From contig OZ220733.1 in the NCBI GenBank assembly GCA_965116875.1, positions 2,112,001-2,176,000 of the forward strand: 64,000 nt of DNA. The letters run 5' to 3'. The notes below the pieces were generated by a model that saw nothing but the letters and a program-made list of their open reading frames with translations, was not told where the DNA came from and made no database searches. Source of the stretch: Candidatus Latescibacterota bacterium. Lineage in GTDB: Bacteria; Latescibacterota; UBA2968; GCA-2709665. Both the position numbers and the translations under genes were made by a program. Positions 1 through 64,000 of the stretch are shown here, piece by piece (the first letter of the stretch is position 1; each line of letters begins with the position of its first letter).

Positions 1-333
1 GATCGGAAAAAACGCGGCATCCTGATGCCAGTCTACCGCCAGGCCGTCGTCCGGGCGTTTGCTGATCACGTAGGAGGTGAACAGCGCGACGTCCGGCCCC
101 ACGATCTGTGCCGCCACGTCGATGAGACCGTCGCTCAGGAAGAGATCGCGAAGATATCCGTTTTCGTAGTGGAGCGACGGCATGTTCTCGGGCCGCCGGC
201 CCGATGGAAGGCTCTCGATAATGGAATCCAGTTCGCCCCGCAGCCTTGCGAGCTCGATGTCATCGAGAATCCGTCCGCCGGCGGCATAGCCCTCGTTACG
301 GTACTGTTCGAGTTGGGCATTCGTGAGCGACAT
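1..333 (-). CDS. Phytanoyl-CoA dioxygenase (PhyH)-family Fe/2OG oxygenase; 5' part only, runs off the window start
   Basis: Not in the ORF track. Manual translation from ATG at 333 gives MSLTNAQLEQYRNEGY...SKRPDDGLAVDWHQDAAFFPI, with the WHQD iron-binding motif. Starts 4 bp after the folC stop. Confidence 0.85.
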   Translation of the reverse strand, partial: MSLTNAQLEQYRNEGYAAGGRILDDIELARLRGELDSIIESLPSGRRPENMPSLHYENGYLRDLFLSDGLIDVAAQIVGPDVALFTSYVISKRPDDGLAVDWHQDAAFFPI

Positions 334-337
334 GGCG

Positions 338-2572
338 TTACCCTTCCGCGTTTTCCGTCCGGGTCGATTCCTGAATGCGTTCCGGTTCGCCGTCCCGCGC
401 GGCCGGCGACTCCGATGCCTGCAGGTACTTTGCAATCAGCCTCTCGTATATGCCGACGAATTCGGATCGCCCGTTGTGCAGGTTGTAGAAATAGCACATC
501 GGGTTCGGATTGATCTCGATCACCCGGAATCCCGCGGACGACCGAATCACATCGATCGCATAGAACCCCAGCTCGATAACGCCCGACACCCTCGCCGTCA
601 GCCGCGACAGCGCATCGATCAGTTCCGGTGCGTCCACCGGCCTTGCGCTTCCGGTTGGCCCGTGCAGCGGATTCAGGTCGCGGCTCGGCGATTCGCTGAC
701 TTTCTCGTACGCCAGCAGCAATTCATCCCCGGCGGCGACGACCCGATACTCGGGTCCGCTGACGTGCTCCTGAACCAGCATCAAATTGTCCAGGAATCCG
801 CTGTTTTCGAACAAGCTCCGCAGACGTCTCTTCAGATCGCACCGGTCTCCCTCCAGGAATACGCCCTGGGCCAGCGACCCTCTGTTTCGCTTGACGACGA
901 CGGGATAGGAAAACCGACGTTCAACGTCCGAAACCACCGCGTCGACGGACGCATGAGTCCGGTAACGCGAGAACCGTTCGTCCGCAAATGGATTGAACGC
1001 CACCAGGGTTGCAGGAAGCGGAAGCCCGGCCCGCGCGAACAGTTCGTACTGGTATGCCTTGTCCTCCGCCAGGCGGGCAGCCACGTAGTCGTTGAACGGA
1101 TGCCGGTTGCGCAGAAAATAGACCGGCCCCCGTCCGGGCGGCCGGATGCAGACCAGATTTCCGTCTTCCGAAGCCGGTTCGACTCGAACACCCAGGTTGG
1201 CGCCGGCTTCCGTGAGGCACGCGAGACTCTCCTTGTGCAGGTCCTCTCCGAACCCGTCCCGCTCGCACGGCAGCCCCAGCGCTTCGCGCGCCCTGCCAAT
1301 GAGATGCAGCGATCCCATGATACAGACGTGACTCTCCTCCCGCAACCCCGCGCGTCCGAGCGCGTCCGCAATGTCATGTGCGCAACGGGCGGAAAGCCCC
1401 GTGGGAAGGCTCTGCCGCAACACGTCGACAGCCAGGGCTTTCGGGTGGTCGGATCTTGTCAGCACCACTTTTTTTGCCAGCGGCCGGATCGCTTCGAGTA
1501 TCCCCCCGGCGTCGTGACCCGCGTTCACCCCCACCACGAACGTCCACTGCTTCGACATCCTGCCCAGATCGTCCGCAAGGGCCGCGGCGCCGGAAGGGTT
1601 GTGCGCGCCATCCAGTACGACCCGGGGGGTTCGCCGCGCCACCTCGAATCTGCCCGGCAGGTCGAGACCGGTCAGGGCCGCGCTGATCCGGTCATCCGAA
1701 AGGTCCTCCCCCACAAGGTGGCGCCCGACCGCAATCGCCAGCCGGGCGTTCTCCCGGAATACGGACCCGCGGTCCGGCATATCCGGACGCGGGAAATCCG
1801 GAGCTGCGCAAACCCGGTCTCCGTCCGTTTCGACGACGCGAAGATCCACGTCCCGGTCCCGGCACTCGCGGCGCAACAGCGCGAGCACATCAGGTTTCTG
1901 CGTGGCCGAGGTGAAGAGCGGCCTTCCGGCACGGGCGATTTCGAGCTTTTCCAGTGCGATCGCCTCCACCGTATCGCCCAATATTTCGGTATGATCGAGA
2001 TCGATCGACGTGAGGACTGCCACACCCGCATCCCAGGCGTTGGTTGCGTCGAATCGGCCGCCCAGACCCACCTCGAACACCCCGATTTCGACGCCGGCAT
2101 GTGCGAACATGGACGTCGCCAGCGCCGTTAACGCCTCGAACCTGGTAAAGGAACCGTATCCCTCCCCTTCGAATCCGCGCGTGCGATCGTAAAGGTTGGA
2201 GATCCACTTCGCCCAGTCGTCCTTATCCAGAATCCGGCCCTCGATCCGGATGCGTTCGCGGATCGTGTGCAGGTGCGGCGAGGCGTAGACGCCGGTCCGT
2301 CGGCCGCATGTCCGGAGCAGGGCGGCAATGACGCTTGCCACCGTTCCCTTGCCGTTCGTACCGCCCACGATGACAGTCGCAAAATCCCTCTGTGGACTTC
2401 CCATCCGTCGCAAGAGGGCCCGCATCCGGGGCAGATAGTCCTCCGGCGAACCCGCCGCCGTCCCGTCCCGTTCCCAGTCGTGAAGCGTATTCAGAAAGCG
2501 TTTGCCGCGAGAATAGTCCATACAGACAGGGTTCCCGTCCAAAACATCAGGCCCGGTTTCGGTGTCGCGCAT
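338..2572 (-). CDS. folC: Folylpolyglutamate/dihydrofolate synthase fused to a C-terminal RimK-like ATP-grasp ligase
   Basis: FolC motifs GTNGKGT, SPHL, FEVGLGGRFDATN, IDLDH, PGRFE, LDGAHN. Then ATP-grasp motifs AEDK, YPVVVK..GSLAQGV, VQEHV, EYRV, AIDVI, IEINPNP. Start may be 2521. Confidence 0.9.
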   Translation of the reverse strand: MRDTETGPDVLDGNPVCMDYSRGKRFLNTLHDWERDGTAAGSPEDYLPRMRALLRRMGSPQRDFATVIVGGTNGKGTVASVIAALLRTCGRRTGVYASPHLHTIRERIRIEGRILDKDDWAKWISNLYDRTRGFEGEGYGSFTRFEALTALATSMFAHAGVEIGVFEVGLGGRFDATNAWDAGVAVLTSIDLDHTEILGDTVEAIALEKLEIARAGRPLFTSATQKPDVLALLRRECRDRDVDLRVVETDGDRVCAAPDFPRPDMPDRGSVFRENARLAIAVGRHLVGEDLSDDRISAALTGLDLPGRFEVARRTPRVVLDGAHNPSGAAALADDLGRMSKQWTFVVGVNAGHDAGGILEAIRPLAKKVVLTRSDHPKALAVDVLRQSLPTGLSARCAHDIADALGRAGLREESHVCIMGSLHLIGRAREALGLPCERDGFGEDLHKESLACLTEAGANLGVRVEPASEDGNLVCIRPPGRGPVYFLRNRHPFNDYVAARLAEDKAYQYELFARAGLPLPATLVAFNPFADERFSRYRTHASVDAVVSDVERRFSYPVVVKRNRGSLAQGVFLEGDRCDLKRRLRSLFENSGFLDNLMLVQEHVSGPEYRVVAAGDELLLAYEKVSESPSRDLNPLHGPTGSARPVDAPELIDALSRLTARVSGVIELGFYAIDVIRSSAGFRVIEINPNPMCYFYNLHNGRSEFVGIYERLIAKYLQASESPAARDGEPERIQESTRTENAEG

Positions 2573-2609
2573 GCAGGATTGGCGACAGGAGGCAGCCCGT
2601 CCCTAACAT

Positions 2610-2644
2610 AAAAAAAAACCCACCTGGAAACAAAAGGTGAGTTT
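2610..2644 (-). terminator. Probable intrinsic terminator after rpmB
   Basis: Imperfect hairpin AACCCACCT/AGGTGAGTT next to an A9 tract (U-tract on the minus strand). Confidence 0.5.
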
Positions 2645-2726
2645 ATCCGGCCCGGCATCCTCTCTCGGCGCTTCCCCGCCTCTCTGGAGGGAACCGCGGG
2701 GGACGTCCGACGACGTCGGTTGCAGC

Positions 2727-2918
2727 TTACGCTGCCTTGTTCACGCGGCCGAGTTTAATACACTTCGTGCAGACCTTGATCCGCCTGGCCGTCCCGTCCA
2801 CCAGCGCACGCACACGCCTGAGATTCGGATTGAACCGCCGCTTCTTCTTATTATTGGCGTGACTGACGTGGTTGCCAACCATCGGGCCCTTTCCGCAAAT
2901 GTCACATCTAGCAGCCAT
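2727..2918 (-). CDS. rpmB: 50S ribosomal protein L28
   Basis: [33 protein letters not shown]...KVCTKCIK, the Zn-binding C+ form. Confidence 0.98.
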
Positions 2919-3052
2919 CTCCAGTGCCTCCGGAATTCCTTTATTCTATTCGCCCTGTCATCTTGAAGTTGAAACCGATACGCGCCCACGTCCCCCGGCG
3001 CCCTCCGAAAAACGACGAGACGCCCCGGCGACGCGCTGTATCCAACACAACA

Positions 3053-3080
3053 AATATACCTGTCAGACGTCACTTGTCAA
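3053..3080 (-). promoter_or_regulatory. Sigma70-type promoter for rpmB
   Basis: TTGACA (3080-3075), 16-nt spacer, TATATT (3058-3053). Confidence 0.65.
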
Positions 3081-3210
3081 GAAAGAACCCTGATCGGGAT
3101 CCCTTTCAGCGACTCGGGATCCCTGCCGGGAGCCCCGCCTTTCCACGCGTGCGGTTGGACGTTTCGCAGGTTGCGTCGGGTTTCGCGCGTCAGGATATGA
3201 ATGCCGCCCG

Positions 3211-4437
3211 TCATCTCGGAGGCTGACTTGAGGTGCGGAATCGTACGAACCACAGTTCAACATTCGGAAGCGTTCCGGTGCTGAACACTGCACAGGGCTC
3301 GCCGGGTATCAGGCTACCGCTGGCCGGTGCGATCCCGTACAGGAAAAATGCATTCTTCAACCCGAAACCCTCAAAGCTACCGAGGGCAACCGCGGACCAG
3401 CTTCGGGCGCTATCTTCGCCGCGGTACAGCAGGAGCGCGTTTCCTGCGGTGCTGGACGTCCACATTCGCCCGCGTTCGCGAGGACTCTCGAAGATCGCGG
3501 CGATTCCCGCGCTTCCAGTGAATACCGCCTTCCACCGGCGCTGATCGGGATCCCGACGGTAAACGAGCAGTTGGTTCTCTCCTCCCTCGGGCCGGAGTGT
3601 GGCCGTCACAAACAGCGCGCCGTTTTCCGATCGCCAAATCGACTGGGCGAAGGCGAGGTTCTGTTTCCATGGATTCACGTCGGCGATCACTTCCGAAACG
3701 GCTGACGCCGGGTCACCATATGGCACGTACAGGTAGTTAATCCGGTTGTAATAGGAACTGCGGTAGGCGTTATTACTCACGACGAGGTGGAAACCCTCGC
3801 CGTCCGGGACGATCAGTGGGTACAGCCACGTCGTCCACGGCTCAATCGACCGCTGCTCCCGCGCAAGAACAAACGGGCCGGCCCAGGAACCGGACTCCAG
3901 GTCGACCCACGCGACCTGAAAGGAATAGGACCCGGGTCTGCCGATATATCCAAGGACGAGCCGATCGCCGTCCATGGCCGCACCGATATAGCCGGCGCGA
4001 TCCAGCCCGACCGGCAGCGCGATCCGGGCGAATCCGCGGGGGTCGCCGCGCCTGCGCTGATGCAGAATCCGGGGTCCGGTGTCGCGGCGGGCATGGATGA
4101 GTACGAGGCGCCGTCTCGAGTCCAGCAGGACCATCCCCGGTTGATGGTGGAGCCCCTCCCATTCGAAGAACGTCTCCCAGCCGTCTTCCGTACTCCGGTA
4201 AACTGTCCCCCTGGCGGCGTCCTGGCGCGGCCCCCACCGGCCCAGCGTGTAAAAATGGTCGCCGTCGAACACCAGCTTGGGCGCATTGTAGCCCCAATAC
4301 GGGCTGACCGATGCAATGCCGCTGTCAATGCGGGTCAGTTCGAAGTCCACTTCCGCCTCCTGCGCGGCCAGAGGCAGGACGCCTGCCAGCAGTACGAACC
4401 ATCCACTGAAGAACGATTGAGAGATCAGGCGTATCAT
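3211..4437 (-). CDS. Secreted hypothetical protein, probable beta-propeller/BNR-like fold
   Basis: Signal-peptide-like MIRLISQSFFSGWFVLLAGVLPLAAQEA and repeated YRS...W beta-strand motifs. The ORF extends to 4476. Confidence 0.6.
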   Translation of the reverse strand: MIRLISQSFFSGWFVLLAGVLPLAAQEAEVDFELTRIDSGIASVSPYWGYNAPKLVFDGDHFYTLGRWGPRQDAARGTVYRSTEDGWETFFEWEGLHHQPGMVLLDSRRRLVLIHARRDTGPRILHQRRRGDPRGFARIALPVGLDRAGYIGAAMDGDRLVLGYIGRPGSYSFQVAWVDLESGSWAGPFVLAREQRSIEPWTTWLYPLIVPDGEGFHLVVSNNAYRSSYYNRINYLYVPYGDPASAVSEVIADVNPWKQNLAFAQSIWRSENGALFVTATLRPEGGENQLLVYRRDPDQRRWKAVFTGSAGIAAIFESPRERGRMWTSSTAGNALLLYRGEDSARSWSAVALGSFEGFGLKNAFFLYGIAPASGSLIPGEPCAVFSTGTLPNVELWFVRFRTSSQPPR

Positions 4438-4565
4438 ACGTTTTTGGCGGATCAGCAACCATCTTCCGCTTGACAAAATTCAGCGCATCGACCATTTTTT
4501 CTGCAGGTCCTGCGGTCAACTCGTTCTGAAGTTCTCCCGCCGCCCGTCGTTCCGGGGAGTTCCCA

Positions 4566-5909
4566 ATGCCGTCAGTAAACCTCATAACGCTCGGATGTCC
4601 CAAGAATACCGTCGACTCGGAACGTATGCATCGTCTGTTGGAGCGCAACGATTACGTCGTGGCAGAAGAACCCGATCACGCGGACATCATCGTTGTGAAC
4701 ACGTGCGGCTTCATCGAACCGGCCAAGGAGGAGTCCATCGCCACAGCCCTCGAAGCCGCGGACTACAAGGAGACCGGCAACTGCAAGGGCCTGATTCTCA
4801 CCGGGTGTCTGGCCGAACGATACCGCGGGGAACTCGAAGCGGATATTCCCGAGGCCGACCTGGTCGTGGGCCTGGCCGGCGAACGCGAGATCGTCTCCCA
4901 TTGCGACCGGCTGCTGGGTATCTCGCGGCCCCGCGTCTATCGTGACGAAGGCGCCCGTCACCTGCTCACCCCCGGTCACTGGGCCTACCTGCGCATCTCC
5001 GACGGCTGCGACAGGACCTGCACCTTCTGCGCCATACCCGGTATACGGGGCGCGAACCGCAGCGAGTCCATCGAGGTCCTGGTTGCCGAAGCCTGGCGCA
5101 TGGCCGCAGGCGGCGTGAAGGAGATCGCGCTGATCGCCCAGGATACGATGCGTTACGGCGCCGACCTCTACGGTCGTCCGCGCCTGGTGGACCTCCTGCG
5201 CGAACTCGTGCGCATCGACGGCCTCGAATGGATCCGCCTGCTCTACGCGTACCCAACCGGCTGGCGGGACGACCTGATCGACCTCCTGGCGCGGGAGGAA
5301 AAGCTGTGCGCGTACTTGGATATGCCCATCCAGCACGCTTCCAATGCCATGCTCAAAGCGATGAATCGCGGCGCCACGGTGGAAAATACGCGCTCGCTAA
5401 TACGAAAACTCCGGGACCGGGTGCCCGGCCTGACGCTACGCTCCTCCGTAATCGCGGGTTTTCCCGGCGAAAGAGAGGAACACGTACAGGAACTTCTGGA
5501 GTTTGTCGAGGAGATCCGCTTCAACCGGCTGGTCGGCTTCCTCTACTCGCACGAGGAAGGCACCCGGGCAGGTCTCCTCGAGGACGACGTGCCGGAAGAC
5601 GAGAAACGGGACCGGCTGGACCGTATCCTCAGCCTCCAGGCCGTAATCTCATCCGAAATCACCTCCGGGTACGTTGGCGAAAGCCTCCGCGTCCTGGTCG
5701 ACCGTCCCGCCGACGATCCTTCCAGCGACTATGTCGGTCGAACGCGAATGGATGCTCCGGAGATCGATGGCGAAGTTTTCGTTTCAGGCGAAGCGCAAAT
5801 CGGCGAGTTTACCGACGTTGAGATTACGGACGCGCTCGATCACGACCTCATCGGACGATCCACGGCCGTCCCGCGCCTGCTGGATATCGCCGCGCCGGGG
5901 GGCCAATGA
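4566..5909 (+). CDS. rimO: Ribosomal protein S12 methylthiotransferase RimO
   Basis: LGCPKNTVDSE, NTCGFI, radical SAM CDRTCTFC, C-terminal DAPEIDG TRAM domain. Confidence 0.97.
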   Translation: MPSVNLITLGCPKNTVDSERMHRLLERNDYVVAEEPDHADIIVVNTCGFIEPAKEESIATALEAADYKETGNCKGLILTGCLAERYRGELEADIPEADLVVGLAGEREIVSHCDRLLGISRPRVYRDEGARHLLTPGHWAYLRISDGCDRTCTFCAIPGIRGANRSESIEVLVAEAWRMAAGGVKEIALIAQDTMRYGADLYGRPRLVDLLRELVRIDGLEWIRLLYAYPTGWRDDLIDLLAREEKLCAYLDMPIQHASNAMLKAMNRGATVENTRSLIRKLRDRVPGLTLRSSVIAGFPGEREEHVQELLEFVEEIRFNRLVGFLYSHEEGTRAGLLEDDVPEDEKRDRLDRILSLQAVISSEITSGYVGESLRVLVDRPADDPSSDYVGRTRMDAPEIDGEVFVSGEAQIGEFTDVEITDALDHDLIGRSTAVPRLLDIAAPGGQ

Positions 5910-6382
5910 CCGTCATCGCCGCCATGGCCGACAACCGGGTGATCGGTAAAGACAATGCCATGCCATGGCGCATCTCCGAGGATCTCGTGCATTTCAAGAG
6001 AACGACCACGGGCGGCGTTCTCATCATGGGGCGCAAGACTTTTGAGTCCATCGGCTGCAGGCCCCTGCCGAACCGCCCCCACGTCATCGTCAGCCGCTCA
6101 CTCCCGGAAACCGCCGGCGTCGACGTCTGCCGCACGTTCGAAGCGGCGCTCGAGAAAGCCAGGTCCTACGGGAAGCCCGTGTTCAGCGCGGGCGGCGCCG
6201 AGATCTACCGCCAGTCCATTCCCCATGCGGATCGAATGTATCTCTCGCGCATCAAGGGCGACTATTGCGGCGACACGTACTTCCCCGAATTCGACGAGAG
6301 CGAATGGCGACTGACCAGGGAAGAAGAACGCGCCGAATTCACCCTGTGCGTGTATGAAAGAAGGGTAGAAGTGAGAGGGTAG
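5906..6382 (+). CDS. folA: Dihydrofolate reductase
   Basis: NRVIGKDNAMPW, IMGRKTFESIG, RPLPNR, GGAEIY, GDTYFP. ATGA overlap with rimO. Confidence 0.97.
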   Translation: MTVIAAMADNRVIGKDNAMPWRISEDLVHFKRTTTGGVLIMGRKTFESIGCRPLPNRPHVIVSRSLPETAGVDVCRTFEAALEKARSYGKPVFSAGGAEIYRQSIPHADRMYLSRIKGDYCGDTYFPEFDESEWRLTREEERAEFTLCVYERRVEVRG

Positions 6383-6546
6383 ACGGCAGAAGAAATTCTT
6401 GCCCAATCTGCTCTTCTTCTATGTCTCCGGTCTGAACTCAAACCTCACGGGGCAGACAATCTCTCCCGTCTCCCGTCTTCCGTCTAACCGTTTTTATTGA
6501 CCGCTGACGGCCGAAGGCCATTCCGGCAGGGAATATAGGGAATATA

Positions 6547-7383
6547 ATGAAACAATACCTCGATCAGCTACGATATATTCTGGACAACGGCGTCAGAAAG
6601 GAGGACCGGACCGGCGTCGGCACGATCTCCTGTTTCGGCCTGCACGCGCGGTACGATATGAGTGACGGATTCCCCGCCGTCACCACGAAAAGGCTCGTGT
6701 GGAAATCCATGCTCTCCGAACTCCTCTGGTTCATCTCGGGATCCGACAACATCAACGACCTGAAGGAGATCTATCCCTACAACAAACTCTGGGACGGCAA
6801 CTACCAGGACTACCTCAAGAGAATCGGCCGGGGCGACAACAGCGGATCGATGGGGCGCATCTACGGCGTACAGTGGCGGGATTGGCGGGGAGCGGAGCGG
6901 AACGTGGACCAGTTGAGCGAGGTGATCGACCTGATCCGCACCAACCCCGATTCAAGGCGCATGATCGTGAACGCCTGGAATGCCGCCGAAGTCGCTCCCG
7001 AGGACGTCGCCCTTCCTCCCTGCCACTCCTTCTTCCAGTTCTACGTTGCGGAAGGCAGACTTTCCCTGCTGATGTACCAGCGTTCGTGCGACATGTTTCT
7101 CGGCGTCCCGCTCAATATCGCCTCCTACTCACTCCTGCTGCACATGGTTGCCAGGATCACGGGCCTGGAACCGGGCGAATTCATCCATACGCTGGCCGAT
7201 GCCCACATCTACCTGAGCCACCTGGACGCGGTCAGGGAGCAACTGTCCCGCGAGCCGTTCCCGCTTCCGCGCATCCATATCGCGGACCGCGGCCAGAAAA
7301 CCATAGACGAATTCGTCTACGACGACTTCCGGCTGATCGACTACCGCTGCCATTCCGCTGTCAAGGCCGAAATGGCGGTGTGA
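6547..7383 (+). CDS. thyA: Thymidylate synthase
   Basis: DRTGVGT, YGVQWR, SRRMIVNAWN, LPPCH, YQRSCDMFLGVP. Confidence 0.98.
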   Translation: MKQYLDQLRYILDNGVRKEDRTGVGTISCFGLHARYDMSDGFPAVTTKRLVWKSMLSELLWFISGSDNINDLKEIYPYNKLWDGNYQDYLKRIGRGDNSGSMGRIYGVQWRDWRGAERNVDQLSEVIDLIRTNPDSRRMIVNAWNAAEVAPEDVALPPCHSFFQFYVAEGRLSLLMYQRSCDMFLGVPLNIASYSLLLHMVARITGLEPGEFIHTLADAHIYLSHLDAVREQLSREPFPLPRIHIADRGQKTIDEFVYDDFRLIDYRCHSAVKAEMAV

Positions 7384-7443
7384 ACATACGTCGGGAGTCG
7401 GTCCTGCCACAACTTCTGTTTCCCTTTCGCGAGGAATTTCGCC

Positions 7444-10400
7444 ATGTCAGATCCAGCAATACCCTGGCGCCCCAGGGTTATCCTCCCGGGACGCAGCTTC
7501 CGCCTGCCCGTTCAGGCGGCCGATGGCAACGTTAACCTGTCCGCCGAACACTTCGAAACAATCGCCACGAGGTGGTCCGATCGGGACGCCGCGCTCTACC
7601 ACTATCTCCGGTCTCCCGCACGGGCGGGGGAATATACTCTCAGCGCCACGCACGGCGGCGGATCAGCGGAAACAACGATCCGCGTCAGCACCCTGGACGA
7701 CCTGCGCCGTCCGCATACCTACAACGGCGCGGCCTGGCCCCGCCGCTGGCCTCTGGAGAGGAATTACCGGTCGACGAAAACACGGCAGACGATGCAGAAC
7801 GAACCCTTGCCGGATCGATTTGACGAAGAAACCGTGGCGTGGTTGTCTGCCCAGTCAGATGAAATCCTCTGGGCGCAGCTCCCCAACTCGGAACTGCCCA
7901 AGGCCCACTTTGCCAACTGCCACCAGGGCTGTCCGAACTGCGGTACGGCGATCTTCAGATACAGCGGTTTTTATCCCTGGGTGCGCAGCCACCATCCGTG
8001 TGATTTCAGGTCCGAGTGTCCCAACTGCGGTTCAGCCTATCCGAGCAACGACCTGGCGGGCGAAGACTTCATTTCGGGCGAACATCCGGACGACGGTTTC
8101 GGATATTTCGACGCCGAGGGCCACATCTACCTTTTCGCCGCGACCTATCACAGGGATCAATGCCGCAGCTACAATTCGGGAATCGCCGCGATGACGAACG
8201 CGCTCCGCGCCGGCGGGTTCCATGAAGCTCGCGCGAGGCAACTCGGGCTGCTCCTTCTGCGCTATGCAGAGGAAGAACTCTACCTGGCCTCGGTCCCCCA
8301 GTTCCGCTACGGCCCGTCGAAGGGCGTGGAAGAACCCTGGGACTGGGGCCAGCCGGACTGGGCCGACGACTCCGACCCGGTCCAGGCGCTTCGGGCCAAG
8401 GGCAGCATCCGTTACAGCATCGATACCCCGTATCTGATCGAAAGCCTGGCATTGGCTTACGACACGGTCTGGCCGTTGATGCGCGAAGACCGCGAGCTCA
8501 TTGGACGAGCCCGGGCCGTGGGCATCTCCGTGCGGTCCCCCGAGGACGCCTGCCAACTGACGGAAGAGATGCTGGCCGCCCTGCTTCAGGTCACGCTGGA
8601 CCGGGGCGCGTCCAGCAACCTTCCCAGAGAGAGCCAGGGAGCGCTCAATATCCTGCGGTGCCTGGACCGGCCCGACGCTCGGGACGTGATGGAGTGGGTC
8701 TACGACGAGGGACCGGACACGCTGCGGGTCTTCACCACAAACGATTTCTTCCCGGACGGCATGCCGCAGGAGGCCACCGGTGGTTACAATTCTATCCACA
8801 GCGACGGCTTGTTCGACCTGGAGCATCACCTGCGTCATCTGCGCGACCTGCAACCTGAGGCCTACCCGGCGTCCGACTTCCCCTCGCTCTTCGAGGATCG
8901 CCGTGCCGCACACGTTCCCCGGGCGCTGCACGAAATCACGATGTGCGGCAAGTCGTATTTCCAGTTCGGGGACGGGTCCGCGCCGGGTTCCGCGGGCTCC
9001 AAGGGAGAGGGAACGATCCGGCTGGAAAACGACCTCTTTCACGCGCCGATGGATCCCAATCTTCTTGCGAGAGCCTTTGCGTTCACGGACGACCCGCTTG
9101 TGCGGGAGATCCGGTCGGCCGTTGAGGAACGCGGGCACCGGGCTCTCGGCCCCACGGTCCACGACGGCGTTGGCATCGCGATCCTCCGAACCCGCGAAGC
9201 GCCCGAACGTGCCGCGGCCGGCATCGTCTACGGGGACACCCTCCACCATCGCCACCGGGACCTTCTGGACGTGCAGTTGTTCGCTTTCGAGCGTCCGTTT
9301 CTGACCGACCTCGGATACCCTCAGTCCTGGGCCAGCATGTCCCCCTGGGAATCCCACTGGGCAACCCATAACACCGTCTGGTCCGACCTGCCTCCGGGTG
9401 AATCCGTCGCCGCCGGCCGGGGGCGCCTGGTGCGCAGCCTGTTCGTCGACGGGCTGCAGGTCCTGGACGTCGAGGCGCACCGTTGGTCGCACGAGGAGTC
9501 GCGAGGCTGGCACAGGCTCGGGGTAGCCTACCGTCGGCTTATCGCCCTCGTCGAGACCGACGGCGAAGGCGTCGCCCTCATCGACCTTTCACGGATTACA
9601 GGAGGCGGTGACCACTGGCGTACCTGCCGTGGCCTGGAAGGTAGTTTCCACTCGGACAACGCCGGACTCCTGCCGCGAACCGGAACCGTCGCCGGTCCCC
9701 GTATCGAACGCGGGCAGACGGACAATCTTCCTCATCCGGACCACACCGCCCTGGCGTATATGGATGACGTGTCGGCCGGCCAGGCGCCTCCTTCGTTCAG
9801 CGGGGCCTGGCGCTCACAGGCCGAACCCGCCGTCCATCTGGATCTTCATCAGGTCCACGTCTCTCCCGGTACCCGTCTTTTCACCGCACGTGCGGCACAG
9901 GCGATGGGGACACCCGATGAGTCCAACTACCTGTATTCTCCGGTCCTGTGGCGACGGTCGCCGCAGGACGACACCACGTGCGTCGATCTCGTATTCGAGC
10001 CCCGAACCGGCGAAGCGACCGTTGCGGAAGCCGTCGCCGTATCCGCGGATGCTCCCACCGCCGCGGGGGTCAGACTGACCACGGCGCACGGCAAAACGAT
10101 CGTGCTTTACTGGTCGCCCGAGGCCGGTCCGGCCGACGCCACGCGCTTTGAAGACGGCGTCACGTTGCACGGCGGCTTCGCGGCCGTGGTGGACGGACGG
10201 ATATCGACCGTGGGCGCTTCCGCGTTCCACTCCCCGGCGACCTCGATTGCAGTCGATCGGGCGCGGCAGGCCGGCCGCATCGTCGCTCTCGACCGGGATG
10301 CGTGTACGATCGACGTGGAGGGCCTGGAGGGCGTCGCCGCCGGGGACCGTCTGACCGTGAATCCCGACGAACGCGCCCACACCTACCGTGTCGAAGCCGT

Positions 10401-10761
10401 CGAACCCGTTGGCGCGCCGATCCTTCGCCTGACGCTGGACGTCACCTCCCTGCTCGGCCGGGCGAGCGTGGTCGCGGCCCAGGACGGTAGAATCGACTTC
10501 GGCTTTCACATCCTTGCGAAGTCGGGAAACCTCAACGGCACTCGGATTCAGACCGGCGCAAACGACGACTGGGCGGTGATTTCCAACGCGAGCAATGAGC
10601 GTTCCTGGCCGCCCGGCCCCGTGCGCACCACGGTCCTCATCGACCCCAACAGGGGCGACGGGGACCGGCTTCTGAATCTGGCAACCGGCGCATGGGTTCA
10701 GATCGTGGACTACGTCGTCGGCGATTCGGTCCTCTACGAGCCAGTCGGGTCCAGTGGATGA
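7444..10761 (+). CDS. Large heparinase II/III-like (polysaccharide lyase-fold) protein with N-terminal CxxC motifs
   Basis: HHRHRDLLDVQLF...DLGYP...THNTV and E..GGY motifs typical of Hepar_II_III proteins. CHQGCPNCG and CPNCG near the N-terminus. Confidence 0.6.
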   Translation: MSDPAIPWRPRVILPGRSFRLPVQAADGNVNLSAEHFETIATRWSDRDAALYHYLRSPARAGEYTLSATHGGGSAETTIRVSTLDDLRRPHTYNGAAWPRRWPLERNYRSTKTRQTMQNEPLPDRFDEETVAWLSAQSDEILWAQLPNSELPKAHFANCHQGCPNCGTAIFRYSGFYPWVRSHHPCDFRSECPNCGSAYPSNDLAGEDFISGEHPDDGFGYFDAEGHIYLFAATYHRDQCRSYNSGIAAMTNALRAGGFHEARARQLGLLLLRYAEEELYLASVPQFRYGPSKGVEEPWDWGQPDWADDSDPVQALRAKGSIRYSIDTPYLIESLALAYDTVWPLMREDRELIGRARAVGISVRSPEDACQLTEEMLAALLQVTLDRGASSNLPRESQGALNILRCLDRPDARDVMEWVYDEGPDTLRVFTTNDFFPDGMPQEATGGYNSIHSDGLFDLEHHLRHLRDLQPEAYPASDFPSLFEDRRAAHVPRALHEITMCGKSYFQFGDGSAPGSAGSKGEGTIRLENDLFHAPMDPNLLARAFAFTDDPLVREIRSAVEERGHRALGPTVHDGVGIAILRTREAPERAAAGIVYGDTLHHRHRDLLDVQLFAFERPFLTDLGYPQSWASMSPWESHWATHNTVWSDLPPGESVAAGRGRLVRSLFVDGLQVLDVEAHRWSHEESRGWHRLGVAYRRLIALVETDGEGVALIDLSRITGGGDHWRTCRGLEGSFHSDNAGLLPRTGTVAGPRIERGQTDNLPHPDHTALAYMDDVSAGQAPPSFSGAWRSQAEPAVHLDLHQVHVSPGTRLFTARAAQAMGTPDESNYLYSPVLWRRSPQDDTTCVDLVFEPRTGEATVAEAVAVSADAPTAAGVRLTTAHGKTIVLYWSPEAGPADATRFEDGVTLHGGFAAVVDGRISTVGASAFHSPATSIAVDRARQAGRIVALDRDACTIDVEGLEGVAAGDRLTVNPDERAHTYRVEAVEPVGAPILRLTLDVTSLLGRASVVAAQDGRIDFGFHILAKSGNLNGTRIQTGANDDWAVISNASNERSWPPGPVRTTVLIDPNRGDGDRLLNLATGAWVQIVDYVVGDSVLYEPVGSSG

Positions 10762-10811
10762 CAGATACAAGATTGCCGGACTGAAGAGTTATCGCGATCG
10801 ACACCTTGACA

Positions 10812-13022
10812 GGGTGGAGCGGACATTCCTGTCTGCTCGCATCAATTAGGCCGAAGGCTTGGAATGTAGTCGCCTGGCACGTCAAGACACACCACCCGAA
10901 TGATCCGAATGGCCTTTCTTCGGAGTAGGCCTGACTGATCAGGCCAAACTCGAGCAACAGTTCGACAGGGTGGAGCGGACATTCCTGTCTGCTCACGTAC
11001 ATAATACCGAAACAGGCATTTGCTGTGTCGAAACACATCGCAACTCGCCGCCGTCTACCCTAATGGAAAAAGGTCGGCGCTATCTAGTGGATACTCCTTC
11101 CCCAGGTGACGCGATCCCTGTCGCAACCGGACTGTGCGACCACGAATATTGGATACATTAAGGCGAGCAAGGCTTGCTTCAACCTGCAGTCCGGCAGAAG
11201 AAACATGAGGCAGGCAGACAGGAATGTCCGCCCCACACTCAGAGTCGCTTCCACAATGTCTCCGAAAGCCATTGTGCGAGGTTGTAATTGGGCGATTCAC
11301 GACCTATGCGGGCTGACCCACGACATTTGCTTCAAAGGGAAGTGGAGGCAAGTAAGGGCATTTTTTCTCGGTCGTTGTTAGATTCAAGCGATACCTTGAA
11401 CACGGGATTTTGAGGGTGGAGCGGACATTCCTGTCTGCTCACGTACATAATACCGAAATCGGAATCTGCTGTGTCGAAACACATCGCAACTCGCCGCCGT
11501 CTTCCCCACTGGAAAAAGGACGGCGCTATATATTGGATCACATTTCGCCTGGCTGATGCGATCCCTCGAAACAAGCATCGCGCCCTGCGCCAGGAACGCA
11601 ACCTCTGGCTGAGTCGTCACCCCGAACCGTGGACTGACACGGAGTGGAAGGAATACAGTCGACGGTTCGAAGAGAAAATGGAATACTGGCTCGACGCTGG
11701 CAAGGGTAGTTGTCTCCTGGCGTGCGTCGACGCGCGTGAGGTCGTAAAAAAGTGCATTTTGCGTTTCAACGGCGAAAGGTTACGACTTCACTCGGCCGTG
11801 ATAATGCCTACACATGTTCACGGCCTGATCGAGCCGTTTGAAGGCCATGAGCTTTCGAGGATCCTGCAGGGCATAAAAGGCGCATCTGCTCGGGGTATCA
11901 ACAAGCTCAGGGGCGTCACCGGCAGTGTTTGACAGGACGAATCCTATGATCACGTCGTGCGCAGTGAAGAACAGTATTGGCGTTTCGTGCGGTATATTGC
12001 GGAGAACCCCTCGAAAGCCGGACTGCGCGACCACGAATATTGGATTCATAAAGGCGGAGCAAGGCTTGCTTCAACCTGCAGTCAGACAGAAAAAACATGA
12101 GGCAGGCAGACAGGAATGTCCGCCCCACACTCAGAGTCGCTTCCACAATGTCTCCGAAAGCCACTGTGCGATGTTGTAATTGGCCGATTCACGACCTATG
12201 CGGGCTGACCTACGACATTTGCTGCAAAGGGAAGTGGAGGCAAGTAAGGGCATTTTTTCTCGGTCGTTGTTAGATTCAAGCGATACCTTGAACATGGGAT
12301 TGTGAGAGTGGAGCGGACATTCCTGTCTGCTCACGTACATAATACCGAAATCGGAATCTGCTGTGCCGAAACACATCGCAACTCGCCGCCGTCTTCCCCA
12401 CTGGAAAAAGGACGGCGCTATATACTGGATCACATTTCGCCTGGCTGATGCGATCCCTGTCGCAACCGGACTGCGCGACCACGAATATTGGATACATTAA
12501 GGCGAGCAAGGCTTGCTTCAACCTGCAGTCCGGCAGAAGAATCATGAGGCAGGCAGACAGGAATGTCCGCCCACACTCAGAGTCGCTTCCACAATGTCTC
12601 CGAAAGCCATTGTGCGAGGTTGTAATTGGGCGATTCACGACCTATGCGGGCTGACCCACGACATTTGCTTCAAAGGGAAGTGGAGGCAAGTAAGGGCATT
12701 TTTTCTCGGTCGTTGTTAGATTCAAGCGATACCTTGAACACGGGATTTTGAGGGTGGAGCGGACATTCCTGTCTGCTCACGTACATAATACCGAAATCGG
12801 AATCTGCTGTGACGGAACACATCGCGACTCGCCGCCGTCTTCGCTAATGGAAAAAGGACGGCGCCATGTACTGGACCACCTTTCGCCTGGCTGATGGGAT
12901 CCCTGTCGCAACCGGACTGCGCGACCACGAATATTGGATTCATAAAGGCGGAGCACGGCTTGCTTCAACCTGCAGTCCGGCAGAAGAAACATGAGGCAGG
13001 CAGACAGGAATGTCCGCCCCAC
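10812..13022 (+). mobile_element. Tandem array of REP-flanked RAYT transposase units (one full-length, three internally deleted) plus a solo REP
   Basis: Forward REP GTGGAGCGGACATTCCTGTCTGCTC near 10812, 10968, 11414, 12306 and 12752. Inverted REP GCAGGCAGACAGGAATGTCCGCCCCAC near 11210, 12102, 12549 and 12996. A conserved spacer of about 178 bp lies between units. Confidence 0.9.
11471..12100 (+). pseudogene. REP-associated tyrosine transposase (RAYT, IS200-like HUH/Y1) with an internal nonsense codon
   Basis: RRRLPHW...YWITFRL and IMPTHVH (HUH). GSV*QDESYDHVVR has TGA at 11930-11932 replacing the conserved Trp. The frame continues through YIAENP to TGA at 12100. Confidence 0.88.
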
Positions 13023-13073
13023 CTTCAAACCTGCTGCCGCAGCCTCGACAACGACCAATAAACCGGGATCTTA

Positions 13074-13352
13074 ATGGATAACGCTCAGGTCCAGCTCGAC
13101 GGAGACCCGCGCAAGCTCGCGAGAGCCATCTGTCGGGCCGCGCGGGAGTCCTGCCGCGAAAAACACGGACGTCTGCCAGGCCGGGACGACATGAAGGCCG
13201 GCATGGAAGCCGAAATCCCCGCGCTTGCGAAACAGATGGTCGAGGCGCTGGACAGCCATGCGCGCGACGTCTACCTCATCAATGCCCTCGAAATCCTGGC
13301 GCTCTACTATGCCCGGAGCGAGCTGGAACAGGCTTCGAAACGTCCGGAGTGA
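13074..13352 (+). CDS. Small hypothetical helical protein
   Basis: 92-aa ORF with host-like codon usage and no recognisable motif. Confidence 0.55.
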   Translation: MDNAQVQLDGDPRKLARAICRAARESCREKHGRLPGRDDMKAGMEAEIPALAKQMVEALDSHARDVYLINALEILALYYARSELEQASKRPE

Positions 13353-13400
13353 ATTCGCGGATTCGCGACGTGGATATGGAAATAACAACCAAAAAAAGTA

Positions 13401-13429
13401 TTGACATGTCCACACACACTTGTGAGTGT
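13401..13429 (+). promoter_or_regulatory. TTGACA -35-like box followed by a palindromic operator-like site ACACACAC-TT-GTGAGTGT
   Basis: Palindrome at 13412-13429 with one mismatch. The same core recurs at 19343-19360. Confidence 0.4.
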
Positions 13430-13783
13430 CAGCCTCGAATCGCCTGAACTGTGACGCCGAAATCGGATTCGGTCTATTGAGTACCAGGGAGTCTTTCGCT
13501 GCAGATTGCGATCAGAGGTGGGATACGGAGGGTTATTGCGACCGGTGTGTCAGCGGCGGTCGTTCTTTGCGAACAGGGCTTTCACCATTCGCCAGAACAG
13601 ACCGGCGCCGACAATCAGTATCAGCGCGGAGGAAATCAGCAGAACGATGCGGATGACAACCGGAAAATCTTCAAAGATTGGCATAATGCGAAACCGTTGA
13701 TTTGCTTGGCGTCGTGATTGAACAGCAAGACGGAGACCAAAGCATCATCCGCCTCACCCGGCGTCGTCATACGGAGAAGAACG

Positions 13784-14530
13784 ATGACCCAGGCAACGAT
13801 ACTGGTCGCACCCACGGCGGACGACAACTGCCTGACGCAGGTTGTGGATGCGCTTCTGCACAGGGGAGTGTCGGTTGAGGCAGGCGTTCTGGATGGCTGT
13901 CCCGCGGTGGAAGAGGCACTGGCGGCATGCATTGAACAAGGAGCGAAGCGGATCGCGGTCCTGCCGTACATGTTTCGCGAGGACGAACAGGTTCTGCATC
14001 GGTTCCGACAGCGCCTGGGCAGGTTTCAAAAGGATCATGCCGATCTGGAAATCCACGTCGCGCCGGCGGTCGGTTTCGACGCGCGGCTGGTCGAAATCGC
14101 GCAGGATTACATCGAACAGACGGAATTCGGGCTGCACAATGATGACGGCCCGTCGTTGCTGACGATGGATGGATGTCTACCGGGGCCGATGGTCTTCACG
14201 TACGCGGACCTGAGTGGGCTTCCCGGGCAGATCGAGGACGTCGGCCGCATCATTACCGGGCGCCGCGGATCCGCGGTTTCCGTCGCCGGTCTCTTGAGAA
14301 GCGCCGCCGTGGGCGACGACGCGCGCCAGGCCGTTTTTCATTCGGCCGATGACGGGTACTTTGCCCGCGTCTCCCTCGCTGCGGCAGTTGAAAACGGCAT
14401 CCTCGTTTACCGCATCGGCGAACATCCGCTGCCGGAAAGACTCGGCGGCCCGATAAGACTGTTCATTCCCGAAACCGACGACAGATGCGCGAACGTCAAA
14501 AACGTGGTCCGAATGGAGTTGATCCCGTAG
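13784..14530 (+). CDS. CbiX/SirB-like domain fused to a molybdopterin-dependent oxidoreductase-like domain
   Basis: N-terminal GAKRIAVLPYMF...IHVAPAVGFDARLVEI (chelatase fold). C-terminal ILVYRIGEHPLPERLGGPIRLFIP...NVKNVVRMEL. GGAGA RBS before ATG 13784. Confidence 0.7.
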   Translation: MTQATILVAPTADDNCLTQVVDALLHRGVSVEAGVLDGCPAVEEALAACIEQGAKRIAVLPYMFREDEQVLHRFRQRLGRFQKDHADLEIHVAPAVGFDARLVEIAQDYIEQTEFGLHNDDGPSLLTMDGCLPGPMVFTYADLSGLPGQIEDVGRIITGRRGSAVSVAGLLRSAAVGDDARQAVFHSADDGYFARVSLAAAVENGILVYRIGEHPLPERLGGPIRLFIPETDDRCANVKNVVRMELIP

Positions 14531-14602
14531 TACCGACTCCGGCAACCGTCAGCGCGATCCTGAGCGCGGCTGAACAATTCTGCCTGAATTGGCCTCCGGG
14601 TA

Positions 14603-14720
14603 TTGACTTGAAATCAACAATCGGTTACTCTTTACATGAATCAGGACGCGGGCCTCTGTCTTGTGCTCCGTCTGCCGTCCCCCCGGCAGCCGGAATTACG
14701 GATAGAGGCCCGAATCAATT
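14603..14720 (+). ncRNA. Putative hairpin small RNA, copy 1, with its own sigma70 promoter
   Basis: TTGACT-17-TACTCT. Stem CGGGCCTCTGTC/GATAGAGGCCCG, inner TCCG/CGGA and CTGCCG/CGGCAG, loop TCCCCC. Homologous to 19407-19530. Confidence 0.55.
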
Positions 14721-14743
14721 GAGGACTGCGCTGCAAACGTAAA

Positions 14744-17700
14744 TCAGATCTGACCGAAGGCGTCTGCGAACTTCACAAAGTCGCCGAAACCGATGGCGCC
14801 ATCCTCATCCAGGTCGAACTTTGCGTCATATCCCGCGTCGCCTTCCCGCAGTCCGAAATGTCGCACGAACAACACAAAGTCAGCGAAGTTGACTGCCCCA
14901 TCACCGTCGAAATCGGCGTCGGGAGTTTGCGGAGGCACGGGAGGAGGCGGTACGTCATCGGCGAGATCCCATATCAGCATCGAGCCATCCCGCGATCCGG
15001 AAACCAGCGTGCTCCCGTCATCCAGGAACGCCACCGAATACACCCAGCCGGCATGCCCCTCCAGCCTGGCGGTCTCCGTCGTCGTGGCTACGTCCCATAT
15101 CCGGACGGTGCCGTCCTGCGATCCGGAGGCCAGCATACTCCCATCCGCGGAGAACGCCACCGAATACACCCAGCCGGTATGCCCCTCCAGCCTGGCGGTC
15201 TCCGTCCGAGTGGCCACGTCCCATATCCGGACGGTGCCGTCCTGCGATCCGGAGGCCAGTGTGCTCCCATCCTCGGACAAAGCCAACGAATAAACCCATC
15301 CTCCGTGTCCCTCAAGCGTGGCAACTTCCGTCCTCGCCGCCACGTCCCAAAGCTTCACGGTACGATCGCTGGACCCGGAAAACAGCGTATCCCCATCTGG
15401 TGAAAACACCACCGAGGCGACCCCGCCCGTGTGCTCATGCCCTTCGAGAACGGCAATCTCGGCGTGGGTCGCCAGGTTCCACACCGTCGCGGTACCCTGC
15501 CGCAATCCGGCAGCCAGTGTGCTCCCGTCCCGAGAAAACGCCACTGAATACACCCAACTGCGCGCGTCAAAGGTCGCAACCTCGGATCGTGCCGCCATGT
15601 CCCACAGCCTCACGGTATGGTCGCTCGAGCCTGAGGCCAGCTTGGCGCCGTCGGACGAAAACGAAACCGAGCGCACCCAATCCGTGTGCCCTTCCAGGGC
15701 AGCCACCTCGGTTCGCGTCTCTGCGTCCCACAACCGCACCTTGTTGTCCAGCGAACCGGTGGCGAGGATGCTCCCGTCGGGCGAAAGCGCCATCGACGTC
15801 AACGACCGATGCCCGTAAATGGCTGCCGAATTTCCCGTTTCCAGGTCCCGGACGATGACGTTGCCGTCCTCCGACGCGGACGCGAGAGTGGAGGCATTCC
15901 GCGAGAATGATACGGAATAGACCGGGTGGTTATGCTCTTCCAGCGTGTTGATCAGTTCCCGCGCGGTGACGTCCCAAAGCTTGACCCTGCCGTCGGTCGA
16001 ACCGGAGGCCAGTGTGGCGCCGTCACCTGAAAACGAAACTGAGGCGACGGGACCGCCATGCCCTTCGAAACGTGCGACCTCGATTTGCGCGACCACGTCC
16101 CACAGCCTTACCGAACGGTCGCTTGATCCTGAGGCCAGCATGCTCCCGTCCGGGGAAAACGCCACCGACGTGATGCCATTCGCATGCCCCTCGAGCGTGG
16201 CGACCCGGGCTCGCGCGGCCACGTCCCACAGACTGATCGTATTGTCGCTCGATCCCGATGCCAGCCTGCCGCCATCGGGAGAGAACGCCACCGAAGCGAC
16301 CCCAACCCGCTCGCGTTGCAAGGTGGCGACCCATGTACGCGTGACCAGATCCCATAGCCGGACCGTGCCGTCCTCGGACCCGGAGACGAGTGCGGTCCCG
16401 GTGGACGAGAACGCAACGGAACTGACGCCGTCCGTATGCCCGGCAAGGGTGGCGATCCTCGCGCCTGATGAAACATTCCAGAGTTCGATCCGCCCATCGT
16501 ACAACCCGGCGGCGAGGTTCCCCCGGCGGGAGAACGCCACAGTGCGAACACGACCGCCGCCAGGCAACAACACGGCTGCGCGGGAGACGATCGCGTCATA
16601 CAGCCACACGCCCACACCGCTGGCAACGGCCAACGTGCGTCCATCCGGAGACAGGGCGACCGCCCGGTCGCCCTGGGCGATTGCGCCCTTGCCCAGGCGC
16701 GCCGTGGCCCGCCAGGGCAGTTGCCACTTCCGGTAGTCTCCGTCCATTGTGATCACGGAAGCGCCTACTGCGTCAGCATTGAAGGTCGCCAGTTCCCTGC
16801 CGCCAAGGGTGACCACGACGGCATTCGCGCCGGCCCGGTTCCCCAGGGTCAGGGTGACGGCTGCCCGGCCGTCCGCGCCCGTGCGGGTATGCTGGACTGT
16901 ATAACTGCCGCTGAGCCTGCCCTGGCCGGCGGTAACCGCAAACGTGACCGCGGCATCGGGCAAGGGATCGCCGTTCCGATCTTTCACTTCCACGACAAAC
17001 GGGTCCGCAAGAGGCCCCCCGGGCGCGCCCTCCTGTCCATCTCCGGAGATCACCTCCAGCGCGAATGGCTGCAACCTCGGCCACTCCGACAGATCCCACA
17101 GCAGCACCGTGCCGTCTTCCGACCCCGAGGCCATCGTACCCCAATCCGGCGAAAACGCGACGGAATTGACATTGGCGTTATGCCCCGTCAGCGAAACGAC
17201 CCCGGTTCGCGCGCCCACCTCCCATATCCGGATCGTGTTGTCGTCTGATCCGGACGCCAGCCTGCTCCCATCCTGTGAATACGCCAGGGATGTTACGCCG
17301 CCCTCGTGTCCCAGAAGGGTTGCGGCCTGCGAATGGGAGGCCGCGTCCCACAGCTTGACCGCATTGTCGCTCGATCCGGAGGCCACCGTTCTCCCGTCCT
17401 GCGAAAAAACCACGGCATTGACACTCCCTCTATGCCCCTCAAGCGCGGCGATGCGCGATTGCGAGGCCACGTCCCACAAAATGACCGAGCCGTCCTTCGA
17501 GCCGGCCGCCAGCGTCTCCCCTTCAGGCGAAAACACCACCGATGCGATTCCGTCCGAACCGCCGTCCAGGGTCGCGGTCAGCCGCCGCGTATCGTCTTCC
17601 CACAGCAATACCGTTCCATCATCCGACGCGGTCGCCAGGATGGTCCCGTCGGGCGACCAGGCCGCCGCATTGACGCCGTCCTCATGTCGTTCGAAGGCGG

Positions 17701-19018
17701 CGGCCACCGTCTGCGCGGACATGTCCCAGAGAATGACCGTACTGTCTGCGGATGCGGTGGCAAGCGTGTCTCCGGCCGGCGCAAATGCCACGGAAGTCAC
17801 GCTGCCGTCATGCCCCCGGAGGATACCGAACTGCATGCCCGCGTTCACGTCCCACAGCTCGACCGCGCCGTGTACGGAACCGGTCACAAGCGTGTCCCCT
17901 GCCTGCGTAAATGCAAGCGACGTGACGGCGGGTTTGTGGCCGCCGAATGCGATAAAGTAGCCTGTCTCTACATCCCAGTACCGGGCCGTACCATCCTCCG
18001 AGGTGGTGGCCAGTATGCTGCCGTCCATTGAAAACACGACTGCAGTGACGCTTCCCGTATGGCCTTCAAGGGCGTCGAACTCTCTTCCTCTGTTGACGTC
18101 CCAGAGCCTCACCACCCCATCCTCTGATACGGCGGCGAGCGTGTCCGTTTGCGGTGAAAACGCGACCAGCGTGATAGGACCTGTTTCCGCCTGGAGGGTG
18201 TCTGCCGCGGATAGCGAGGCGACGTCCCACAGCAGGACCAGACTGTCGCCTGACGCGGTGGCCAGTGTGCCGCCGTCTCGGGAAAACGACAGCGCAGTGA
18301 TACGTTTCGGAACCCCGTCGAGGCTGCCGACCCGCGTTCCGGTACTTACGTTCCACAGCAAGACCTCGCCGTCTTCCGACGCGGCGGCCAGCGTGCCGCC
18401 ATCCGGCGAGAATTCAACCGAAATGACGGTCTCCGTATGCCCTTCAAGGGTCGCCGCCAGTGTGCGAGACGCCGCATCCCACACAGAAACTGTGCCATCT
18501 TCCGAGGCTGCGACCAACGTGTCCCCTGTCGGCGAGAACAATGCCGAAGAGATATCGCCCGCAAGCCCGTTGAGAGTCCCAGTCTCCGATCGCGTCGCGA
18601 CGTCCCAGAGCAATACCGCGCCATCCTCCGTAACGGCCGCCACCGTCCCCCCATCCTGAGAAAAGGATACGGAATTGACCCGAACGTGACTCGGCAACAG
18701 CGCAAGGGTGTGGCCCGTCGCCCCATCGTACAACCAGACACCGATGCTGCTGGCCACGGCAAGCGTATGCCCGTCGGAAGAAATGTCCACCGTGCGGTCA
18801 CCGGAGCCGATCGCTCCTTTACCCAGACGCGCGGTCGCACCGTCGGGCAGATGCCGCGTCCGGTGGTCCTCCTCCATCGCCTCGGCGGCCGCAGCGCACA
18901 CCGGAACCCCGCCGAGTACAGCGGCGAGCGCCAGAATCGACACTGTCAATTTCCCGTTGAAATACGCGCTGCCCATGCCAGACCCCTTTTCCGTTGCCAC
19001 GATGGTGAAAACCTCCAC
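14744..19018 (-). CDS. Secreted WD40-repeat protein with two propeller blocks, an Ig-like (Big-1-type) linker and a C-terminal dockerin/EF-hand-like domain
   Basis: More than 20 LEGH...VxSVAFSPDG..LASGS.DGTVRLWD repeats. ISGDGQEG...PFVVEV Ig-like motif. DFDGDGAVNFADF...DLDEDGAIGFGDF. Signal peptide; true start probably 18976. Confidence 0.93.
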   Translation of the reverse strand: MEVFTIVATEKGSGMGSAYFNGKLTVSILALAAVLGGVPVCAAAAEAMEEDHRTRHLPDGATARLGKGAIGSGDRTVDISSDGHTLAVASSIGVWLYDGATGHTLALLPSHVRVNSVSFSQDGGTVAAVTEDGAVLLWDVATRSETGTLNGLAGDISSALFSPTGDTLVAASEDGTVSVWDAASRTLAATLEGHTETVISVEFSPDGGTLAAASEDGEVLLWNVSTGTRVGSLDGVPKRITALSFSRDGGTLATASGDSLVLLWDVASLSAADTLQAETGPITLVAFSPQTDTLAAVSEDGVVRLWDVNRGREFDALEGHTGSVTAVVFSMDGSILATTSEDGTARYWDVETGYFIAFGGHKPAVTSLAFTQAGDTLVTGSVHGAVELWDVNAGMQFGILRGHDGSVTSVAFAPAGDTLATASADSTVILWDMSAQTVAAAFERHEDGVNAAAWSPDGTILATASDDGTVLLWEDDTRRLTATLDGGSDGIASVVFSPEGETLAAGSKDGSVILWDVASQSRIAALEGHRGSVNAVVFSQDGRTVASGSSDNAVKLWDAASHSQAATLLGHEGGVTSLAYSQDGSRLASGSDDNTIRIWEVGARTGVVSLTGHNANVNSVAFSPDWGTMASGSEDGTVLLWDLSEWPRLQPFALEVISGDGQEGAPGGPLADPFVVEVKDRNGDPLPDAAVTFAVTAGQGRLSGSYTVQHTRTGADGRAAVTLTLGNRAGANAVVVTLGGRELATFNADAVGASVITMDGDYRKWQLPWRATARLGKGAIAQGDRAVALSPDGRTLAVASGVGVWLYDAIVSRAAVLLPGGGRVRTVAFSRRGNLAAGLYDGRIELWNVSSGARIATLAGHTDGVSSVAFSSTGTALVSGSEDGTVRLWDLVTRTWVATLQRERVGVASVAFSPDGGRLASGSSDNTISLWDVAARARVATLEGHANGITSVAFSPDGSMLASGSSDRSVRLWDVVAQIEVARFEGHGGPVASVSFSGDGATLASGSTDGRVKLWDVTARELINTLEEHNHPVYSVSFSRNASTLASASEDGNVIVRDLETGNSAAIYGHRSLTSMALSPDGSILATGSLDNKVRLWDAETRTEVAALEGHTDWVRSVSFSSDGAKLASGSSDHTVRLWDMAARSEVATFDARSWVYSVAFSRDGSTLAAGLRQGTATVWNLATHAEIAVLEGHEHTGGVASVVFSPDGDTLFSGSSDRTVKLWDVAARTEVATLEGHGGWVYSLALSEDGSTLASGSQDGTVRIWDVATRTETARLEGHTGWVYSVAFSADGSMLASGSQDGTVRIWDVATTTETARLEGHAGWVYSVAFLDDGSTLVSGSRDGSMLIWDLADDVPPPPVPPQTPDADFDGDGAVNFADFVLFVRHFGLREGDAGYDAKFDLDEDGAIGFGDFVKFADAFGQI

Positions 19019-19335
19019 CCGCTTCGCGCGTGGTGGAAGCTCCGGGGTTCGACCACGGGGAGTGTCGCGCGCGGAACCCGGATCAAACCCTCAGCGTCGC
19101 AATAATATACGCGAATTGCGGGTAGATTTGTGATCTTTTTTCATAAAGACCGGGGGCTGGTTTCGGGGAAATTTAAGATTTCCACGCGGCGTTTGATCAG
19201 GCCCCTGGCCGCTACCGGGAGACGAAGAAGACGCAAAAGGCTGAAGCCGTAGCATCAACGGTCGACCAGGGCGCCGCGGCTCCCGCGTTCTCCTTGCCGG
19301 CGGTCAGACGGCGATCCGGAATGCCGCTCGCCTGA

Positions 19336-19367
19336 CCGATCTACACACACTTGTGTGTGTAGATCGG
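19336..19367. repeat. Perfect 15-bp inverted repeat
   Basis: CCGATCTACACACAC-TT-GTGTGTGTAGATCGG. Confidence 0.85.
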
Positions 19368-19406
19368 GTTCCGCTCTTCGCGACACGGGAATTCGGCATA
19401 TGGGTC

Positions 19407-19530
19407 TTGACTGGAAGGCGGGAATCGGATATATCTAATTGTGATTCAGGACGCGGGCCCCATTCGAGTACTCAGCCTGTTTCTCCCTCCCGGCAGGCGT
19501 AGATTCGAATCGGGGCCCGTATTTCATTAC
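19407..19530 (+). ncRNA. Putative hairpin small RNA, copy 2, with its own sigma70 promoter
   Basis: TTGACT-17-TATATC. Stems CGGGCCCC/GGGGCCCG, ATTCGAGT/ATTCGAAT and GCCTGT/GCAGGC, with a C-rich loop TCTCCCTCC. Confidence 0.55.
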
Positions 19531-19580
19531 CCCCCGGCGATTTCCTGAACGCGCGCTGGACCCGCGTGCAAGGCAAACTG

Positions 19581-20207
19581 TCACCACACGGCGGGATGGC
19601 TGCCGGCCAGAATCAGCGGGCGGACGGATTCGGCCTGGTACTGCGCAGCCGTAATCAGTTCGTCGTTCAGGAGTTCCAGTAGCAGGCGGTTTCGGAGATT
19701 GATCGCGTGTTCCGGTTCGTCTACCGGGGGAGGCGCGTCGGGAAAGCGGGCGAGATGGAACAGCAGGATGGCTTCTCCCGTGGTCATCTGCCCGGGAGAT
19801 ATTCCAAAATAGGCGCGCGCCGCGCGTTTGAAACCCGATACGGAAGTACCTCTGGGCAGGGCGAACGGCGTCCGTTCGAAAAAGAAAGCCTGCAGGCTTT
19901 CTTTTTCGTATTTGCGGGCGATCAGGAAGGCGAAGCAGGCGCGTTTGAACCCGCCGACAGCGTCCGGACCAACCGGAGGCGCCAGTTGTTCCGCGAGAAG
20001 CCGGGAAAGGTCTGCCGTGGAAAGCGAGTCCGCAACCCTTTTCAGAATGGAAGGGAGGCCGGACGCCGCGGGCGCTTCCGGTACAGCGCCAAGAAGGCCG
20101 TCCAACTCACTCGAATACCCGTTGAGGACAACGCCTGCAAGCGAGGCCGCGAGCGCCACCGGTATCATGATCATCAGGACGGATCGAAGAGAGCGTCGTG
20201 GCATCAT
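19581..20207 (-). CDS. Membrane-anchored degenerate GT51 transglycosylase-like protein
   Basis: N-terminal TM helix. KYEKE...GFKRAARAYFG...TGEAILL...RNRLL..L...LIT resembles the C-terminal half of a PBP transglycosylase. ATGA overlap with the upstream gene. Confidence 0.6.
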   Translation of the reverse strand: MMPRRSLRSVLMIMIPVALAASLAGVVLNGYSSELDGLLGAVPEAPAASGLPSILKRVADSLSTADLSRLLAEQLAPPVGPDAVGGFKRACFAFLIARKYEKESLQAFFFERTPFALPRGTSVSGFKRAARAYFGISPGQMTTGEAILLFHLARFPDAPPPVDEPEHAINLRNRLLLELLNDELITAAQYQAESVRPLILAGSHPAVW

Positions 20208-21514
20208 CCGTGGTCCAGAATCCAATCCGCGGCGGCGCCGAGGTCGTCGGCAACGAGATCCGCGTGTCCGGGATGCATCTTCGCCAGCGCCTCAGGACCG
20301 GAACCCGTTCTCACCAGGATGGACGCGCGACAGCCGGCGTTGCGCCCGGCGTCCACGTCGGTCTTCCGGTCGCCTACCATCACTGATCCGGACAGGTCCA
20401 GATTGAGGTCTTCGGCTGCGGCGTACAGCATATCGGGACCTGGCTTTGTTTCCGGAGTATCGGTGCGATGTTGCGGCAGCACGGCGTTCCGACTGCCATA
20501 GCGGCAGTAGACCCCGTCCAGTTCCACGCCTGAAACACCAAGCAGAGCGGCCATGCGGTCGTTCACGGCCCCAACGGTCTCGGCGGTGACGTATCCCTGT
20601 CCCACGGCGGTCTGGTTCGAAACGATGACCAGAACGTAACCGGCGCGCTTCAACTTCCCAAGCGCTTCCGCCGCACCGGGCAGCAGGTGGAAGTGCTCCG
20701 GACCGGTTCGGTAGGCGGGAGCCGGGCTGACGGTGCCGTCACGATCCAGGAAGACGGCGCGCCGCTTTGGCGCGTTCGCCCGCAGAAGACGGCATTCAGT
20801 CTGCGTGACGCCGCCCCCGTCGATGGCGTAGATGCGAAACGGATGCGGCGGCTCCCCGAACGCGGGCGCGTTGGCGAAGTAAACGTGTCCTTCCCTGAAC
20901 AGACTGTCCCCTTTGTGATAGTGTCCGCTGAGTACCAGGCGTACGCGGCTGTCGGCCAGGAGGGCCGCCTTGATGCTTTCGGCTTCCCGGTAGGCGTGGG
21001 GATAGCCGCCCGTGCGCTCCGGTGCGACGAGGTAGTGCTGGAGGTGGATCTGCGGCGACGGGTCGTCGTCGTTCATCGCGGCGACGAAGCGTTCACGCTG
21101 CGCCCCCATTCGCTGGGGAAAATTGGCGTCCACTTCATCGTCGAAAAACAGCAGAACGCGGTGGCCGGCAACGTGAAAATCCGCGGGAAGGTCGCCATAG
21201 ACACGGTGGAAGGACTCCGGGTGGTCGTGGTTGCCGTAGAGAAAGGCGACGGGGCAGGTCAACGGCGCGAATCGTTCGCGGACCAGACGCAGGTCTCTTT
21301 CGCCGAGGGCGATGAGCTTCGCATCGTGCATCCCGTAAAACGGATGGTCGACCAGGTCGCCGGTAACGACGACGAGATCCGGGGACTCCCTGCGAATGCG
21401 GTCCACGGCCTGAGACATCAGATCCGGCATGTGCCGGCTCAGGCGCCGGGAAATGGTGGAGGTGCCGGGAAGATGATGGCGGAGATGAAAGTCGGAAATG
21501 TGGGCGATCTTCAT
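20204..21514 (-). CDS. Calcineurin-like metallophosphoesterase fused to a GmhB/HisB-type HAD IIIA phosphatase
   Basis: HISDFH, TGDLVD, GNHD and SGHYH, then AVFLDRDGT, VSNQ, KPGP and MVGDRKTD. Confidence 0.88.
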   Translation of the reverse strand: MKIAHISDFHLRHHLPGTSTISRRLSRHMPDLMSQAVDRIRRESPDLVVVTGDLVDHPFYGMHDAKLIALGERDLRLVRERFAPLTCPVAFLYGNHDHPESFHRVYGDLPADFHVAGHRVLLFFDDEVDANFPQRMGAQRERFVAAMNDDDPSPQIHLQHYLVAPERTGGYPHAYREAESIKAALLADSRVRLVLSGHYHKGDSLFREGHVYFANAPAFGEPPHPFRIYAIDGGGVTQTECRLLRANAPKRRAVFLDRDGTVSPAPAYRTGPEHFHLLPGAAEALGKLKRAGYVLVIVSNQTAVGQGYVTAETVGAVNDRMAALLGVSGVELDGVYCRYGSRNAVLPQHRTDTPETKPGPDMLYAAAEDLNLDLSGSVMVGDRKTDVDAGRNAGCRASILVRTGSGPEALAKMHPGHADLVADDLGAAADWILDHG

Positions 21515-23518
21515 TCAGGCATCCATTTTACGGGAACGATCGGAATTCGTAATCCAGTTGTGCAACGCGGTTCGGCTGATACGGCGCGCAGAAATCCGCA
21601 GCTCCGGGCCGGCTTCCGCGGCGCGGTAGAATGAGCGGAATTCGTCGATAGGAAACCCGTTGCCTGCGTTGTGGACGTAGAGCGGACCGGGTGCGATCAG
21701 CGCGGCGGCCGCGCGGAGGTCGCCGGCGGCGCGAATTGCAGGGATGAAGAGGTGTTCGGCCCAATAGACGTCGTCATTGGCGCGGAACCGGTTTCCGTCG
21801 ATGATCGTGCGGCCGACGTCCGGCGCGAGGGCCCGCGCGAACAGGCACCACGGGCCGGCCTCGCCCATGCCTGCCACGTGGCAGACGGTCACGTCTCCGC
21901 GGGAGCGGAGATACGCCAGCGCCGTCAGAATGTCCTGGATTCGGCAGGTTGCATCGCTGGGGTTGTACGTATGGAAGTGCGGCGCGCTGGTGTCCCGGAC
22001 GCCGGTGTTCGAAGGCGATGCGCCAACCAGGAACGGACTGATGGTGAGAACACGCAGGCCCCTTCGGAGCAGATCGTCGACTGCGGGGCCGGGCATGCCG
22101 CTTTCGGGGTTGGAGAGGGCGTCAATGCCGCCAGGGTGTACGAGCAGCGCGCCGGGCGATGTCTTCCGGCCGTTTCGCGGCAGGAACAGTCGCGCCGGAA
22201 CGCGGTCGCCGAAATCCAGCCGCCCGATCAGGAGCCGCTGGACGACAAATCTGCTGTTCCTTGTTCGGCCCATGTCCCTGACCAGCGTCGCCTTCGGATA
22301 CCCGGCGGCGACGGCATGCCGGAGGGCCGGTGCGAAACGCGCTTTGAACCTGCGCAATGAGGCCGGGCTGTCGGGCAGTGCGTCTCCAAGACGCGACTCG
22401 GACCTGGCGATCAGGAAATTCGTGAGCCCGTTCGCGTCCAGCGCACCCGCGGGCGGCTTCCTGTCATGGAAAACAAGCAGGCCCTCGTCGGGCTCAACGG
22501 CAAAGGACGTCTCCCTGAACGGCTCGTCCCTGCCCAGCAGCCATCTTCCGAACCACCGGTAGACAAGCTCCCGGCTCTCGCGGTTGTAGTTGTGCCCGGC
22601 ATCGACCTGCGCGGTGGAGACCCTGTCTGCAGCGTCGTACAAACTGTAGACTTCCCGTATGGCAGGGTATTCCAGTTCGGGCGTATTGCACGTCCAGTCG
22701 CCGGAGGCGGAAACGATGAAAAGAGGGCGCGGCGCCATGGCGGCCGCGATCTCGACGTTGTTGATATCCAGACGGAGGTGGCCCTGGTTTTCACAGTTGC
22801 ATCCGCCCTGCATGTGGGCCGAGACCATATTGACGGGGGCCGCCACGCTCACCCTGTCGTCCACCGCCGCCAACAGAAAGGTCTGGGTACCGCCGCCGGA
22901 AGCGCCTGTGCAGCCGATCCGGTCCGGGTCCACGCCCGGCAGCGACTGCAGGAAGTCGATAACGCGGATGCTGTTCCACAGTTGCAGCCCCAGAACGCCG
23001 ATCCCCCACAGGTCTTCCCGGGTTCCGCCGAATTCACGATGCTCGATCTGGCTGCTGTCGTTGTATCCCGCCATGTCATACGAAAACACCACGTGACCCT
23101 GCCTGGCCAGGTTGATACATCGTCCAGGTATGGAAGCAAAGGACGCATCGTCATTTTCCAGACGGCCGCGGCGGCAGTGGCCGTGCGGGCAGGCGATCCC
23201 GGGGTGGGGTCCGGCGTCGGACGGACGATACAGGTTGCCGCACACGAGGAACCCCGGTAACGACTCGAAGAAGACTTTCTCCACGGTATAGCCCCTGCGT
23301 TCCACGCGTCCGAAAATGCGCGCATTGAGCGGGCTCTTCCCGGGCAGCGGGTACAGGCCCGCCACAACGAGAATATGTCGGCGTATCCGTGCGGCGCGAG
23401 CCTTCCATGCGTTCAGGGAAGACCAGGAGGCAAGCGTCCACGGCGTGTGTACGTGACGCGACTCCGCCAGGCGCACGTCGGTTATAGCCTCGGAGGTCTG
23501 ATCTGCAACGGTACCCAC
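21515..23518 (-). CDS. Acetylxylan-esterase-like alpha/beta hydrolase (two-domain)
   Basis: EKVFFESLPG, CPHGH, nucleophile GASGGG, GGCNCEN, GHNYN. GTG start at 23518 with a GGGGAG RBS. Confidence 0.85.
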   Translation of the reverse strand: MGTVADQTSEAITDVRLAESRHVHTPWTLASWSSLNAWKARAARIRRHILVVAGLYPLPGKSPLNARIFGRVERRGYTVEKVFFESLPGFLVCGNLYRPSDAGPHPGIACPHGHCRRGRLENDDASFASIPGRCINLARQGHVVFSYDMAGYNDSSQIEHREFGGTREDLWGIGVLGLQLWNSIRVIDFLQSLPGVDPDRIGCTGASGGGTQTFLLAAVDDRVSVAAPVNMVSAHMQGGCNCENQGHLRLDINNVEIAAAMAPRPLFIVSASGDWTCNTPELEYPAIREVYSLYDAADRVSTAQVDAGHNYNRESRELVYRWFGRWLLGRDEPFRETSFAVEPDEGLLVFHDRKPPAGALDANGLTNFLIARSESRLGDALPDSPASLRRFKARFAPALRHAVAAGYPKATLVRDMGRTRNSRFVVQRLLIGRLDFGDRVPARLFLPRNGRKTSPGALLVHPGGIDALSNPESGMPGPAVDDLLRRGLRVLTISPFLVGASPSNTGVRDTSAPHFHTYNPSDATCRIQDILTALAYLRSRGDVTVCHVAGMGEAGPWCLFARALAPDVGRTIIDGNRFRANDDVYWAEHLFIPAIRAAGDLRAAAALIAPGPLYVHNAGNGFPIDEFRSFYRAAEAGPELRISARRISRTALHNWITNSDRSRKMDA

Positions 23519-23671
23519 GTGGTGATACTCCCCGGTTTCACGTTCGTCCGAAAACCGCAAGACGCGACGGATTGCGGAAAGATAAACCCGGCGACCACGA
23601 AATGCAAGGCGCATCGGGGCAATAATCGGATCCGCAGATCCGGCTGGATTGATGCAGGGGATTTCGCTATA

Positions 23672-23700
23672 TTGACGCGTCAAACCTATGGCGGTATACT
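23672..23700 (+). promoter_or_regulatory. Sigma70 promoter for the RidA-RNase operon
   Basis: TTGACG-17-TATACT, followed by an AGGAGG RBS. Confidence 0.75.
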
Positions 23701-23719
23701 CAACACAGGAGGCAGAGCG

Positions 23720-24103
23720 ATGGGCAAACGGGAGATCAAACACCCGGACAAACAGGTGGATACGGGAGCGTATTCGGCGGCGGTGGAAGCGGATGGCTGG
23801 GTCTTCGTGAGCGGACATGCGTCGCTGGATCTGGTCACGGGCGAAGTGATCGGCGACGATATAGAGACCCAGACACGCACGACGCTGGAGCATATCCGGA
23901 AAGTCCTGAGTGAAGCCGGCTGCACGATGGACGACGTGGTCAAGTCCACGTGCCACCTGGCGGATATCGGTGATTTCGCCGCATTCAATGGCGTGTATTC
24001 GGAGTTCTTCGCTGGCGTTCGACCGGCCAGAACCACGGTGCAGTCCGTACTGCCGGGAATCCTTGTGGAAATCGACGTGGTCGCCAGAAAGCCGCAACCA
24101 TAA
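23720..24103 (+). CDS. RidA/YjgF family reactive intermediate deaminase
   Basis: GAYSAAV, FVSG, FNGVYSEFF..RPARTTV, LVEIDVVA. Confidence 0.92.
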   Translation: MGKREIKHPDKQVDTGAYSAAVEADGWVFVSGHASLDLVTGEVIGDDIETQTRTTLEHIRKVLSEAGCTMDDVVKSTCHLADIGDFAAFNGVYSEFFAGVRPARTTVQSVLPGILVEIDVVARKPQP

Positions 24104-24145
24104 TCCAACGAGCCGGCGCGGGACCGACCCCGGGTGACCTTGACC

Positions 24146-26110
24146 ATGGCTGTCACGGAAAACGAGATTGCCTTTTTCAGATACCGCAACCGGTTGATGG
24201 CCGGGGTGTGTCTGTCTTCCGCGGGGGGGAAAGCCCGTTTCGCGACGGCCCGGAAGGAAACTGTGACCACGCCGGTCAGGAACGTGCTGCTCTGTACCGG
24301 TGATACGGCCAGAGACTGGACGCGCGCGGCCGAGTGGATGACGCGCGCGGAGGAGGAGAGCGAAGGCATAGACCTCGTGGATGCGTGGGAGCTTGTTCGT
24401 GACGAAGCGGACGTGTGGACCGTGGATGGATTGGCGGATCTCTATTTCGGCGGCGAGCCCACGACGAGTCAGCTGGCCGCGTTGCTGGTCCAACTCGAGC
24501 AGAACCTCTATTTCGAGGCGGAAAGGCGCGGGGGCGGGTATCGCGCATTGAGCGAGGAAGAGGTCCTGGCGCGACGGGCCGCGGTTGTCCGTCAGGAAGC
24601 GCGCAACGAGGAAAGGGCCGGATTCCGGCGTTGGCTGCTGGAATGCACGGACGAATCGCCGGAGATTGTCGGCGGATGGGTCGACAGGCTGAAGGACTAC
24701 GTGCTGCACCGGGAGAGAAGTGTTCACGCCGGGTGGGTGGAACGCATGGCGGGCGCGCCGGTGGATCCGCGATTTGTCTTCAATCGCCTTGTCCACGACG
24801 GCATATGGGAGCCGGATGAACACCTGGACCTGATCCGGGCCGAGGTGCCGATCGAATTTCCGGCGGCTGTCATCGGGGAGGCGGAGGGTTTGTGTCTGGC
24901 GTCGTTGCTGGACGACGGCCGGCGACGGGATCTCACGGATCTTGCGGTATACACGATCGATGACGCGGCAACCACCGACATGGACGATGGCGTATCGGTC
25001 CTGATGAGATCCGACGGTACCAGGCAGGTCGGGGTGCATATCACCGACGTGGCGGGATTGGTTCATCCTGACTCGGAGACCGACCGGGAGGCCGCGTCAA
25101 GGGTGTCGAGCCTTTACTTCCCCGACGGGAAGATCCCCATGTTTCCGGAGACGGTTTCCAGCAATCTGGGCAGTCTGCGACCGGGCGCGCCGCGGCTGGC
25201 TGTGAGTCAGCTGTTCGAAGTTTCCGCGGATGGTACGGTCGGAAGCGTTGACATCATTCCATCGATCGTTCGATGCCGTGAAAAGCTCTCGTATGAAGCC
25301 GTGGACGGGATTCTTCGGGATCCGTCCCATTCACTGAACTGCGACATGTCCGCGCTGCACGCGGTAGCCGAGTGGCACTGCATGGAGCGCCTGCAGAACG
25401 GCGCAATAGACGTGGAACATCCCAATCGCCGAATTGGAATTGCGGCTGACGGGCAAATCGAATTCGCATTGCACAACGGCAGGTCTCCCGCCAATCTGCT
25501 TGTGAGCGAGATGATGGTAATGGCGAACTCGGCGGTCGCGAGGTTCTGCCGGGACCTGGAACTTCCGGTGTTGTACCGGGTCCAGGCGGCGCCCGACCTT
25601 CAGGATTTCAGCGACGTGGAGAACGAGGTTTTGCGCCGGTACAGAGTGTTGCGGCGGATGCGCCGGGCGTCGATGAGCCTGGCGCCGGATTTGCACGGCG
25701 GACTGGGTGTGGAGGCATACTGCCAGGTCTCTTCGCCGTTGCGCCGGTACACGGACCTTGCGGTTCAACGCCAGTTGGCGGCGCATCTTCTGGGTCAGCC
25801 CCATCCCTACGACAGTGAGCGCATCCAGCGTGTGGTTTTCGAAGCCGAGGAACGCATGCGCAGTCTGATCCGTATCGAGCGGCAGCGGGAACGGTACTGG
25901 CTGTTGCGTTACCTGCAGGGACGGATAGGCGATGTCTTTGAGGCGGTGGCGCTGGAAACGCGCGATCGCGCCCTCCACGTCGAGGTGCTTGATTTCGCAT
26001 TCCAGACGGATATCAGGCCGTCCGTGAACGTGGAGCCGGGCGACAGCGTGTCCGTCCGGTTGGGACGATGCGATCCCTGGCTGGGCGATATTACCTTTTC
26101 TCCCGTGTAG
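24146..26110 (+). CDS. Ribonuclease II/R (RNB domain) family exoribonuclease
   Basis: TIDDAATTDMDDGVS, VHITDV, VSEMMVMAN, SSPLRRYTDL. Confidence 0.92.
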   Translation: MAVTENEIAFFRYRNRLMAGVCLSSAGGKARFATARKETVTTPVRNVLLCTGDTARDWTRAAEWMTRAEEESEGIDLVDAWELVRDEADVWTVDGLADLYFGGEPTTSQLAALLVQLEQNLYFEAERRGGGYRALSEEEVLARRAAVVRQEARNEERAGFRRWLLECTDESPEIVGGWVDRLKDYVLHRERSVHAGWVERMAGAPVDPRFVFNRLVHDGIWEPDEHLDLIRAEVPIEFPAAVIGEAEGLCLASLLDDGRRRDLTDLAVYTIDDAATTDMDDGVSVLMRSDGTRQVGVHITDVAGLVHPDSETDREAASRVSSLYFPDGKIPMFPETVSSNLGSLRPGAPRLAVSQLFEVSADGTVGSVDIIPSIVRCREKLSYEAVDGILRDPSHSLNCDMSALHAVAEWHCMERLQNGAIDVEHPNRRIGIAADGQIEFALHNGRSPANLLVSEMMVMANSAVARFCRDLELPVLYRVQAAPDLQDFSDVENEVLRRYRVLRRMRRASMSLAPDLHGGLGVEAYCQVSSPLRRYTDLAVQRQLAAHLLGQPHPYDSERIQRVVFEAEERMRSLIRIERQRERYWLLRYLQGRIGDVFEAVALETRDRALHVEVLDFAFQTDIRPSVNVEPGDSVSVRLGRCDPWLGDITFSPV

Positions 26111-26120
26111 TCTCCTCCGT

Positions 26121-26213
26121 GGGTGAATTTGACCCACGCCTACCGGCCTGCCAGCAGCGCAATACGCTGCGCAGGCAGGCGCGAAGACCGCTGGGATTTT
26201 TAAGACAGCTTCT
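26121..26213 (+). repeat. Right half of MITE-like family B element
   Basis: Highly similar to 45532-45624 (GGCCTGCC.GCAGCGCA.TACGCTGCGCAGGCAGG...TTTAAGACAGCTTCT). Confidence 0.8.
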
Positions 26214-26228
26214 TATGCGAGGGCATGC

Positions 26229-26933
26229 ATGGCAGGCAACATTCTGGTGGTTGAAGACGAAGTCGATATTCAGGAGATCGTCTCCTACAACCTGGAGAAG
26301 GCGGGATTTACAGTGGCTTCCGTGGATTCGGGCGAGGCGGCGCTCCTGTCGATCCGGGAGGGGCTCCCCGATCTGGTCGTACTGGACCTGATGCTGCCGG
26401 GAATGGACGGTTTGGAAGTATGCAGGCTGCTGAAGCAGGACGCGGCCACCCGCGATCTGCCCATTCTGATGCTGACCGCGCGCGCCGAAGAAGTAGACCG
26501 CGTCGTCGGCCTGGAACTGGGAGCGGACGACTATGTCGTAAAGCCGTTCTCGGCCCGTGAATTGACACTGCGCATCCAGGCCATCCTCAGGCGGTTGGCG
26601 GAAGGTGGGGATGCGGCATCGGCCGATACCGATCCGGAAGCCATGAGATTCGGTACCCTTACCATAGACAAAGCCGCCCACACGGTAACCGTGGACGGAG
26701 ATGTACTGGCGTTGACATCCACTGAATTCAGTTTGTTGGCCACGCTGGCGGAGCGCAGAGGGCGTGTGCAGTCCCGCGAAGAACTGCTGAACACGGTCTG
26801 GGGTTACGATTATGCCGGTTACGGCCGCACCGTGGATACGCATATCCGCCGGTTGCGGGAAAAACTGGGCGGCGCCAGTGAGAAGGTGGAGACGGTTCGA
26901 GGGGTCGGCTACCGATTCACGGGAGAACACTGA
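26229..26933 (+). CDS. phoB: OmpR/PhoB-family response regulator, probable PhoB
   Basis: LDLMLPGMDG, LELGADDYVVKPFS, RTVDTHIRRLREKL, TVRGVGY, plus pho cluster context. Confidence 0.85.
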   Translation: MAGNILVVEDEVDIQEIVSYNLEKAGFTVASVDSGEAALLSIREGLPDLVVLDLMLPGMDGLEVCRLLKQDAATRDLPILMLTARAEEVDRVVGLELGADDYVVKPFSARELTLRIQAILRRLAEGGDAASADTDPEAMRFGTLTIDKAAHTVTVDGDVLALTSTEFSLLATLAERRGRVQSREELLNTVWGYDYAGYGRTVDTHIRRLREKLGGASEKVETVRGVGYRFTGEH

Positions 26934-26942
26934 GGGGTTGAG

Positions 26943-28391
26943 ATGTTTACATTGGCGGCTTCATCCGAAAGCCAGGGCATTCCTTCACGGGCCGTCCTGA
27001 ACTTCCTCAATCGGGTCAACTCGGAACGCATCTGCATGCACGGGTTCCTGCTCGTGCGTCACAACAAGATCGCGGCCGAGGGGTACTGGGCCCCGTGGAC
27101 GCCTGAGCGCAAGCACCGCATGTATTCCGTCAGCAAGAGCTTCGTGGCGCTGGCAGTCGGCCTGATGGTCGACGAAGGCAGGCTCGCACTCGAAGATCGG
27201 GTCGCCGACTACTTTCCGGACAAGGCGCCGCGAGACCTGCATCCGTGGCTGTCTGCAGCAACAGTCGGGGATCTCCTGACGATGTCGACCCCGCATTCGA
27301 GAAACTCCTATACGCGAGACGATCCGGACTGGGTCCGGACCTTCTTCGAGATGACCCCGTCGCATCCTCCGGGATCGATCTTTTCTTACGATACAGCGGC
27401 AACGGTCGTACTCACGGCCGCGGTGGAACGACTTTCCGGTATGCCCTTCCTGGACTATATGCGACCGCGTTTCCTGGACCGGATCGGATTCTCCCCTGAC
27501 GCGTGGTGCATCCGCACGCCCGAGGGGGTTTCGTGGGGCGGATCCGGCGTCATCTGTACCCTTCGCGATCTTGCCAGAGTCGCGCTCGCGTGTATGAATG
27601 GAGGCACGTGGGGCGACCAAAGGGTCCTGCCCGAGAATTACGTGCGAGCGGCCACCGCCAGACAGATCGACAATGCCATCCGGGGCAATTGCGGATACGG
27701 GTATCAGATCTGGCGGGAGAAAGAGAACGGATTCTCGTTCCGCGGGATGGGAAGCCAGTACGCCATCTGTTTTCCCGACCGGGCGTTTCTGTTCGCGTGC
27801 ACCGCCGACACACAGGGCGCACCCGCCGGCAGCGCCATTCCCACCGTGATGCGCGAGGAACTCCTTCCCCACCTCTCAGGCTCCCCGCTCCCGGAGGACC
27901 CGGACGCCCGGACGGAACTGTCCGAAAAAATCGCGCGCCTGCAAGTCCTGCCGGTCCCCGGAAGACGCGACGCGGCGGCGGCATCGGGCGTGAACGGCGT
28001 CTGGTATGTTCTGGAAGACAACCCGATGGGGATCACCCGCACGCGCCTGTCCTTCGAGGGCGATCGGGGTGCGTGGGAGTACACCAATGGTCAGGGCGAC
28101 AATGTCCTGCGTTTCGGTATCGGACGCATGGTGTCCGACAAGTTCCCGCAGCGCAACTACTTCGGCGAACAGATCGGCGTGGTTCCAGGCGTCGAATACG
28201 AATGCCAGGCCTCGGCCGCCTGGATCGACGAACAGACACTGAATATGGAAGTTCTCATTACGGACATGTACCTTGGAAGGCTCATGATATCTTTCGCCTT
28301 CAAGGGCGAGGAGATCGGCGTCTTCATGACCAAGCAGGCCGAGTGGTTCCTGGACGAGTACAGCGGGTTCGCCGGAGGCAGGCGCATCTGA
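26943..28391 (+). CDS. Beta-lactamase-family (class C-like) serine hydrolase
   Basis: YSVSKS (SxxK), FSYDT, GYGYQIW, RGMGSQ. Confidence 0.85.
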   Translation: MFTLAASSESQGIPSRAVLNFLNRVNSERICMHGFLLVRHNKIAAEGYWAPWTPERKHRMYSVSKSFVALAVGLMVDEGRLALEDRVADYFPDKAPRDLHPWLSAATVGDLLTMSTPHSRNSYTRDDPDWVRTFFEMTPSHPPGSIFSYDTAATVVLTAAVERLSGMPFLDYMRPRFLDRIGFSPDAWCIRTPEGVSWGGSGVICTLRDLARVALACMNGGTWGDQRVLPENYVRAATARQIDNAIRGNCGYGYQIWREKENGFSFRGMGSQYAICFPDRAFLFACTADTQGAPAGSAIPTVMREELLPHLSGSPLPEDPDARTELSEKIARLQVLPVPGRRDAAAASGVNGVWYVLEDNPMGITRTRLSFEGDRGAWEYTNGQGDNVLRFGIGRMVSDKFPQRNYFGEQIGVVPGVEYECQASAAWIDEQTLNMEVLITDMYLGRLMISFAFKGEEIGVFMTKQAEWFLDEYSGFAGGRRI

Positions 28392-28513
28392 CGATTCATC
28401 CGTGCTCTATCATTTGTCGTCCTTTGTCCTTTTTGCTGCCGAATGTCGAAGTTATTGTCGAAATTGTCTGAAATTTGATATATTCGATATGCGTCTGTCC
28501 AGACTCCATTCGG

Positions 28514-28789
28514 ATGGCGAAGATGAACTGGCCCTATTGGTGGAAATGGGAACTGGAAATCACCCCGCACGTCGAAAAGCGAATGGAGCAACGGGATTTT
28601 ACCGAAATTGCGCTGAGAGAGATGTTGGACCGTGCCGTGGGATTCCGGCCTGATGAGCAAACCGGCAGATATGTGGTTGAGAGCCGGTATCGTCGGACGG
28701 GTTGGGAGGTGATTGTCGAGCCGGATTCTGAATGTGAATTGCTTGTCATTGTCACCGCCTATCCAGTCGAAGAGAACAAAGAGCGATGA
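28514..28789 (+). CDS. DUF4258-like putative RNase toxin
   Basis: TPHVEKRMEQR...WEVIVE...VIVTAYP. ATGA overlap with a DUF2283-like gene. Confidence 0.75.
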   Translation: MAKMNWPYWWKWELEITPHVEKRMEQRDFTEIALREMLDRAVGFRPDEQTGRYVVESRYRRTGWEVIVEPDSECELLVIVTAYPVEENKER

Positions 28790-29055
28790 GAGACAGATAT
28801 CTTGAAATCACGTTTCGAAACGGGAGACCGCTGGCAGCGTACTTGTATTTCCCAAGAACGGCCGGAGCAAGGAGTGTACGGACGGTGAAGATTGGGAACG
28901 GATTACTGGTTGACTATGCGGCGGAAGGGCGCCCGATCGGACTGGAGATCACTTCCCCGACTCACGTGAATTCGGACCAGATTAACGAAGTGTTGAGGGA
29001 ACTGGACGTTCCCCAGCTTGATCCTGAAGAGTTGGATCCTCTTCAGGCAGCATGA
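28786..29055 (+). CDS. DUF2283-like putative antitoxin
   Basis: AAYLYF...LLVDY...GRPIGLEI. Confidence 0.75.
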   Translation: MRDRYLEITFRNGRPLAAYLYFPRTAGARSVRTVKIGNGLLVDYAAEGRPIGLEITSPTHVNSDQINEVLRELDVPQLDPEELDPLQAA

Positions 29056-29220
29056 GTTGGTTTCGGACCGGCGGGAGCGTCCATCGAAAGTGTATCGGAT
29101 CAAGTTGAAGTCCTGGATTCCGGATTGTCCTATATGAATGGCCTGTGTCTCTTGCTTTAAAATCGGCACGGGTCATTTTTGTGAATTCCAGGACAGAGCG
29201 ATTCGGGAAAGGCGCATGAG

Positions 29221-31086
29221 ATGCGACTTCATTGGCGGCTGATGTTGCTCTGCGCGGCGGTGATCGCCATGGCCATGGCGGCCGTGCATCTGTATGCGTC
29301 CCGTACGATTCGCGAGGTCCTGCTGGCACAGCGGCGGGACGCGCTGACAACACAGGTCAGGACCGCCGCCGAGAATCTCGCCGACCGGTGGGAAGAGGCA
29401 ATCGCTTCCGGTACCTTGATTGAGATCGCAAACCGGACCGCACGGGCGCCGGACGTTCGCGCGTCTGTGATTGACGGCGCAGGGAACCTGTTGTGGGATT
29501 CGGAGGTGCGTGAGAAGGACCTCCCGCGGTTGCGGAACCAGGCGGAAAGCCCTGAAGTCCGGTCAGCCTGGGATGGCTCCGCGGGATGGCACGTCCGTAC
29601 CGGAGAAACCACCGGAATGCGAATGCTGTACGTGGCCAGGACCGTTCCCGGGTTGCGCGACGGGCGGGTGGTCGTTCGGCTGGCCGCGCCGCTGAGATAC
29701 GAGGGACCGCTGCAGGACCGTATCAATCGTGCGATCCTGCTGGCCTCCGTGCTGGGCCTGGCCCTTGCGTTTCTTCTGTCCCGCAGTGTCTCCCGGTCGG
29801 TGTCACGTCCCATACGGAAGCTGACCGGCGTCGCGCGCTCCCTGGTGGCGGGCGACTTCGATGACCCTTTGCCGTCCGGCGCTTTTCCGCGCGAAATCGG
29901 GGATCTCGCGCGGGCCCTGGACTCAACGCGGCAGCAGGTCCGGGACCGGATCGCGGCCATCCTTGGCGAAAGGTCACAATTCGAGACGATTCTCGCGGAC
30001 ATAACCGTGGGGATCCTCGTTACGGGACAGGACGGCCGCGTTCTGCTGACCAACCGCACGTTCGAGCGCCTGTTCGGCGTGACCTCCCCCACCGGGGGAC
30101 GGCTGCCGGTGGAAATGATCCGCGACATGCAGGTTCAGGAGGCAATCGAACAGACACTGAGGACCGGCGGCGCGCAGACGCGTGCGATGACGACTTCGGG
30201 GATATCCGAACGACATTTCGACGTGCACGTGGGACCCGTTCGGCGGGATGGCGTGGCGACGGGTGTGGTAGCGGTCTTCTACGACACGACCGAACTGCAT
30301 CGGCTGGAGCGTGCGCGCAAGGATTTCGTGGCCAATGTATCGCACGAAATACGTACGCCGCTAACGGCCATAAAAGGGTGCGCGGATACGCTGGCCGGGG
30401 GTGCGCTTGAAGACCGCGCAACCGCCGATCGATTTGTGCAGACCATACTCAGGCATTCAGACCGGCTCCAGTTGCTGCTGGAAGATCTGCTTGATCTGTC
30501 GCGGATGGAGTCCGACAGTCTGACAATGGAAATGGATGACTTCGCAATCCGGCGGGCGGTGGACCGGGCGTGCGACTCAGTCCGTCAACAGGCCGCCGGA
30601 AAGGACGTCTCCATTCTGGTGGAGGTTCCGGATGAATTGACGGTTCGCGGCGACCCGAAGCTGATCGGGCAGGCGCTGGTGAACCTGTTGGACAATGCGG
30701 TGAAATATACACCGGAAGGCGGGAAGGTTCGGGTTGCTGCCGAGCGGATCGGGACGGATGAGGATATCGCGGATTCCGGCGACACGCCGCTGTTTGTTCT
30801 GGCGGCGGATGCCGGCCGTCCGGATTCGGTTACGAGGCCGGACGGCTCAGCCGAACGCGTGGTGCTGGAAGTCGCGGATAACGGAATCGGGATCCCTTCC
30901 GATTCACTTCCGCGCGTATTCGAACGGTTTTACCGCGTGGAAAAGGGACGTTCCAGGAGTATGGGCGGAACGGGCCTGGGGCTTTCGATTGTCCGTCACG
31001 TCATTGAATCCCATGGAGAACGGGTATACGTGAAGAGCATACTCGGCGCCGGGTCGACGTTCGGCTTCACGCTGCCGATTGTATAG
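29221..31086 (+). CDS. phoR: Phosphate regulon sensor histidine kinase (TM-HAMP-PAS-HisKA-HATPase)
   Basis: DFVANVSHEIRTPLT, NLLDNAVKY, DNGIGIP, FERFYRV..GRSR..GGTGLGLSIV. Confidence 0.9.
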   Translation: MRLHWRLMLLCAAVIAMAMAAVHLYASRTIREVLLAQRRDALTTQVRTAAENLADRWEEAIASGTLIEIANRTARAPDVRASVIDGAGNLLWDSEVREKDLPRLRNQAESPEVRSAWDGSAGWHVRTGETTGMRMLYVARTVPGLRDGRVVVRLAAPLRYEGPLQDRINRAILLASVLGLALAFLLSRSVSRSVSRPIRKLTGVARSLVAGDFDDPLPSGAFPREIGDLARALDSTRQQVRDRIAAILGERSQFETILADITVGILVTGQDGRVLLTNRTFERLFGVTSPTGGRLPVEMIRDMQVQEAIEQTLRTGGAQTRAMTTSGISERHFDVHVGPVRRDGVATGVVAVFYDTTELHRLERARKDFVANVSHEIRTPLTAIKGCADTLAGGALEDRATADRFVQTILRHSDRLQLLLEDLLDLSRMESDSLTMEMDDFAIRRAVDRACDSVRQQAAGKDVSILVEVPDELTVRGDPKLIGQALVNLLDNAVKYTPEGGKVRVAAERIGTDEDIADSGDTPLFVLAADAGRPDSVTRPDGSAERVVLEVADNGIGIPSDSLPRVFERFYRVEKGRSRSMGGTGLGLSIVRHVIESHGERVYVKSILGAGSTFGFTLPIV

Positions 31087-31105
31087 CAAAGCGAAAGAAG
31101 TGATG

Positions 31106-31140
31106 ACGGGGGATCGCAGAAGCGTCCCCCGTTTTTTTTT
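31106..31140 (+). terminator. Intrinsic terminator between convergent phoR and ppk1
   Basis: ACGGGGGA/TCCCCCGT hairpin followed by a T9 tract. Confidence 0.8.
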
Positions 31141-31146
31141 CAGGCT

Positions 31147-33258
31147 TCAGCCTGATGGCGGGCCCGGTCCGTTGGCGGCGAAAAAGTCCGGAATCTCGAA
31201 CTGCTCCCCTCTCGCCAGCCCCATCAGGACTTCCTGCGAGGAAACGGCTGTCCGTCCGTTCGTCGCCTCGACGCGGCGATGGTCGCCGTCAGGCAGGACC
31301 TCGCGTGCTTTGACATTATCCGCCAGACATGGTGAGAGAATCCAGGACTGGATTCTCCGGATGAGTACCGGATCCTCGATCGGGCAGAGGATTTCCACGC
31401 GACGCCTGAGATTGCGAGGCATCCAGTCCGCGCTTCCCGTGTAAATCTCGGGTTTGGACCCGTTTTCGAACATGTAAATCCGGCTGTGCTCAAGATAGCG
31501 CCCGACAATACTCCTGACGCGAATTCGATCGCTGATTCCGGGAATGCCCGGGCGGATACAGCAGATCCCACGGACGATCAGGTCCACGTCAACGCCGTTC
31601 CGGGAAGCCCGGTAGAGCGCTCTGACGATCCTTGCATCCTGAAGCGAGTTCATTTTGCAGACGATGCGGGCCGGTCGCCCCCCCCTGGCGTGTTCAATCT
31701 CCCGATCGATTTTCGCAAGAATGGATTCCATCATATTAAAGGGAGCCACAAGCAGCTTTTTGACTTCAGGGCGTTCGGACTGGGTGGTGAGCAGGTTGAA
31801 CACCTCGGCCACGTCGCTGGTAATGTCCTCCCTGGCGGTCATCAAACCCAGATCCGTATATATCCGCGCCGTCGATGCATTGTAGTTGCCGGTACCGATG
31901 TGGACGTATCGGCGGAGGCCATCGGCTTCGCGCCGGACCAGCATGGAGAGCTTGCAATGCGTCTTCAGGCCAACCACGCCGTACGCGACGTAAACACCCG
32001 CATCCTGCAGTTGCCGGGCCCATCGGATATTGGATGCCTCGTCGAATCGGGCTTTGAGTTCCACGATTACCGTTACCTCTTTGCCCGCTTCCGCGGCCTT
32101 GAGCAGCGCATCCATGATGGGCGAGTCTTCGGTGGTCCGATAGAGCGTCTGCTTGATGGCCAGCACGTCAGGGTCCCGGGCGGCGGACTGAATAAACTGC
32201 ACGACCGGATAAAACGAGTCATATGGATGGTGCAGCAGGATGTCCCGTTGCCGGACCTCGGCGAAGAGCTGGTCGAAGTCTTCGGCGAATGGGTACTCTG
32301 CCGGAATATACGGCGTGTCCTTCAGGTCCGGACGTCTTGTGGCCGCGTAGAGCATCATCAGCCGGTTTAGATTGACCGGCCCGTTGACGCGGTAGACCTG
32401 CTTTTCGCGCAGATGATAGATCGCCCGAAGCCGTCGTTCGATCTGTTTCGGCGCCGACGCGTCGATTTCCAGCCGGACCGTATCGCCCTTGCGCCTGCGT
32501 TTGAGTTCGTCTTCGATGGCCAGAAGCAGGTCGTCGGCCTCCTCTTCGTCGAGGTAGAGATCGCTGTTGCGTGTGATTCGAAAAGCGGCCGTGCCAAGAA
32601 TCTTGTAGCCCCGGTACAGCTTCGGGATGTGCGCGCGCACGAGGTCGGCCAGGAACACGTAATCCATGCGCCTGCCCTCGTCTTCCCTGGGCAGACGGAT
32701 GAGACGGGGCAGCACGCGCGGAACGGTAACGACCCCGAACAGGGTGTCGCCCTCGCTGTCCCTGAGCAATACGGCAAGGCAGAGCGACTTGTTCACCACA
32801 CGTGGAAAAGGATGGGCCGGGTTGACGGTTAGGGGCGTGAGAACCGGATGCAGTTCATCCAGCCAGTACTCCCGGATAAATGCCTGTTCCGCGCTATTCA
32901 GGTCTTTCAGCGAACGGATATGCACGTCGGCCTTTTTCAGGGCGGGCAACAACTCGTCGTTCCAGCAGGCATATTGTTCGTCGACCATCCGGTGGGCTTC
33001 ACTGGAAACGGCTTCATATAACTCTTCCGGTAACAGCCCGTCAGGGCCGGCATCGGGAACACTGGCTTCCATCTGCTGAAGCAGGCCCGCAACGCGGATC
33101 TCGAAAAACTCGTCCAGATTGTTCGCCACAATAGCGAGGAACTTCACCCTCTCCAGCAGAGGATTCTTCGGGTCCCGGGCCTCCTCGAGGACGCGTTCGT
33201 TGAAGCGAAGCCAGGATATTTCCCGGTTGGTATACAATTTTGGATCGTCCAGATTCAT
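31147..33258 (-). CDS. ppk1: Polyphosphate kinase 1
   Basis: NREISWLRFNERVL, HHPYDSF, IKQTLYRT, KARFDE, LKTHCK, GTGNYN, LEHSRI, GSADWM.RNL. Confidence 0.98.
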   Translation of the reverse strand: MNLDDPKLYTNREISWLRFNERVLEEARDPKNPLLERVKFLAIVANNLDEFFEIRVAGLLQQMEASVPDAGPDGLLPEELYEAVSSEAHRMVDEQYACWNDELLPALKKADVHIRSLKDLNSAEQAFIREYWLDELHPVLTPLTVNPAHPFPRVVNKSLCLAVLLRDSEGDTLFGVVTVPRVLPRLIRLPREDEGRRMDYVFLADLVRAHIPKLYRGYKILGTAAFRITRNSDLYLDEEEADDLLLAIEDELKRRRKGDTVRLEIDASAPKQIERRLRAIYHLREKQVYRVNGPVNLNRLMMLYAATRRPDLKDTPYIPAEYPFAEDFDQLFAEVRQRDILLHHPYDSFYPVVQFIQSAARDPDVLAIKQTLYRTTEDSPIMDALLKAAEAGKEVTVIVELKARFDEASNIRWARQLQDAGVYVAYGVVGLKTHCKLSMLVRREADGLRRYVHIGTGNYNASTARIYTDLGLMTAREDITSDVAEVFNLLTTQSERPEVKKLLVAPFNMMESILAKIDREIEHARGGRPARIVCKMNSLQDARIVRALYRASRNGVDVDLIVRGICCIRPGIPGISDRIRVRSIVGRYLEHSRIYMFENGSKPEIYTGSADWMPRNLRRRVEILCPIEDPVLIRRIQSWILSPCLADNVKAREVLPDGDHRRVEATNGRTAVSSQEVLMGLARGEQFEIPDFFAANGPGPPSG

Positions 33259-33434
33259 ACCGCGAATCCCGTTGTTGACTTACGCCATCTACGTCTGCCA
33301 CGCGCCAAGATAGGCCAGCGCAATGCCCCAGTCAATCGGAATCGGGCTTGCAAGTCACTACTGTTCTGGGGTTTGACGGACCCGGTGTTCTGTCCCGGGA
33401 ACAAGCTTTCTGAATTCGACCGCCGAGTCGCCCG

Positions 33435-34184
33435 TCAACGTTCCGACGCCATCGCCTTCAGTTCGTGCCAGAGGTCCTGATACGCCTCCGCGGCAGGCGA
33501 GCCCGGAGCGAAGCATGGGACCGGTTCCCGGTGGATTCCCATTTTTTCAACTTCCGAGGCGTAGGGAATCTGCGTATCCAGAAAGCGGTGTTCCCGTTCT
33601 TTGCCGGCGGTCAGGATTTCGCTGTGCATGCGCTTCCGTTTCTCGACCATGGTGAAAAAAGGGTAGATCCCGGAGACGTCCCGGACCCTGGATTTGAAGA
33701 AGTCTACCAGTTGGTCATAGGTACGCATGGATAACGTGGTTGGAATACAGGGTACCAGAACGATGTCTGAGGCAAAAAGCATGTTTTCGGACACCAGGCC
33801 GATGCCCGGCGGACAGTCGAGAAAGATGAAGTCGTATGTCTTGCGATAGGGCTTCAGGATGCGACGGAGCCGCTTCGAGGAGCCCTTGAGTTTACTCAGC
33901 ATCGTATCCAGGTTTCGGAACGACAGGTTGGAAGGAAGCAGGTCCAGGTTCTCATAGTCGGTACCGCGAATCCGCTTCTCTATCCTGCGCCCGCCGCGAA
34001 GGAATTTTCGTCCCGGGAGTTTCCTGGAGGGTTTGATTCGAAAATAGAACGCGGCCGATCCCTGGGGGTCCAGATCGAACAGAATGGTCTGTGCCCCATC
34101 GCGCGCCGCGAGATAGGCCAGGTTCACCGCCGCAGCGGTTTTTCCCACCCCGCCCTTGATATTGTACAGGGCGACTGTTGCCAT
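33435..34184 (-). CDS. ParA/MinD-family ATPase (no ParB nearby)
   Basis: Deviant Walker A KGGVGKT, DLDPQGSA, DCPPG. Confidence 0.92.
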   Translation of the reverse strand: MATVALYNIKGGVGKTAAAVNLAYLAARDGAQTILFDLDPQGSAAFYFRIKPSRKLPGRKFLRGGRRIEKRIRGTDYENLDLLPSNLSFRNLDTMLSKLKGSSKRLRRILKPYRKTYDFIFLDCPPGIGLVSENMLFASDIVLVPCIPTTLSMRTYDQLVDFFKSRVRDVSGIYPFFTMVEKRKRMHSEILTAGKEREHRFLDTQIPYASEVEKMGIHREPVPCFAPGSPAAEAYQDLWHELKAMASER

Positions 34185-34406
34185 GGAATTAGCCCCAATT
34201 CCGCAAAAAACGCAACGCGGCACCGCGAAAAAACCTTCGTAAACCCGCCGAAATGGTCGTTAGCAGTCCGTTGATAAAGTCGCTCTGCAGGCGAGACCTG
34301 GTGTTCCGTCCCGGAAATATGTCACCATTCATCCGCCGATTCATCCCGTCTGGCGGCGTTGCCTTCGCTCGCGCTCGGGAACTCACCGGCATTTTGAAAT
34401 GGCTTC

Positions 34407-35942
34407 TCAGGCGAACAGGCGTCGGAACGTGGCGGCAACCTCCGCCCGGTTGAATTCCGCAAAGGTCTTCGAAAACGCCGCGCGGACGGTCTGTTGTTCG
34501 CGGTAAAGGCAGCCGATAAGCCCGCCGATGGCGGCGAAGGTTTCCGGGTGAGTCCTCGCCGGAGACAACGCTTCCAGGTACGACTTCAGGTCGTCCTGTT
34601 GAACGGAAAGGTCGTTGAAGTCACCCAGGTTGTCCTGCAGGTTTTTGAGGTGTTCGACAATCAGCCGGACCTCTCCCGCAGGGAAAAGGGACGCGAAGAA
34701 CTCGAGGAGGTATCGCAGTTTCTTGCACTCGATCCGCAGCCGGTGCAGTTCGTCGTCCGGCGTGGACCCGTCAATCGCGGCGCCCAGTTCGATCACGCGA
34801 CCGTATCTCTTGTCGATAAACCCCTGCGCCAGTTTTTTCGCCGGCGCTTCCGCATTGTCCGGAGAACCGGATTCCGGCGGGCACTTCAGAAACGCCGCCC
34901 AGTCCGCTGCGATACTTCGATACCTTTCGCCGTCCAGGGCCGCGGCCAGACGCCTGTGTTCGCCCGTACGCTCCGCCCGAAGGTACTCGAATAGCGGATC
35001 CAGTCGAGGCCGCAGATATCCGGGCAGGAGGGACCGGTACGCGTCCTGCTTGAGCAGGGCGACGTCCAGATCGCGCAGGCGATTGGTGAGTTTTCCGAGA
35101 TAGGAAAAGTCTTTCCGGAAGCGACCGAGCGGAACTTCCGGAAAAACGGATTTGATCTGGCTGAGGGCTGATCGGGTACGTCGGATTCCCACCCTGAAAT
35201 CGTGCAGAAATTCGGTATCGAGGTCCTTTTTGATCCCCGTTTCATTGCGCCTGATGGTTCTGAACAGGTGACCCAGGATCCGCCTCGCCGCCTCCGCGCC
35301 GTTCAGATCGGGTTCCAGAGCGATATTGAGTTTCGAGGTATAGTCCCCGGGGTTTCTGCCGGTCGCACGCATGGCGGCATGGAACAGGTCTTCGGTCCGG
35401 GGTTCGGCGCCGGCGTCGCGCAGGGACCGGACAAGCCTGCGGGAGTGCTTCTCATACCCCCGGACGGGCCGAAGCGAAACCGTGTTGAACGGTTGTCCGT
35501 TACGTGTGGCGCCCGCCACCCTGGCCCGTTCAAGTTCTGCGATAACGACGGTCTTTTCATTCCTGTTGAGAACACGGACGGTCTGCCTGCGGATTCTGGC
35601 GCGCGCGAGGGGCAACAGCGCACGTACGCTCAAATGTGCCTGCAGGACCTCCTTCAAGTGTCCCTCGGGTAAATCCGTGCTGTATACCGGATCGGTTCCG
35701 CACGGCAGGTTGAGCGATGCGACTGTTTCGCTGTCACACAGTCTGTAGAGAAGGTAACGGTCCTGATCATGTAACAGCACAAGATTCCTGTTGAAAAGGC
35801 GCCAGTCGAACGTGTCGAAAAAGGTCTGCACCTGCACCGTGTCGTCCATCGGTTCGCAGGTATGGGAACCGGCGGCCTCTTCCCAGATGCTGCGTGGATC
35901 GACCGATGCCGGCAGGCGCAGTGAACATCGTCTGTGTTTCAT
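34407..35942 (-). CDS. CHAD-domain polyphosphate-binding protein with an N-terminal CYTH-like region
   Basis: DTEFLHDFRVGIRRTRS, LHRLRIECKKLRYLLEFF, LQDNLGDFND. N-terminal TFFDTFDWRL. Confidence 0.92.
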   Translation of the reverse strand: MKHRRCSLRLPASVDPRSIWEEAAGSHTCEPMDDTVQVQTFFDTFDWRLFNRNLVLLHDQDRYLLYRLCDSETVASLNLPCGTDPVYSTDLPEGHLKEVLQAHLSVRALLPLARARIRRQTVRVLNRNEKTVVIAELERARVAGATRNGQPFNTVSLRPVRGYEKHSRRLVRSLRDAGAEPRTEDLFHAAMRATGRNPGDYTSKLNIALEPDLNGAEAARRILGHLFRTIRRNETGIKKDLDTEFLHDFRVGIRRTRSALSQIKSVFPEVPLGRFRKDFSYLGKLTNRLRDLDVALLKQDAYRSLLPGYLRPRLDPLFEYLRAERTGEHRRLAAALDGERYRSIAADWAAFLKCPPESGSPDNAEAPAKKLAQGFIDKRYGRVIELGAAIDGSTPDDELHRLRIECKKLRYLLEFFASLFPAGEVRLIVEHLKNLQDNLGDFNDLSVQQDDLKSYLEALSPARTHPETFAAIGGLIGCLYREQQTVRAAFSKTFAEFNRAEVAATFRRLFA

Positions 35943-36357
35943 GGCGTCTTTTCCATCAACGCTCGCCCCGGAGGTGCGACGCGTACAGCCGTTTCAATCC
36001 GTGAAGCTGGAAAACGTGCCCGATAGACAGAAGGCCGATGCCCAGAGACATCAGCCTTTTTCGCACTTCCCTGAGGATTCTTCGTTCAGTCCTCATAGCT
36101 CAGGAGTCTGTAACATACGTGATGTGCCGCATCAGCCTCAATTCGAAGATAGACAGCAGTCATATTGGCCACAAAAAGCCTGAAAGCGGGGAGACGTTAG
36201 AGGTGAGACGGGAGAAGAAGCCCATGCCATGTATGTTCTTCCTTCTTGCCTTCGGCACGAGAAGAATCCTCACAAGGCAGGTAATCTCTACCCTCTTCCG
36301 TCTCACGTCTCCCTGCTTCTGGGGCGCCGGGGGAGAGGTCCCGAATACGTCCAGCGA

Positions 36358-36449
36358 CCTGGTGTATCCTGGTAATCCGCCGTTGAATCGCCTTTATTAA
36401 CTAATACATATTCGAATTAACGTCCACGACAGCTTACGAATCAAGGTTA
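36358..36449 (+). repeat. Right part of MITE-like family A element
   Basis: Shares GTAATC.GC.GTTGAATCGCCTTTATT...CATATTCGAATTAACG...CTTACGAATCAAGGTTA with 37833-37911 and 42964-43055. Confidence 0.85.
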
Positions 36450-36578
36450 GAAGCAGGCATTGCGCTATCCGGATAATAATACGTTGAACCGGTCCAAAAA
36501 ACAAGAAAGACCGCACAGGCGCTGAAGCGGTCATCCTCCGCACGGGCCAATCCGGTGTTCCGGAAGCCGGCCCGATCA

Positions 36579-36634
36579 TCGTAACACACTTGTCACACGA
36601 CGGTCACCTTTCCGTAACGGAAGCGCGATATATT
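36579..36634 (+). promoter_or_regulatory. Pho box (four 11-bp-phased repeats) and -10 element upstream of the porin-pstSCAB-phoU operon
   Basis: GTAAC/GTCAC/GTCAC/GTAAC at 36581, 36592, 36603 and 36614. TATATT lies exactly 10 bp after the last repeat, the canonical PhoB promoter geometry. Confidence 0.85.
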
Positions 36635-36807
36635 GGCTCCGTCTGCGATCGTAAGTTCGGATCGGCGGCAACGGAACTGCGCTGGTGTGAGATCCCCGGC
36701 GTAGCGCCTTCCGTTCGATCCTTCACCTCGGCAAACGGAATTCGGGGATCCGCAGGTACCGCCAGGAAGGATGTCCGGGTCGATTTGCCGCCCACACGGG
36801 AGGAGCT

Positions 36808-37782
36808 ATGCTGCTGAAGGGGATCGTCTGGGGATGTGCCGCGCTGTTGAGCCTGGGTCTTTTCGGGCCCGTGGAGGGCGCCGAAGGCAAGTTCAAAGGG
36901 ATTGCCTTCGGTGATTACTATTTTGTTGTCGCCGGCGCGGAAAAGAACGAAAACGGTTTCAGGTTCCGGAGGATCTATCTGACGTACGACCTCAAATGGA
37001 ATGACCGCTGGTCCGGACGGGTGCGCTACGAAGCAAATGATGCGGGATTCGGCGGCGAAGACAAGATGAGGCCGTTCGTGAAGCACGGGTATCTGCGATA
37101 CGGTGCGAACGGCCAGACGGTGAACATGGGGTTGTTCGGCACACCCACCTGGAACGTGTCCGAACGAATATGGGGTTACCGGTCCATTGCAAAGACAATC
37201 ATGGATCTGCGCAAGATCGGCTCTTCCGCGGATCTCGGTGTGGGGTATAAGGGAAAGCTGGATGGCGCCGGCAGGGTGAACGCGCAGCTGATGTTCGGAA
37301 ACGGCAGCGGCCAGCGTCCGGAGGCCGACAACGGCAAGAAAGTGTACTCCCTGCTGCATCTGAAACCCACGGACGTCGTTGAAGCCACGGTCTACGTCGA
37401 TTGGGAAGGCAAGCCCGAAGGCAGGGATCGCATAACGTTCGCGGGGATGCTGGGTACTTCAGTCGAGAGTTTTCGCTTCGGACTGGAGGGATTTATCCGA
37501 AATAACAGAAGAGCGATGTCAGGCGAGGACGTGCGGATACGGGGCATTTCGGTATTCGGTGCCGTTAACGTAAAACCTCAAGTCGACGTATTCGGTCGCC
37601 TGGACTTTTTCGATCCCGACCGGAGCACGGAACAGGACGAGGAGTTCATGATTATTGCCGGAATCGACGTGGCGCCGGCAGGGAACATCCACATCATGCC
37701 CAATGTCGTGGCGACGATCATGCGGTCTCCCGACGCGGACACCGAAGTGATGCCCCGGATGACGGCGAGCTACAAGTTTTAG
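36808..37782 (+). CDS. Outer-membrane beta-barrel, probable phosphate-selective porin
   Basis: Signal peptide, GFRFRRIYL, alternating beta pattern, C-terminal YKF. First gene after the Pho box. Confidence 0.75.
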   Translation: MLLKGIVWGCAALLSLGLFGPVEGAEGKFKGIAFGDYYFVVAGAEKNENGFRFRRIYLTYDLKWNDRWSGRVRYEANDAGFGGEDKMRPFVKHGYLRYGANGQTVNMGLFGTPTWNVSERIWGYRSIAKTIMDLRKIGSSADLGVGYKGKLDGAGRVNAQLMFGNGSGQRPEADNGKKVYSLLHLKPTDVVEATVYVDWEGKPEGRDRITFAGMLGTSVESFRFGLEGFIRNNRRAMSGEDVRIRGISVFGAVNVKPQVDVFGRLDFFDPDRSTEQDEEFMIIAGIDVAPAGNIHIMPNVVATIMRSPDADTEVMPRMTASYKF

Positions 37783-37799
37783 TCCTGCCCGATCATTAC

Positions 37800-37911
37800 T
37801 AACCATTCGGCTGCCGACTCATCCCGTCTCGCGTAATCCGCCGTCTAATCGCCCTTATTTACAATTACATATTCGAATTACCGTTTCCGAAGACTTACGA
37901 ATCAAGGTTAA
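37800..37911 (+). repeat. Shortened MITE-like family A element upstream of pstS
   Basis: Ends in CGAATCAAGGTTAA; body shared with the copies at 36358 and 42964. Confidence 0.8.
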
Positions 37912-37934
37912 CCCTCAACATCAGGAGGATCAGA

Positions 37935-38921
37935 ATGATCATACGAACACTCGTCGGCGTATCTTTGCTGATCGTCGCGGCGGTACCGGTGCAGGTGCAG
38001 GCGCAGACGCTGGAAGTCGATCCACGAATTCCTGCCTACACAAAGGCGAGAGGGGTTTCGGGGAGCGCCAGCAGCATCGGGTCGGATACGATGAACAACA
38101 TGATGGCGCTGTGGCTGGAGGGCTTTCGGAAATACTATCCCAACGTCAACGTCCAGATCGAAGGCAAGGGATCCAGCACCGCGCCGCCCGCGCTGATCAA
38201 AGGCACCGCGCAGTTCGGGCCCATGTCCCGCGCGATGAAGGCGACGGAAGTGGACAAGTTCGAGCAGGCGTTCGGGTACCCGCCCACGCAGTTGAGGACC
38301 GCCCTCGATGCCCTGGCGGTCTTTGTCAACAAGGACAATCCCATTAAGGGATTGACCCTGCAGCAGGTGGATGCTATTTTTTCGAAAACCCGTCGACGGG
38401 GTCATCCCGGGGACATCCAACGTTGGGGCGAAGCGGGATGGACCGGCGATCGGGCATCGGCGCTGATCAGTATGTACGGTCGGAATTCTGCATCCGGCAC
38501 GTATGGTTTCTTTAAAAAGTACGCCCTTTCCAAAGGCGACTTCAAAGATGAGGTCAAGGAACAGCCGGGATCGGCTTCCGTCGTGCAGGGGATCGCGGAA
38601 GACCGGTTTGGAATCGGTTACAGTGGAATTGGATACAGGACGTCGGACGTGCGCGTCGTACCGCTCGCGGATGATCCTTCGGATGGATTCAAAGACGCCA
38701 GCATGGAGAACGTCCTCGACGGCACCTACCCGCTGGGCCGATTCTTGTACATTTACATAAACAAGACACCTGGCAAGCCGCTCGATCCGATCGTGCGAGA
38801 GTTCTGCAGGTATATATTTTCGAAAGAGGGACAGGAGGTCGTAATCAAGGATGGTTACATGCCTGTACCTTTTGAGGTCGTTGAAGAAGAATTGGCGAGG
38901 CTTGAAGCGGACGCTATGTAG
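37935..38921 (+). CDS. pstS: Phosphate ABC transporter substrate-binding protein
   Basis: GSDTM, GKGSSTA, MSRAMK, GRNSASGTY, YPLGRFLYIY. Confidence 0.96.
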   Translation: MIIRTLVGVSLLIVAAVPVQVQAQTLEVDPRIPAYTKARGVSGSASSIGSDTMNNMMALWLEGFRKYYPNVNVQIEGKGSSTAPPALIKGTAQFGPMSRAMKATEVDKFEQAFGYPPTQLRTALDALAVFVNKDNPIKGLTLQQVDAIFSKTRRRGHPGDIQRWGEAGWTGDRASALISMYGRNSASGTYGFFKKYALSKGDFKDEVKEQPGSASVVQGIAEDRFGIGYSGIGYRTSDVRVVPLADDPSDGFKDASMENVLDGTYPLGRFLYIYINKTPGKPLDPIVREFCRYIFSKEGQEVVIKDGYMPVPFEVVEEELARLEADAM

Positions 38922-38961
38922 TCGGGCCTCCCGCCCAATGGATCGATTCAGGGTTTGGCGA

Positions 38962-41214
38962 ATGGCGCAAGAAAAAAACACGGATGCCGGGAAATCCCGA
39001 TCGCTGCCGGGCATTACGCCGGCAGCGCGCGCAATGGACCGCATTGGGCGCTGGGTGATCGCCGTGGGTGGCGTGGGGGTGATCCTGGTTGTACTCGGCA
39101 TTCTGGCATTTGTGTTGCTCGAAGCCTATCCGCTCTTCCTGTCGCCTGCGCCTGCGACGATCGTGACAAGCCACGCCGTTGACGGCAGTCCGGACCAGAG
39201 GCCGTTGGCGGCGGGCGCCGACCCGTATCGCGAAGTTGCGTATCTGGTGCGGCGGGAAGGGATCGACTTCATCCGGCTGGCAACGGGCGAGACCATTCGT
39301 CAGGAACGCGGCGACGTTTTCCTGGACCGCCGCGTGGAGTCGGTGCATCCTTCGCTTACGGACGGATACCTGGGCCTGGGTATGTCGGATGGCCGCGTTG
39401 CCGTGGCAAAGGTCAATTATCGGGTGACCTACCCCGAAGGTAGACGTTCCGTCACGCCAGAGCTGGATATTCAGGGCAACGTGGCGCTGGACCCGGAAGG
39501 TGAACCCGTCATCCGGGTTTCATATCGGACAGACGGGACGCGTCGGTCGACCGCGGCGGGAGTCACGTCATCGGGACGGCTGCTGATGGCCGCAGTGATG
39601 AAAAAGAAGGGGCTGCTGGGCGTCGGAAAGCTCGAATCCTACGTACACGACCTGACGGCCGAGGTCGACGGCACGCCAACAGCCGTGCTCGTGGACGGGA
39701 GCGGTCGGTATCTTCTGGCCGGCACGGACCGCGGAGAAGTGGTTTGCTGGGACGTAAGGGAGGTTCAGGGTCCGCCGTCTCTCGTACAGCGATTCCGTGC
39801 TTCGGACCTGGCGGTTACGGCCCTCGCATTTGTCCTTGGCGACGTATCGGTGGTTGTGGGCGACGCCGGCGGGCACGTGAGCACCTGGTTTCCGGTGCGC
39901 GGTCCGGACAGCAGTGTCTATGCGCCTTTCCGAAAGATCCACGTCTTTCGTTCACATCGCACAGCCGTGAGCGCCATCGCGCCGTCCGCGCGCGACAAGC
40001 AGTTTCTGACGGGCAGCGCCGGCGGACGCGTGATGCTGCATCACATGACCACCGCCCAGACGTTCTTCAGCGTGTCGAGTGGATCGAACGTAACCGGGCT
40101 GACGTTCGCACCGAAAGCAGACGGGTTCCTGAGTCTGGACGGCGACGGGCGGTTGAACCACTATCGGTTGTCCAATCCGCATCCCGAAGTCACGCTGGAG
40201 ACATTGTTCGGCAAAGTCTGGTACGAGGGATATACCGAACCCCGGTATGTTTGGCAATCCACGGGAGGGACCGACGAGTTCGAACCCAAAATGAGTATCA
40301 TCCCTCTGGCGTACGGCACGGCGAAGGGTACGTTTTACGCGATGTTTTTCGCGCTGCCCCTGGCTGTGCTCGCCGCCATCTACACGTCCGAGTTCGCCCA
40401 TCCCCGAGTGCGTAACGTGGTCAAACCCACGGTGGAGTTGATGGCATCGCTGCCAAGCGTGATTCTCGGATTTCTGGGCGGTCTCTGGCTGGCGCCGTTG
40501 CTGGAGCGCCATGTGGTCGGGGTCTTGCTGTTGTTGCCCACCGTGGCACTGACGGTTGTCTCTGCTTCCTGGGTCTGGTCCAGGCTGCCGGGCCGAATAA
40601 AGAACCGGCTGCCGGGGCCGGAGGTGTTCTACGTGGCGGTGTCCCTCCTTGGCGTCTGGTTGGCTCTGGCGCTCGGGCCCTGGATGGAAGGCGCCTTCTG
40701 GGGCGGTGATTTTCAGCGCTGGCTGGCGGATTCCGCCGATACCCGCTATGACCAGAGGAACTGCCTGGTGGTGGGTTTCGCCATGGGCTTCGCCGTGATC
40801 CCCATCATCTACACGATCTGTGAAGACGCGCTGACAAGCGTGCCTTCGCACCTGAGGGCCGGATCCCTGGCGCTGGGCGCAACGCCCTGGCAGACGGCCG
40901 TCCGCGTCGTGCTCCCCACGGCCAGCCCGGGCATTTTTTCCGCGACGATGATCGGCTTCGGGCGGGCGGTCGGCGAAACGATGATCGTGCTCATGGCAAC
41001 CGGCAACACGCCCGTCATGGACTGGAGCATCTTTAACGGGATGCGCACCATGTCGGCCAACATCGCCGTGGAGATTCCCGAGGCGCCGCACGAGGGTACG
41101 CTCTACCGCGTCCTCTTTCTGACCGGTGTCCTGCTTGCGGGGGTGACTTTCATCGTCAACACCGTGGCGGAAATCGTGCGGCAGCGGCTTCGGGAACGGT
41201 ACAGCAGAATCTGA
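38962..41214 (+). CDS. pstC: Phosphate ABC permease PstC, long form with a periplasmic beta-propeller
   Basis: KVWYEGY, KPTVELMASLPSV, SLALGATPWQT, GRAVGETMIVLMATGN. Confidence 0.93.
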   Translation: MAQEKNTDAGKSRSLPGITPAARAMDRIGRWVIAVGGVGVILVVLGILAFVLLEAYPLFLSPAPATIVTSHAVDGSPDQRPLAAGADPYREVAYLVRREGIDFIRLATGETIRQERGDVFLDRRVESVHPSLTDGYLGLGMSDGRVAVAKVNYRVTYPEGRRSVTPELDIQGNVALDPEGEPVIRVSYRTDGTRRSTAAGVTSSGRLLMAAVMKKKGLLGVGKLESYVHDLTAEVDGTPTAVLVDGSGRYLLAGTDRGEVVCWDVREVQGPPSLVQRFRASDLAVTALAFVLGDVSVVVGDAGGHVSTWFPVRGPDSSVYAPFRKIHVFRSHRTAVSAIAPSARDKQFLTGSAGGRVMLHHMTTAQTFFSVSSGSNVTGLTFAPKADGFLSLDGDGRLNHYRLSNPHPEVTLETLFGKVWYEGYTEPRYVWQSTGGTDEFEPKMSIIPLAYGTAKGTFYAMFFALPLAVLAAIYTSEFAHPRVRNVVKPTVELMASLPSVILGFLGGLWLAPLLERHVVGVLLLLPTVALTVVSASWVWSRLPGRIKNRLPGPEVFYVAVSLLGVWLALALGPWMEGAFWGGDFQRWLADSADTRYDQRNCLVVGFAMGFAVIPIIYTICEDALTSVPSHLRAGSLALGATPWQTAVRVVLPTASPGIFSATMIGFGRAVGETMIVLMATGNTPVMDWSIFNGMRTMSANIAVEIPEAPHEGTLYRVLFLTGVLLAGVTFIVNTVAEIVRQRLRERYSRI

Positions 41215-41247
41215 CAGCCCGCTGAAAAAGCGTCTGGAGTCAATGAA

Positions 41248-42852
41248 ATGAGTGGTTTTCGGAAGTCGGGACAGGCGTATATCTGGCTGACGGGCGGTGC
41301 GCTCGCGTTCTGCGTCCTGATGATTGCAGGGCTGATCGGCCTGGTGGTCTATAACGGACTCGGGTTTTTCTGGCCCGCCGAACTGACGGCGTTTCGTCTC
41401 AACGGCGATGCCCTCGTGATGGGGCAGATATGGCACCGGCAAAAGATTTCCGATCGAGACGGGGAATTCCGGGTTCAGTTGAAGGTGGCGAACCGGGACG
41501 CGTACGGCGCCGATTTCCGGTGGATAGACGAATCACGAATTCTGGAACGAACGCTGCCTGTGGACGCGGTGGTGTTCGAGAGGCGGGAATGGGGACAGCT
41601 GTTCGGCTTCCTGGACGCCGTGTATGAAGGCGAAGACAAAGTTGCCGGAGGCGGTCCTGCCGGCTGGGCGGCGTTTCAGAAGCAGTTGAAGCGTACGGGC
41701 GTGCTTCTGGACCAGGTTCGAGACATCGAGCACAACGCGATATCTGACCTCAGCCGGCGGATCGAACAGCTTCGCCTGGAAAAGCGCAGGCTGGAACTGG
41801 CGCCGAATACGCGGCGGGAGCAGGTATCTCAACTGGACGAGAAAAACCGCGAATATTGGACGAGGTACGAATCTCTCGCGGCCGAACTGAACCGCCTGAG
41901 GGCCTCGAGCGAAATCCCGCAACTTGACGTCCGGCTCGCGGAGGGCGAAATTCGTCGGGTGGCGGTTGCGGACGTCGTTCGCGCATATCGGCCCAACAGT
42001 CTGGAGGCCTTCGGCAAGACGGGTGTATACCTGGAACGGGTCTGGGAATTCCTGTCTGCAGAGCCTCGCGAGTCCAATACCGAGGGCGGCGTGTTCCCTG
42101 CAATCTTCGGTACCGTAATGATGGTCATTCTGATGAGCCTGGCGGCAGTGCCTTTCGGGGTTCTTGCGGCGCTCTACCTGCGTGAATACGCCAGCCAGGG
42201 TCCGCTTGTCCGGGCGATCCGGATTGCGGTGAACAACCTCGCGGGCGTTCCCTCCATCGTCTTCGGAATGTTCGGTCTGGGATTCTTCGTCTACGGCGTT
42301 GGCGGCAACCTGGACCGGCTCTTTTTTCCCGAGGCGTTGCCCGCCCCCACGTACGGCACCGGCGGGATCCTCTGGGCGTCGCTGACGCTGGCTCTTCTGA
42401 CCGTACCGGTAATGATCGTGGCTTCGGAAGAGGCCCTGGCGTCCGTTCCCGGGGACGTGAGGGAGGGCTCGCTGGCGCTGGGCGCCACCCAGTTTCAAAC
42501 CATCTGGCGGGTGGTCCTTCCAGCGGCGCTGCCGGGCATTTTGACCGGCATCATTCTCGTTGTGGCCAGGGGAGCCGGGGAGGTGGCGCCTTTGATGATC
42601 ACAGGCGTGGTCAAGCTTGCGCCAACGCTGCCGGTGGACGGCACCTGGCCGTTTTTCCACCTGGAACGCAAGTTTATGCACCTGGGTTTCCATATTTACG
42701 ACGTGGGCTTTCAGTCGCCCAACGTGGAGGCGGCCCGTCCGATGGTCTATACCACAACCCTGTTGCTGATGTTTATCGTGCTCGCACTGAACCTGACCGC
42801 GATCCAGGTCCGGTCGCGCCTGCGGAAGCGGTACCAGAAAATCGGTCTGTAA
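41248..42852 (+). CDS. pstA: Phosphate ABC permease PstA, long form
   Basis: PRESNTEGGVFPAIFGT, NLAGVPSIVFG, ARGAGEVAP. Confidence 0.95.
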   Translation: MSGFRKSGQAYIWLTGGALAFCVLMIAGLIGLVVYNGLGFFWPAELTAFRLNGDALVMGQIWHRQKISDRDGEFRVQLKVANRDAYGADFRWIDESRILERTLPVDAVVFERREWGQLFGFLDAVYEGEDKVAGGGPAGWAAFQKQLKRTGVLLDQVRDIEHNAISDLSRRIEQLRLEKRRLELAPNTRREQVSQLDEKNREYWTRYESLAAELNRLRASSEIPQLDVRLAEGEIRRVAVADVVRAYRPNSLEAFGKTGVYLERVWEFLSAEPRESNTEGGVFPAIFGTVMMVILMSLAAVPFGVLAALYLREYASQGPLVRAIRIAVNNLAGVPSIVFGMFGLGFFVYGVGGNLDRLFFPEALPAPTYGTGGILWASLTLALLTVPVMIVASEEALASVPGDVREGSLALGATQFQTIWRVVLPAALPGILTGIILVVARGAGEVAPLMITGVVKLAPTLPVDGTWPFFHLERKFMHLGFHIYDVGFQSPNVEAARPMVYTTTLLLMFIVLALNLTAIQVRSRLRKRYQKIGL

Positions 42853-42856
42853 CGAC

Positions 42857-43055
42857 TTAACCTCAATCCGAAAAAAACTGCAACGCGGCGACGCGATAAA
42901 ACCCTCCGAAACGGGGAGTTATCGACGTAAAGAAGGACATTTTTTCCGTTCACGTACAGTGTCCTGGTGTATCCTGGTAATCAGCAGTTGAATCGCCTTT
43001 ATTTACAAGCACATATTCGAATTAACGTCCCCGAAGACTTACGAATCAAGGTTAA
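42857..43055 (+). mobile_element. Complete 199-bp MITE-like family A element
   Basis: Terminal inverted repeats TTAACCTCAATCCG / CGAATCAAGGTTAA (11/14). The left half also occurs at 34189-34243. Confidence 0.7.
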
Positions 43056-43125
43056 CGAGTGGTATCATCGAGGTCAGCGGTCTGAACGGATCTCGAAAGG
43101 AACTTTCAACCAGGAGTCAACAAGG

Positions 43126-43920
43126 ATGGACGTGGAGACAACAACGCGGGAAAGTTCTGAATTCGAGACTCCTGTCGTAGAAGTCGAGTCCCTGAACCTG
43201 TACTACGGTGACGTCCAGGCGCTTCACGACGTGTGTCTGACCGTACCGCGACACAACGTCACCGCGTTGATCGGGCCTTCGGGCTGCGGGAAGTCGACGC
43301 TGCTCCGATGTATGAACCGGTTGAACGATCTGATCGACTCGGTGAGGATAGAAGGCGCGGTCCGGATCGAAGGGGAGGACATCTATGCCTCCGGCTACGA
43401 CGTAATCTCACTTCGACGGCTGGTGGGGATGGTGTTTCAGAAGTCGAACCCGTTTCCAAAGTCGATCTACGAAAACGTGGTGTACGGGTTGCGAATCGCG
43501 GGGGAGAACCGGCGTGCCGTTCTGGACGAGGTTGCACAGCGAAGCCTCCGCGCGGCCGCGCTATGGGACGAAGTCAAGGATCGACTGGAAGAATCAGCGC
43601 TCGGGCTCTCCGGTGGGCAGCAGCAGAGGCTTTGCATCGCCAGGGCGATCGCGGTCGAGCCTTCGGTGATTCTGATGGATGAACCCTGTTCGGCGCTGGA
43701 CCCCATTGCGACCGGTCGAATTGAGGAAACAATCGAGGAGTTGAAGAAACAATACACCATTGCGATCGTAACTCATAACCTCCAGCAGGCGTCCCGTATC
43801 TCGGACTGGACGGCGTTCTTTTACCTGGGAAAGCTCGTGGAACACTCGCGGACCGAGAAGATGTTCACGAATCCGGGGCTGAAGCAGACGGAGGACTATG
43901 TAACGGGCAGGTTCGGTTAG
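43126..43920 (+). CDS. pstB: Phosphate ABC ATP-binding protein
   Basis: [39 protein letters not shown]. Confidence 0.97.
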
Positions 43921-43971
43921 CGGAAACACCGCGCCGCGGATGCGCACGGGTTTTATCAGATAGGATTCGTT

Positions 43972-44652
43972 ATGGAACGGACACTGGATCAGAGGTTGGA
44001 ACATTTGAAAAGCGAATTGCTGACGATGGGCGGCGCTGTCGAAGCGTCCATCGCACAAGCCGTAAAGAGCCTGGTAGACAGAGACGACGATCTGGCGGGC
44101 GCCGTGATTTCCGGCGGAAAGTCCATCGACGAATGGGAAGTGGCGATCGAAGAAGAATGCGTCAGACTGCTGGCAGTGACCCAACCCGTCGCGGGAGACC
44201 TGCGTCTGATCGCAACGGTTATGAAAATCAACTACGACCTCGAACGGATCAACGATCAGTCGGTGAATATCGCGGAACGCGCCGAAGTGCTGAACAGGAC
44301 CACGCCCCTGAAACCGCTTATCGATATCCCCAGGATGGCGGAACTCGTCCGGGGCATGGTCAAGGATGCGATCGACGCGTTTGTCAATCGAAACGTGGAC
44401 CTGGCGAACGACGTGCGCCGGCGAGACGACGTGGTGGACGGCCTGAGGGACCAGATTTTCAGGGAATTGCTCACGTATCTCCACTATCGCGCGGAACCGG
44501 ATGCCATCGATCGTGCGATCCATCTGATTCTGGTTTCCCGGCACCTGGAGCGCATGGGAGACCACGCGTCCAATATCGCCGAAAACGCCGTCTACCTGGT
44601 CCAGGGGCGGATTGTTCGGCACCAGAAGGAGAATATCGGCGAAGAGGAATAA
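43972..44652 (+). CDS. phoU: Phosphate signalling protein PhoU
   Basis: QPVAGDLR, DLERIND, LERMGDHASNIAE. Confidence 0.96.
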   Translation: MERTLDQRLEHLKSELLTMGGAVEASIAQAVKSLVDRDDDLAGAVISGGKSIDEWEVAIEEECVRLLAVTQPVAGDLRLIATVMKINYDLERINDQSVNIAERAEVLNRTTPLKPLIDIPRMAELVRGMVKDAIDAFVNRNVDLANDVRRRDDVVDGLRDQIFRELLTYLHYRAEPDAIDRAIHLILVSRHLERMGDHASNIAENAVYLVQGRIVRHQKENIGEEE

Positions 44653-44861
44653 CGCATCGCGGGAGCGGGCCCGCGCGGCGGGTGGATCCGCCCATCCCTT
44701 GCGGCGGCATTCCATCGCGGAGAGGTACGCGTTCTGAACCGCATGTCTGGAAAAGGCTGCGGTTTTCCTGTGCCCTCCAGGAGGCGAAAAAGGCTTGTGA
44801 AGCGGTCCCAAACCCGTATATTTAGACGATCGGGCCCATTCTGCCGGAGGATTTCTTCTCA

Positions 44862-45395
44862 GTGGCGAGCGACCATCACGCGCATCACCCGGGCGGCGTA
44901 CGCTTCTGCGAAAGATGCAGCGGGACGCTGGTGCTGAAATCGGTCGAAGGCCATCGTCGACCCGTCTGTCCGGCATGTGGGTTCGTGGTCTACCTGGACC
45001 CGAAAGTAGCGGCCGGCGTCATCGTGACGCTGGATGACGAAATCGTACTTCTGAAAAGGGGCATCGAACCGGGGATCGGGAAGTGGGTCTTTCCCGGTGG
45101 ATACGTCGATCGGGGCGAACAGGTGGAGGCCGCGGCGGCCCGGGAAGCAATGGAAGAAGTGGGGCTGGAGGTCGAGATCGAAGATCTGCTCGGTGTCTAT
45201 TCCTACCCGAACGTAACGGCGGTCCTGGTCGTGTACACGGGCGTCGTGGTCGGAGGCAAACTGAAGGGGAATTTCGAGACGCTGGAGGTGCGGACGTACC
45301 CTCCGGAGAGGATTCCCTGGTCCAAACTTGCATTTTGCAGCACGGTCGAGGCGCTTCGCGCATGGGTTGCGCGATATGCGGAAAGCGACCGCTGA
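44862..45395 (+). CDS. Zn-ribbon NUDIX hydrolase
   Basis: FCERCS...VCPACG and Nudix box GGYVDRGEQVEAAAAREAMEEVG. Confidence 0.9.
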   Translation: MASDHHAHHPGGVRFCERCSGTLVLKSVEGHRRPVCPACGFVVYLDPKVAAGVIVTLDDEIVLLKRGIEPGIGKWVFPGGYVDRGEQVEAAAAREAMEEVGLEVEIEDLLGVYSYPNVTAVLVVYTGVVVGGKLKGNFETLEVRTYPPERIPWSKLAFCSTVEALRAWVARYAESDR

Positions 45396-45418
45396 AAACG
45401 GGTCGGTCCCTGGGCCGG

Positions 45419-45623
45419 GAAGCTGTTTTACAATTACCGGTGAGTTCCCGGGAGCGAGCGAATACATGGCGGGCAAGGCGGGAAGATCCGCCTGTGAGCG
45501 GCGAGCAACCGCAGCCTTGATCTCGTAAGACGGGCGAGTTTGACCAGCGCCGACCGGCCTGCCTGCAGCGCAGTACGCTGCGCAGGCAGGCGCGAAGACC
45601 GCTGGGGATTTTAAGACAGCTTC
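45419..45623 (+). mobile_element. Complete ~205-bp MITE-like family B element
   Basis: Terminal inverted repeats GAAGCTGTTTTACAAT / ATTTTAAGACAGCTTC. Half copies at 26121-26213 and, inverted, at about 34364-34406. Confidence 0.75.
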
Positions 45624-45647
45624 TGTGAAAGGGGAGAAACGGGTCGG

Positions 45648-46562
45648 ATGTTAAAATCAATAGAGGAAGTCGAGACGCGGTTTGGCGGGGAGGGATATAT
45701 TGCGGATCGGACGCTTGCCACAACGGTCTATCTGGCCGTGGCGCTGGGAAAACCGATATTTCTGGAGGGCGAGCCGGGGGTAGGCAAGACTGAAGTCGCC
45801 AAAGTCATGGCGCAGATCCTGGAAACGGATTTGATCCGGTTGCAGTGCTACGAAGGGCTGGATGCGAATACGGCTCTGTACGAATGGAATTACCCGAGGC
45901 AGATGCTGGAGATGCGCCTGGAGGAAGCCCGCGGCATCGAAAAACAGGAGATCGGCCGCAGCATTTTCAGCGAGGATTTCCTTCTGAAACGGCCGCTTCT
46001 GAGGGCGATCCAGGGCAGCGGAAGCAACCCGCCGGTGCTGTTGATCGACGAGGTTGACCGGTCCGACGAAGAATTCGAGGCCTTTCTTCTGGAAGTGTTG
46101 TCGGATTTCCAGATTACCATCCCCGAGATCGGCACGATTGCCGCCCAGAAAGTGCCGTTCGTCGTGCTCACGTCCAACCGGACGCGCGAGTTGCACGATG
46201 CGCTGAAACGGCGTTGCCTCTACCTGTGGATCGACTATCCCACGTTCAAAAAGGAGATGGAAATCGTCGCGTCGCGAGTTCCACGGATTCAGGCCGGACT
46301 GGCGCAACAGGTGTGCGGGTTCATGCAACTGATGCGCACACGGGACTTTTACAAGCGGCCGGGCATTGCGGAAACCATCGATTGGGCGCTGGCACTGATG
46401 CAGATGGAAATCGACGAACTCGAACCCGATACCGTAAACGCCACACTGGGCTGCGTGCTGAAGTACAAGGAGGACATAGAGAAACTCCAGGAGGACGGAC
46501 TTCCGCAGATCATCGAAAAGGCGCGGGCGCTCAAGGATCGGGCGATGCGGCTGAAGAATTAA
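45648..46562 (+). CDS. MoxR-family AAA+ ATPase (CoxD-like)
   Basis: LEGEPGVGKT, LQCYEGLD, LLIDEVDR, TSNRTRELHDALKRRC. Confidence 0.93.
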   Translation: MLKSIEEVETRFGGEGYIADRTLATTVYLAVALGKPIFLEGEPGVGKTEVAKVMAQILETDLIRLQCYEGLDANTALYEWNYPRQMLEMRLEEARGIEKQEIGRSIFSEDFLLKRPLLRAIQGSGSNPPVLLIDEVDRSDEEFEAFLLEVLSDFQITIPEIGTIAAQKVPFVVLTSNRTRELHDALKRRCLYLWIDYPTFKKEMEIVASRVPRIQAGLAQQVCGFMQLMRTRDFYKRPGIAETIDWALALMQMEIDELEPDTVNATLGCVLKYKEDIEKLQEDGLPQIIEKARALKDRAMRLKN

Positions 46563-46603
46563 CGAACAGACGGACCGGGAGACCTTCCCATGGGTTGGAC
46601 CGA

Positions 46604-47758
46604 ATGAAACCAGTACGGGTTGAAGACCGGAGCATGATGGGACGCGTGGTTGCCTTTTCGCGCGCGCTGCACAGGGCGGGCGTGGAGGTGAATTCCGGCA
46701 ATCTGATCGACTTCTGTCAGAGTTTCAGGTTCATCGATATCGGCAGGCGCGGAGATTTCTATGCGGCAGCCCGCGCCACGCTGGTTTCCCGTTTCGACGA
46801 CCTGGAGACATTCGACCGTGTATTTCAGGCATACTGGAGTTCCCCCGTCCGCACACTTGAAATGGACGTCGGCGAGGAAGAGACCGACGATCAGAACCTG
46901 GATGCGTCGGATCAACTCGACGAACCGGTGGAAACCGCGACGGAGGAGGAGGAAGACACCGACGGCGAGGGAGACTCCGACGAGATCGGTTACAGCCCCG
47001 ACGAAGTATTGATGCGCAAGGACCTGGCCGCCATGAACGACAGGGAAATCGAGAAGGCCAGGCAGGTCATCGCGCAGATCGTCGACATCATCGCCAACAG
47101 GCGCAGCAGACGGCGGGAGCCGCAGAAGCGGGGCGTGGAGATCGACTTCCGAAGAACATGGCGGAGGAACGCGCTTTACGGACGGGACGGCGTAGCCCTT
47201 GCCAGGCGCCGGCGGCGGATCAAGAAAACAAAGCTGATGCTGTTGTGCGACGTCAGCGGGTCGATGGACTGCTACAGCCAGTTCCTGATTCAGTTCATCT
47301 ACGCGTTGAAACGGGAAATCCGCGACGTCGAAGTGGGTGTATTCTCCACGCGTATGACTCCGATTTCCAGGCTGCTGAAGAACAAAGGCGTGGAAGAGTC
47401 GCTTCGGGAGGTCGCGGACACGGTTCACGATTGGGCCGGCGGTACGGACATCGGCGGCTGCCTGCGGGAGTTCAACGACCGGTTTGCGCGCGAGATGTTG
47501 AAAGCCAGGACGGTGATGATTATCGTCAGCGACGGCTGGGACCGCGGAGACGCGGATCTCATGCGGCGGGAGATGGAGCGGTTGCGCCGGCGCGTCCATA
47601 AGCTGATGTGGTTGAATCCCCTCCTGGGCAGCCCCGGGTACCAGCCGCTTTGTCTGGGTATGAAGACAGCCCTGCCCTATCTGGATCACTTCATGGCCGC
47701 GCACAATCTGGAAAGTCTCGTGCAACTCGCGAAAACGTTGCGTTCGGTCTGGCGATGA
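46604..47758 (+). CDS. CoxE-like VWA domain protein
   Basis: LCDVSGSM, FSTRMT, WAGGTDIG, VSDGWDRG, WLNPL. Confidence 0.92.
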   Translation: MKPVRVEDRSMMGRVVAFSRALHRAGVEVNSGNLIDFCQSFRFIDIGRRGDFYAAARATLVSRFDDLETFDRVFQAYWSSPVRTLEMDVGEEETDDQNLDASDQLDEPVETATEEEEDTDGEGDSDEIGYSPDEVLMRKDLAAMNDREIEKARQVIAQIVDIIANRRSRRREPQKRGVEIDFRRTWRRNALYGRDGVALARRRRRIKKTKLMLLCDVSGSMDCYSQFLIQFIYALKREIRDVEVGVFSTRMTPISRLLKNKGVEESLREVADTVHDWAGGTDIGGCLREFNDRFAREMLKARTVMIIVSDGWDRGDADLMRREMERLRRRVHKLMWLNPLLGSPGYQPLCLGMKTALPYLDHFMAAHNLESLVQLAKTLRSVWR

Positions 47759-47875
47759 TACGTTCGTTGGGACCTTTTGGAGCGCCTATAGTGATGAAAA
47801 CCGGCGCATTGCCGGGCTGACATGCAACATTGTGGTATTGCACGTCTTGCGGCATCTGATTCCAACCACGGATTT

Positions 47876-48050
47876 TTCGCGTATTTCTTCGTCTCGTCTT
47901 TTCTTCTTTCGTTATTCGTAGTTTCGCCTTTCGTATTCTCGCAGTCTCGTATTCTCGCCGTTTCGCCTTTCGTAGTCTCGCCTTTCGTAGTCTCGCCTTT
48001 CGTATACTCGTATTTTCGTATTCTCGTATTCTCGTATTCTCGCGTGTTCG
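47876..48050. repeat. Degenerate tandem 7/8/15-mer repeat tract
   Basis: Units TTCTCGTA and TTCGTAGTCTCGCCT; strongly T/C-rich on the + strand. Confidence 0.85.
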
Positions 48051-48098
48051 CTGTTTCTGATGTTGTTTTCGAAGTAGCTTCTGAAGGGGGTGGTTCTG

Positions 48099-49223
48099 AT
48101 GAAGGACGTATTCTCAGAAGCCCTGGACCTGATTTCATCAGGAGAGAATGCGGCGCTCTCAACGATTGTCTCCAGCAAGGGATCCTTGCCGATGAGCAAG
48201 AAGGCCAAGATGCTGGTGCGTCCCGATGGCGAGATCGTGGGGACGGTGGGCGGCGGCTGCCTCGAGGCGGATGTATGGGCCGAGGCCCGGGAAGTGATGG
48301 AGACGGGCGTGCCCACACTTCAGCGTTTTATCCTGACCGAGGAACACGCCGGCGAAGACGGATTGAACTGCGGCGGCAACGTGGAAATCTTCACAGAGCC
48401 GCTGTACAGGGGCCGGTCCGAGACTGTACTCGAGACCGTGGCGAAGGTCCGCAAAGCCCGGGAATCGGCGGTGCTGGCCACCCTGGTGTCCGGAGGGGAT
48501 CCCTCGAAATGGAGCGCCAAGCTGCTCGTTCGCGCAGACGGGACGATCACCGGGTCGCTGGGATGGCCGGAGGCCGACGCCGCGATCCTGAGCGAAGTTG
48601 GTGAAATGGATACGATTCCCGAGGACCTGCTCGACGTGGTTTCGCTGGACGTGGACGAATCCGCGGGTCCGCTCAAGGTCTTCTTGGAATCGGTCTGTCC
48701 GGAGCCCACGCTCTACCTGTTCGGCGGCGGACACGTTTCGTTTGCCATTGCCCGGATCGCGGTCACCGTGGGGTTTCGAATCGTCGTTATCGACGACCGT
48801 CCCATGTTCGCCAACAGGGAGCGCTTTCCCATGGCGGACGAGACGCTCACGCTGGAGATGGAAACGGCGTTCGAACACCTCGTAATCGACGACCTGTCCT
48901 ATATCGTCGCGGTAACCAGAGGACACCAGCACGACAAGCCGGTTGTGGAACAGGCGGTATGGACCAACGCCGCCTACATCGGCATGATCGGCAGCAGGCG
49001 CAAGATCGCGTTGATGTGGAAGGAACTGGAGACCGGGGGAATCAGCCGGGAGCGCCTCGACGAGATACACGCGCCCATCGGACTGGATATTGGCGCCGAC
49101 TCCCCTGAGGAAATCGCCATCAGCGTGGTTTCCGAACTCATTCAGGCGCGCCGCTCCGGAGGCAAGCCCATGCATGGTGCGAGGTCGCTTTCAGGAGCCC
49201 CCGCGGCATCCTTTCGGGCGTAG
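48099..49223 (+). CDS. XdhC/CoxI family molybdenum cofactor chaperone
   Basis: GTVGGGCLEA, CGGNVEIF, FGGGHV, TRGHQHD, YIGMIGSRRK, APIGLDIGA..PEEIA. Confidence 0.93.
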   Translation: MKDVFSEALDLISSGENAALSTIVSSKGSLPMSKKAKMLVRPDGEIVGTVGGGCLEADVWAEAREVMETGVPTLQRFILTEEHAGEDGLNCGGNVEIFTEPLYRGRSETVLETVAKVRKARESAVLATLVSGGDPSKWSAKLLVRADGTITGSLGWPEADAAILSEVGEMDTIPEDLLDVVSLDVDESAGPLKVFLESVCPEPTLYLFGGGHVSFAIARIAVTVGFRIVVIDDRPMFANRERFPMADETLTLEMETAFEHLVIDDLSYIVAVTRGHQHDKPVVEQAVWTNAAYIGMIGSRRKIALMWKELETGGISRERLDEIHAPIGLDIGADSPEEIAISVVSELIQARRSGGKPMHGARSLSGAPAASFRA

Positions 49224-49506
49224 ACGTACGTCACGACAGAAGGGAGAGGTTCACCCCGAACCGCTCCGGTTTCGCGCCCGCTTTCGTGATCCATTCCCGT
49301 CTAGCCATGATCTAACGTCCGGCATCGACGGCATGATATGGGAACGTGATCTACCCTTCTTCCTTCTGCTTTCTTCCTTTTTCCTTTTTTTTTAACAGGC
49401 GCATTCGGCCGTTCGGGTTGGCGTTTCACGCCAGGATCCCGATCGGCCTTTTTTTGTATGTGAAAAAAAATGTCATAAAACACCTGTTTATTGATAGATT
49501 CGATTT

Positions 49507-49523
49507 TTGGCACGGTATTTGTT
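49507..49523 (+). promoter_or_regulatory. Sigma54-type -24/-12 promoter for pspA
   Basis: TTGGCACGGTATTTGTT (GT rather than GC at -12) with an AT-rich upstream region. pspA is sigma54-dependent in enterobacteria. Confidence 0.6.
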
Positions 49524-49595
49524 TTGTCTTCAGGCAACACGGAAGCGAACATCCCAGGGAGGAAATGCCACACCAGCTACCGAAAGGAGACCGGC

Positions 49596-50282
49596 ATGGC
49601 CGCAGGGACACTGTCGAGGATCGCGAATGTCATCCGGGCGGACGTGGACGATTTGCTGAACCGGATGGAAGACCCGGAAAAGATGTCGCGTCTGATGATG
49701 ACGGAAATGGAGAACGCCGTCAACGATGCCGTTGCCGCCGTGGCCGACTCCATAGCCGGCAAGCGACTGCTCGAACGCCGGGTGAAGGCACGGAGGGCGG
49801 ACGCCGATGCCTGGGACCGGACGGCCGAGCGGTCCGTTTCACGAGGCGACGACGACCTCGCCCGTCTGGCGCTGGAGCGAAAGGGCGAGATCGAGGCGGA
49901 GGCCGAAGAACTCGGTAGAGCGCTGGCCGAGGCAGAGAACGTGACCGCGCGGCTCGAGCGGCAATGCGCGCGTTTGAAGGTTCGTCTCAATGAGGCCAGG
50001 GCGCGTCAGAGGACCCTCGTCGCCAGAAGCCGCGCGGCAAGAGGATTCGATTCAGCCGCAGGGTACACAGTGCGGATTCACGAAGAGGCGTTCGAGCGTT
50101 TCGACGCACTCTGCAGGCGCGTAGACCACGAGGAAGCGGCTGCCGAGGTTTACGAGGAGCTCGCGGGCGACAATCCGGATGCGGACGAACGGCTGGAAGA
50201 GATGGCCCGGAAGGAACGCGTCGACGCGCAGTTGCGGGAGATGAAAAAGCGGTTAGAGGCAAGAGATGAGACCAAAAGATGA
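49596..50282 (+). CDS. pspA: PspA/IM30 family membrane-stress protein
   Basis: LSRIANVIRADVDDLLNRMEDPEKM, DDLARLALERK, long coiled coil. Confidence 0.9.
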   Translation: MAAGTLSRIANVIRADVDDLLNRMEDPEKMSRLMMTEMENAVNDAVAAVADSIAGKRLLERRVKARRADADAWDRTAERSVSRGDDDLARLALERKGEIEAEAEELGRALAEAENVTARLERQCARLKVRLNEARARQRTLVARSRAARGFDSAAGYTVRIHEEAFERFDALCRRVDHEEAAAEVYEELAGDNPDADERLEEMARKERVDAQLREMKKRLEARDETKR

Positions 50283-50473
50283 CCCGCCTCGTTGGGTTTC
50301 AATGTTCGCCGGAGGCATAGAGGGGAGCATCTCGGTTTCGAACCACTGGAACCAAACATTCCAGAAAACCGTTGGTACCGATGCTCGTTTTGAGTATTTT
50401 TGAGCATCGAATGCCGACGGTTTTCTTGTGCCTGCAAGTGAGTACATGACGTATGCGAATCAGGGAGACGGCA

Positions 50474-51286
50474 ATGTCTTTTGCTGAGAAAAAAAGCCCG
50501 GCAACCCCGGACGACGTGGCGTTTTACCGGGAAAACGGATTTATGGCATATCCCGGGTTCTTCTCAAGACACGAGGTTGCCGCGCTCCGGGATGCCATCG
50601 ACCGGGCTATCGAGACCAACAGGGAGCGGATTGTCGGCACGCCGGGCGGCGGCCGGAATTCCGAGGCGTACGAAAAGGTCTTCAACCAGATGGTGAACCT
50701 CTGGACGGATTTTCCGGACGTGAAAGCCTATGCGTTCAACCGCGCCATGGCCGAAACCGCGCGGCGCCTCTCGGAGTGCCGCCACGTGCGGATCTATCAC
50801 GACCACGCCATGGTCAAACCGGGCGGGGCCGGCAGCCGCGCAACCAACTGGCACCAGGATTTGCCCTACTGGCCCATGGACCCGGACGGCGCGCTTTCGG
50901 CTTGGGTGGCGGTGGACGACGTAACGGTCGAAAACGGGTGTCTTCACTTTGTCCCGGGCTCGCATAAGCTGGGTCCGCAGGAGCCGATCGCGCTGGGGGT
51001 GGCGGGTGAAAGCATCGTGGACAAGATGGCGGAGACGGGGCACACGGTGGCCGAACCCGTCGCGATGGAAATGGCTGCGGGCGGGGTGACCTTTCATCAC
51101 GGCTGCAATTTCCATCACGCAGGCCCCAACCTCACCGACAGGCCGCGGCGGGCGTTCGCCGTGATTTATATCCCCGACTACGTCCGCTTTACACGGGGCA
51201 AGGACGCGGCCGGCGCGGCGGATGAGATGACTCCGGGGGGTCCCTGGGAACATCCGCTTCATCCCATCCTTGCGGGTTCGGCGTAA
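50474..51286 (+). CDS. PhyH-family dioxygenase
   Basis: WHQDLPYWP, ENGCLHFVPGSH, FHHAGPN...RRA. Confidence 0.92.
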   Translation: MSFAEKKSPATPDDVAFYRENGFMAYPGFFSRHEVAALRDAIDRAIETNRERIVGTPGGGRNSEAYEKVFNQMVNLWTDFPDVKAYAFNRAMAETARRLSECRHVRIYHDHAMVKPGGAGSRATNWHQDLPYWPMDPDGALSAWVAVDDVTVENGCLHFVPGSHKLGPQEPIALGVAGESIVDKMAETGHTVAEPVAMEMAAGGVTFHHGCNFHHAGPNLTDRPRRAFAVIYIPDYVRFTRGKDAAGAADEMTPGGPWEHPLHPILAGSA

Positions 51287-51327
51287 TGTATACTCAGCCG
51301 ATTTAAGTACCTGAAAGGATATCCTCG

Positions 51328-52110
51328 ATGTTAACCGATGCGCAAACCTCCGAGTTTCACAAACGTGGGTTCCTCAACGGGGGCCTCCTGCTGGACGATG
51401 GGCAGGTCGAGACGCTGCGGCGTGAACTGGACCGGGTGATCAGGGACCGGGAGCGGACGGACGTTCCGCAGCCCGTTCACCTGCGGAACCTGAACCGGAA
51501 CCCGGAATCGCCCGTTTGGCAGATTGTCAATATCTGGGCAGCCAGCGACCCGTTTCGTGAACTCACAGGCATGCGAAGGGTCGTGGAGGCGGTGGCGCAA
51601 CTGACGGGAGCGGAACGGCTTCGCGTGTGGCACGATCAGATCCAATATAAGCCCGCGGAACGTGGCGGCGTCACCATGTGGCACCAGGATGCGCCGTTGT
51701 GGCCGATTCTTGCGCCGATGACGGAGGTGAGCGCGTGGGTGGCGCTGGACGACGTGGACGAGTCGAACGGATGTATGAGTATGGTCCCGGGGTCGCATCT
51801 GTGGGGGAACCAGATCGAATTCATACGGTCGGTCGAAAACTATGACGACATGCCCGGGGAGTGGAACGGAAACCGCGTGGAAATCGTCCGGTGCCCCGTG
51901 GAAAAAGGCGAGGTACACTACCACCACGCGCTGACCTGGCACGGATCGCACGCCAACACGAGCAACCGCCCCCGCCGCGCCATCGCCATCCACTATATGA
52001 CCCACGAGACGCGCTTCGTGGCCTCCGGACAGCACGTGATGAAACCCTTCGTCGAGGTCGAAGACGGGGCGTTGGTGGAAGGTGAACACTTCCCGCAGGT
52101 CTGGCCGTAG
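51328..52110 (+). CDS. PhyH-family dioxygenase
   Basis: WHQDAPLWP, NGCMSMVPGSH, WHGSHAN...RRAIAIHY. Confidence 0.92.
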   Translation: MLTDAQTSEFHKRGFLNGGLLLDDGQVETLRRELDRVIRDRERTDVPQPVHLRNLNRNPESPVWQIVNIWAASDPFRELTGMRRVVEAVAQLTGAERLRVWHDQIQYKPAERGGVTMWHQDAPLWPILAPMTEVSAWVALDDVDESNGCMSMVPGSHLWGNQIEFIRSVENYDDMPGEWNGNRVEIVRCPVEKGEVHYHHALTWHGSHANTSNRPRRAIAIHYMTHETRFVASGQHVMKPFVEVEDGALVEGEHFPQVWP

Positions 52111-52262
52111 ACAGGAAGCCTGTCACGGTTCCCGCGTTGCCCGCGTTTTGCCGTAGCGCGAAATGGCATTTCGCGCCGCCAGCCCGCAGCCGCACTATTG
52201 GCGAAACGCGTTTTGATAGGACAGTTTTCACGGATTCGTTAGATTAGACGGAGCAATAGAAA

Positions 52263-52299
52263 AAGCCCAACGGTTGCGCGACGCCGTTGGGCTTCTTTG
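52263..52299. terminator. Bidirectional intrinsic terminator
   Basis: AAGCCCAACGG/CCGTTGGGCTT hairpin flanked by A- and T-rich tracts, between convergent genes. Confidence 0.75.
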
Positions 52300-52383
52300 T
52301 GTCTCTTGATTGCTTTATCGGTTTTGCCACGATACAGGGCGAATCCCATTCCCCTGACTGGCTATTGCCGACGCGGAGTCTGA

Positions 52384-52773
52384 TCAGCCGTTCTGTCCCG
52401 GCCGAAAGGTTTTCAGGTCGAGTTCGTTGATTGCGCGGTAGTGTTTTCTGTTGGCCGTGCAGAGTGTCGTATGATGTTCGACGGCGGTGGCTGCGATCAG
52501 GGCATCCGCCAGGGAAAGCGCGGTCTTGAGGGAATATTCTTCCATATACACGGTTGCTCTGTGTCCGATGTTTTCCGTGAGGGGCAGAGTCTGAAAGGCG
52601 TAATCATTCAGGAAGTACTTGATTTCCCTCAATTCCTGCCTGTTCCGCGCACCCTGGACCAATTCCGCGTACGTTACAAGCGATATCTTGCGTTCATCGT
52701 GCCCTTCTACAAGTTGCGCTGCCCCTTCATGGCCCCTGAAGACCCAGATCAGTACATCCGTATCAAAGATCAT
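52384..52773 (-). CDS. vapC: VapC PIN-domain toxin
   Basis: IFDTDVLI, ELVQG, DALIAATA, TANRKHY. Confidence 0.93.
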   Translation of the reverse strand: MIFDTDVLIWVFRGHEGAAQLVEGHDERKISLVTYAELVQGARNRQELREIKYFLNDYAFQTLPLTENIGHRATVYMEEYSLKTALSLADALIAATAVEHHTTLCTANRKHYRAINELDLKTFRPGQNG

Positions 52774-53008
52774 CCAGCCGGCCTTTTCTCAGATTACGAA
52801 CGGTTGCGTCAACGTCCGCCATATCTTTCCTGTCTCGCCACATCCCAAAGGCTGAATGATCCTCTACTGGCTTTTTCGTGCGCTTCAGGCTGGGCAAGAG
52901 GATCGCCTTCTCCTTGCCTCGATAGTAGATGGTGACGGACTCGCTGCGATCGAGCGCGAGCAAGACGTCTTTCATGCGTCGTCTCAAGTCGAGAATGGTT
53001 GCCTTCAT
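52763..53008 (-). CDS. Phd/YefM-type antitoxin
   Basis: MKATILDLRRRMKDVL...VTIYYRGK...FGMWRDR; overlaps vapC. Confidence 0.85.
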   Translation of the reverse strand: MKATILDLRRRMKDVLLALDRSESVTIYYRGKEKAILLPSLKRTKKPVEDHSAFGMWRDRKDMADVDATVRNLRKGRLDDL

Positions 53009-53023
53009 AATGCCTCCTTAAAG

Positions 53024-53061
53024 TGCACACTTAATATGTGCAATTAAGGAATGAATGTCAA
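53024..53061 (-). promoter_or_regulatory. TA-operon promoter with an overlapping inverted-repeat operator
   Basis: TTGACA-17-CATATT on the minus strand. TGCACA-N7-TGTGCA spans the -10. Confidence 0.65.
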
Positions 53062-53165
53062 GCCGGAAATAAGATCGTGGAACGGCGTAGATTATGGCTG
53101 GATGGTATCGAATCCTCGAGGCTTCAATCCTGGTTGACCTGTCCATCCATGTAAGCTGATTCGGT

Positions 53166-54068
53166 TCAGACGCCGTAGTAGGCTTCGACGGGGATGCCGG
53201 GCAGGATTTCGCGCGTGGTTCGGGCGATGCGGTCGACTTCGGCGTCGCTCAGGGCGGTGACGTACCGTTCGGCGGGCTTTCTCGCGACGGTGTAGATCTG
53301 GATGTTCTTGAGCTGCCCACCCTGTTCCAGGACGTCGGACAGGACGCGGCAGAAAGCGAGGATTTCGTTATCGGGAGGCGGCTGGCCGTGAATGCGCATG
53401 AACAGGCTCTGGATCACCAGGGGCCATCTTCGCGCGGCCAGTTTCAGGTTGTCTACGATCCGTTCGAAGGAGATGCGGGTACGTTCCACGAGATGGTAAT
53501 ACTCGGCCGTGCCCGCTTCCAGCTTCGCCCAGATTTCGCCGTTGTTCCTGTGCATGACTTCAAACGCATCCAGAACCGCCGGGACGTGAAAGCGGGTGCA
53601 ATTGGTGATGGCGGTAATTTTGACCTCCGGCAGGTCGAATGCGCGTTTGACGTCCGCGGTCTTCTTGACGATTTCCCGAAACCGCGGATAGGTAGTGGGC
53701 TCGCCGTCGCCGGAGAATGCAATATCGTTGATCCGCTTCAGGTTGTCCGGAATATCCAAGAAGGCGGGGTGCTGAGAGAGTCTGCCGGAAAGCGTGTCGT
53801 CAAGCAGGGCGGTGAGTTCCTGGATGATCCGGTCTTCATCCACCTTGCGCAGCACGGGCGGAACCGTGCGGTCCACCTGGCAGTAGATGCAGTCGAAGTT
53901 GCAGATCTTGTCCGGGTTCAGATTGATGCCGACGGAGATGCCGCCGGAGCGGCGCGAGAGTACGGGATAGACGTACCTGTTATCCTCGAACAGCCTGGGG
54001 TGAGAGGTGACGGCCCGGCGCACGGCCGTCTCGCCGGATGGCTTCGACATTGTTTCATTCTCGTCCAT
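53166..54068 (-). CDS. Radical SAM protein of unknown function
   Basis: YPVLSRRSGGISVGINL, CNFDCIYC, FSGDGEPT. Confidence 0.9.
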   Translation of the reverse strand: MDENETMSKPSGETAVRRAVTSHPRLFEDNRYVYPVLSRRSGGISVGINLNPDKICNFDCIYCQVDRTVPPVLRKVDEDRIIQELTALLDDTLSGRLSQHPAFLDIPDNLKRINDIAFSGDGEPTTYPRFREIVKKTADVKRAFDLPEVKITAITNCTRFHVPAVLDAFEVMHRNNGEIWAKLEAGTAEYYHLVERTRISFERIVDNLKLAARRWPLVIQSLFMRIHGQPPPDNEILAFCRVLSDVLEQGGQLKNIQIYTVARKPAERYVTALSDAEVDRIARTTREILPGIPVEAYYGV

Positions 54069-54407
54069 AAGGATTGCGCATCCTCGCTCTTTTCATCAAC
54101 GGCGTTCCTGAAAGGGGCGTGCCCTTCAGAAGTACTCTAATATACCAAAAATGGCCGGCTTGCGCACATTTCAAACGGTTTTCGCCGGGATTGCCCGCGG
54201 CGCCGTTTTCCGCTTGTGTCCCGCGGCGAAAAACGATACCTTGTAGGCCGGTGGAATGGAGAGGTAAGTCGGGAGACCCGGGCGACCACAAGTGTCTGCC
54301 CTGCAACTGTAATAATAGAGCGCGGACGTCGATTTAAGGTATCATCGCCTTTGCGCCTTTTGCTGATGGCTGACGGCTGAGTGCTGACAGCTTCTTTGAG
54401 GGTTCAA

Positions 54408-54920
54408 ATGTCCACATTCATCGGCAACTTGCCGGAGCGTAAGAAGGTCTGCAAGGTTACGTTCACGAACTGGGACAAAACGGTCGAGTGCAAACCGCAC
54501 ACCAACCTGCGGCAATTGGCAATCGATCACGATATCGGGCTGTACAACGGGATCACCCGTTTCGTAAATTGCGAAGGCAATGGATTGTGCGGTACCTGCA
54601 CGGTCGAAGTCGTCCCACAGGACGGGCTTACCGTGAAGGGCGCCCGGGAGAATCTGCGCTTTCTGCTGCTGAAGGGGAATCTGCGCCTGGCCTGCCAGGT
54701 GGAGGTTACCGGAGATATACAGGTTACCAAGCACGCCGGTTTCAAGGGAAACAAGGGATACGTGCCGGGAATCGACCGGACGGAGGTGGTGCGTCTCTAT
54801 CGGGACGAAGGCAAAACCGTAACGGAAATTGCAGAGCGGATGCTGTGTTCGGAGGCCCGGGTGGTCACTCTGCTCGAACAAGGGCGCGTCGAGTTGCGAC
54901 GTCCGGGTTCGGCAGCGTAG
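54408..54920 (+). CDS. 2Fe-2S ferredoxin fused to a C-terminal helix-turn-helix
   Basis: NCEGNGLCGTC...RLACQ, then VVRLYRDEGKTVTEIAERMLCSEARVVTLL. Confidence 0.85.
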   Translation: MSTFIGNLPERKKVCKVTFTNWDKTVECKPHTNLRQLAIDHDIGLYNGITRFVNCEGNGLCGTCTVEVVPQDGLTVKGARENLRFLLLKGNLRLACQVEVTGDIQVTKHAGFKGNKGYVPGIDRTEVVRLYRDEGKTVTEIAERMLCSEARVVTLLEQGRVELRRPGSAA

Positions 54921-55076
54921 GCAAAGTAGCGTTGAGGGGATCGGAATGTTCATGGGCGACGAAAAGTCGCTTTTTTTATTGTCTAACTGAATCCAAAAAG
55001 CGAAATTTCACATCGATACACAGGATGGACAGGTTGAAACCCGATTGGCGTTTCATCCTTATTGAAATCAGACGTT

Positions 55077-58000
55077 ATGATCTGCCGCCCTCTCCAATCC
55101 GCCACACGCACGCTGTCCCTCGTCGTATTGACGGTCGGCCTGGCGTACTTCCCGGCAGGCGCCCAATCCCAGGCCACAACAGGTGTAATCCGGGGCTTCG
55201 TGTGCGATCAGTTCAACAATCCAATCGTAGGCGCCACTGTCATCCTCAGAGAAGCCGGTACCAACTACCGGAGAGTACTGGCGTCGTCCGAAGCCGGTTT
55301 GTTCACAGCCACCCTGCTGCCTCTCGGGTTCTACGACGTGACGATACGCGCGGAGGGATGGGCCGAAGCCCGTCAGACCGGCGTGCAGGTCCGGGTTGGA
55401 GAGACCGTTGAACTGACGATCAGGATGATCATTGAAATGGAAGAGTTCGTCGTTGTGGCCAGAAGGCCGGCCGTAGACGTCACCCGCACAGAGACGGCCA
55501 CGCGCCTGCCGGAAGAAGCTGTACAGGACCTGCCCAACAACGGCCGCAATTTTCTCAATCTCACACTCCTGACCCCCGGCGTGAGCATCGTCCAGGGTCC
55601 GGACGGAGACGAACTGACCATTGGCGGCCAACGCGGCATCCACAACAACATCTCGGTGGACGGCGCTGACTTCAACAACCCGTTTTTCGGAGAGCAGCGT
55701 GGGGGTCAGCGTCCGGCCTTCACCTTCAATCTGGACGCCGTTGCGGAAATCGTCGTCGTGCCCCAGGGCGCGAACGCGGAATTCGGACGCTCCAGCGGGG
55801 GATTCGTCAACGTCATCACCAAATCGGGCACGAACACGCTGAGCGGATCGGCGCATTTCTTCGGCAAACACGACGCACTCTCCGAAATCGCCAGGCACAA
55901 CGGCACCGAACGCAAGCCGCGTTTCAAGCAGGGGCAATTCGGCTTCACGCTCGGTGGTCCTCTGAAGCGGGACAAGGCGTTCTTCTTCGCCGCGTACGAC
56001 CAGCAGGTGTTGAGGGACACACGGCAGAGCGACGCGGAACGCATGGACCCCCGTTTGCGTGACTTTATGGACACGGGGTTCGAAGGGGTGTTGAAGGGCG
56101 ACTACGGCCCGATCGACCGGACCAACGACGCCCGCGCCTTTCTTGCCAAGGTGGATCTCCGCCTCTCGAAAGAACACACCGCCACCTTCAAATACAACTA
56201 CACGTGGTCCGTGCAGGAAAACGGCACTTTCGACGTGGACTCCTGGGCACGCAGCGCCAACGCGATTGAGAAAGACTGGTCGCACGCGTTCAACGGCAGT
56301 CTGGTTTCGCTTCTCTCTCCGAACACCATCAACGAATTCCGGTTCCAGATCTCCCGCGAGGACCGTCCGCGTCCCTACGAAGGTCCAATAAACCCCTATA
56401 CCGGGCGCCCCTTCCCCGATACCGGCATGGACTTCGAGCACGGCTATCGCTTCGGGATGCCATTCTTCATCCCGGTGGAGTACTACGACACCCGCATCCA
56501 GCTGCTCAACAATATCTCCTTTGCCAGGGGTGGCCACCTGTTCAAAGCAGGCGTCGAGTGGAACCGGGTCGAATCCGTTCAGACCTTTATCGGTTTCGCC
56601 AATGGTCGGTACATCTTTGACTCGGTGGACGGGTTTCTCAACTTCGTAGAAAAGGGCAATCGCTACCTCGAATGCTCCGACGGCAGTTTCAGCATCCAGG
56701 GCGCATGTCCCGAAGGCGCACGAATCACGGGACCGATCCTGTTCTATCTGGAGCAGGCCGGCGTGGGCGGGCTGTCCGTGGAGGAGGCGGGCACACAGCA
56801 TATTCCGCAGCACGAACTGGCGCTGTTCGTGCAGGACAGTTGGCAGGCCTCCAGCAGACTGACGGTCAACTACGGACTGCGCTGGGAGGCGCAGGTCCAG
56901 CCGGATCCGATTACCGATCCTTCCCGTGTCTTCTTCGCCGATTTCATTGGCAAGACGGTGACCAATGACGAGGGCGCCCACAGGTTCCCGTCCAACGGCA
57001 GGATTCCCTCCGACCTCGACATGGTCCAGCCGCGGATCGGTCTGGCCTTTGACGCGCACGGTGACAACCGGACGCTCCTGCGCGCCAGCGCAGGGATCTA
57101 CTACGCCCGCATACCGGGACTGAATCTGGCCAGCACCCGCTCCACGAACGGTTCGCGAGGCCAATCTCTTTTCCGGTCCAGCGAGTTGACGCCGGTCTTG
57201 GGGCCGCCTCCCACGTTCGGTGAGTTGCTGCCATCGCCCGTGGGCGGACCCTTTCAACCCAACATATACGTCTTCGATGAGCGCTTCGAAAACCCGCGGA
57301 CCATCAGCCTCAACGCCGGTATCGAACATGAGTTTCAAACGACGGAGCTTGTGGGTTCCATCGATTATACCTACGCCCGTACCGACAATCTCACGCGATT
57401 CGTCAACCGCAACGACGCAGCGTTTGGTTCGCCATGGTCAACCGGTCTGGGGCCGGAGGGAGACAACGGTATCGGCGACCTTACCGTCGTGGAGAGTACG
57501 GCGCGGTCGCGATATCACGGCATCAGTCTCGGGCTGCGGCAGATGGTGAACAAGAACCTGCAGTTCCAGGCGAACTACACGATGTCCTGGGACAGGTCCG
57601 ACGACGACAACGAACGGGACCCGTTCACGTTCCGCTATGTCGACCCCACCCGGCTGGATGGGGAATGGGGCTGGTCCGACCGCGACCAGCGCCACCGTTT
57701 CAATGCATGGGCGCTGGCCGTGCTGCCCGTCGACGTCTATATGAACAATCGCGTGAGCTATTATTCACCGCAACCGGTCTCAGCGTCCTGCGGCGGCAAC
57801 AACCGGGCGACGTCGAAGCATTCGACAAACCCGTGGGGGCCCACGTCCGACCGCATCTGCGCCAACGGCAGCATCGTACCCCGCAACACGCTGCGCAAGG
57901 AACACGGGTTCTTCTCGTGGGACGTGCGCCTCACCCGCCCCTTTGCCATGGGTCACGGCACCCTGGAGGCTATCGTGGAGATCTTCAACCTCCTCAACAC

Positions 58001-58115
58001 GGACAACTACCGCGACCCCTCCACCGCCGGCCTGCTGTTCAACTTCGACGGCACGGTCCAGTCCGGCCTCGGCGATCCCCGCGAAGTCCAGATCGGGATG
58101 CGGTACGTGTTTTAG
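55077..58115 (+). CDS. Oar-like TonB-dependent receptor with a carboxypeptidase-regulatory-like N-terminal domain
   Basis: LPNNGRNFLNL, AEFGRSSGGFVNVITKSG, QFGFTLGGP, LTVNYGLRWE, C-terminal QIGMRYVF. Confidence 0.93.
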   Translation: MICRPLQSATRTLSLVVLTVGLAYFPAGAQSQATTGVIRGFVCDQFNNPIVGATVILREAGTNYRRVLASSEAGLFTATLLPLGFYDVTIRAEGWAEARQTGVQVRVGETVELTIRMIIEMEEFVVVARRPAVDVTRTETATRLPEEAVQDLPNNGRNFLNLTLLTPGVSIVQGPDGDELTIGGQRGIHNNISVDGADFNNPFFGEQRGGQRPAFTFNLDAVAEIVVVPQGANAEFGRSSGGFVNVITKSGTNTLSGSAHFFGKHDALSEIARHNGTERKPRFKQGQFGFTLGGPLKRDKAFFFAAYDQQVLRDTRQSDAERMDPRLRDFMDTGFEGVLKGDYGPIDRTNDARAFLAKVDLRLSKEHTATFKYNYTWSVQENGTFDVDSWARSANAIEKDWSHAFNGSLVSLLSPNTINEFRFQISREDRPRPYEGPINPYTGRPFPDTGMDFEHGYRFGMPFFIPVEYYDTRIQLLNNISFARGGHLFKAGVEWNRVESVQTFIGFANGRYIFDSVDGFLNFVEKGNRYLECSDGSFSIQGACPEGARITGPILFYLEQAGVGGLSVEEAGTQHIPQHELALFVQDSWQASSRLTVNYGLRWEAQVQPDPITDPSRVFFADFIGKTVTNDEGAHRFPSNGRIPSDLDMVQPRIGLAFDAHGDNRTLLRASAGIYYARIPGLNLASTRSTNGSRGQSLFRSSELTPVLGPPPTFGELLPSPVGGPFQPNIYVFDERFENPRTISLNAGIEHEFQTTELVGSIDYTYARTDNLTRFVNRNDAAFGSPWSTGLGPEGDNGIGDLTVVESTARSRYHGISLGLRQMVNKNLQFQANYTMSWDRSDDDNERDPFTFRYVDPTRLDGEWGWSDRDQRHRFNAWALAVLPVDVYMNNRVSYYSPQPVSASCGGNNRATSKHSTNPWGPTSDRICANGSIVPRNTLRKEHGFFSWDVRLTRPFAMGHGTLEAIVEIFNLLNTDNYRDPSTAGLLFNFDGTVQSGLGDPREVQIGMRYVF

Positions 58116-58142
58116 TCCTGTCTATTCAGATATCCAAACTTA

Positions 58143-58343
58143 CATGGATGAACAGGATGGACAGTATTGTAAACCAGGAGCAGGATTAAGCAGGATGAGA
58201 ACCCCAGGTGCAAGATCAACACCAATCAGGATGAACAGGATGAGAAGCCGAAAGGAGGATCAGGTCCGAGCAGAATCAGGTACCAGAAAGCAGGATCAAA
58301 TTCGGCCAGGATGAACGGGATTGGAAGCCAGGAGCAGGACAAG
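58143..58343 (+). repeat. Degenerate CAGGATGAA-type repeat tract
   Basis: About ten CAGGA(T/G/C) units. A similar short tract lies at about 55018-55062. Confidence 0.7.
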
Positions 58344-58599
58344 TGCTTATTGAACAGGTCCAACTCGATGAATTCTTACTTCCCGAGACCACGCGACACC
58401 AGACTGACAATTCAGTTTCCGCATTTCTTCAGATGATGTCGTACAGGACTTCCCTGAATTTATCGAAATCAACCTGTTATACAACAAAACCACTGGTCAT
58501 CGAGGGAGAATTACCGCAGGCGCATACAATGTGAGTAGATGCCCGAATCTTTGAAAATGCACGACGTGTCGATAGCCTGATTTGGAGGGGAAGAACACC

Positions 58600-59700
58600 A
58601 TGACAACGCTGAAGAACGTGGAGATCAAGGGATTCCGGTCGATCAAGGAAATGGAATTGGAACTCAAACCGCTCAATGTCCTCATTGGCGCCAATGGTGT
58701 CGGCAAGAGCAATCTCATCGCCTTTTTCAAGCTGGTGAATGAACTGATGGGAGGACGCCTTCAGCAACATATCGGTGCGACGGGTCGGGCCGCGGGAAAT
58801 CTGCATTTTGGCTCCGGAGTGACCCCGCAGCTGGAAGCGAGAATGGTATTCGAGGTGGAGAACGGAATGGACACCTATCATATGAGACTCTTCCACGCCG
58901 CGGGCGATTCTCTCATATTCGCGGAAGAAACAGTTGCGTTCCATCAGGAAGGTTATCCGAGCCCCAAGACAGTGGAGCTGGGCGTTGGCCATCTGGAAAC
59001 GAAGATTGGAGAATTGGCGGAACGGGGGGAACCCACGGCGAGAACGCTCAGGGCATTGTTGAATCGTTGCCGCGTCTATCACTTCCACGATACATCGCCG
59101 ACTTCGAGAGTGCGCCAATACGGTTTCATCGGAGACAACCGCTGGCTCAAGCCCGACGCGGGCAACCTCGCGGCGATGCTCTACGCGCTCAAGTCCACCA
59201 GCGAAACCGATTACGTGCGCATTGTCACCACGATCCGTCAGGTGGCGCCGTTCTTCGATGACTTCGACCTGGAGCCCGCGGATACGAGAGACATCCTCCT
59301 CAACTGGCGACATCGCGAGTCCGATCTCGTCTTCGGCCCGCACCAGCTTTCGGACGGCACCTTGCGCGCCATCTGTCTGATTACGCTCTTGTCGCAGCCT
59401 GCAGAGAAACTGCCGACCCTGATTGTGGTGGACGAACCGGAACTTGGACTGGATCCCTGCGCGGTGGACGTGATCGCCTCCCTGTTTCGTTCCGTAAGCC
59501 AGCATGCCCAGGTGCTGGTGAGCACGCAGTCCAGCGCGTTCGTCGACAGCTTCGAAACGGACGATATCGTGGTCGTGCAGCGTGATCAGGAAGCGACAGC
59601 GTTTGAGAGACCCCAGGCCGAAGAGCTCGACTCGTGGGTTGAGGAATACGCGCTTGGGCAAATCTGGCAAAAGGACGGCGCCGAGGAAGAGACGGTTTGA
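58600..59700 (+). CDS. AAA_21/ABC-type predicted ATPase (COG4637-like)
   Basis: IKGFRSI, GANGVGKSN, YHFHDT, LSDGT, VDEPELGL, STQS. Confidence 0.9.
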   Translation: MTTLKNVEIKGFRSIKEMELELKPLNVLIGANGVGKSNLIAFFKLVNELMGGRLQQHIGATGRAAGNLHFGSGVTPQLEARMVFEVENGMDTYHMRLFHAAGDSLIFAEETVAFHQEGYPSPKTVELGVGHLETKIGELAERGEPTARTLRALLNRCRVYHFHDTSPTSRVRQYGFIGDNRWLKPDAGNLAAMLYALKSTSETDYVRIVTTIRQVAPFFDDFDLEPADTRDILLNWRHRESDLVFGPHQLSDGTLRAICLITLLSQPAEKLPTLIVVDEPELGLDPCAVDVIASLFRSVSQHAQVLVSTQSSAFVDSFETDDIVVVQRDQEATAFERPQAEELDSWVEEYALGQIWQKDGAEEETV

Positions 59701-59765
59701 CGGTTCGACTCCTGGCGGAGCCGAACAGAGTATCACAGAAAGTGGCTGGCACTCGACTATTTTTC

Positions 59766-60182
59766 CTACGCGCCCAAACGACACGCCTCATCCATTTTCG
59801 CAAGATGGGCAGCGAAGTCGCAGTACCGGGAAACCGCACGGCCTTCCCGCGTCGTTGTGTCCGCCAGATCACGGGACAGGACACGTATGCCGTCGCGCAG
59901 CACATGGTAGTACAGAGCCGGAGGGGCCTGGTTCAGGATCAGGAGATCGATATCGTTGCTGTTGAGGCCGGCCATGATCTCCGTGATGAGTTGCGCCCGG
60001 TACCCGTATGCGCCTTCTTCAGCGATCAATTCATCGATGTATACCGCAACGTCAATATCGCTGTGGGGCTGTGCCCGGCCGAGCGCGTGAGATCCGAACA
60101 GATACGCCTCAAGAACCTCCGGCCGAGGTTCGAGTACGCTCGCGATTCGCTGTTCCAGGATCTGGCAGGGTATTATTTGCAC
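59766..60182 (-). CDS. Minimal nucleotidyltransferase (MNT antitoxin type)
   Basis: AYLFGSHALG...SDIDVAV...IDLLILNQAP. Start uncertain. Confidence 0.88.
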   Translation of the reverse strand: MQIIPCQILEQRIASVLEPRPEVLEAYLFGSHALGRAQPHSDIDVAVYIDELIAEEGAYGYRAQLITEIMAGLNSNDIDLLILNQAPPALYYHVLRDGIRVLSRDLADTTTREGRAVSRYCDFAAHLAKMDEACRLGA

Positions 60183-60508
60183 GTCGATTGTCCGCGTCGT
60201 AAAGGAAAACTCTCGCCGGCAATTCACACATTTCCTGCCGGCCATATCCGAAACATATAGGAACCAGCGGCAAAGTTTAAGTGTCGTAGGCACCCAGATG
60301 TTCGAGGCGGAAGCCCTTGAGGTAGTGAATTGGGATTAAGTGGCCAGGGAGTTCGAAAGGCCCACGCCGAATAACTCGACACATGGTTGTAGAATTAGAC
60401 GAACGGGGAGACCTCGGAAGAGAACGCCGTCGGAGAAGGGCCGTATTGAACGTCCTTCCGCAATCGGTACCCATCTAGCATGTCATGAATTCACTTGGCA
60501 AGTAAGCA

Positions 60509-63500
60509 ATGAGAATAAAGGGCATAGATTTCCCGAAGCAAGTACTGAACGCTTTGCGTGACGACAAGCTAGTCGTTTTCGCTGGTGCCGGAGTATCGAT
60601 GGGAGACCCGGCAAATCTTCCGAGCTTTAAGGATTTGGCAATCGCGATCGCTCACGGCACTGGTGAGACTTTGCGGGATCACGAGCCTGAAGACCAATTC
60701 CTGGGCAGGCTGGCACACAACGATACGCGTGTCCATGAACGCGCCAGTGAAGAACTTTCACGAGACTACCCCCAACCAACCGAACTACACCGCGATCTGC
60801 TGCGGTTGTACACCACAAGGGGTTCGCCCAGAATCGTCACCACCAATTTCGATCTATTATTTGAAACGGCAGCCAAGGGTGTTTTTAAATCGGAACCGGA
60901 ATCCTTCAAGGCTCCAGCACTGCCATTGGGTAGAGAGTGCAACGGGATCGTCAATGTCCACGGCACTCTCGACCGTCCAAATGGAATGGTACTCACTGAC
61001 AAAGACTTTGGCCGCGCGTATTTGACCGACGGATGGGCGTTGCGTTTTCTCGTCGAATTATTCCAGACATTTACGGTTCTATTCGTGGGTTACAGCCACA
61101 ACGATACGATCATGAACTATCTGGCGCGGGCATTGCCGGTAGAACAGGCCGAAAGTCGTTTTGCGCTCACGAGCGAGGACAACGACAGCCGATGGGAGTT
61201 CCTCGGCATCAAGCCAATCCGTTACACCCAATCGCCGTGCAAAGGCCATTGCGCACTTTACGCGGGCGTAAGCGGTCTCGCTGATTACGCCAGCCGGAGC
61301 ATTCTGGACTGGCAACGCGAGATAACGGATATCGCAGAGAAACCCCCGCCGCTCGACGAAGAAGAAATAGATCTCATTAAGGAGGCGCTGAGAGACGCGA
61401 CTAAGACGCGCTTCTTCACTGCTGCGGCGATTTCAGTTGAATGGGTCGATTGGCTCGACAAGCGCCATCATCTCGGCAACCTCTTTGGTACCAGCGATCT
61501 AAGTGAACGAGATGTGTTATTGGTAGAGTGGCTCGCCGAGAAATTCGTACGCAGGCATCCAGATGAGCTTTTTCTGTTGATCGGACGGCGGTATTTGCCG
61601 CCGCATCCGAAATTTTGGGAAGCACTTTGTCGATCTATCGCGTTACGGGACGATGAGGCGATTGATGCAGATACTTTGTCCCGCTGGGTTTCCCTTCTCC
61701 TTGCTACTGCTCCCGCAGGATTGGAAACAAAGCATCCGTTGTTTTGGTTGGGAGAATGTTGCGCACAAAACGATCTTTTGATTCGCACCGTCGATGTTTT
61801 CGATGCGATGGCGGCAAGTCGCATGGTTGTAAAACGAGCTCCTTCGTGGCCCGATACAGACGAGGAAGAATTGAGTCCCCGTATTGATATGGAAGTTGGG
61901 TCTGCGAGCGATCACTCCACGATGAACAAACTATGGACTGACCATTTGAAACCAAATCTCGATCGTGTAGCTGAGCCGTTGCTTAAATCCGTTGTTCGGC
62001 ACTTGGAGGTACAACACCTGACATTCGAGGCATGGCAGAAGGCGACACGCGATTGGAGTCCGACAAGTTTTCACCGAAGCGCCATTGAACCCCACGAACA
62101 GGACGAATACTCTCGGGCTGTCGATGTCTTGATCGATTCTGCACGCGACAGCCTGGAATGGCTTGCATCTAATCAGCCGGAGAAGGCAGGGCAATGGTGT
62201 GATAGACTCGCAAGTGAGGAGTCACCGCTTCTTCGCAGACTGGCGGTGCACACGTTGTCAATCCGCAATGATCTGAATTCCAACGAAAAAATCGGATGGT
62301 TATTAGATTGCATGGATCTTTACGATCACACCGCGCATCATGAGCTTTTTGTCTTCTTGCAAAAAACTTACCCGCAAGCCGGCCAACGCCATCGAACGGC
62401 TGTCATAAATGCCGTTCAGGCCTATCGCTCGCCGGAAAAGAAAGATAAGGACACGGAAACCATAACTGCCTACCGTCACTTCACATGGCTCGATTGGCTC
62501 CAAAAGTCGGCACCCGATTGCTCGTTGGCCAGAAAAGCTCTAAGCAATGTGCTGAGTCGCTATCCAGAATTCCAGCCGAGCGAACGCCCTGATCTAACTC
62601 ACTGGATTAGTTCCGCCACCGGTGGCCATCAGAGCCCATGGACCGTGGACGAGCTTCTTTCGAAACCTGCTGACGAGTGGGCCGGAAAACTATCGTCATT
62701 CCAGGATTCAGGAATTCATGAACCAGACCGTCTTGGGCTTAACTTAGCGGTCTCAGAAGCAGCTAAGACGGATTTCGAATGGGGACTCGATTTGGCGGAT
62801 GCGTTGGCAGCGCAAGGCGCTTGGGAAACTGAATTGTGGAATTCATTGATCCGGGTGTGGTCGGAGTATAAACTCGACGATAATACGGCTTGTAATGTAC
62901 TAAAGCGATTGGAAAGGAACGAACTACACGCAAAATACGCACCTCCAATTGCCGATTTTCTTTTTTCTTTTATTAGAAATCGCGACACCCAGCTTGTATG
63001 CAAGATTCTGCCAAAAGCGAACGAGATAGCCACGAGCCTACGACGTCATCTCGAACCTGGGCCTGTGGCGTTTCATTTTGATCATTGGCTGACACGCGCA
63101 AGAAATCATACTGCCGGGATTCTCGCATATTTCTGGCTACATAGCCTTGACAATTGGCGGAGTCAGCAAGAACCCAAGCCAAAAGTCCTGAACGACGTAT
63201 ATCTCAAGGCTTTTTCGAGCATCGTAAAAGATGAAACGGTCCTTGGAAGATTGGGGCGTTCGGTTCTTGCTCGTTATTTTTCCTTTTTGCTTGCTTCCGA
63301 CGAAGAATGGACAAAATCGAACCTACTTCCCTTGTTTAGCAATTACGCCGAAACGGAAGACTATATGGCGGTTTGGGATGGGTTCCTCTATGGAAATCTC
63401 AGTTCCAGTTCTGCTGAACTCGTGAAAGACCCTGTACGTGAGGCCGTTTCCCGAATCGTGAATGATCCATTGAGTGAGCGTCAGCAACCCTTCATACGCC

Positions 63501-64000
63501 GATATGTGACCCTGCTAACGTACTTTGTTAACGATCTTCATGGAGACTGGATTCCAAGGTTTTTTGCTCACGCTGACGAATGTGCACGGCGCGCCTTCGC
63601 AGGGCATATTGGTGACCGTCTCAGCGATATGAGCGATGTTCAGCAGCGGGAATGGTGGGATCGCTGGCTCAAGCAATATTGGGCCAACCGGGTGAAAGGT
63701 ATTCCAAGGGGCCTCGACAGCGTTGAAGTCGAATCCATGCTTCGCTGGCTGCCCAATCTGGAGCCGGTCTTTGGCGACGCGGTTGATTTGGCAGTCCAGT
63801 TGCCAACGAAGAATGCGAAACATGATGGTGAAGTGTTACATCGGATAATTGAAAGCGACCTGTGCGAGAATCAACCACAATCCGTGGCCGAATTCCTGAT
63901 TTATCTCGGAAAGACGGGTACAGAAAACTTCGCGAGATCTGAGGAAAAACGACTCATCGACATCCTCAGTCGAGCGAAGCTTCCCGATGAACTAACGCGA
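60509..64000 (+). CDS. SIR2-like domain protein, Dsr1/DUF4020-like anti-phage sirtuin; runs off the window end
   Basis: Not in the ORF track because no stop is reached. MRIKGIDFP...LVVFAGAGVS, IVTTNFD, NVHG, LFVGYSHND, and near the C-terminus WWDRWLKQYWANR. Same frame where spot-checked (1164 codons). Confidence 0.85.
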   Translation, partial: MRIKGIDFPKQVLNALRDDKLVVFAGAGVSMGDPANLPSFKDLAIAIAHGTGETLRDHEPEDQFLGRLAHNDTRVHERASEELSRDYPQPTELHRDLLRLYTTRGSPRIVTTNFDLLFETAAKGVFKSEPESFKAPALPLGRECNGIVNVHGTLDRPNGMVLTDKDFGRAYLTDGWALRFLVELFQTFTVLFVGYSHNDTIMNYLARALPVEQAESRFALTSEDNDSRWEFLGIKPIRYTQSPCKGHCALYAGVSGLADYASRSILDWQREITDIAEKPPPLDEEEIDLIKEALRDATKTRFFTAAAISVEWVDWLDKRHHLGNLFGTSDLSERDVLLVEWLAEKFVRRHPDELFLLIGRRYLPPHPKFWEALCRSIALRDDEAIDADTLSRWVSLLLATAPAGLETKHPLFWLGECCAQNDLLIRTVDVFDAMAASRMVVKRAPSWPDTDEEELSPRIDMEVGSASDHSTMNKLWTDHLKPNLDRVAEPLLKSVVRHLEVQHLTFEAWQKATRDWSPTSFHRSAIEPHEQDEYSRAVDVLIDSARDSLEWLASNQPEKAGQWCDRLASEESPLLRRLAVHTLSIRNDLNSNEKIGWLLDCMDLYDHTAHHELFVFLQKTYPQAGQRHRTAVINAVQAYRSPEKKDKDTETITAYRHFTWLDWLQKSAPDCSLARKALSNVLSRYPEFQPSERPDLTHWISSATGGHQSPWTVDELLSKPADEWAGKLSSFQDSGIHEPDRLGLNLAVSEAAKTDFEWGLDLADALAAQGAWETELWNSLIRVWSEYKLDDNTACNVLKRLERNELHAKYAPPIADFLFSFIRNRDTQLVCKILPKANEIATSLRRHLEPGPVAFHFDHWLTRARNHTAGILAYFWLHSLDNWRSQQEPKPKVLNDVYLKAFSSIVKDETVLGRLGRSVLARYFSFLLASDEEWTKSNLLPLFSNYAETEDYMAVWDGFLYGNLSSSSAELVKDPVREAVSRIVNDPLSERQQPFIRRYVTLLTYFVNDLHGDWIPRFFAHADECARRAFAGHIGDRLSDMSDVQQREWWDRWLKQYWANRVKGIPRGLDSVEVESMLRWLPNLEPVFGDAVDLAVQLPTKNAKHDGEVLHRIIESDLCENQPQSVAEFLIYLGKTGTENFARSEEKRLIDILSRAKLPDELTR

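Follow-up and report, generated by a model that had tools for sequence, protein, structure and literature searches.

A single gene of a Candidatus Latescibacterota bacterium encodes a bona fide FolC, the only one of its genome, joined in frame to an ATP-grasp ligase. From the fusion we predict that one class of marine Latescibacterota modifies its folate tails in a way not yet described. By analogy with related ligases, the second ligase would attach a further residue, probably an alpha-linked glutamate, to the glutamyl tail of folate and so lengthen or cap it; we give this reading an even chance.

The window analysed here is the whole stretch of 64,000 nucleotides, and all positions below refer to it. 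The gene lies in a single open reading frame that runs for 744 amino acids from its first ATG without an internal stop (ORF listing and translation). Aligned homologues begin at the column of M18 (26 of 27; the remaining one begins two residues earlier), so the true start is probably M18 and the gene 338..2521. The parts of the gene and two neighbouring genes are as follows.

338..2572, minus strand: whole open reading frame, 744 amino acids, with the stop codon at 338-340
338..2521, minus strand: probable true gene, starting at M18 (MDY...) by the homologue start column, 727 amino acids
1277..2521, minus strand: FolC half, residues 18-432, putative DHFS/FPGS by its TIGR01499 match, solved relatives and invariant motifs
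1241..1276, minus strand: inter-domain linker, residues 433-444, conserved in sequence and modelled as flexible
425..1240, minus strand: ATP-grasp half, residues 445-716, with a short N-subdomain (445-500) followed by central and C-terminal subdomains
341..424, minus strand: unconserved C-terminal tail, residues 717-744, 28 amino acids (mean pairwise identity 0.19; pLDDT < 50 at 721-744)
5906..6382, plus strand: folA, dihydrofolate reductase (DHFR_1, 169.4 bits)
6547..7383, plus strand: thyA, thymidylate synthase (347.5 bits)

A preliminary description of this DNA had a FolC of about 445 amino acids continuing in frame into a complete ATP-grasp domain of about 290. The single frame and the two intact halves were borne out; the FolC half is shorter than was given there (about 415 amino acids from M18), and the ATP-grasp part consists of about 272 conserved residues plus the 28-residue tail. 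Constraint was equal in both halves, with a mean pairwise identity of 0.575 in the FolC half and 0.591 in the ATP-grasp half and with 86 of 415 and 67 of 272 columns invariant, respectively; judged by this alignment, both halves are under selection. The linker region was also conserved (mean pairwise identity 0.63 over residues 433-452; L434, E437 and E443 invariant). In the full-length AlphaFold model (pTM 0.62) residues 437-442 of the linker had a pLDDT < 50, and the placement of the two halves relative to each other was not fixed. A scan of window positions 1-9000 against Rfam gave nothing above threshold; the best match, anti-hemB (21.9 bits, cut-off 49.5, E 0.14), we take as chance. A promoter and terminator scan returned 2 promoter-like sites, with 1.1 +/- 1.2 expected.

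The N-terminal half is a FolC. The NCBIfam folC model TIGR01499 matched residues 47-430 over model positions 1-398 of 400, with 290.5 bits against a cut-off of 162.65 (292.9 bits for the same gene in a whole-genome search), and Pfam placed Mur_ligase_M at residues 69-213 (33.6 bits, cut-off 24) and Mur_ligase_C at 307-421 (51.6 bits, cut-off 28.4). GTNGKG at residues 71-76 (window 2345-2362) and DGAHNP at residues 321-326 we take to be the Mur-ligase ATP-binding P-loop and a motif of the FolC C-terminal domain, respectively. Residues G71, N73, G74, K75, D321, A323, H324, N325 and P326 within them were invariant in an alignment of 28 sequences. The closest solved structures were the FolCs of M. 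tuberculosis (2vor, 165 bits), T. maritima (1o5z, 157 bits) and E. coli (1w78, 150 bits). Overall, family membership points to DHFS and FPGS activities of this half. PF27239, considered as a novel linker domain, was rejected in that role; its name in the Atlas is FOL3_C and it lies on the FolC side.

Fused FolC halves grouped together as a single clade (SH-aLRT 100) whose stem is long (1.08 changes per column); they scored 260-300 bits with TIGR01499, compared to 320-411 bits for unfused FolCs of the same phylum. Because of the long stem and the lower scores, the activity spectrum of the FolC half may have changed. In the tree the clade was placed, weakly (support 31), beside Methylomirabilota-type FolCs, and an AU test did not reject its grouping with nine canonical Latescibacterota FolCs (p 0.45, for a group picked after seeing the tree). 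These results fit an origin of the FolC half by transfer as well as by vertical descent.

The fused gene was the only FolC over the cut-off in this 97.7%-complete, single-contig genome, which also holds folP (301 bits) and folK (143.7 bits). These results support de novo folate synthesis by the host, with the fused protein as its sole FolC. Searches of the same genome for methenyl-H4MPT cyclohydrolase, CofE and LysW found none of them, and found no bona fide RimK. Its ribosomal protein S6 ends in ...EEAA rather than in the terminal Glu that RimK presumably requires. In a rimK_fam search of five named genomes, there was only one bona fide member.

The C-terminal half was classified by profile scores and fold ranks. 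Pfam recognised a RimK ATP-grasp domain at residues 503-692 (36.5 bits, cut-off 21), and the NCBIfam rimK_fam model (TIGR00768) matched residues 493-691 over model positions 76-255 of 276, with 65.6 bits, below its cut-off of 143.4. The LysX model (TIGR02144) gave 49.2 bits against 275.6, and the CphA models NF010623 (40.5 bits, cut-off 877) and TIGR02068 (38.3 bits, cut-off 850) covered about 110 ATP-grasp residues; the CofF (TIGR04443) and MptN (NF040720) models had no match to the fused protein at E <= 0.01. As the ATP-grasp half fell below the curated cut-offs for RimK, LysX, CofF, MptN and CphA, specificity is not transferable to it from any characterised enzyme. Its AlphaFold model (pLDDT 93.5) was closest in fold to ArgX 3vpb (Z 22.3, 246 residues aligned), followed by LysX/ArgX 5k2m (Z 21.9), RimK 4iwx (Z 19.9) and Ddl (about 18), with GshF 3ln7 also among the fold matches; RimK, ArgX and LysX likewise led a Foldseek ranking, in which RimK 5zct came first. 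The earlier label 'RimK-type' therefore stands in the broad sense of a fold near ArgX, LysX and RimK, but not in the strict one, as the family cut-off was missed and CofF and MptN were unmatched.

Residues K505, K561 (window 890-892), E608, R610, D674 (551-553), E686 (515-517) and N688 (509-511) were invariant in the ATP-grasp half. The ATP/Mg residues among them (K561, E608, R610, D674, E686 and N688) align with their RimK counterparts and were invariant across 65 fused and standalone sequences; by these residues, the active site is intact. The half also carries the motifs DLNPLH (632-637) and NPNPxCxFYNxxNGR (688-702), and the substrate-loop motifs DLNPLH and NPNPxCxFYN were conserved in both fused proteins and the standalone sister family described below. 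The N-subdomain, which lies outside the HMM match, was modelled as one helix and three strands of about 50 residues. It is present but shortened, since these elements align with ArgX from its residue 8. An incomplete ATP-grasp domain was considered and rejected, as the model, of high pLDDT, aligns with ArgX over model residues 4-279 (ArgX residues 8-281).

Sister to the fused ATP-grasp half was a family, as yet unnamed, of standalone proteins; these measure about 270 amino acids, have no FolC domain and scored 22-39 bits with the CofF and MptN models (cut-offs 300 and 350). Three arginines (R533, R536 and R583) were invariant in 28 fused proteins and occurred in at most 2 of 16 sister standalone proteins, a pattern that fits recognition of a polyanionic ligand by the fused form. 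Scans of metagenome contigs with two of the standalone proteins, P0136 and P0128, each used singly, found no relative, and the standalone family had a match in 0 of 251 genomes of a set reached via L026, with Patescibacteria tested as hosts.

We practically discount an artefact in which a frameshift, the loss of a stop codon or a chimeric assembly would have joined two separate genes. The best 120 clusters listed in a database search were all full length (91-98% query coverage, 51-97% identity) and in the same frame. Of 168 genomes of the phylum, 123 carried the ATP-grasp half, and every carrier belonged to one of three families within a single class. Leaving out G000, a member of family f1, the carriers numbered 20 of 21 genomes in f1, 31 of 31 in f2 and 71 of 76 in f4 (122 of 128 together). 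A total of 121 of the 123 genome matches lay within open frames of at least 690 amino acids; the FolC and ATP-grasp matches directly adjoin each other and share contig and strand (gap of 27 nt in G000), and genomes of the fused clade mostly had a single FolC match. Contigs of other studies crossed the junction without gaps, over 758 bases in run X4 (window 1036-1793) and 144 bases in run X3 (1214-1357). Separate genes for the two halves in close relatives, which the preliminary description had named as grounds for giving up its reading, were looked for in an exhaustive search and no split form was found. Within the fused clade there was one short match, P0125; its contig is 1,087 bp long, and it begins within the N-subdomain helix. 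The fusion itself is real by the shared frame and the junction-crossing contigs, and it is ancient and fixed in three families of one class. Literature searches found no description of a FolC and ATP-grasp fusion. A library labelled metatranscriptomic (X6) held four contigs on both halves; since contigs cannot show transcription and the library may hold DNA, this is a weak hint of expression.

Proximity to folA and thyA had been noted earlier. Both genes are present nearby, on the strand opposite to the fusion and with two unrelated genes in between, but among 8 fused loci folA lay close to the fusion in 2 and thyA in 1, in close kin only. Because the neighbourhood is so seldom kept, it is no argument for function. 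The upstream neighbour was MoaA in 5 of 8 fused loci, and the downstream neighbour a Cys/Met PLP enzyme in 4 of 8.

In the mechanism that we propose, the FolC half would act as the housekeeping DHFS/FPGS, adding the first glutamate and then further gamma-linked glutamates. The ATP-grasp half, as an amino-acid ligase of the RimK/LysX/ArgX kind, would phosphorylate a free carboxylate of the glutamate that ends the folate tail and then join an amino acid there, most probably L-glutamate via the alpha-carboxyl. The short linker would tether the halves so that the FolC product is passed to the ATP-grasp half, and the resulting tail would be extended or capped by a linkage that gamma-glutamyl hydrolases leave uncleaved. 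We infer the ligation step on folate from RimK, CofF and MptN. MurC/Ddl and GshA/GshB, which NCBIfam names as fused ligases for consecutive steps, are precedents for such an arrangement. The nearest solved relatives (ArgX/LysX and RimK) we take to ligate an amino acid onto the terminal glutamate of a tail. The folate-tail reading is supported by the missing counterparts of the other known targets of such ligases: methenyl-H4MPT cyclohydrolase, CofE and LysW were not found in the genome, and its S6 lacks a terminal Glu. The mixed-linkage or capped-tail interpretation offered in the preliminary description thus has partial support, from the sole FolC, the intact ATP-grasp half and the conserved fusion, whereas folate as the substrate, glutamate as the added residue and the alpha linkage are presumed by analogy.

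We know of no gene to which the folyl-alpha-ligating activity of E. coli has been assigned. The background on alpha-linked tails given earlier is in print: PMC1971073 cites alpha linkages in E. coli folates and a biochemical report of 1986 on a folyl-alpha-ligation activity in that organism, and PMC8498797 states that CofF adds a terminal alpha-Glu to F420. In PMC1971073, another FolC candidate was examined by complementing a folC mutant of E. coli. Among solved structures from E. coli there was no close member of this ATP-grasp family; the best was RimK, at 33.5 bits, and for this reason the fusion does not point directly to the enzyme of E. coli.

It is unlikely, in our estimation, that the ATP-grasp half has a non-folate target, for example the C-terminus of a protein, a small peptide or a metabolite, and is fused only for co-expression or for a shared supply of glutamate and ATP. 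The nearest solved relatives modify proteins (RimK acts on S6, and ArgX/LysX on LysW), the sister family stands alone without a FolC domain, AlphaFold fixed no interface between the halves, and the lack of a bona fide RimK leaves a RimK-like role vacant in this genome. The candidate proteins fit poorly, however, with S6 ending in ...EEAA and LysW not found, and of the 128 genomes of the three families (G000 left out) 122 have kept the fusion, whose linker sequence is conserved. Fused ligases such as MurC/Ddl, GshA/GshB and CphA, moreover, each serve one pathway. We consider it highly improbable that the ATP-grasp half is catalytically silent and serves FolC by sensing ATP or glutamate, by oligomerisation or by regulation; RimK forms oligomers, as do its relatives, and the N-subdomain is shorter than that of RimK, but the ATP and Mg ligands are all invariant in 65 sequences, the share of invariant columns (67 of 272) exceeds that of the FolC half, and the substrate-loop motifs are conserved and common to the standalone sister family.

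A division of labour, in which the FolC half adds the first glutamate only and the ATP-grasp half does all of the elongation (a RimK-like poly-alpha-glutamate or another tail), appears distinctly unlikely to us. The single clade on its long stem, the scores of 260-300 bits compared to 320-411 bits in unfused FolCs of the phylum, and the single FolC match in most fused-clade genomes agree with it, as does a PDB title that calls RimK a poly-alpha-L-glutamate synthetase. Against it, the FolC half scores above the folC cut-off, has its nearest solved relatives among bifunctional FolCs (M. tuberculosis, T. maritima and E. coli; 150-165 bits) rather than among single-function enzymes, and keeps an invariant P-loop and DGAHNP. 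More broadly, we put forward tentatively, as possible but somewhat improbable, a class-wide undescribed folate vitamer whose tail would be built or finished by the ATP-grasp ligase, as an alpha-linked poly- or oligo-glutamate or with a non-glutamate cap, with the FolC half giving little beyond the first glutamate.

The length and linkage of the folate tail govern retention of the cofactor, tightness of enzyme binding and cleavage by hydrolases. To our knowledge, the gamma-linked tails that FolC/FPGS makes are the only ones with a known genetic basis. In this bacterial class, the sole FolC is joined to the kind of ligase that places alpha-linked glutamates on S6 and on the tails of F420 and methanopterin, and the fused protein is a concrete candidate in the search for folates with mixed linkages or caps and for the enzyme behind them. 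If the class-wide folate vitamer put forward above is real, the ATP-grasp domain of the fusion, together with the standalone sister proteins of about 270 amino acids, would be the first genetically defined folyl-alpha-amino-acid ligases. Carriers were seen in sponge and coral-reef metagenomes, and we speculate that a hydrolase-resistant folate could matter for symbiotic vitamin exchange. Current databases name the fused protein 'cyanophycin synthetase', 'Mur ligase family protein' or plain DHFS/FPGS, names that this analysis corrects.

Compared to known systems, the N-terminal 415 amino acids resemble bacterial FolC in scoring above the TIGR01499 cut-off, in their P-loop and DGAHNP, and in being the sole FolC of a genome that also holds folP and folK; unlike those enzymes, the protein has an extra ligase domain of about 290 amino acids, and its long-branch FolC scores about 100 bits lower than the unfused FolCs of the phylum. 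RimK (4iwx, 5zct, 7qyr) was the best solved match of the ATP-grasp half by sequence (33-34 bits) and the top Foldseek match, with Z 19.9 in the fold comparison, and its ATP/Mg residues and N-x-L-H loop align with the fused half. In contrast to RimK, the fused half is below the family cut-off, has a shorter N-subdomain and an insertion of about 16 residues around RFxRY (527-542) that is a gap in RimK, and occurs in a genome whose S6 has no terminal Glu. Its top matches by structure were LysX/ArgX (3vpb, 3vpd, 5k2m), with Z of 22.3 and 21.9 over about 245 aligned residues, but the LysX model reached 49.2 of the required 275.6 bits, and the carrier protein LysW was not found in the genome.

With CofF and MptN the fusion would share a logic, that of a RimK-like ligase putting an alpha-linked glutamate on a cofactor tail (for CofF according to PMC8498797, for MptN according to its NCBIfam name), although neither model matched at E <= 0.01 and neither CofE nor methenyl-H4MPT cyclohydrolase was found in the genome. 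Cyanophycin synthetase CphA1 (7wac, 7wae; Foldseek rank 13) likewise unites the two superfamilies in one polypeptide. Its scores were far from the cut-offs (40.5/38.3 against 877/850), the Mur-ligase part of the fusion is a genuine FolC, and the two domains stand in the opposite order, as the preliminary description had said, with FolC N-terminal and ATP-grasp C-terminal. MurC/Ddl and GshA/GshB (GshF) belong to other pathways (peptidoglycan and glutathione) and are related in sequence at the superfamily level only, but by their NCBIfam names they show the same arrangement, an N-terminal ligase fused to an ATP-grasp ligase for another step of the same pathway.

The FolC and ATP-grasp domains lie in one frame, as the preliminary description had held: the ORF listing of the window and the translation (P0001, numbered from its first ATG) gave a single ORF of 744 aa. 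Pfam placed Mur_ligase_M at residues 69-213, Mur_ligase_C at 307-421 and a RimK-type ATP-grasp domain at 503-692, each above its gathering score, and the NCBIfam folC model TIGR01499 matched residues 47-430 with 290.5 bits (cut-off 162.65). When P0001 was aligned with 27 homologues, 26 of the 27 began at the M18 column and one began two residues earlier; because of this common start, the real gene is probably 338..2521 (727 aa), partitioned as follows.

Window 338..2572, minus strand: single ORF, 744 aa
Residues 18-432: FolC half
Residues 433-444: linker
Residues 445-716: ATP-grasp half
Residues 717-744: unconserved tail

The full-length AlphaFold model of P0001 had a pLDDT of 79.4 and a pTM of 0.62, and since linker residues 437-442 fell below pLDDT 50, no fixed geometry is predicted for the relative placement of the two halves.

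The fusion is genuine and ancient. When 5.8 billion proteins were searched by word index, 1,226 of the 8,000 candidates scored were matches, and the best 120 of these were 680-766 aa long with 91-98% query coverage and 51-97% identity. Scanning species-representative genomes gave at least 80 loci; among those listed, 8 (L009-L016) matched both halves, with titles of Latescibacterota in six and of Gemmatimonadota type in two, and 72 matched the FolC half only. Across the 168 genomes surveyed from the window's phylum, the ATP-grasp half was present in 123: leaving out the window's own genome, these were 20/21 in its family (f1), 31/31 in f2 and 71/76 in f4, and the half was not found in f3 (0/3 genomes) or in f5-f14 (0/36 genomes). 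An open frame of at least 690 aa surrounded the match in 121 of the 123, the two shorter frames (674 and 529 aa) belonging to assemblies in 640 and 980 contigs. FolC itself was found by the folC model in 161 of the 168 genomes; in the fused families its match directly adjoined that of the ATP-grasp half, with contig and strand in common (and a 27 nt gap in the window's genome), and the unfused FolCs of other families had frames of 425-510 aa. The addition of a conserved RimK/LysX-like ligase domain to FolC is a clade-wide trait. Words of the gene occurred in sequencing runs from 8 studies labelled as sponge, coral-reef or marine metagenomes; run X1 contained the entire stretch with zero differences and may be the source, and contigs from runs X3 (coral reef) and X4 (sponge) were 95-100% alike to the gene. 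Four contigs covering both halves in X6, a run labelled metatranscriptomic, give a weak hint of expression.

The FolC half is a housekeeping enzyme, the bona fide and sole FolC of this 5.45 Mb, single-contig genome (97.7% complete). A genome-wide profile search found no other FolC above cut-off (two other matches reached 46 and 24 bits), and folP (301 bits) and folK (143.7 bits) were present. Its nearest solved relatives were bifunctional (M. tuberculosis 2vor, 165 bits; T. maritima 1o5z, 157; E. coli 1w78, 150), with L. casei FPGS below them at 120 bits. A tree of 55 FolC sequences united the 15 fused halves in one clade (SH-aLRT 100, stem of 1.08 changes per column), so they had a single origin. 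This clade was placed apart from 15 canonical Latescibacterota FolCs and beside Methylomirabilota-type sequences with weak support (31); an AU test (p 0.45) did not reject its grouping with nine canonical Latescibacterota FolCs. Two genomes of the same genus within the fused clade, G165 and G166, carried a second, canonical-type FolC (~365 bits) besides the fused one (~290 bits), and these copies fell among sequences of other phyla, apart from the fused halves. The folC survey located them as follows.

G165:C361:45-1232 (L101): second FolC copy
G166:C5:974-2191 (L100): second FolC copy

The designation of the other half as RimK-type was borne out by Pfam and by the fold; at the level of named families it did not hold, as the general rimK_fam model scored 65.6 bits over residues 493-691 (cut-off 143.4) and the CofF and MptN models gave no match to P0001 at E ≤ 0.01. 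LysX (49.2 bits) and cyanophycin synthetase (40.5 and 38.3 bits) scored lower, and the best solved sequence matches were RimKs at only 33-34 bits. An AlphaFold model of this half built from 65 sequences (pLDDT 93.5, pTM 0.88) was scanned in full against 48,161 PDB representatives and matched ArgX 3vpb best (Z 22.3; 246 residues aligned, model 4-279 with chain 8-281), followed by LysX/ArgX 5k2m (Z 21.9), RimK 4iwx (Z 19.9) and, lower, D-Ala-D-Ala ligases (~18); Foldseek likewise ranked RimK, ArgX and LysX first, with CphA1 and Ddl after. By sequence and predicted structure, the ATP-grasp half appears to be a complete, active-looking ligase of the RimK/LysX kind outside any named family.

An exhaustive HMMER search with this half gave 677 matches at E ≤ 0.001, just 16 of them at E ≤ 1e-30, and most were standalone proteins of 265-320 aa whose alignment starts near residue 447 and runs to the end; none of 18 such relatives reached any curated NCBIfam cut-off. 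In a tree of 83 ATP-grasp sequences the fused domains (10, plus the short protein P0125) formed a clade with support 100; inside a 27-tip clade of support 99, their sister contained a small standalone group in full (14 members) and two more sequences. Sister group and fused domain had 33 invariant positions in common, including the NPFN, DLNPLH and NPxCxFYNxxNG motifs; R533, R536 and R583, invariant in 28/28 fused proteins, are largely lacking in the sister group (at most 2 of 16 proteins). One sister protein has an ESM Atlas model whose best match (TM 0.92) was the ATP-grasp portion of a Latescibacterota cluster of 113 members and 704 aa; the same result names PF27239, a domain on the FolC side, FOL3_C. 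The closest standalone relatives (P0136, P0278 and P0279) were K/N/Q-rich, came from contigs of ~0.97-1.03 Mb and in some cases had Q/S/H-rich C-terminal tails.

Both folA and thyA lie where the preliminary description had placed them, among the following neighbours; the last line is for the related loci L012-L016.

1-435, minus strand, probable start near 333: PhyH-family (Fe/2-oxoglutarate dioxygenase-like) ORF, Pfam PhyH 23 bits (cut-off 22)
3211-4476, minus strand: 421-aa protein without a Pfam match, its N-terminus hydrophobic, located between the fusion and rimO-like genes
4566-5909, plus strand: methylthiotransferase of RimO/MiaB type (Pfam UPF0004, radical SAM, TRAM_2)
5906-6382, plus strand: folA (ORF listing, Pfam)
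6547..7383: thyA (ORF listing, Pfam)
7444-10761, plus strand: 1,105-aa protein, sole Pfam match the Heparinase II/III C-terminal domain, just above threshold (24.6 bits, cut-off 24)
L012-L016, around 4900-6000 and 8000-9400, same strand as the fusion: MoaA and PLP-enzyme neighbours

The proximity of folA and thyA proved uninformative, as did the neighbourhood as a whole: a rimO-like gene and folA were near the fusion in only 2/8 fused loci (L009, L011) and thyA in 1/8 (L009). Upstream in 5/8 loci (L012-L016) was MoaA (radical SAM and Mob_synth_C) and downstream in 4/8 (L012-L015) a Cys/Met-metabolism PLP enzyme; the three genes may form an operon joining pterin, folate and methionine metabolism. 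The methylthiotransferase and folA, a pair recurring in L009 and L011, are probably co-transcribed because they overlap by 4 bases. Downstream of the fusion gene and in the same orientation is the PhyH-family ORF, which has an in-frame Met (MSLTNAQ...) only a few bases from the fusion stop; L009 has a homologue at this position (86% identity, 111 aa), and none of the other seven fused loci does. L009 also kept the 421-aa protein (76% identity), and L009 and L011 the 1,105-aa protein (61-85% identity), which may be a polysaccharide lyase, fitting a sponge-associated lifestyle.

P0001 is one polypeptide holding the sole bona fide FolC and an intact ATP-grasp ligase; the preliminary observation is confirmed and its interpretation partly supported. 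In the nearest structural relatives of the ATP-grasp half (ArgX/LysX, RimK) an amino acid is joined onto a tail's terminal glutamate, and RimK, CofF and MptN add L-glutamate to their own substrates via the alpha-carboxyl. By analogy, the ATP-grasp half would receive folyl(poly)glutamate from the FolC half, form an acyl phosphate on a free carboxylate of its last glutamate and then add an amino acid, most probably L-glutamate via the alpha-carboxyl. We give this extension of the FolC product about an even chance. A non-folate substrate is unlikely. Profile searches of the 97.7% complete genome found no methenyl-H4MPT cyclohydrolase, CofE, LysW or bona fide RimK, and its ribosomal protein S6 ends in ...NEEAA, not glutamate; therefore, folate is the only glutamyl-tailed molecule of known kinds that this genome is shown to make.

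Takeover of whole tail elongation by the ATP-grasp half is improbable: the FolC half keeps its P-loop and DGAHNP motifs unchanged throughout the alignment with 27 homologues. In favour of a takeover, the fused FolC halves are unusual in scoring 260-300 bits with the folC model, versus 320-411 for the phylum's unfused FolCs. A silent regulatory role for the ATP-grasp half is very improbable. Nine residues (K505, P557, K561, E608, R610, D674, E686, N688, P691) do not vary across 65 fused and standalone sequences, and four of them (K561, D674, E686, N688) line up with RimK's ATP and Mg residues; mean pairwise identity (0.591) is slightly above that of the FolC half (0.575), with 67/272 and 86/415 invariant columns, respectively. 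That the fusion is an artefact is scarcely conceivable. Separate genes in close relatives, which the preliminary description had named as evidence against a true fusion, were looked for in the HMMER search described above, and no split form was seen among its fused or fragmentary proteins and distinct standalone family; P0125, the sole short protein nesting inside the fused clade, was read as a fragment because its contig spans 1,087 bp and its start falls within the N-subdomain helix. Contigs of two other runs bridged the junction gap-free, over 758 bases in X4 (window 1036-1793) and 144 bases in X3 (1214-1357).

That the ATP-grasp half extends folyl(poly)glutamate is a clear, testable biochemical prediction from the fusion. 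A full-text literature search found no published account of a FolC-ATP-grasp fusion or of Latescibacterota folate metabolism, and to our knowledge the alpha-glutamylating folate activity of E. coli was never assigned to a gene. The predicted linkage has counterparts in the alpha linkages of E. coli folates, as mentioned in PMC1971073, and in the terminal alpha-linked glutamate that CofF attaches to F420, as described in a passage of PMC8498797.

Follow-up and report, generated by a model that had tools for sequence, protein, structure and literature searches.

Two hairpin elements flanking a WD40-repeat gene as candidate members of a small RNA family in Candidatus Latescibacterota

The window analysed here is a stretch of 64,000 nt from the 5.45-Mb genome of a Candidatus Latescibacterota bacterium (contig OZ220733.1). 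Two related elements, spanning positions 14603-14715 (copy 1) and 19407-19520 (copy 2), were identified on its plus strand on either side of a large WD40-repeat gene. The features of the locus are as follows:

14603-14631, plus strand: promoter-like region of copy 1, with -35 box TTGACT (14603-14608), a 17-nt spacer ending in AATCGGT and -10-like box TACTCT (14626-14631)
14636-14722, plus strand: predicted sRNA of copy 1, approximately 80-87 nt with putative ends (covariance model R1, 93.1 bits, E 2.9e-24)
14649-14712, plus strand: hairpin of copy 1 (dG -44.1 kcal/mol, z -5.26), with apical loop UCCCCC (14678-14683)
14744-19018, minus strand: WD40-repeat gene, 1424 aa (Pfam WD40, 24 stretches)
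19407-19435, plus strand: promoter-like region of copy 2, with -35 box TTGACT (19407-19412), a 17-nt spacer ending in AATCGGA and -10-like box TATATC (19430-19435)
19441-19530, plus strand: predicted sRNA of copy 2, approximately 85-90 nt with putative ends (covariance model R1, 85.9 bits, E 4.8e-22)
19453-19520, plus strand: hairpin of copy 2 (dG -41.5 kcal/mol, z -5.17), with apical loop UCUCCCUCCC (19482-19491)

A preliminary description of this DNA had reported a promoter box, a 17-nt spacer, a shared leader, a hairpin of approximately 65 nt and a C-rich loop, and all of these were seen in both copies. The TTGACT boxes were likewise present in each, although that of copy 2 starts one base earlier (19407) than had been implied. 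On the 3' side of the -10-like box the leader reads TGAATCAGGACGCGGGCC in copy 1 and TGATTCAGGACGCGGGCC in copy 2. The start of the copy 1 sRNA was placed 5-7 nt after the -10 box and its 3' end just past the hairpin, both being predicted positions. The hairpins are followed by the tails AAUCAAUUG (copy 1) and UAUUUCAUU (copy 2), the U-tract of each being weak. The orientation of the elements relative to the WD40 ORF was as had been described, copy 1 being convergent with its 3' end and copy 2 divergent from its 5' end. The two copies are paralogues arising from a tandem duplication.

None of 200 shuffled sequences for either copy was as stable as the native hairpin, and the reverse strands were found to fold less well (z -3.3 for copy 1 and -3.1 for copy 2). 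The sequences of the mid-stems differ between the two copies and both nevertheless pair in the predicted folds, in agreement with the preliminary description. The C-rich loop motif is unpaired in the minimum free energy folds. That of copy 2 includes the heptamer CCCUCCC (19485-19491), the motif of the family described below, while copy 1 carries a CCCCCC variant lacking the U of CCUCC.

A search of the 5.45-Mb genome with a covariance model returned only these two sites (E 3e-24 and 5e-22), with the next best match at E 0.44. A 14-mer of the leader was found to occur exactly three times in this genome; the third site (547871) was rejected as an additional copy, consisting of coding-like sequence with no hairpin. 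The preliminary description had not recognised the elements as a known family and had proposed a cmscan comparison, which bore this out, as Rfam 15 gave no matches at the gathering score over the whole 64-kb window. Over positions 14400-19800 there were no Rfam 15 matches at E<=10. When seven loci with family members were scanned, Rfam returned GcvB alone, whose 23.4 bits (E 0.33) fall short of the gathering score of 42. A full-text search of the literature (Latescibacter with small RNA) found no published regulatory RNA in Candidatus Latescibacterota.

Within the genus, 23 copies were identified, with the element being present in 15 of 15 genomes and always at one intergenic position, flanked by the genes for CbiX/Oxidored_molyb and Transgly. 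Seven of the 15 genomes possess a single copy, and the twin arrangement emphasized in the preliminary description is thus not supported as the basic state of the element; in genome G003 the two copies lie in tandem, 285 bp apart. The preliminary description had also called for a covariance-model search of the phylum, and this identified 49 further members in other genera, all belonging to the same order. Matches to model R2 were found in 18 of the 21 genomes of f1 and 24 of the 31 genomes of f2 of the order, in none of the three genomes of f3 and, as a marginal match, in one of the 76 genomes of f4, with none among a phylum sample of 102 genomes across 12 other families. Only one or two copies per genome were found in these searches. 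The matches to model R2 also included a third match in G052 (29.8 bits), one on G010:C33 (27.2 bits) and one in G081 (24.2 bits). A further candidate on G021:C11 (model R1, 17.4 bits) retains leader-like words with a different, short hairpin and was taken as a chance match. Among the genomes covered by these model searches, only one order of Candidatus Latescibacterota contains the family. The upstream same-strand gene is CbiX-like in the window and an MTS methyltransferase in one subfamily of the members.

The preliminary description had argued from the two copies that structure is conserved over sequence. This argument is weak alone, and covariation among the 23 copies of the genus was not significant, with double changes in 2 of the 24 pairs, a level that shuffled alignments reach; however, inclusion of the distant members gave real covariation. 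In an alignment of 63 members, 19 of the 24 pairs were found to have changed on both sides (273 cells), although the alignment was fitted to the model and few clades are represented, so that the independent events are far fewer than the number of cells. None of 500 shuffles reached any of the measures used. The covariation score of this alignment was 0.543, compared to 0.260 for shuffled alignments and at most 0.112 for slid controls. Pairing was retained in 92.6% of cells, with 37-46% pairing in the slid controls. In the strand test of the family, pairing was 92.7% on this strand and 81.0% on the opposite strand, and 202 G-U pairs were counted. RNAalifold, applied to the same 63-member alignment, recovered 19 pairs unaided, of which 14 had compensatory changes. 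A MAFFT alignment with the distant members (A6) was left out of these counts due to two of them being mis-registered, and a covariance-model alignment (A5) was discarded because it contained reverse-strand rows. Compensatory changes of this kind are the general mark of a structured non-coding RNA family, and the elements possess them.

Promoter-like sequence of the form TTG[AC]C[TA]-17-TA.... was found at all 23 genus copies, with TAACAT as the -10 box in seven. Both window copies match TTGACA at five of six positions with a 17-nt spacer, and their -10 boxes match TATAAT at three of six (copy 1) and four of six positions (copy 2, the final T being absent). No promoter was called by a simple sigma-70 scan of positions 14300-19800, which is due to these weak -10 boxes. 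Outside the genus, a promoter-like motif lies upstream at a fixed distance in 49 of 49 members, in the form TTGAC-N17-19-TAnnnT in 26 and GGAAC-N15-18-CGT in 23. The -10 box of the TTGAC subfamily ends 9-10 nt before the stem, making the unit essentially a promoter and a hairpin. In one subfamily the final part of the upstream ORF and the GGAAC box overlap, and conservation of the box may therefore come from coding. At least six U residues within 9 nt past the stem were found in 48 of the 49 members outside the genus, which suggests a second role for the hairpin in intrinsic termination. A U-rich tail was seen in only 2 of 14 genus rows, and U-runs were also noted in genus genomes G012, G001 and G009. 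The stems of both window copies are GC-rich, and neither hairpin was called as a terminator by a scan of positions 14300-19800. With their own promoter-like motifs and terminator tails, the members are consistent with the preliminary reading of a conserved, covarying sRNA family whose transcription is predicted. On balance, the two elements are probably sister genes of a previously undescribed sRNA family of uncultured Latescibacterota.

Of the 63 loops, 58 contain the heptamer CCCUCCC; the underlying stems and the bases flanking the heptamer vary among members. The 16S-like 3' end of the host genome carries CCTCC, the same core as that of the loop motif, which makes the analogy with anti-Shine-Dalgarno-like sRNAs such as 6C and cuckoo, drawn in the preliminary description, a fair functional one. 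That the host uses Shine-Dalgarno sites was apparent from a peak of GGAGG at -15..-9 before crude ORF starts, and from Shine-Dalgarno-like words upstream of 1113 of 3515 starts as compared to 539 of 3427 internal controls. In the predicted folds the loop thus presents an unpaired C-rich motif complementary to the host Shine-Dalgarno sequence, as expected of a trans-acting anti-Shine-Dalgarno sRNA. Hfq was not found in the host genome.

In a duplex-energy scan, the region -35..+15 of the 3515 crude ORF starts was no richer in pairing than internal controls (mean energies of -16.95 and -16.19 kcal/mol for starts, and of -19.11 and -17.35 kcal/mol for controls), although the scan was badly designed, its queries including stem bases and its gene starts being crude. 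GGGAGGG was observed near starts 20 times against 4.8 expected, which is no more enriched than GGAGG (342 against 103.5). In the one metatranscriptome found (X1, Logan contigs, 0.07 of words), pieces of coding genes were recovered at 90-99% likeness, with no cover over positions 14363-14804 or 19004-19887; small RNAs are rarely assembled, and this gap is therefore no evidence either way. Two further sequencing runs, likewise Logan contigs, were noted, their type being unrecorded.

Anti-Shine-Dalgarno-like C-rich loop motifs are a feature of the cuckoo/CcsR-type and RsaE/RoxS-type sRNAs, which are often multicopy, possess two or more hairpins and belong to other phyla. The RNA described here differs from these in architecture and phylum, and no Rfam family matched it. 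RoxS-type sRNAs are described as typically pairing with ribosome-binding sites. The report on LhrC (PMC4132741) cites a UCCC motif in RsaE. By analogy, the Latescibacterota RNA is best read as resembling LhrC, RepG and 6C in mechanism while not being a member of those families. LhrC1-5 of Listeria monocytogenes are described as multicopy sibling sRNAs, some in tandem, that are induced by envelope stress, and their CU-rich, UCCC-containing hairpin loops, including that of the terminator, bind the G-rich Shine-Dalgarno region of lapB, resulting in repression (PMC4132741). The multicopy siblings and C-rich loop motif are shared features, and the ECF-like promoter of one subfamily, if real, would parallel the stress induction. 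However, LhrC as described has three binding sites, located on two stem-loops and a single-stranded motif, whereas the RNA described here has one hairpin with one motif, and it belongs to an unrelated phylum, with unrelated sequence and no Rfam match.

The C/U-rich loop of the RepG terminator hairpin in Helicobacter pylori is reported to itself bind mRNA, pairing with a G-run in the 5' UTR (PMC8295292). A C-rich loop on a terminator-type hairpin is likewise the proposed mRNA-binding site here, although it is a fixed CCCUCCC mirroring the Shine-Dalgarno site, and there is no sequence relationship. The actinobacterial 6C sRNA is reported to pair through its C-rich loops with G-rich ribosome-binding sites, doing so in a high-GC host independently of Hfq and ProQ (PMC6486639). 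A C-rich loop and a host in which Hfq was not found are features in common, whereas 6C, according to its description, possesses several stems and two C-rich loops, and the Rfam scan gave no match to it.

The best reading of the elements, held with slightly better than even confidence, is a trans-acting sRNA of the anti-Shine-Dalgarno type, whose CCUCC-like loop would probably block the ribosome-binding sites of mRNAs. Such an RNA would be minimal, consisting of a leader of approximately 12 nt behind a sigma-70-like promoter and one long GC-clamped hairpin that would also serve as the transcription terminator. The hairpin would serve to present at its tip, in unpaired form, the C-rich heptamer (CCCUCCC in copy 2, the CCCCCC variant in copy 1), which may pair in trans with G-rich Shine-Dalgarno regions (GGGAGGG-type) of putative target mRNAs. 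This pairing would block ribosome binding and/or alter mRNA stability, without Hfq. The anti-Shine-Dalgarno loop strategy is represented among Firmicutes, Actinobacteria, Alphaproteobacteria and Helicobacter, and the family would add an uncultured phylum that seemingly lacks Hfq. It is a well-supported candidate with a testable seed (CCCUCCC) and a very simple architecture, whose paralogues appear to differ in promoter type, and its covariance model, covering approximately 70 loci, would be of use to annotators. A bolder and rather improbable proposal is that of a minimal riboregulator, active throughout the order and independent of Hfq, with no functional part beyond the terminator hairpin. 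The tip of this hairpin would bear a copy of the anti-Shine-Dalgarno core of the ribosome and would selectively silence mRNAs whose GGGAGGG ribosome-binding sites are especially strong. Paralogues of such a riboregulator would be under different sigma factors, with housekeeping-type and ECF-type stress promoters deploying the same seed under different conditions, and its candidate targets would include tandem arrays of eukaryote-like WD40-repeat genes. The host bacteria are probably sponge-associated.

It is also conceivable, but unlikely, that the RNA is real and acts as a protein-binding or decoy RNA, its C-rich loop being recognised by an RNA-binding protein, the ribosome or the translation machinery. 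An invariant 7-nt loop above covarying stems would suit contact with a protein or RNP equally well, the seed comprises only 7 nt, and target enrichment was not found in the scans. However, no candidate partner gene is linked to the elements, with neighbours differing between subfamilies; the mode of action of C-rich loops studied experimentally is base-pairing to G-rich ribosome-binding sites, and the varying loop flanks would be tolerable for a short antisense seed. Somewhat less probable again is a primarily cis role for the hairpins, in which they would terminate transcription of the same-strand gene upstream or stabilise its 3' UTR, any sRNA being a by-product. Both window hairpins do lie downstream of same-strand or convergent genes, members of one subfamily lie 39-125 nt past the methyltransferase ORF on the same strand, and the U-tails outside the genus (48 of 49) fit such a role. 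Against this, a loop sequence as constant throughout an order as that seen here (58 of 63) would be unusual for a terminator, promoter-like motifs are found at a fixed upstream distance in all 49 distant and 23 genus members, the TTGAC unit is essentially promoter and hairpin, and copy 2 is without a same-strand gene upstream.

Translation of the element as a leaderless micro-peptide of 23-37 aa, from an ATG, GTG or TTG at the predicted transcription start, is highly unlikely. Reading from an NTG 3-7 nt after the -10 box, the frame stays open in 22 of the 23 genus copies, and in 14 of the 23 the predicted products are 23 aa long and resemble one another. Yet a run of 23 codons without a stop is estimated to be not unusual in GC-rich DNA. 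G004 carries a stop at codon 3, the start is GTG or TTG in 10 of 23 copies, and a 2-nt indel in the loop shifts a-type and b-type copies into different frames after it. Furthermore, the start codon outside the genus has no conserved position or frame, and substitutions track base-pairing rather than codon position. The least probable explanation, largely refuted, is that of DNA-level direct repeats without an RNA function, being duplication scars or recombination sites that flank a mobile WD40 cassette. Two copies in direct orientation do flank one gene here, and the single copy of G004, which has no WD40 gene, is chimeric. Nevertheless, G005, G010 and G014 conserve a single copy in the absence of any WD40 gene, the copies of G003 stand in tandem, only one or two copies occur per genome, and unlinked members of other genera covary in structure. 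A special tie to the WD40 gene was not supported, as five genus genomes lack the gene and three possess it with only one RNA copy; the gene is a passenger and not an obligate partner or part of the RNA unit. As a direct target of the proposed trans-acting sRNA the window WD40 gene was rejected, since complementarity in its upstream region does not go beyond a GGAGG-type site. The repeats themselves account for the presence/absence polymorphism of this large gene: in G004 the promoter is 94.9% like copy 1, while the body (92.3%) and 3' flank (90.9%) are like copy 2, which is the outcome expected of recombination between the repeats.

Two promoter-like and hairpin elements lie on the forward strand of the window (copy 1, 14603-14715; copy 2, 19407-19520), and the boxes, leader, hairpin and C-rich loop that the preliminary description had ascribed to each were confirmed in the sequence.

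Features of the element region (window coordinates; boxes, spacers and leaders as read from the sequence)
14603-14608, +, copy 1 -35 box TTGACT
17 nt, +, copy 1 spacer, 3' end AATCGGT
14626-14631, +, copy 1 -10-like box TACTCT
+, copy 1 leader TGAATCAGGACGCGGGCC
14649-14712, +, copy 1 hairpin, loop UCCCCC
19407-19412, +, copy 2 -35 box TTGACT
17 nt, +, copy 2 spacer, 3' end AATCGGA
19430-19435, +, copy 2 -10-like box TATATC
+, copy 2 leader TGATTCAGGACGCGGGCC
19453-19520, +, copy 2 hairpin, loop UCUCCCUCCC
14744-19018, -, WD40-repeat ORF between the copies, 1424-aa product
one flank of the element region, +, CbiX/Oxidored_molyb gene
other flank of the element region, -, Transgly-Metallophos/HAD gene string

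The hairpins of copies 1 and 2 have a dG of -44.1 and -41.5 kcal/mol, respectively (z about -5.2, with 0/200 shuffles equally stable), and folding of the opposite strand is weaker (z about -3.2). A simple sigma-70 and terminator scan called neither window element, because the -10 boxes match at just 3/6 and 4/6 positions and the tails are not U-rich. An 85-aa ORF (14485-14742, +) with no Pfam match spans all of copy 1; it is probably spurious, and an annotation could wrongly list it as a gene. Approximately 45 nt 5' of the copy 2 -35 box, toward the WD40 upstream region, is a 13-bp inverted repeat (GATCTACACACAC / GTGTGTGTAGATC, loop of 2 nt, 19338-19365), one arm of which was found once more in the genome, at 4334429; the repeat was not seen 5' of copy-2 orthologues in relatives.

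The preliminary description had not recognised this type of RNA, and Rfam 15 likewise gave no match at or above gathering score across the entire window and none at E<=10 within 14400-19800. A covariance model built from genus copies matched only the two elements in the whole 5.45-Mb genome (E 3e-24 and 5e-22, against 0.44 for the runner-up), while the 14-mer of the shared leader occurs at exactly three sites, the third being coding-like and without a hairpin. With only these matches, a dispersed repeat was rejected. The elements constitute a previously undescribed sRNA family, one more member of an established class, the anti-Shine-Dalgarno-type regulators with a C-rich loop. Support is good for the RNA gene and for its structure, and the expression, ends and targets of the RNA are predicted.

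By blastn, each of the other 14 genus genomes (G001-G014) contains the element (E<=2e-9), and the 26 genomes searched from other genera gave no credible match (best E 0.14). Twenty-three copies were extracted from the 15 genomes (two in eight, one in seven), all forming a single long hairpin (dG -37 to -47 kcal/mol). Orthologues of copy 1 (94-96%) are present in G002, G003, G006 and G008, and those of copy 2 (85-90%) in G003-G006 and G008. In G007 the two copies (locus L048, 8501-8592 and 12819-12910) share 95% mutual identity, versus 69-80% between copies elsewhere, which suggests gene conversion or recent re-duplication.

The genus model retrieved four distant members from other genera, and with these added it was searched in 132 genomes of the class. 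Members were identified in 18/21 genomes of family f1 and 24/31 of f2, these positives including 21/21 genomes of genus g6, mostly with two unlinked copies each; there were none in f3 (0/3) and one marginal match among 76 genomes of f4. In a phylum sample of 151 genomes matches were confined to f1 and f2, with no members in the 102 sampled genomes of twelve other families.

Within the genus, 91.5% of alignment cells are paired and both-side changes occur in 2/24 pairs, a level that shuffles reach, the sequence being too conserved for structure to be testable; the covariation claimed earlier from two copies was therefore suggestive but not proof. A 63-member alignment comprised 14 of the 23 genus copies (from 10 supplied loci) and all 49 non-genus members. 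In this alignment, which was fitted to the model and has its changes grouped in a few clades, 92.6% of cells are paired, with both-side changes at 19/24 pairs (273 cells). None of 500 shuffles reached any of five measures, and sliding the 3' partners as a control lowered pairing to 37-46%. RNAalifold independently predicted 19 pairs from the same rows, with compensatory changes in 14. With 202 G-U pairs, and with pairing of 92.7% on the element strand versus 81.0% on the opposite one, the strand of the RNA is fixed. The apical loop holds CCCUCCC in 58/63 members above stems that differ wholly between subfamilies, with a CCCCCC variant in copy 1 and its four orthologues.

Upstream, all 23 genus copies have TTG[AC]C[TA], separated by 17 nt, the last of which read (A)ATCGG, from a hexamer that starts with TA (TAACAT in seven). 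Every one of the 49 distant members carries, at a fixed distance, either of two motifs. TTGAC-N17-19-TAnnnT (26/49) ends 9-29 nt from the stem, mostly 10 nt, so that the leader is just a few bases. GGAAC-N15-18-CGT (23/49) ends 34-38 nt from the stem and resembles the ECF sigma factor consensus; its GGAAC overlaps the final codons of an upstream ORF for an MTS-type methyltransferase and may therefore be conserved for coding reasons. In a g6 subfamily starting AUAGUUGG (L111, L112, L114, L119-L121, L143 and others), located directly 3' of the MTS-type methyltransferase gene, GGAAC-N16-CGTT replaces TTGAC/TA, and in several genomes CO-dehydrogenase-type FAD and 2Fe-2S subunit genes lie downstream. 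At least six U occur within nine bases past the stem in 48/49 non-genus members, making their hairpin a textbook intrinsic terminator. In the window's genus such a tail is present in 2/14 rows and most tails have decayed, with U-runs retained in G012, G001 and G009.

CCTCC is present at the genome's 16S-like 3' end, GGAGG has a sharp peak between -15 and -9 relative to crude ORF starts, and Shine-Dalgarno-like words precede 1113/3515 starts versus 539/3427 internal controls. A search with the Hfq profile (PF17209) matched control genomes but not this genome, a single contig of 97.7% completeness. The rigid stem would display CCCUCCC as a chaperone-independent antisense seed for G-rich ribosome-binding sites, and the sRNA would act in trans, repressing translation of mRNAs with GGGAGGG-type Shine-Dalgarno sites. 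This proposal, which we consider about as likely to hold as to fail, is favoured on account of the rigid CCCUCCC stem and, by analogy, of LhrC, RepG and 6C. Experiments showed a C-rich motif of LhrC, terminator loop included, to act against G-rich ribosome-binding sites (PMC4132741), and a C/U-rich loop in the terminator of RepG (PMC8295292) and C-rich loops of 6C (PMC6486639) to act as antisense seeds for sites of this kind.

GGGAGGG occurs at 20 sites in the -25..-1 region of 3515 starts versus 4.8 expected, a 4.2-fold enrichment about equal to that of plain GGAGG (3.3-fold), and a duplex-energy scan of ORF starts with loop-plus-stem queries showed no enrichment at starts. Five of the 20 sites belong to a tandem array of approximately a dozen WD40-repeat paralogues (G000:C1:145000-172000; L156, L157), in near-identical leaders at 148-170 kb where GGGAGGG, which is fully complementary to the loop motif of the family, lies 12-14 nt 5' of the ATG. 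Three further paralogues have GGGAGGA. These five leaders, among 34 WD40-like ORFs, count as one event since the leader was inherited by common descent, and the genes are a single candidate target lead. The window's WD40 gene has an ordinary GGAGG-type site only.

A protein-binding or decoy RNA is a viable alternative to trans-acting repression, as it fits the invariant loop and the target scans gave no targets. That same invariance argues against a pure cis terminator or 3'-UTR element, as do the promoter-like boxes upstream and the lack of an upstream same-strand gene at copy 2. A DNA-only repeat is refuted by unlinked members covarying in structure. A leaderless micro-ORF could begin with the NTG situated at the predicted transcription start, the frame being open for 23-37 codons in 22/23 genus copies, but this is argued against by a stop at codon 3 in G004, GTG or TTG starts in 10/23 copies, a 2-nt indel that shifts the frame between paralogues, and retention of neither start codon nor frame outside the genus.

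A special relationship of the elements with the bracketed WD40 gene is not supported by comparison across the genus. By synteny, the site of the RNA lies between the CbiX and Transgly genes. The WD40 gene is flanked by two copies in seven genomes (G000, G002, G006, G007, G008, G011, G013), accompanied by the Transgly-side copy only in three (G001, G009, G012) and absent from five, of which G003 has tandem copies 285 bp apart and G004, G005, G010 and G014 one copy each. Bracketing is therefore a by-product of the tandem pair and not a functional WD40 pairing. The single G004 copy (L045, G004:C197, about 5990-6120) is a chimera of the window copies: identity to copies 1 and 2 is, respectively, 94.9% and 61.5% in the promoter, 76.9% and 92.3% in the body, and 48.5% and 90.9% in the 3' flank. 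Such a copy is what homologous recombination between the direct repeats would be expected to leave, and it suggests that the WD40 gene was deleted in this way. Within the WD40 gene (16100-18800), DNA contigs of sequencing runs X2 and X3 have numerous skip joints, which fits assembly collapse over the gene's internal repeats, or related paralogues present in those samples.
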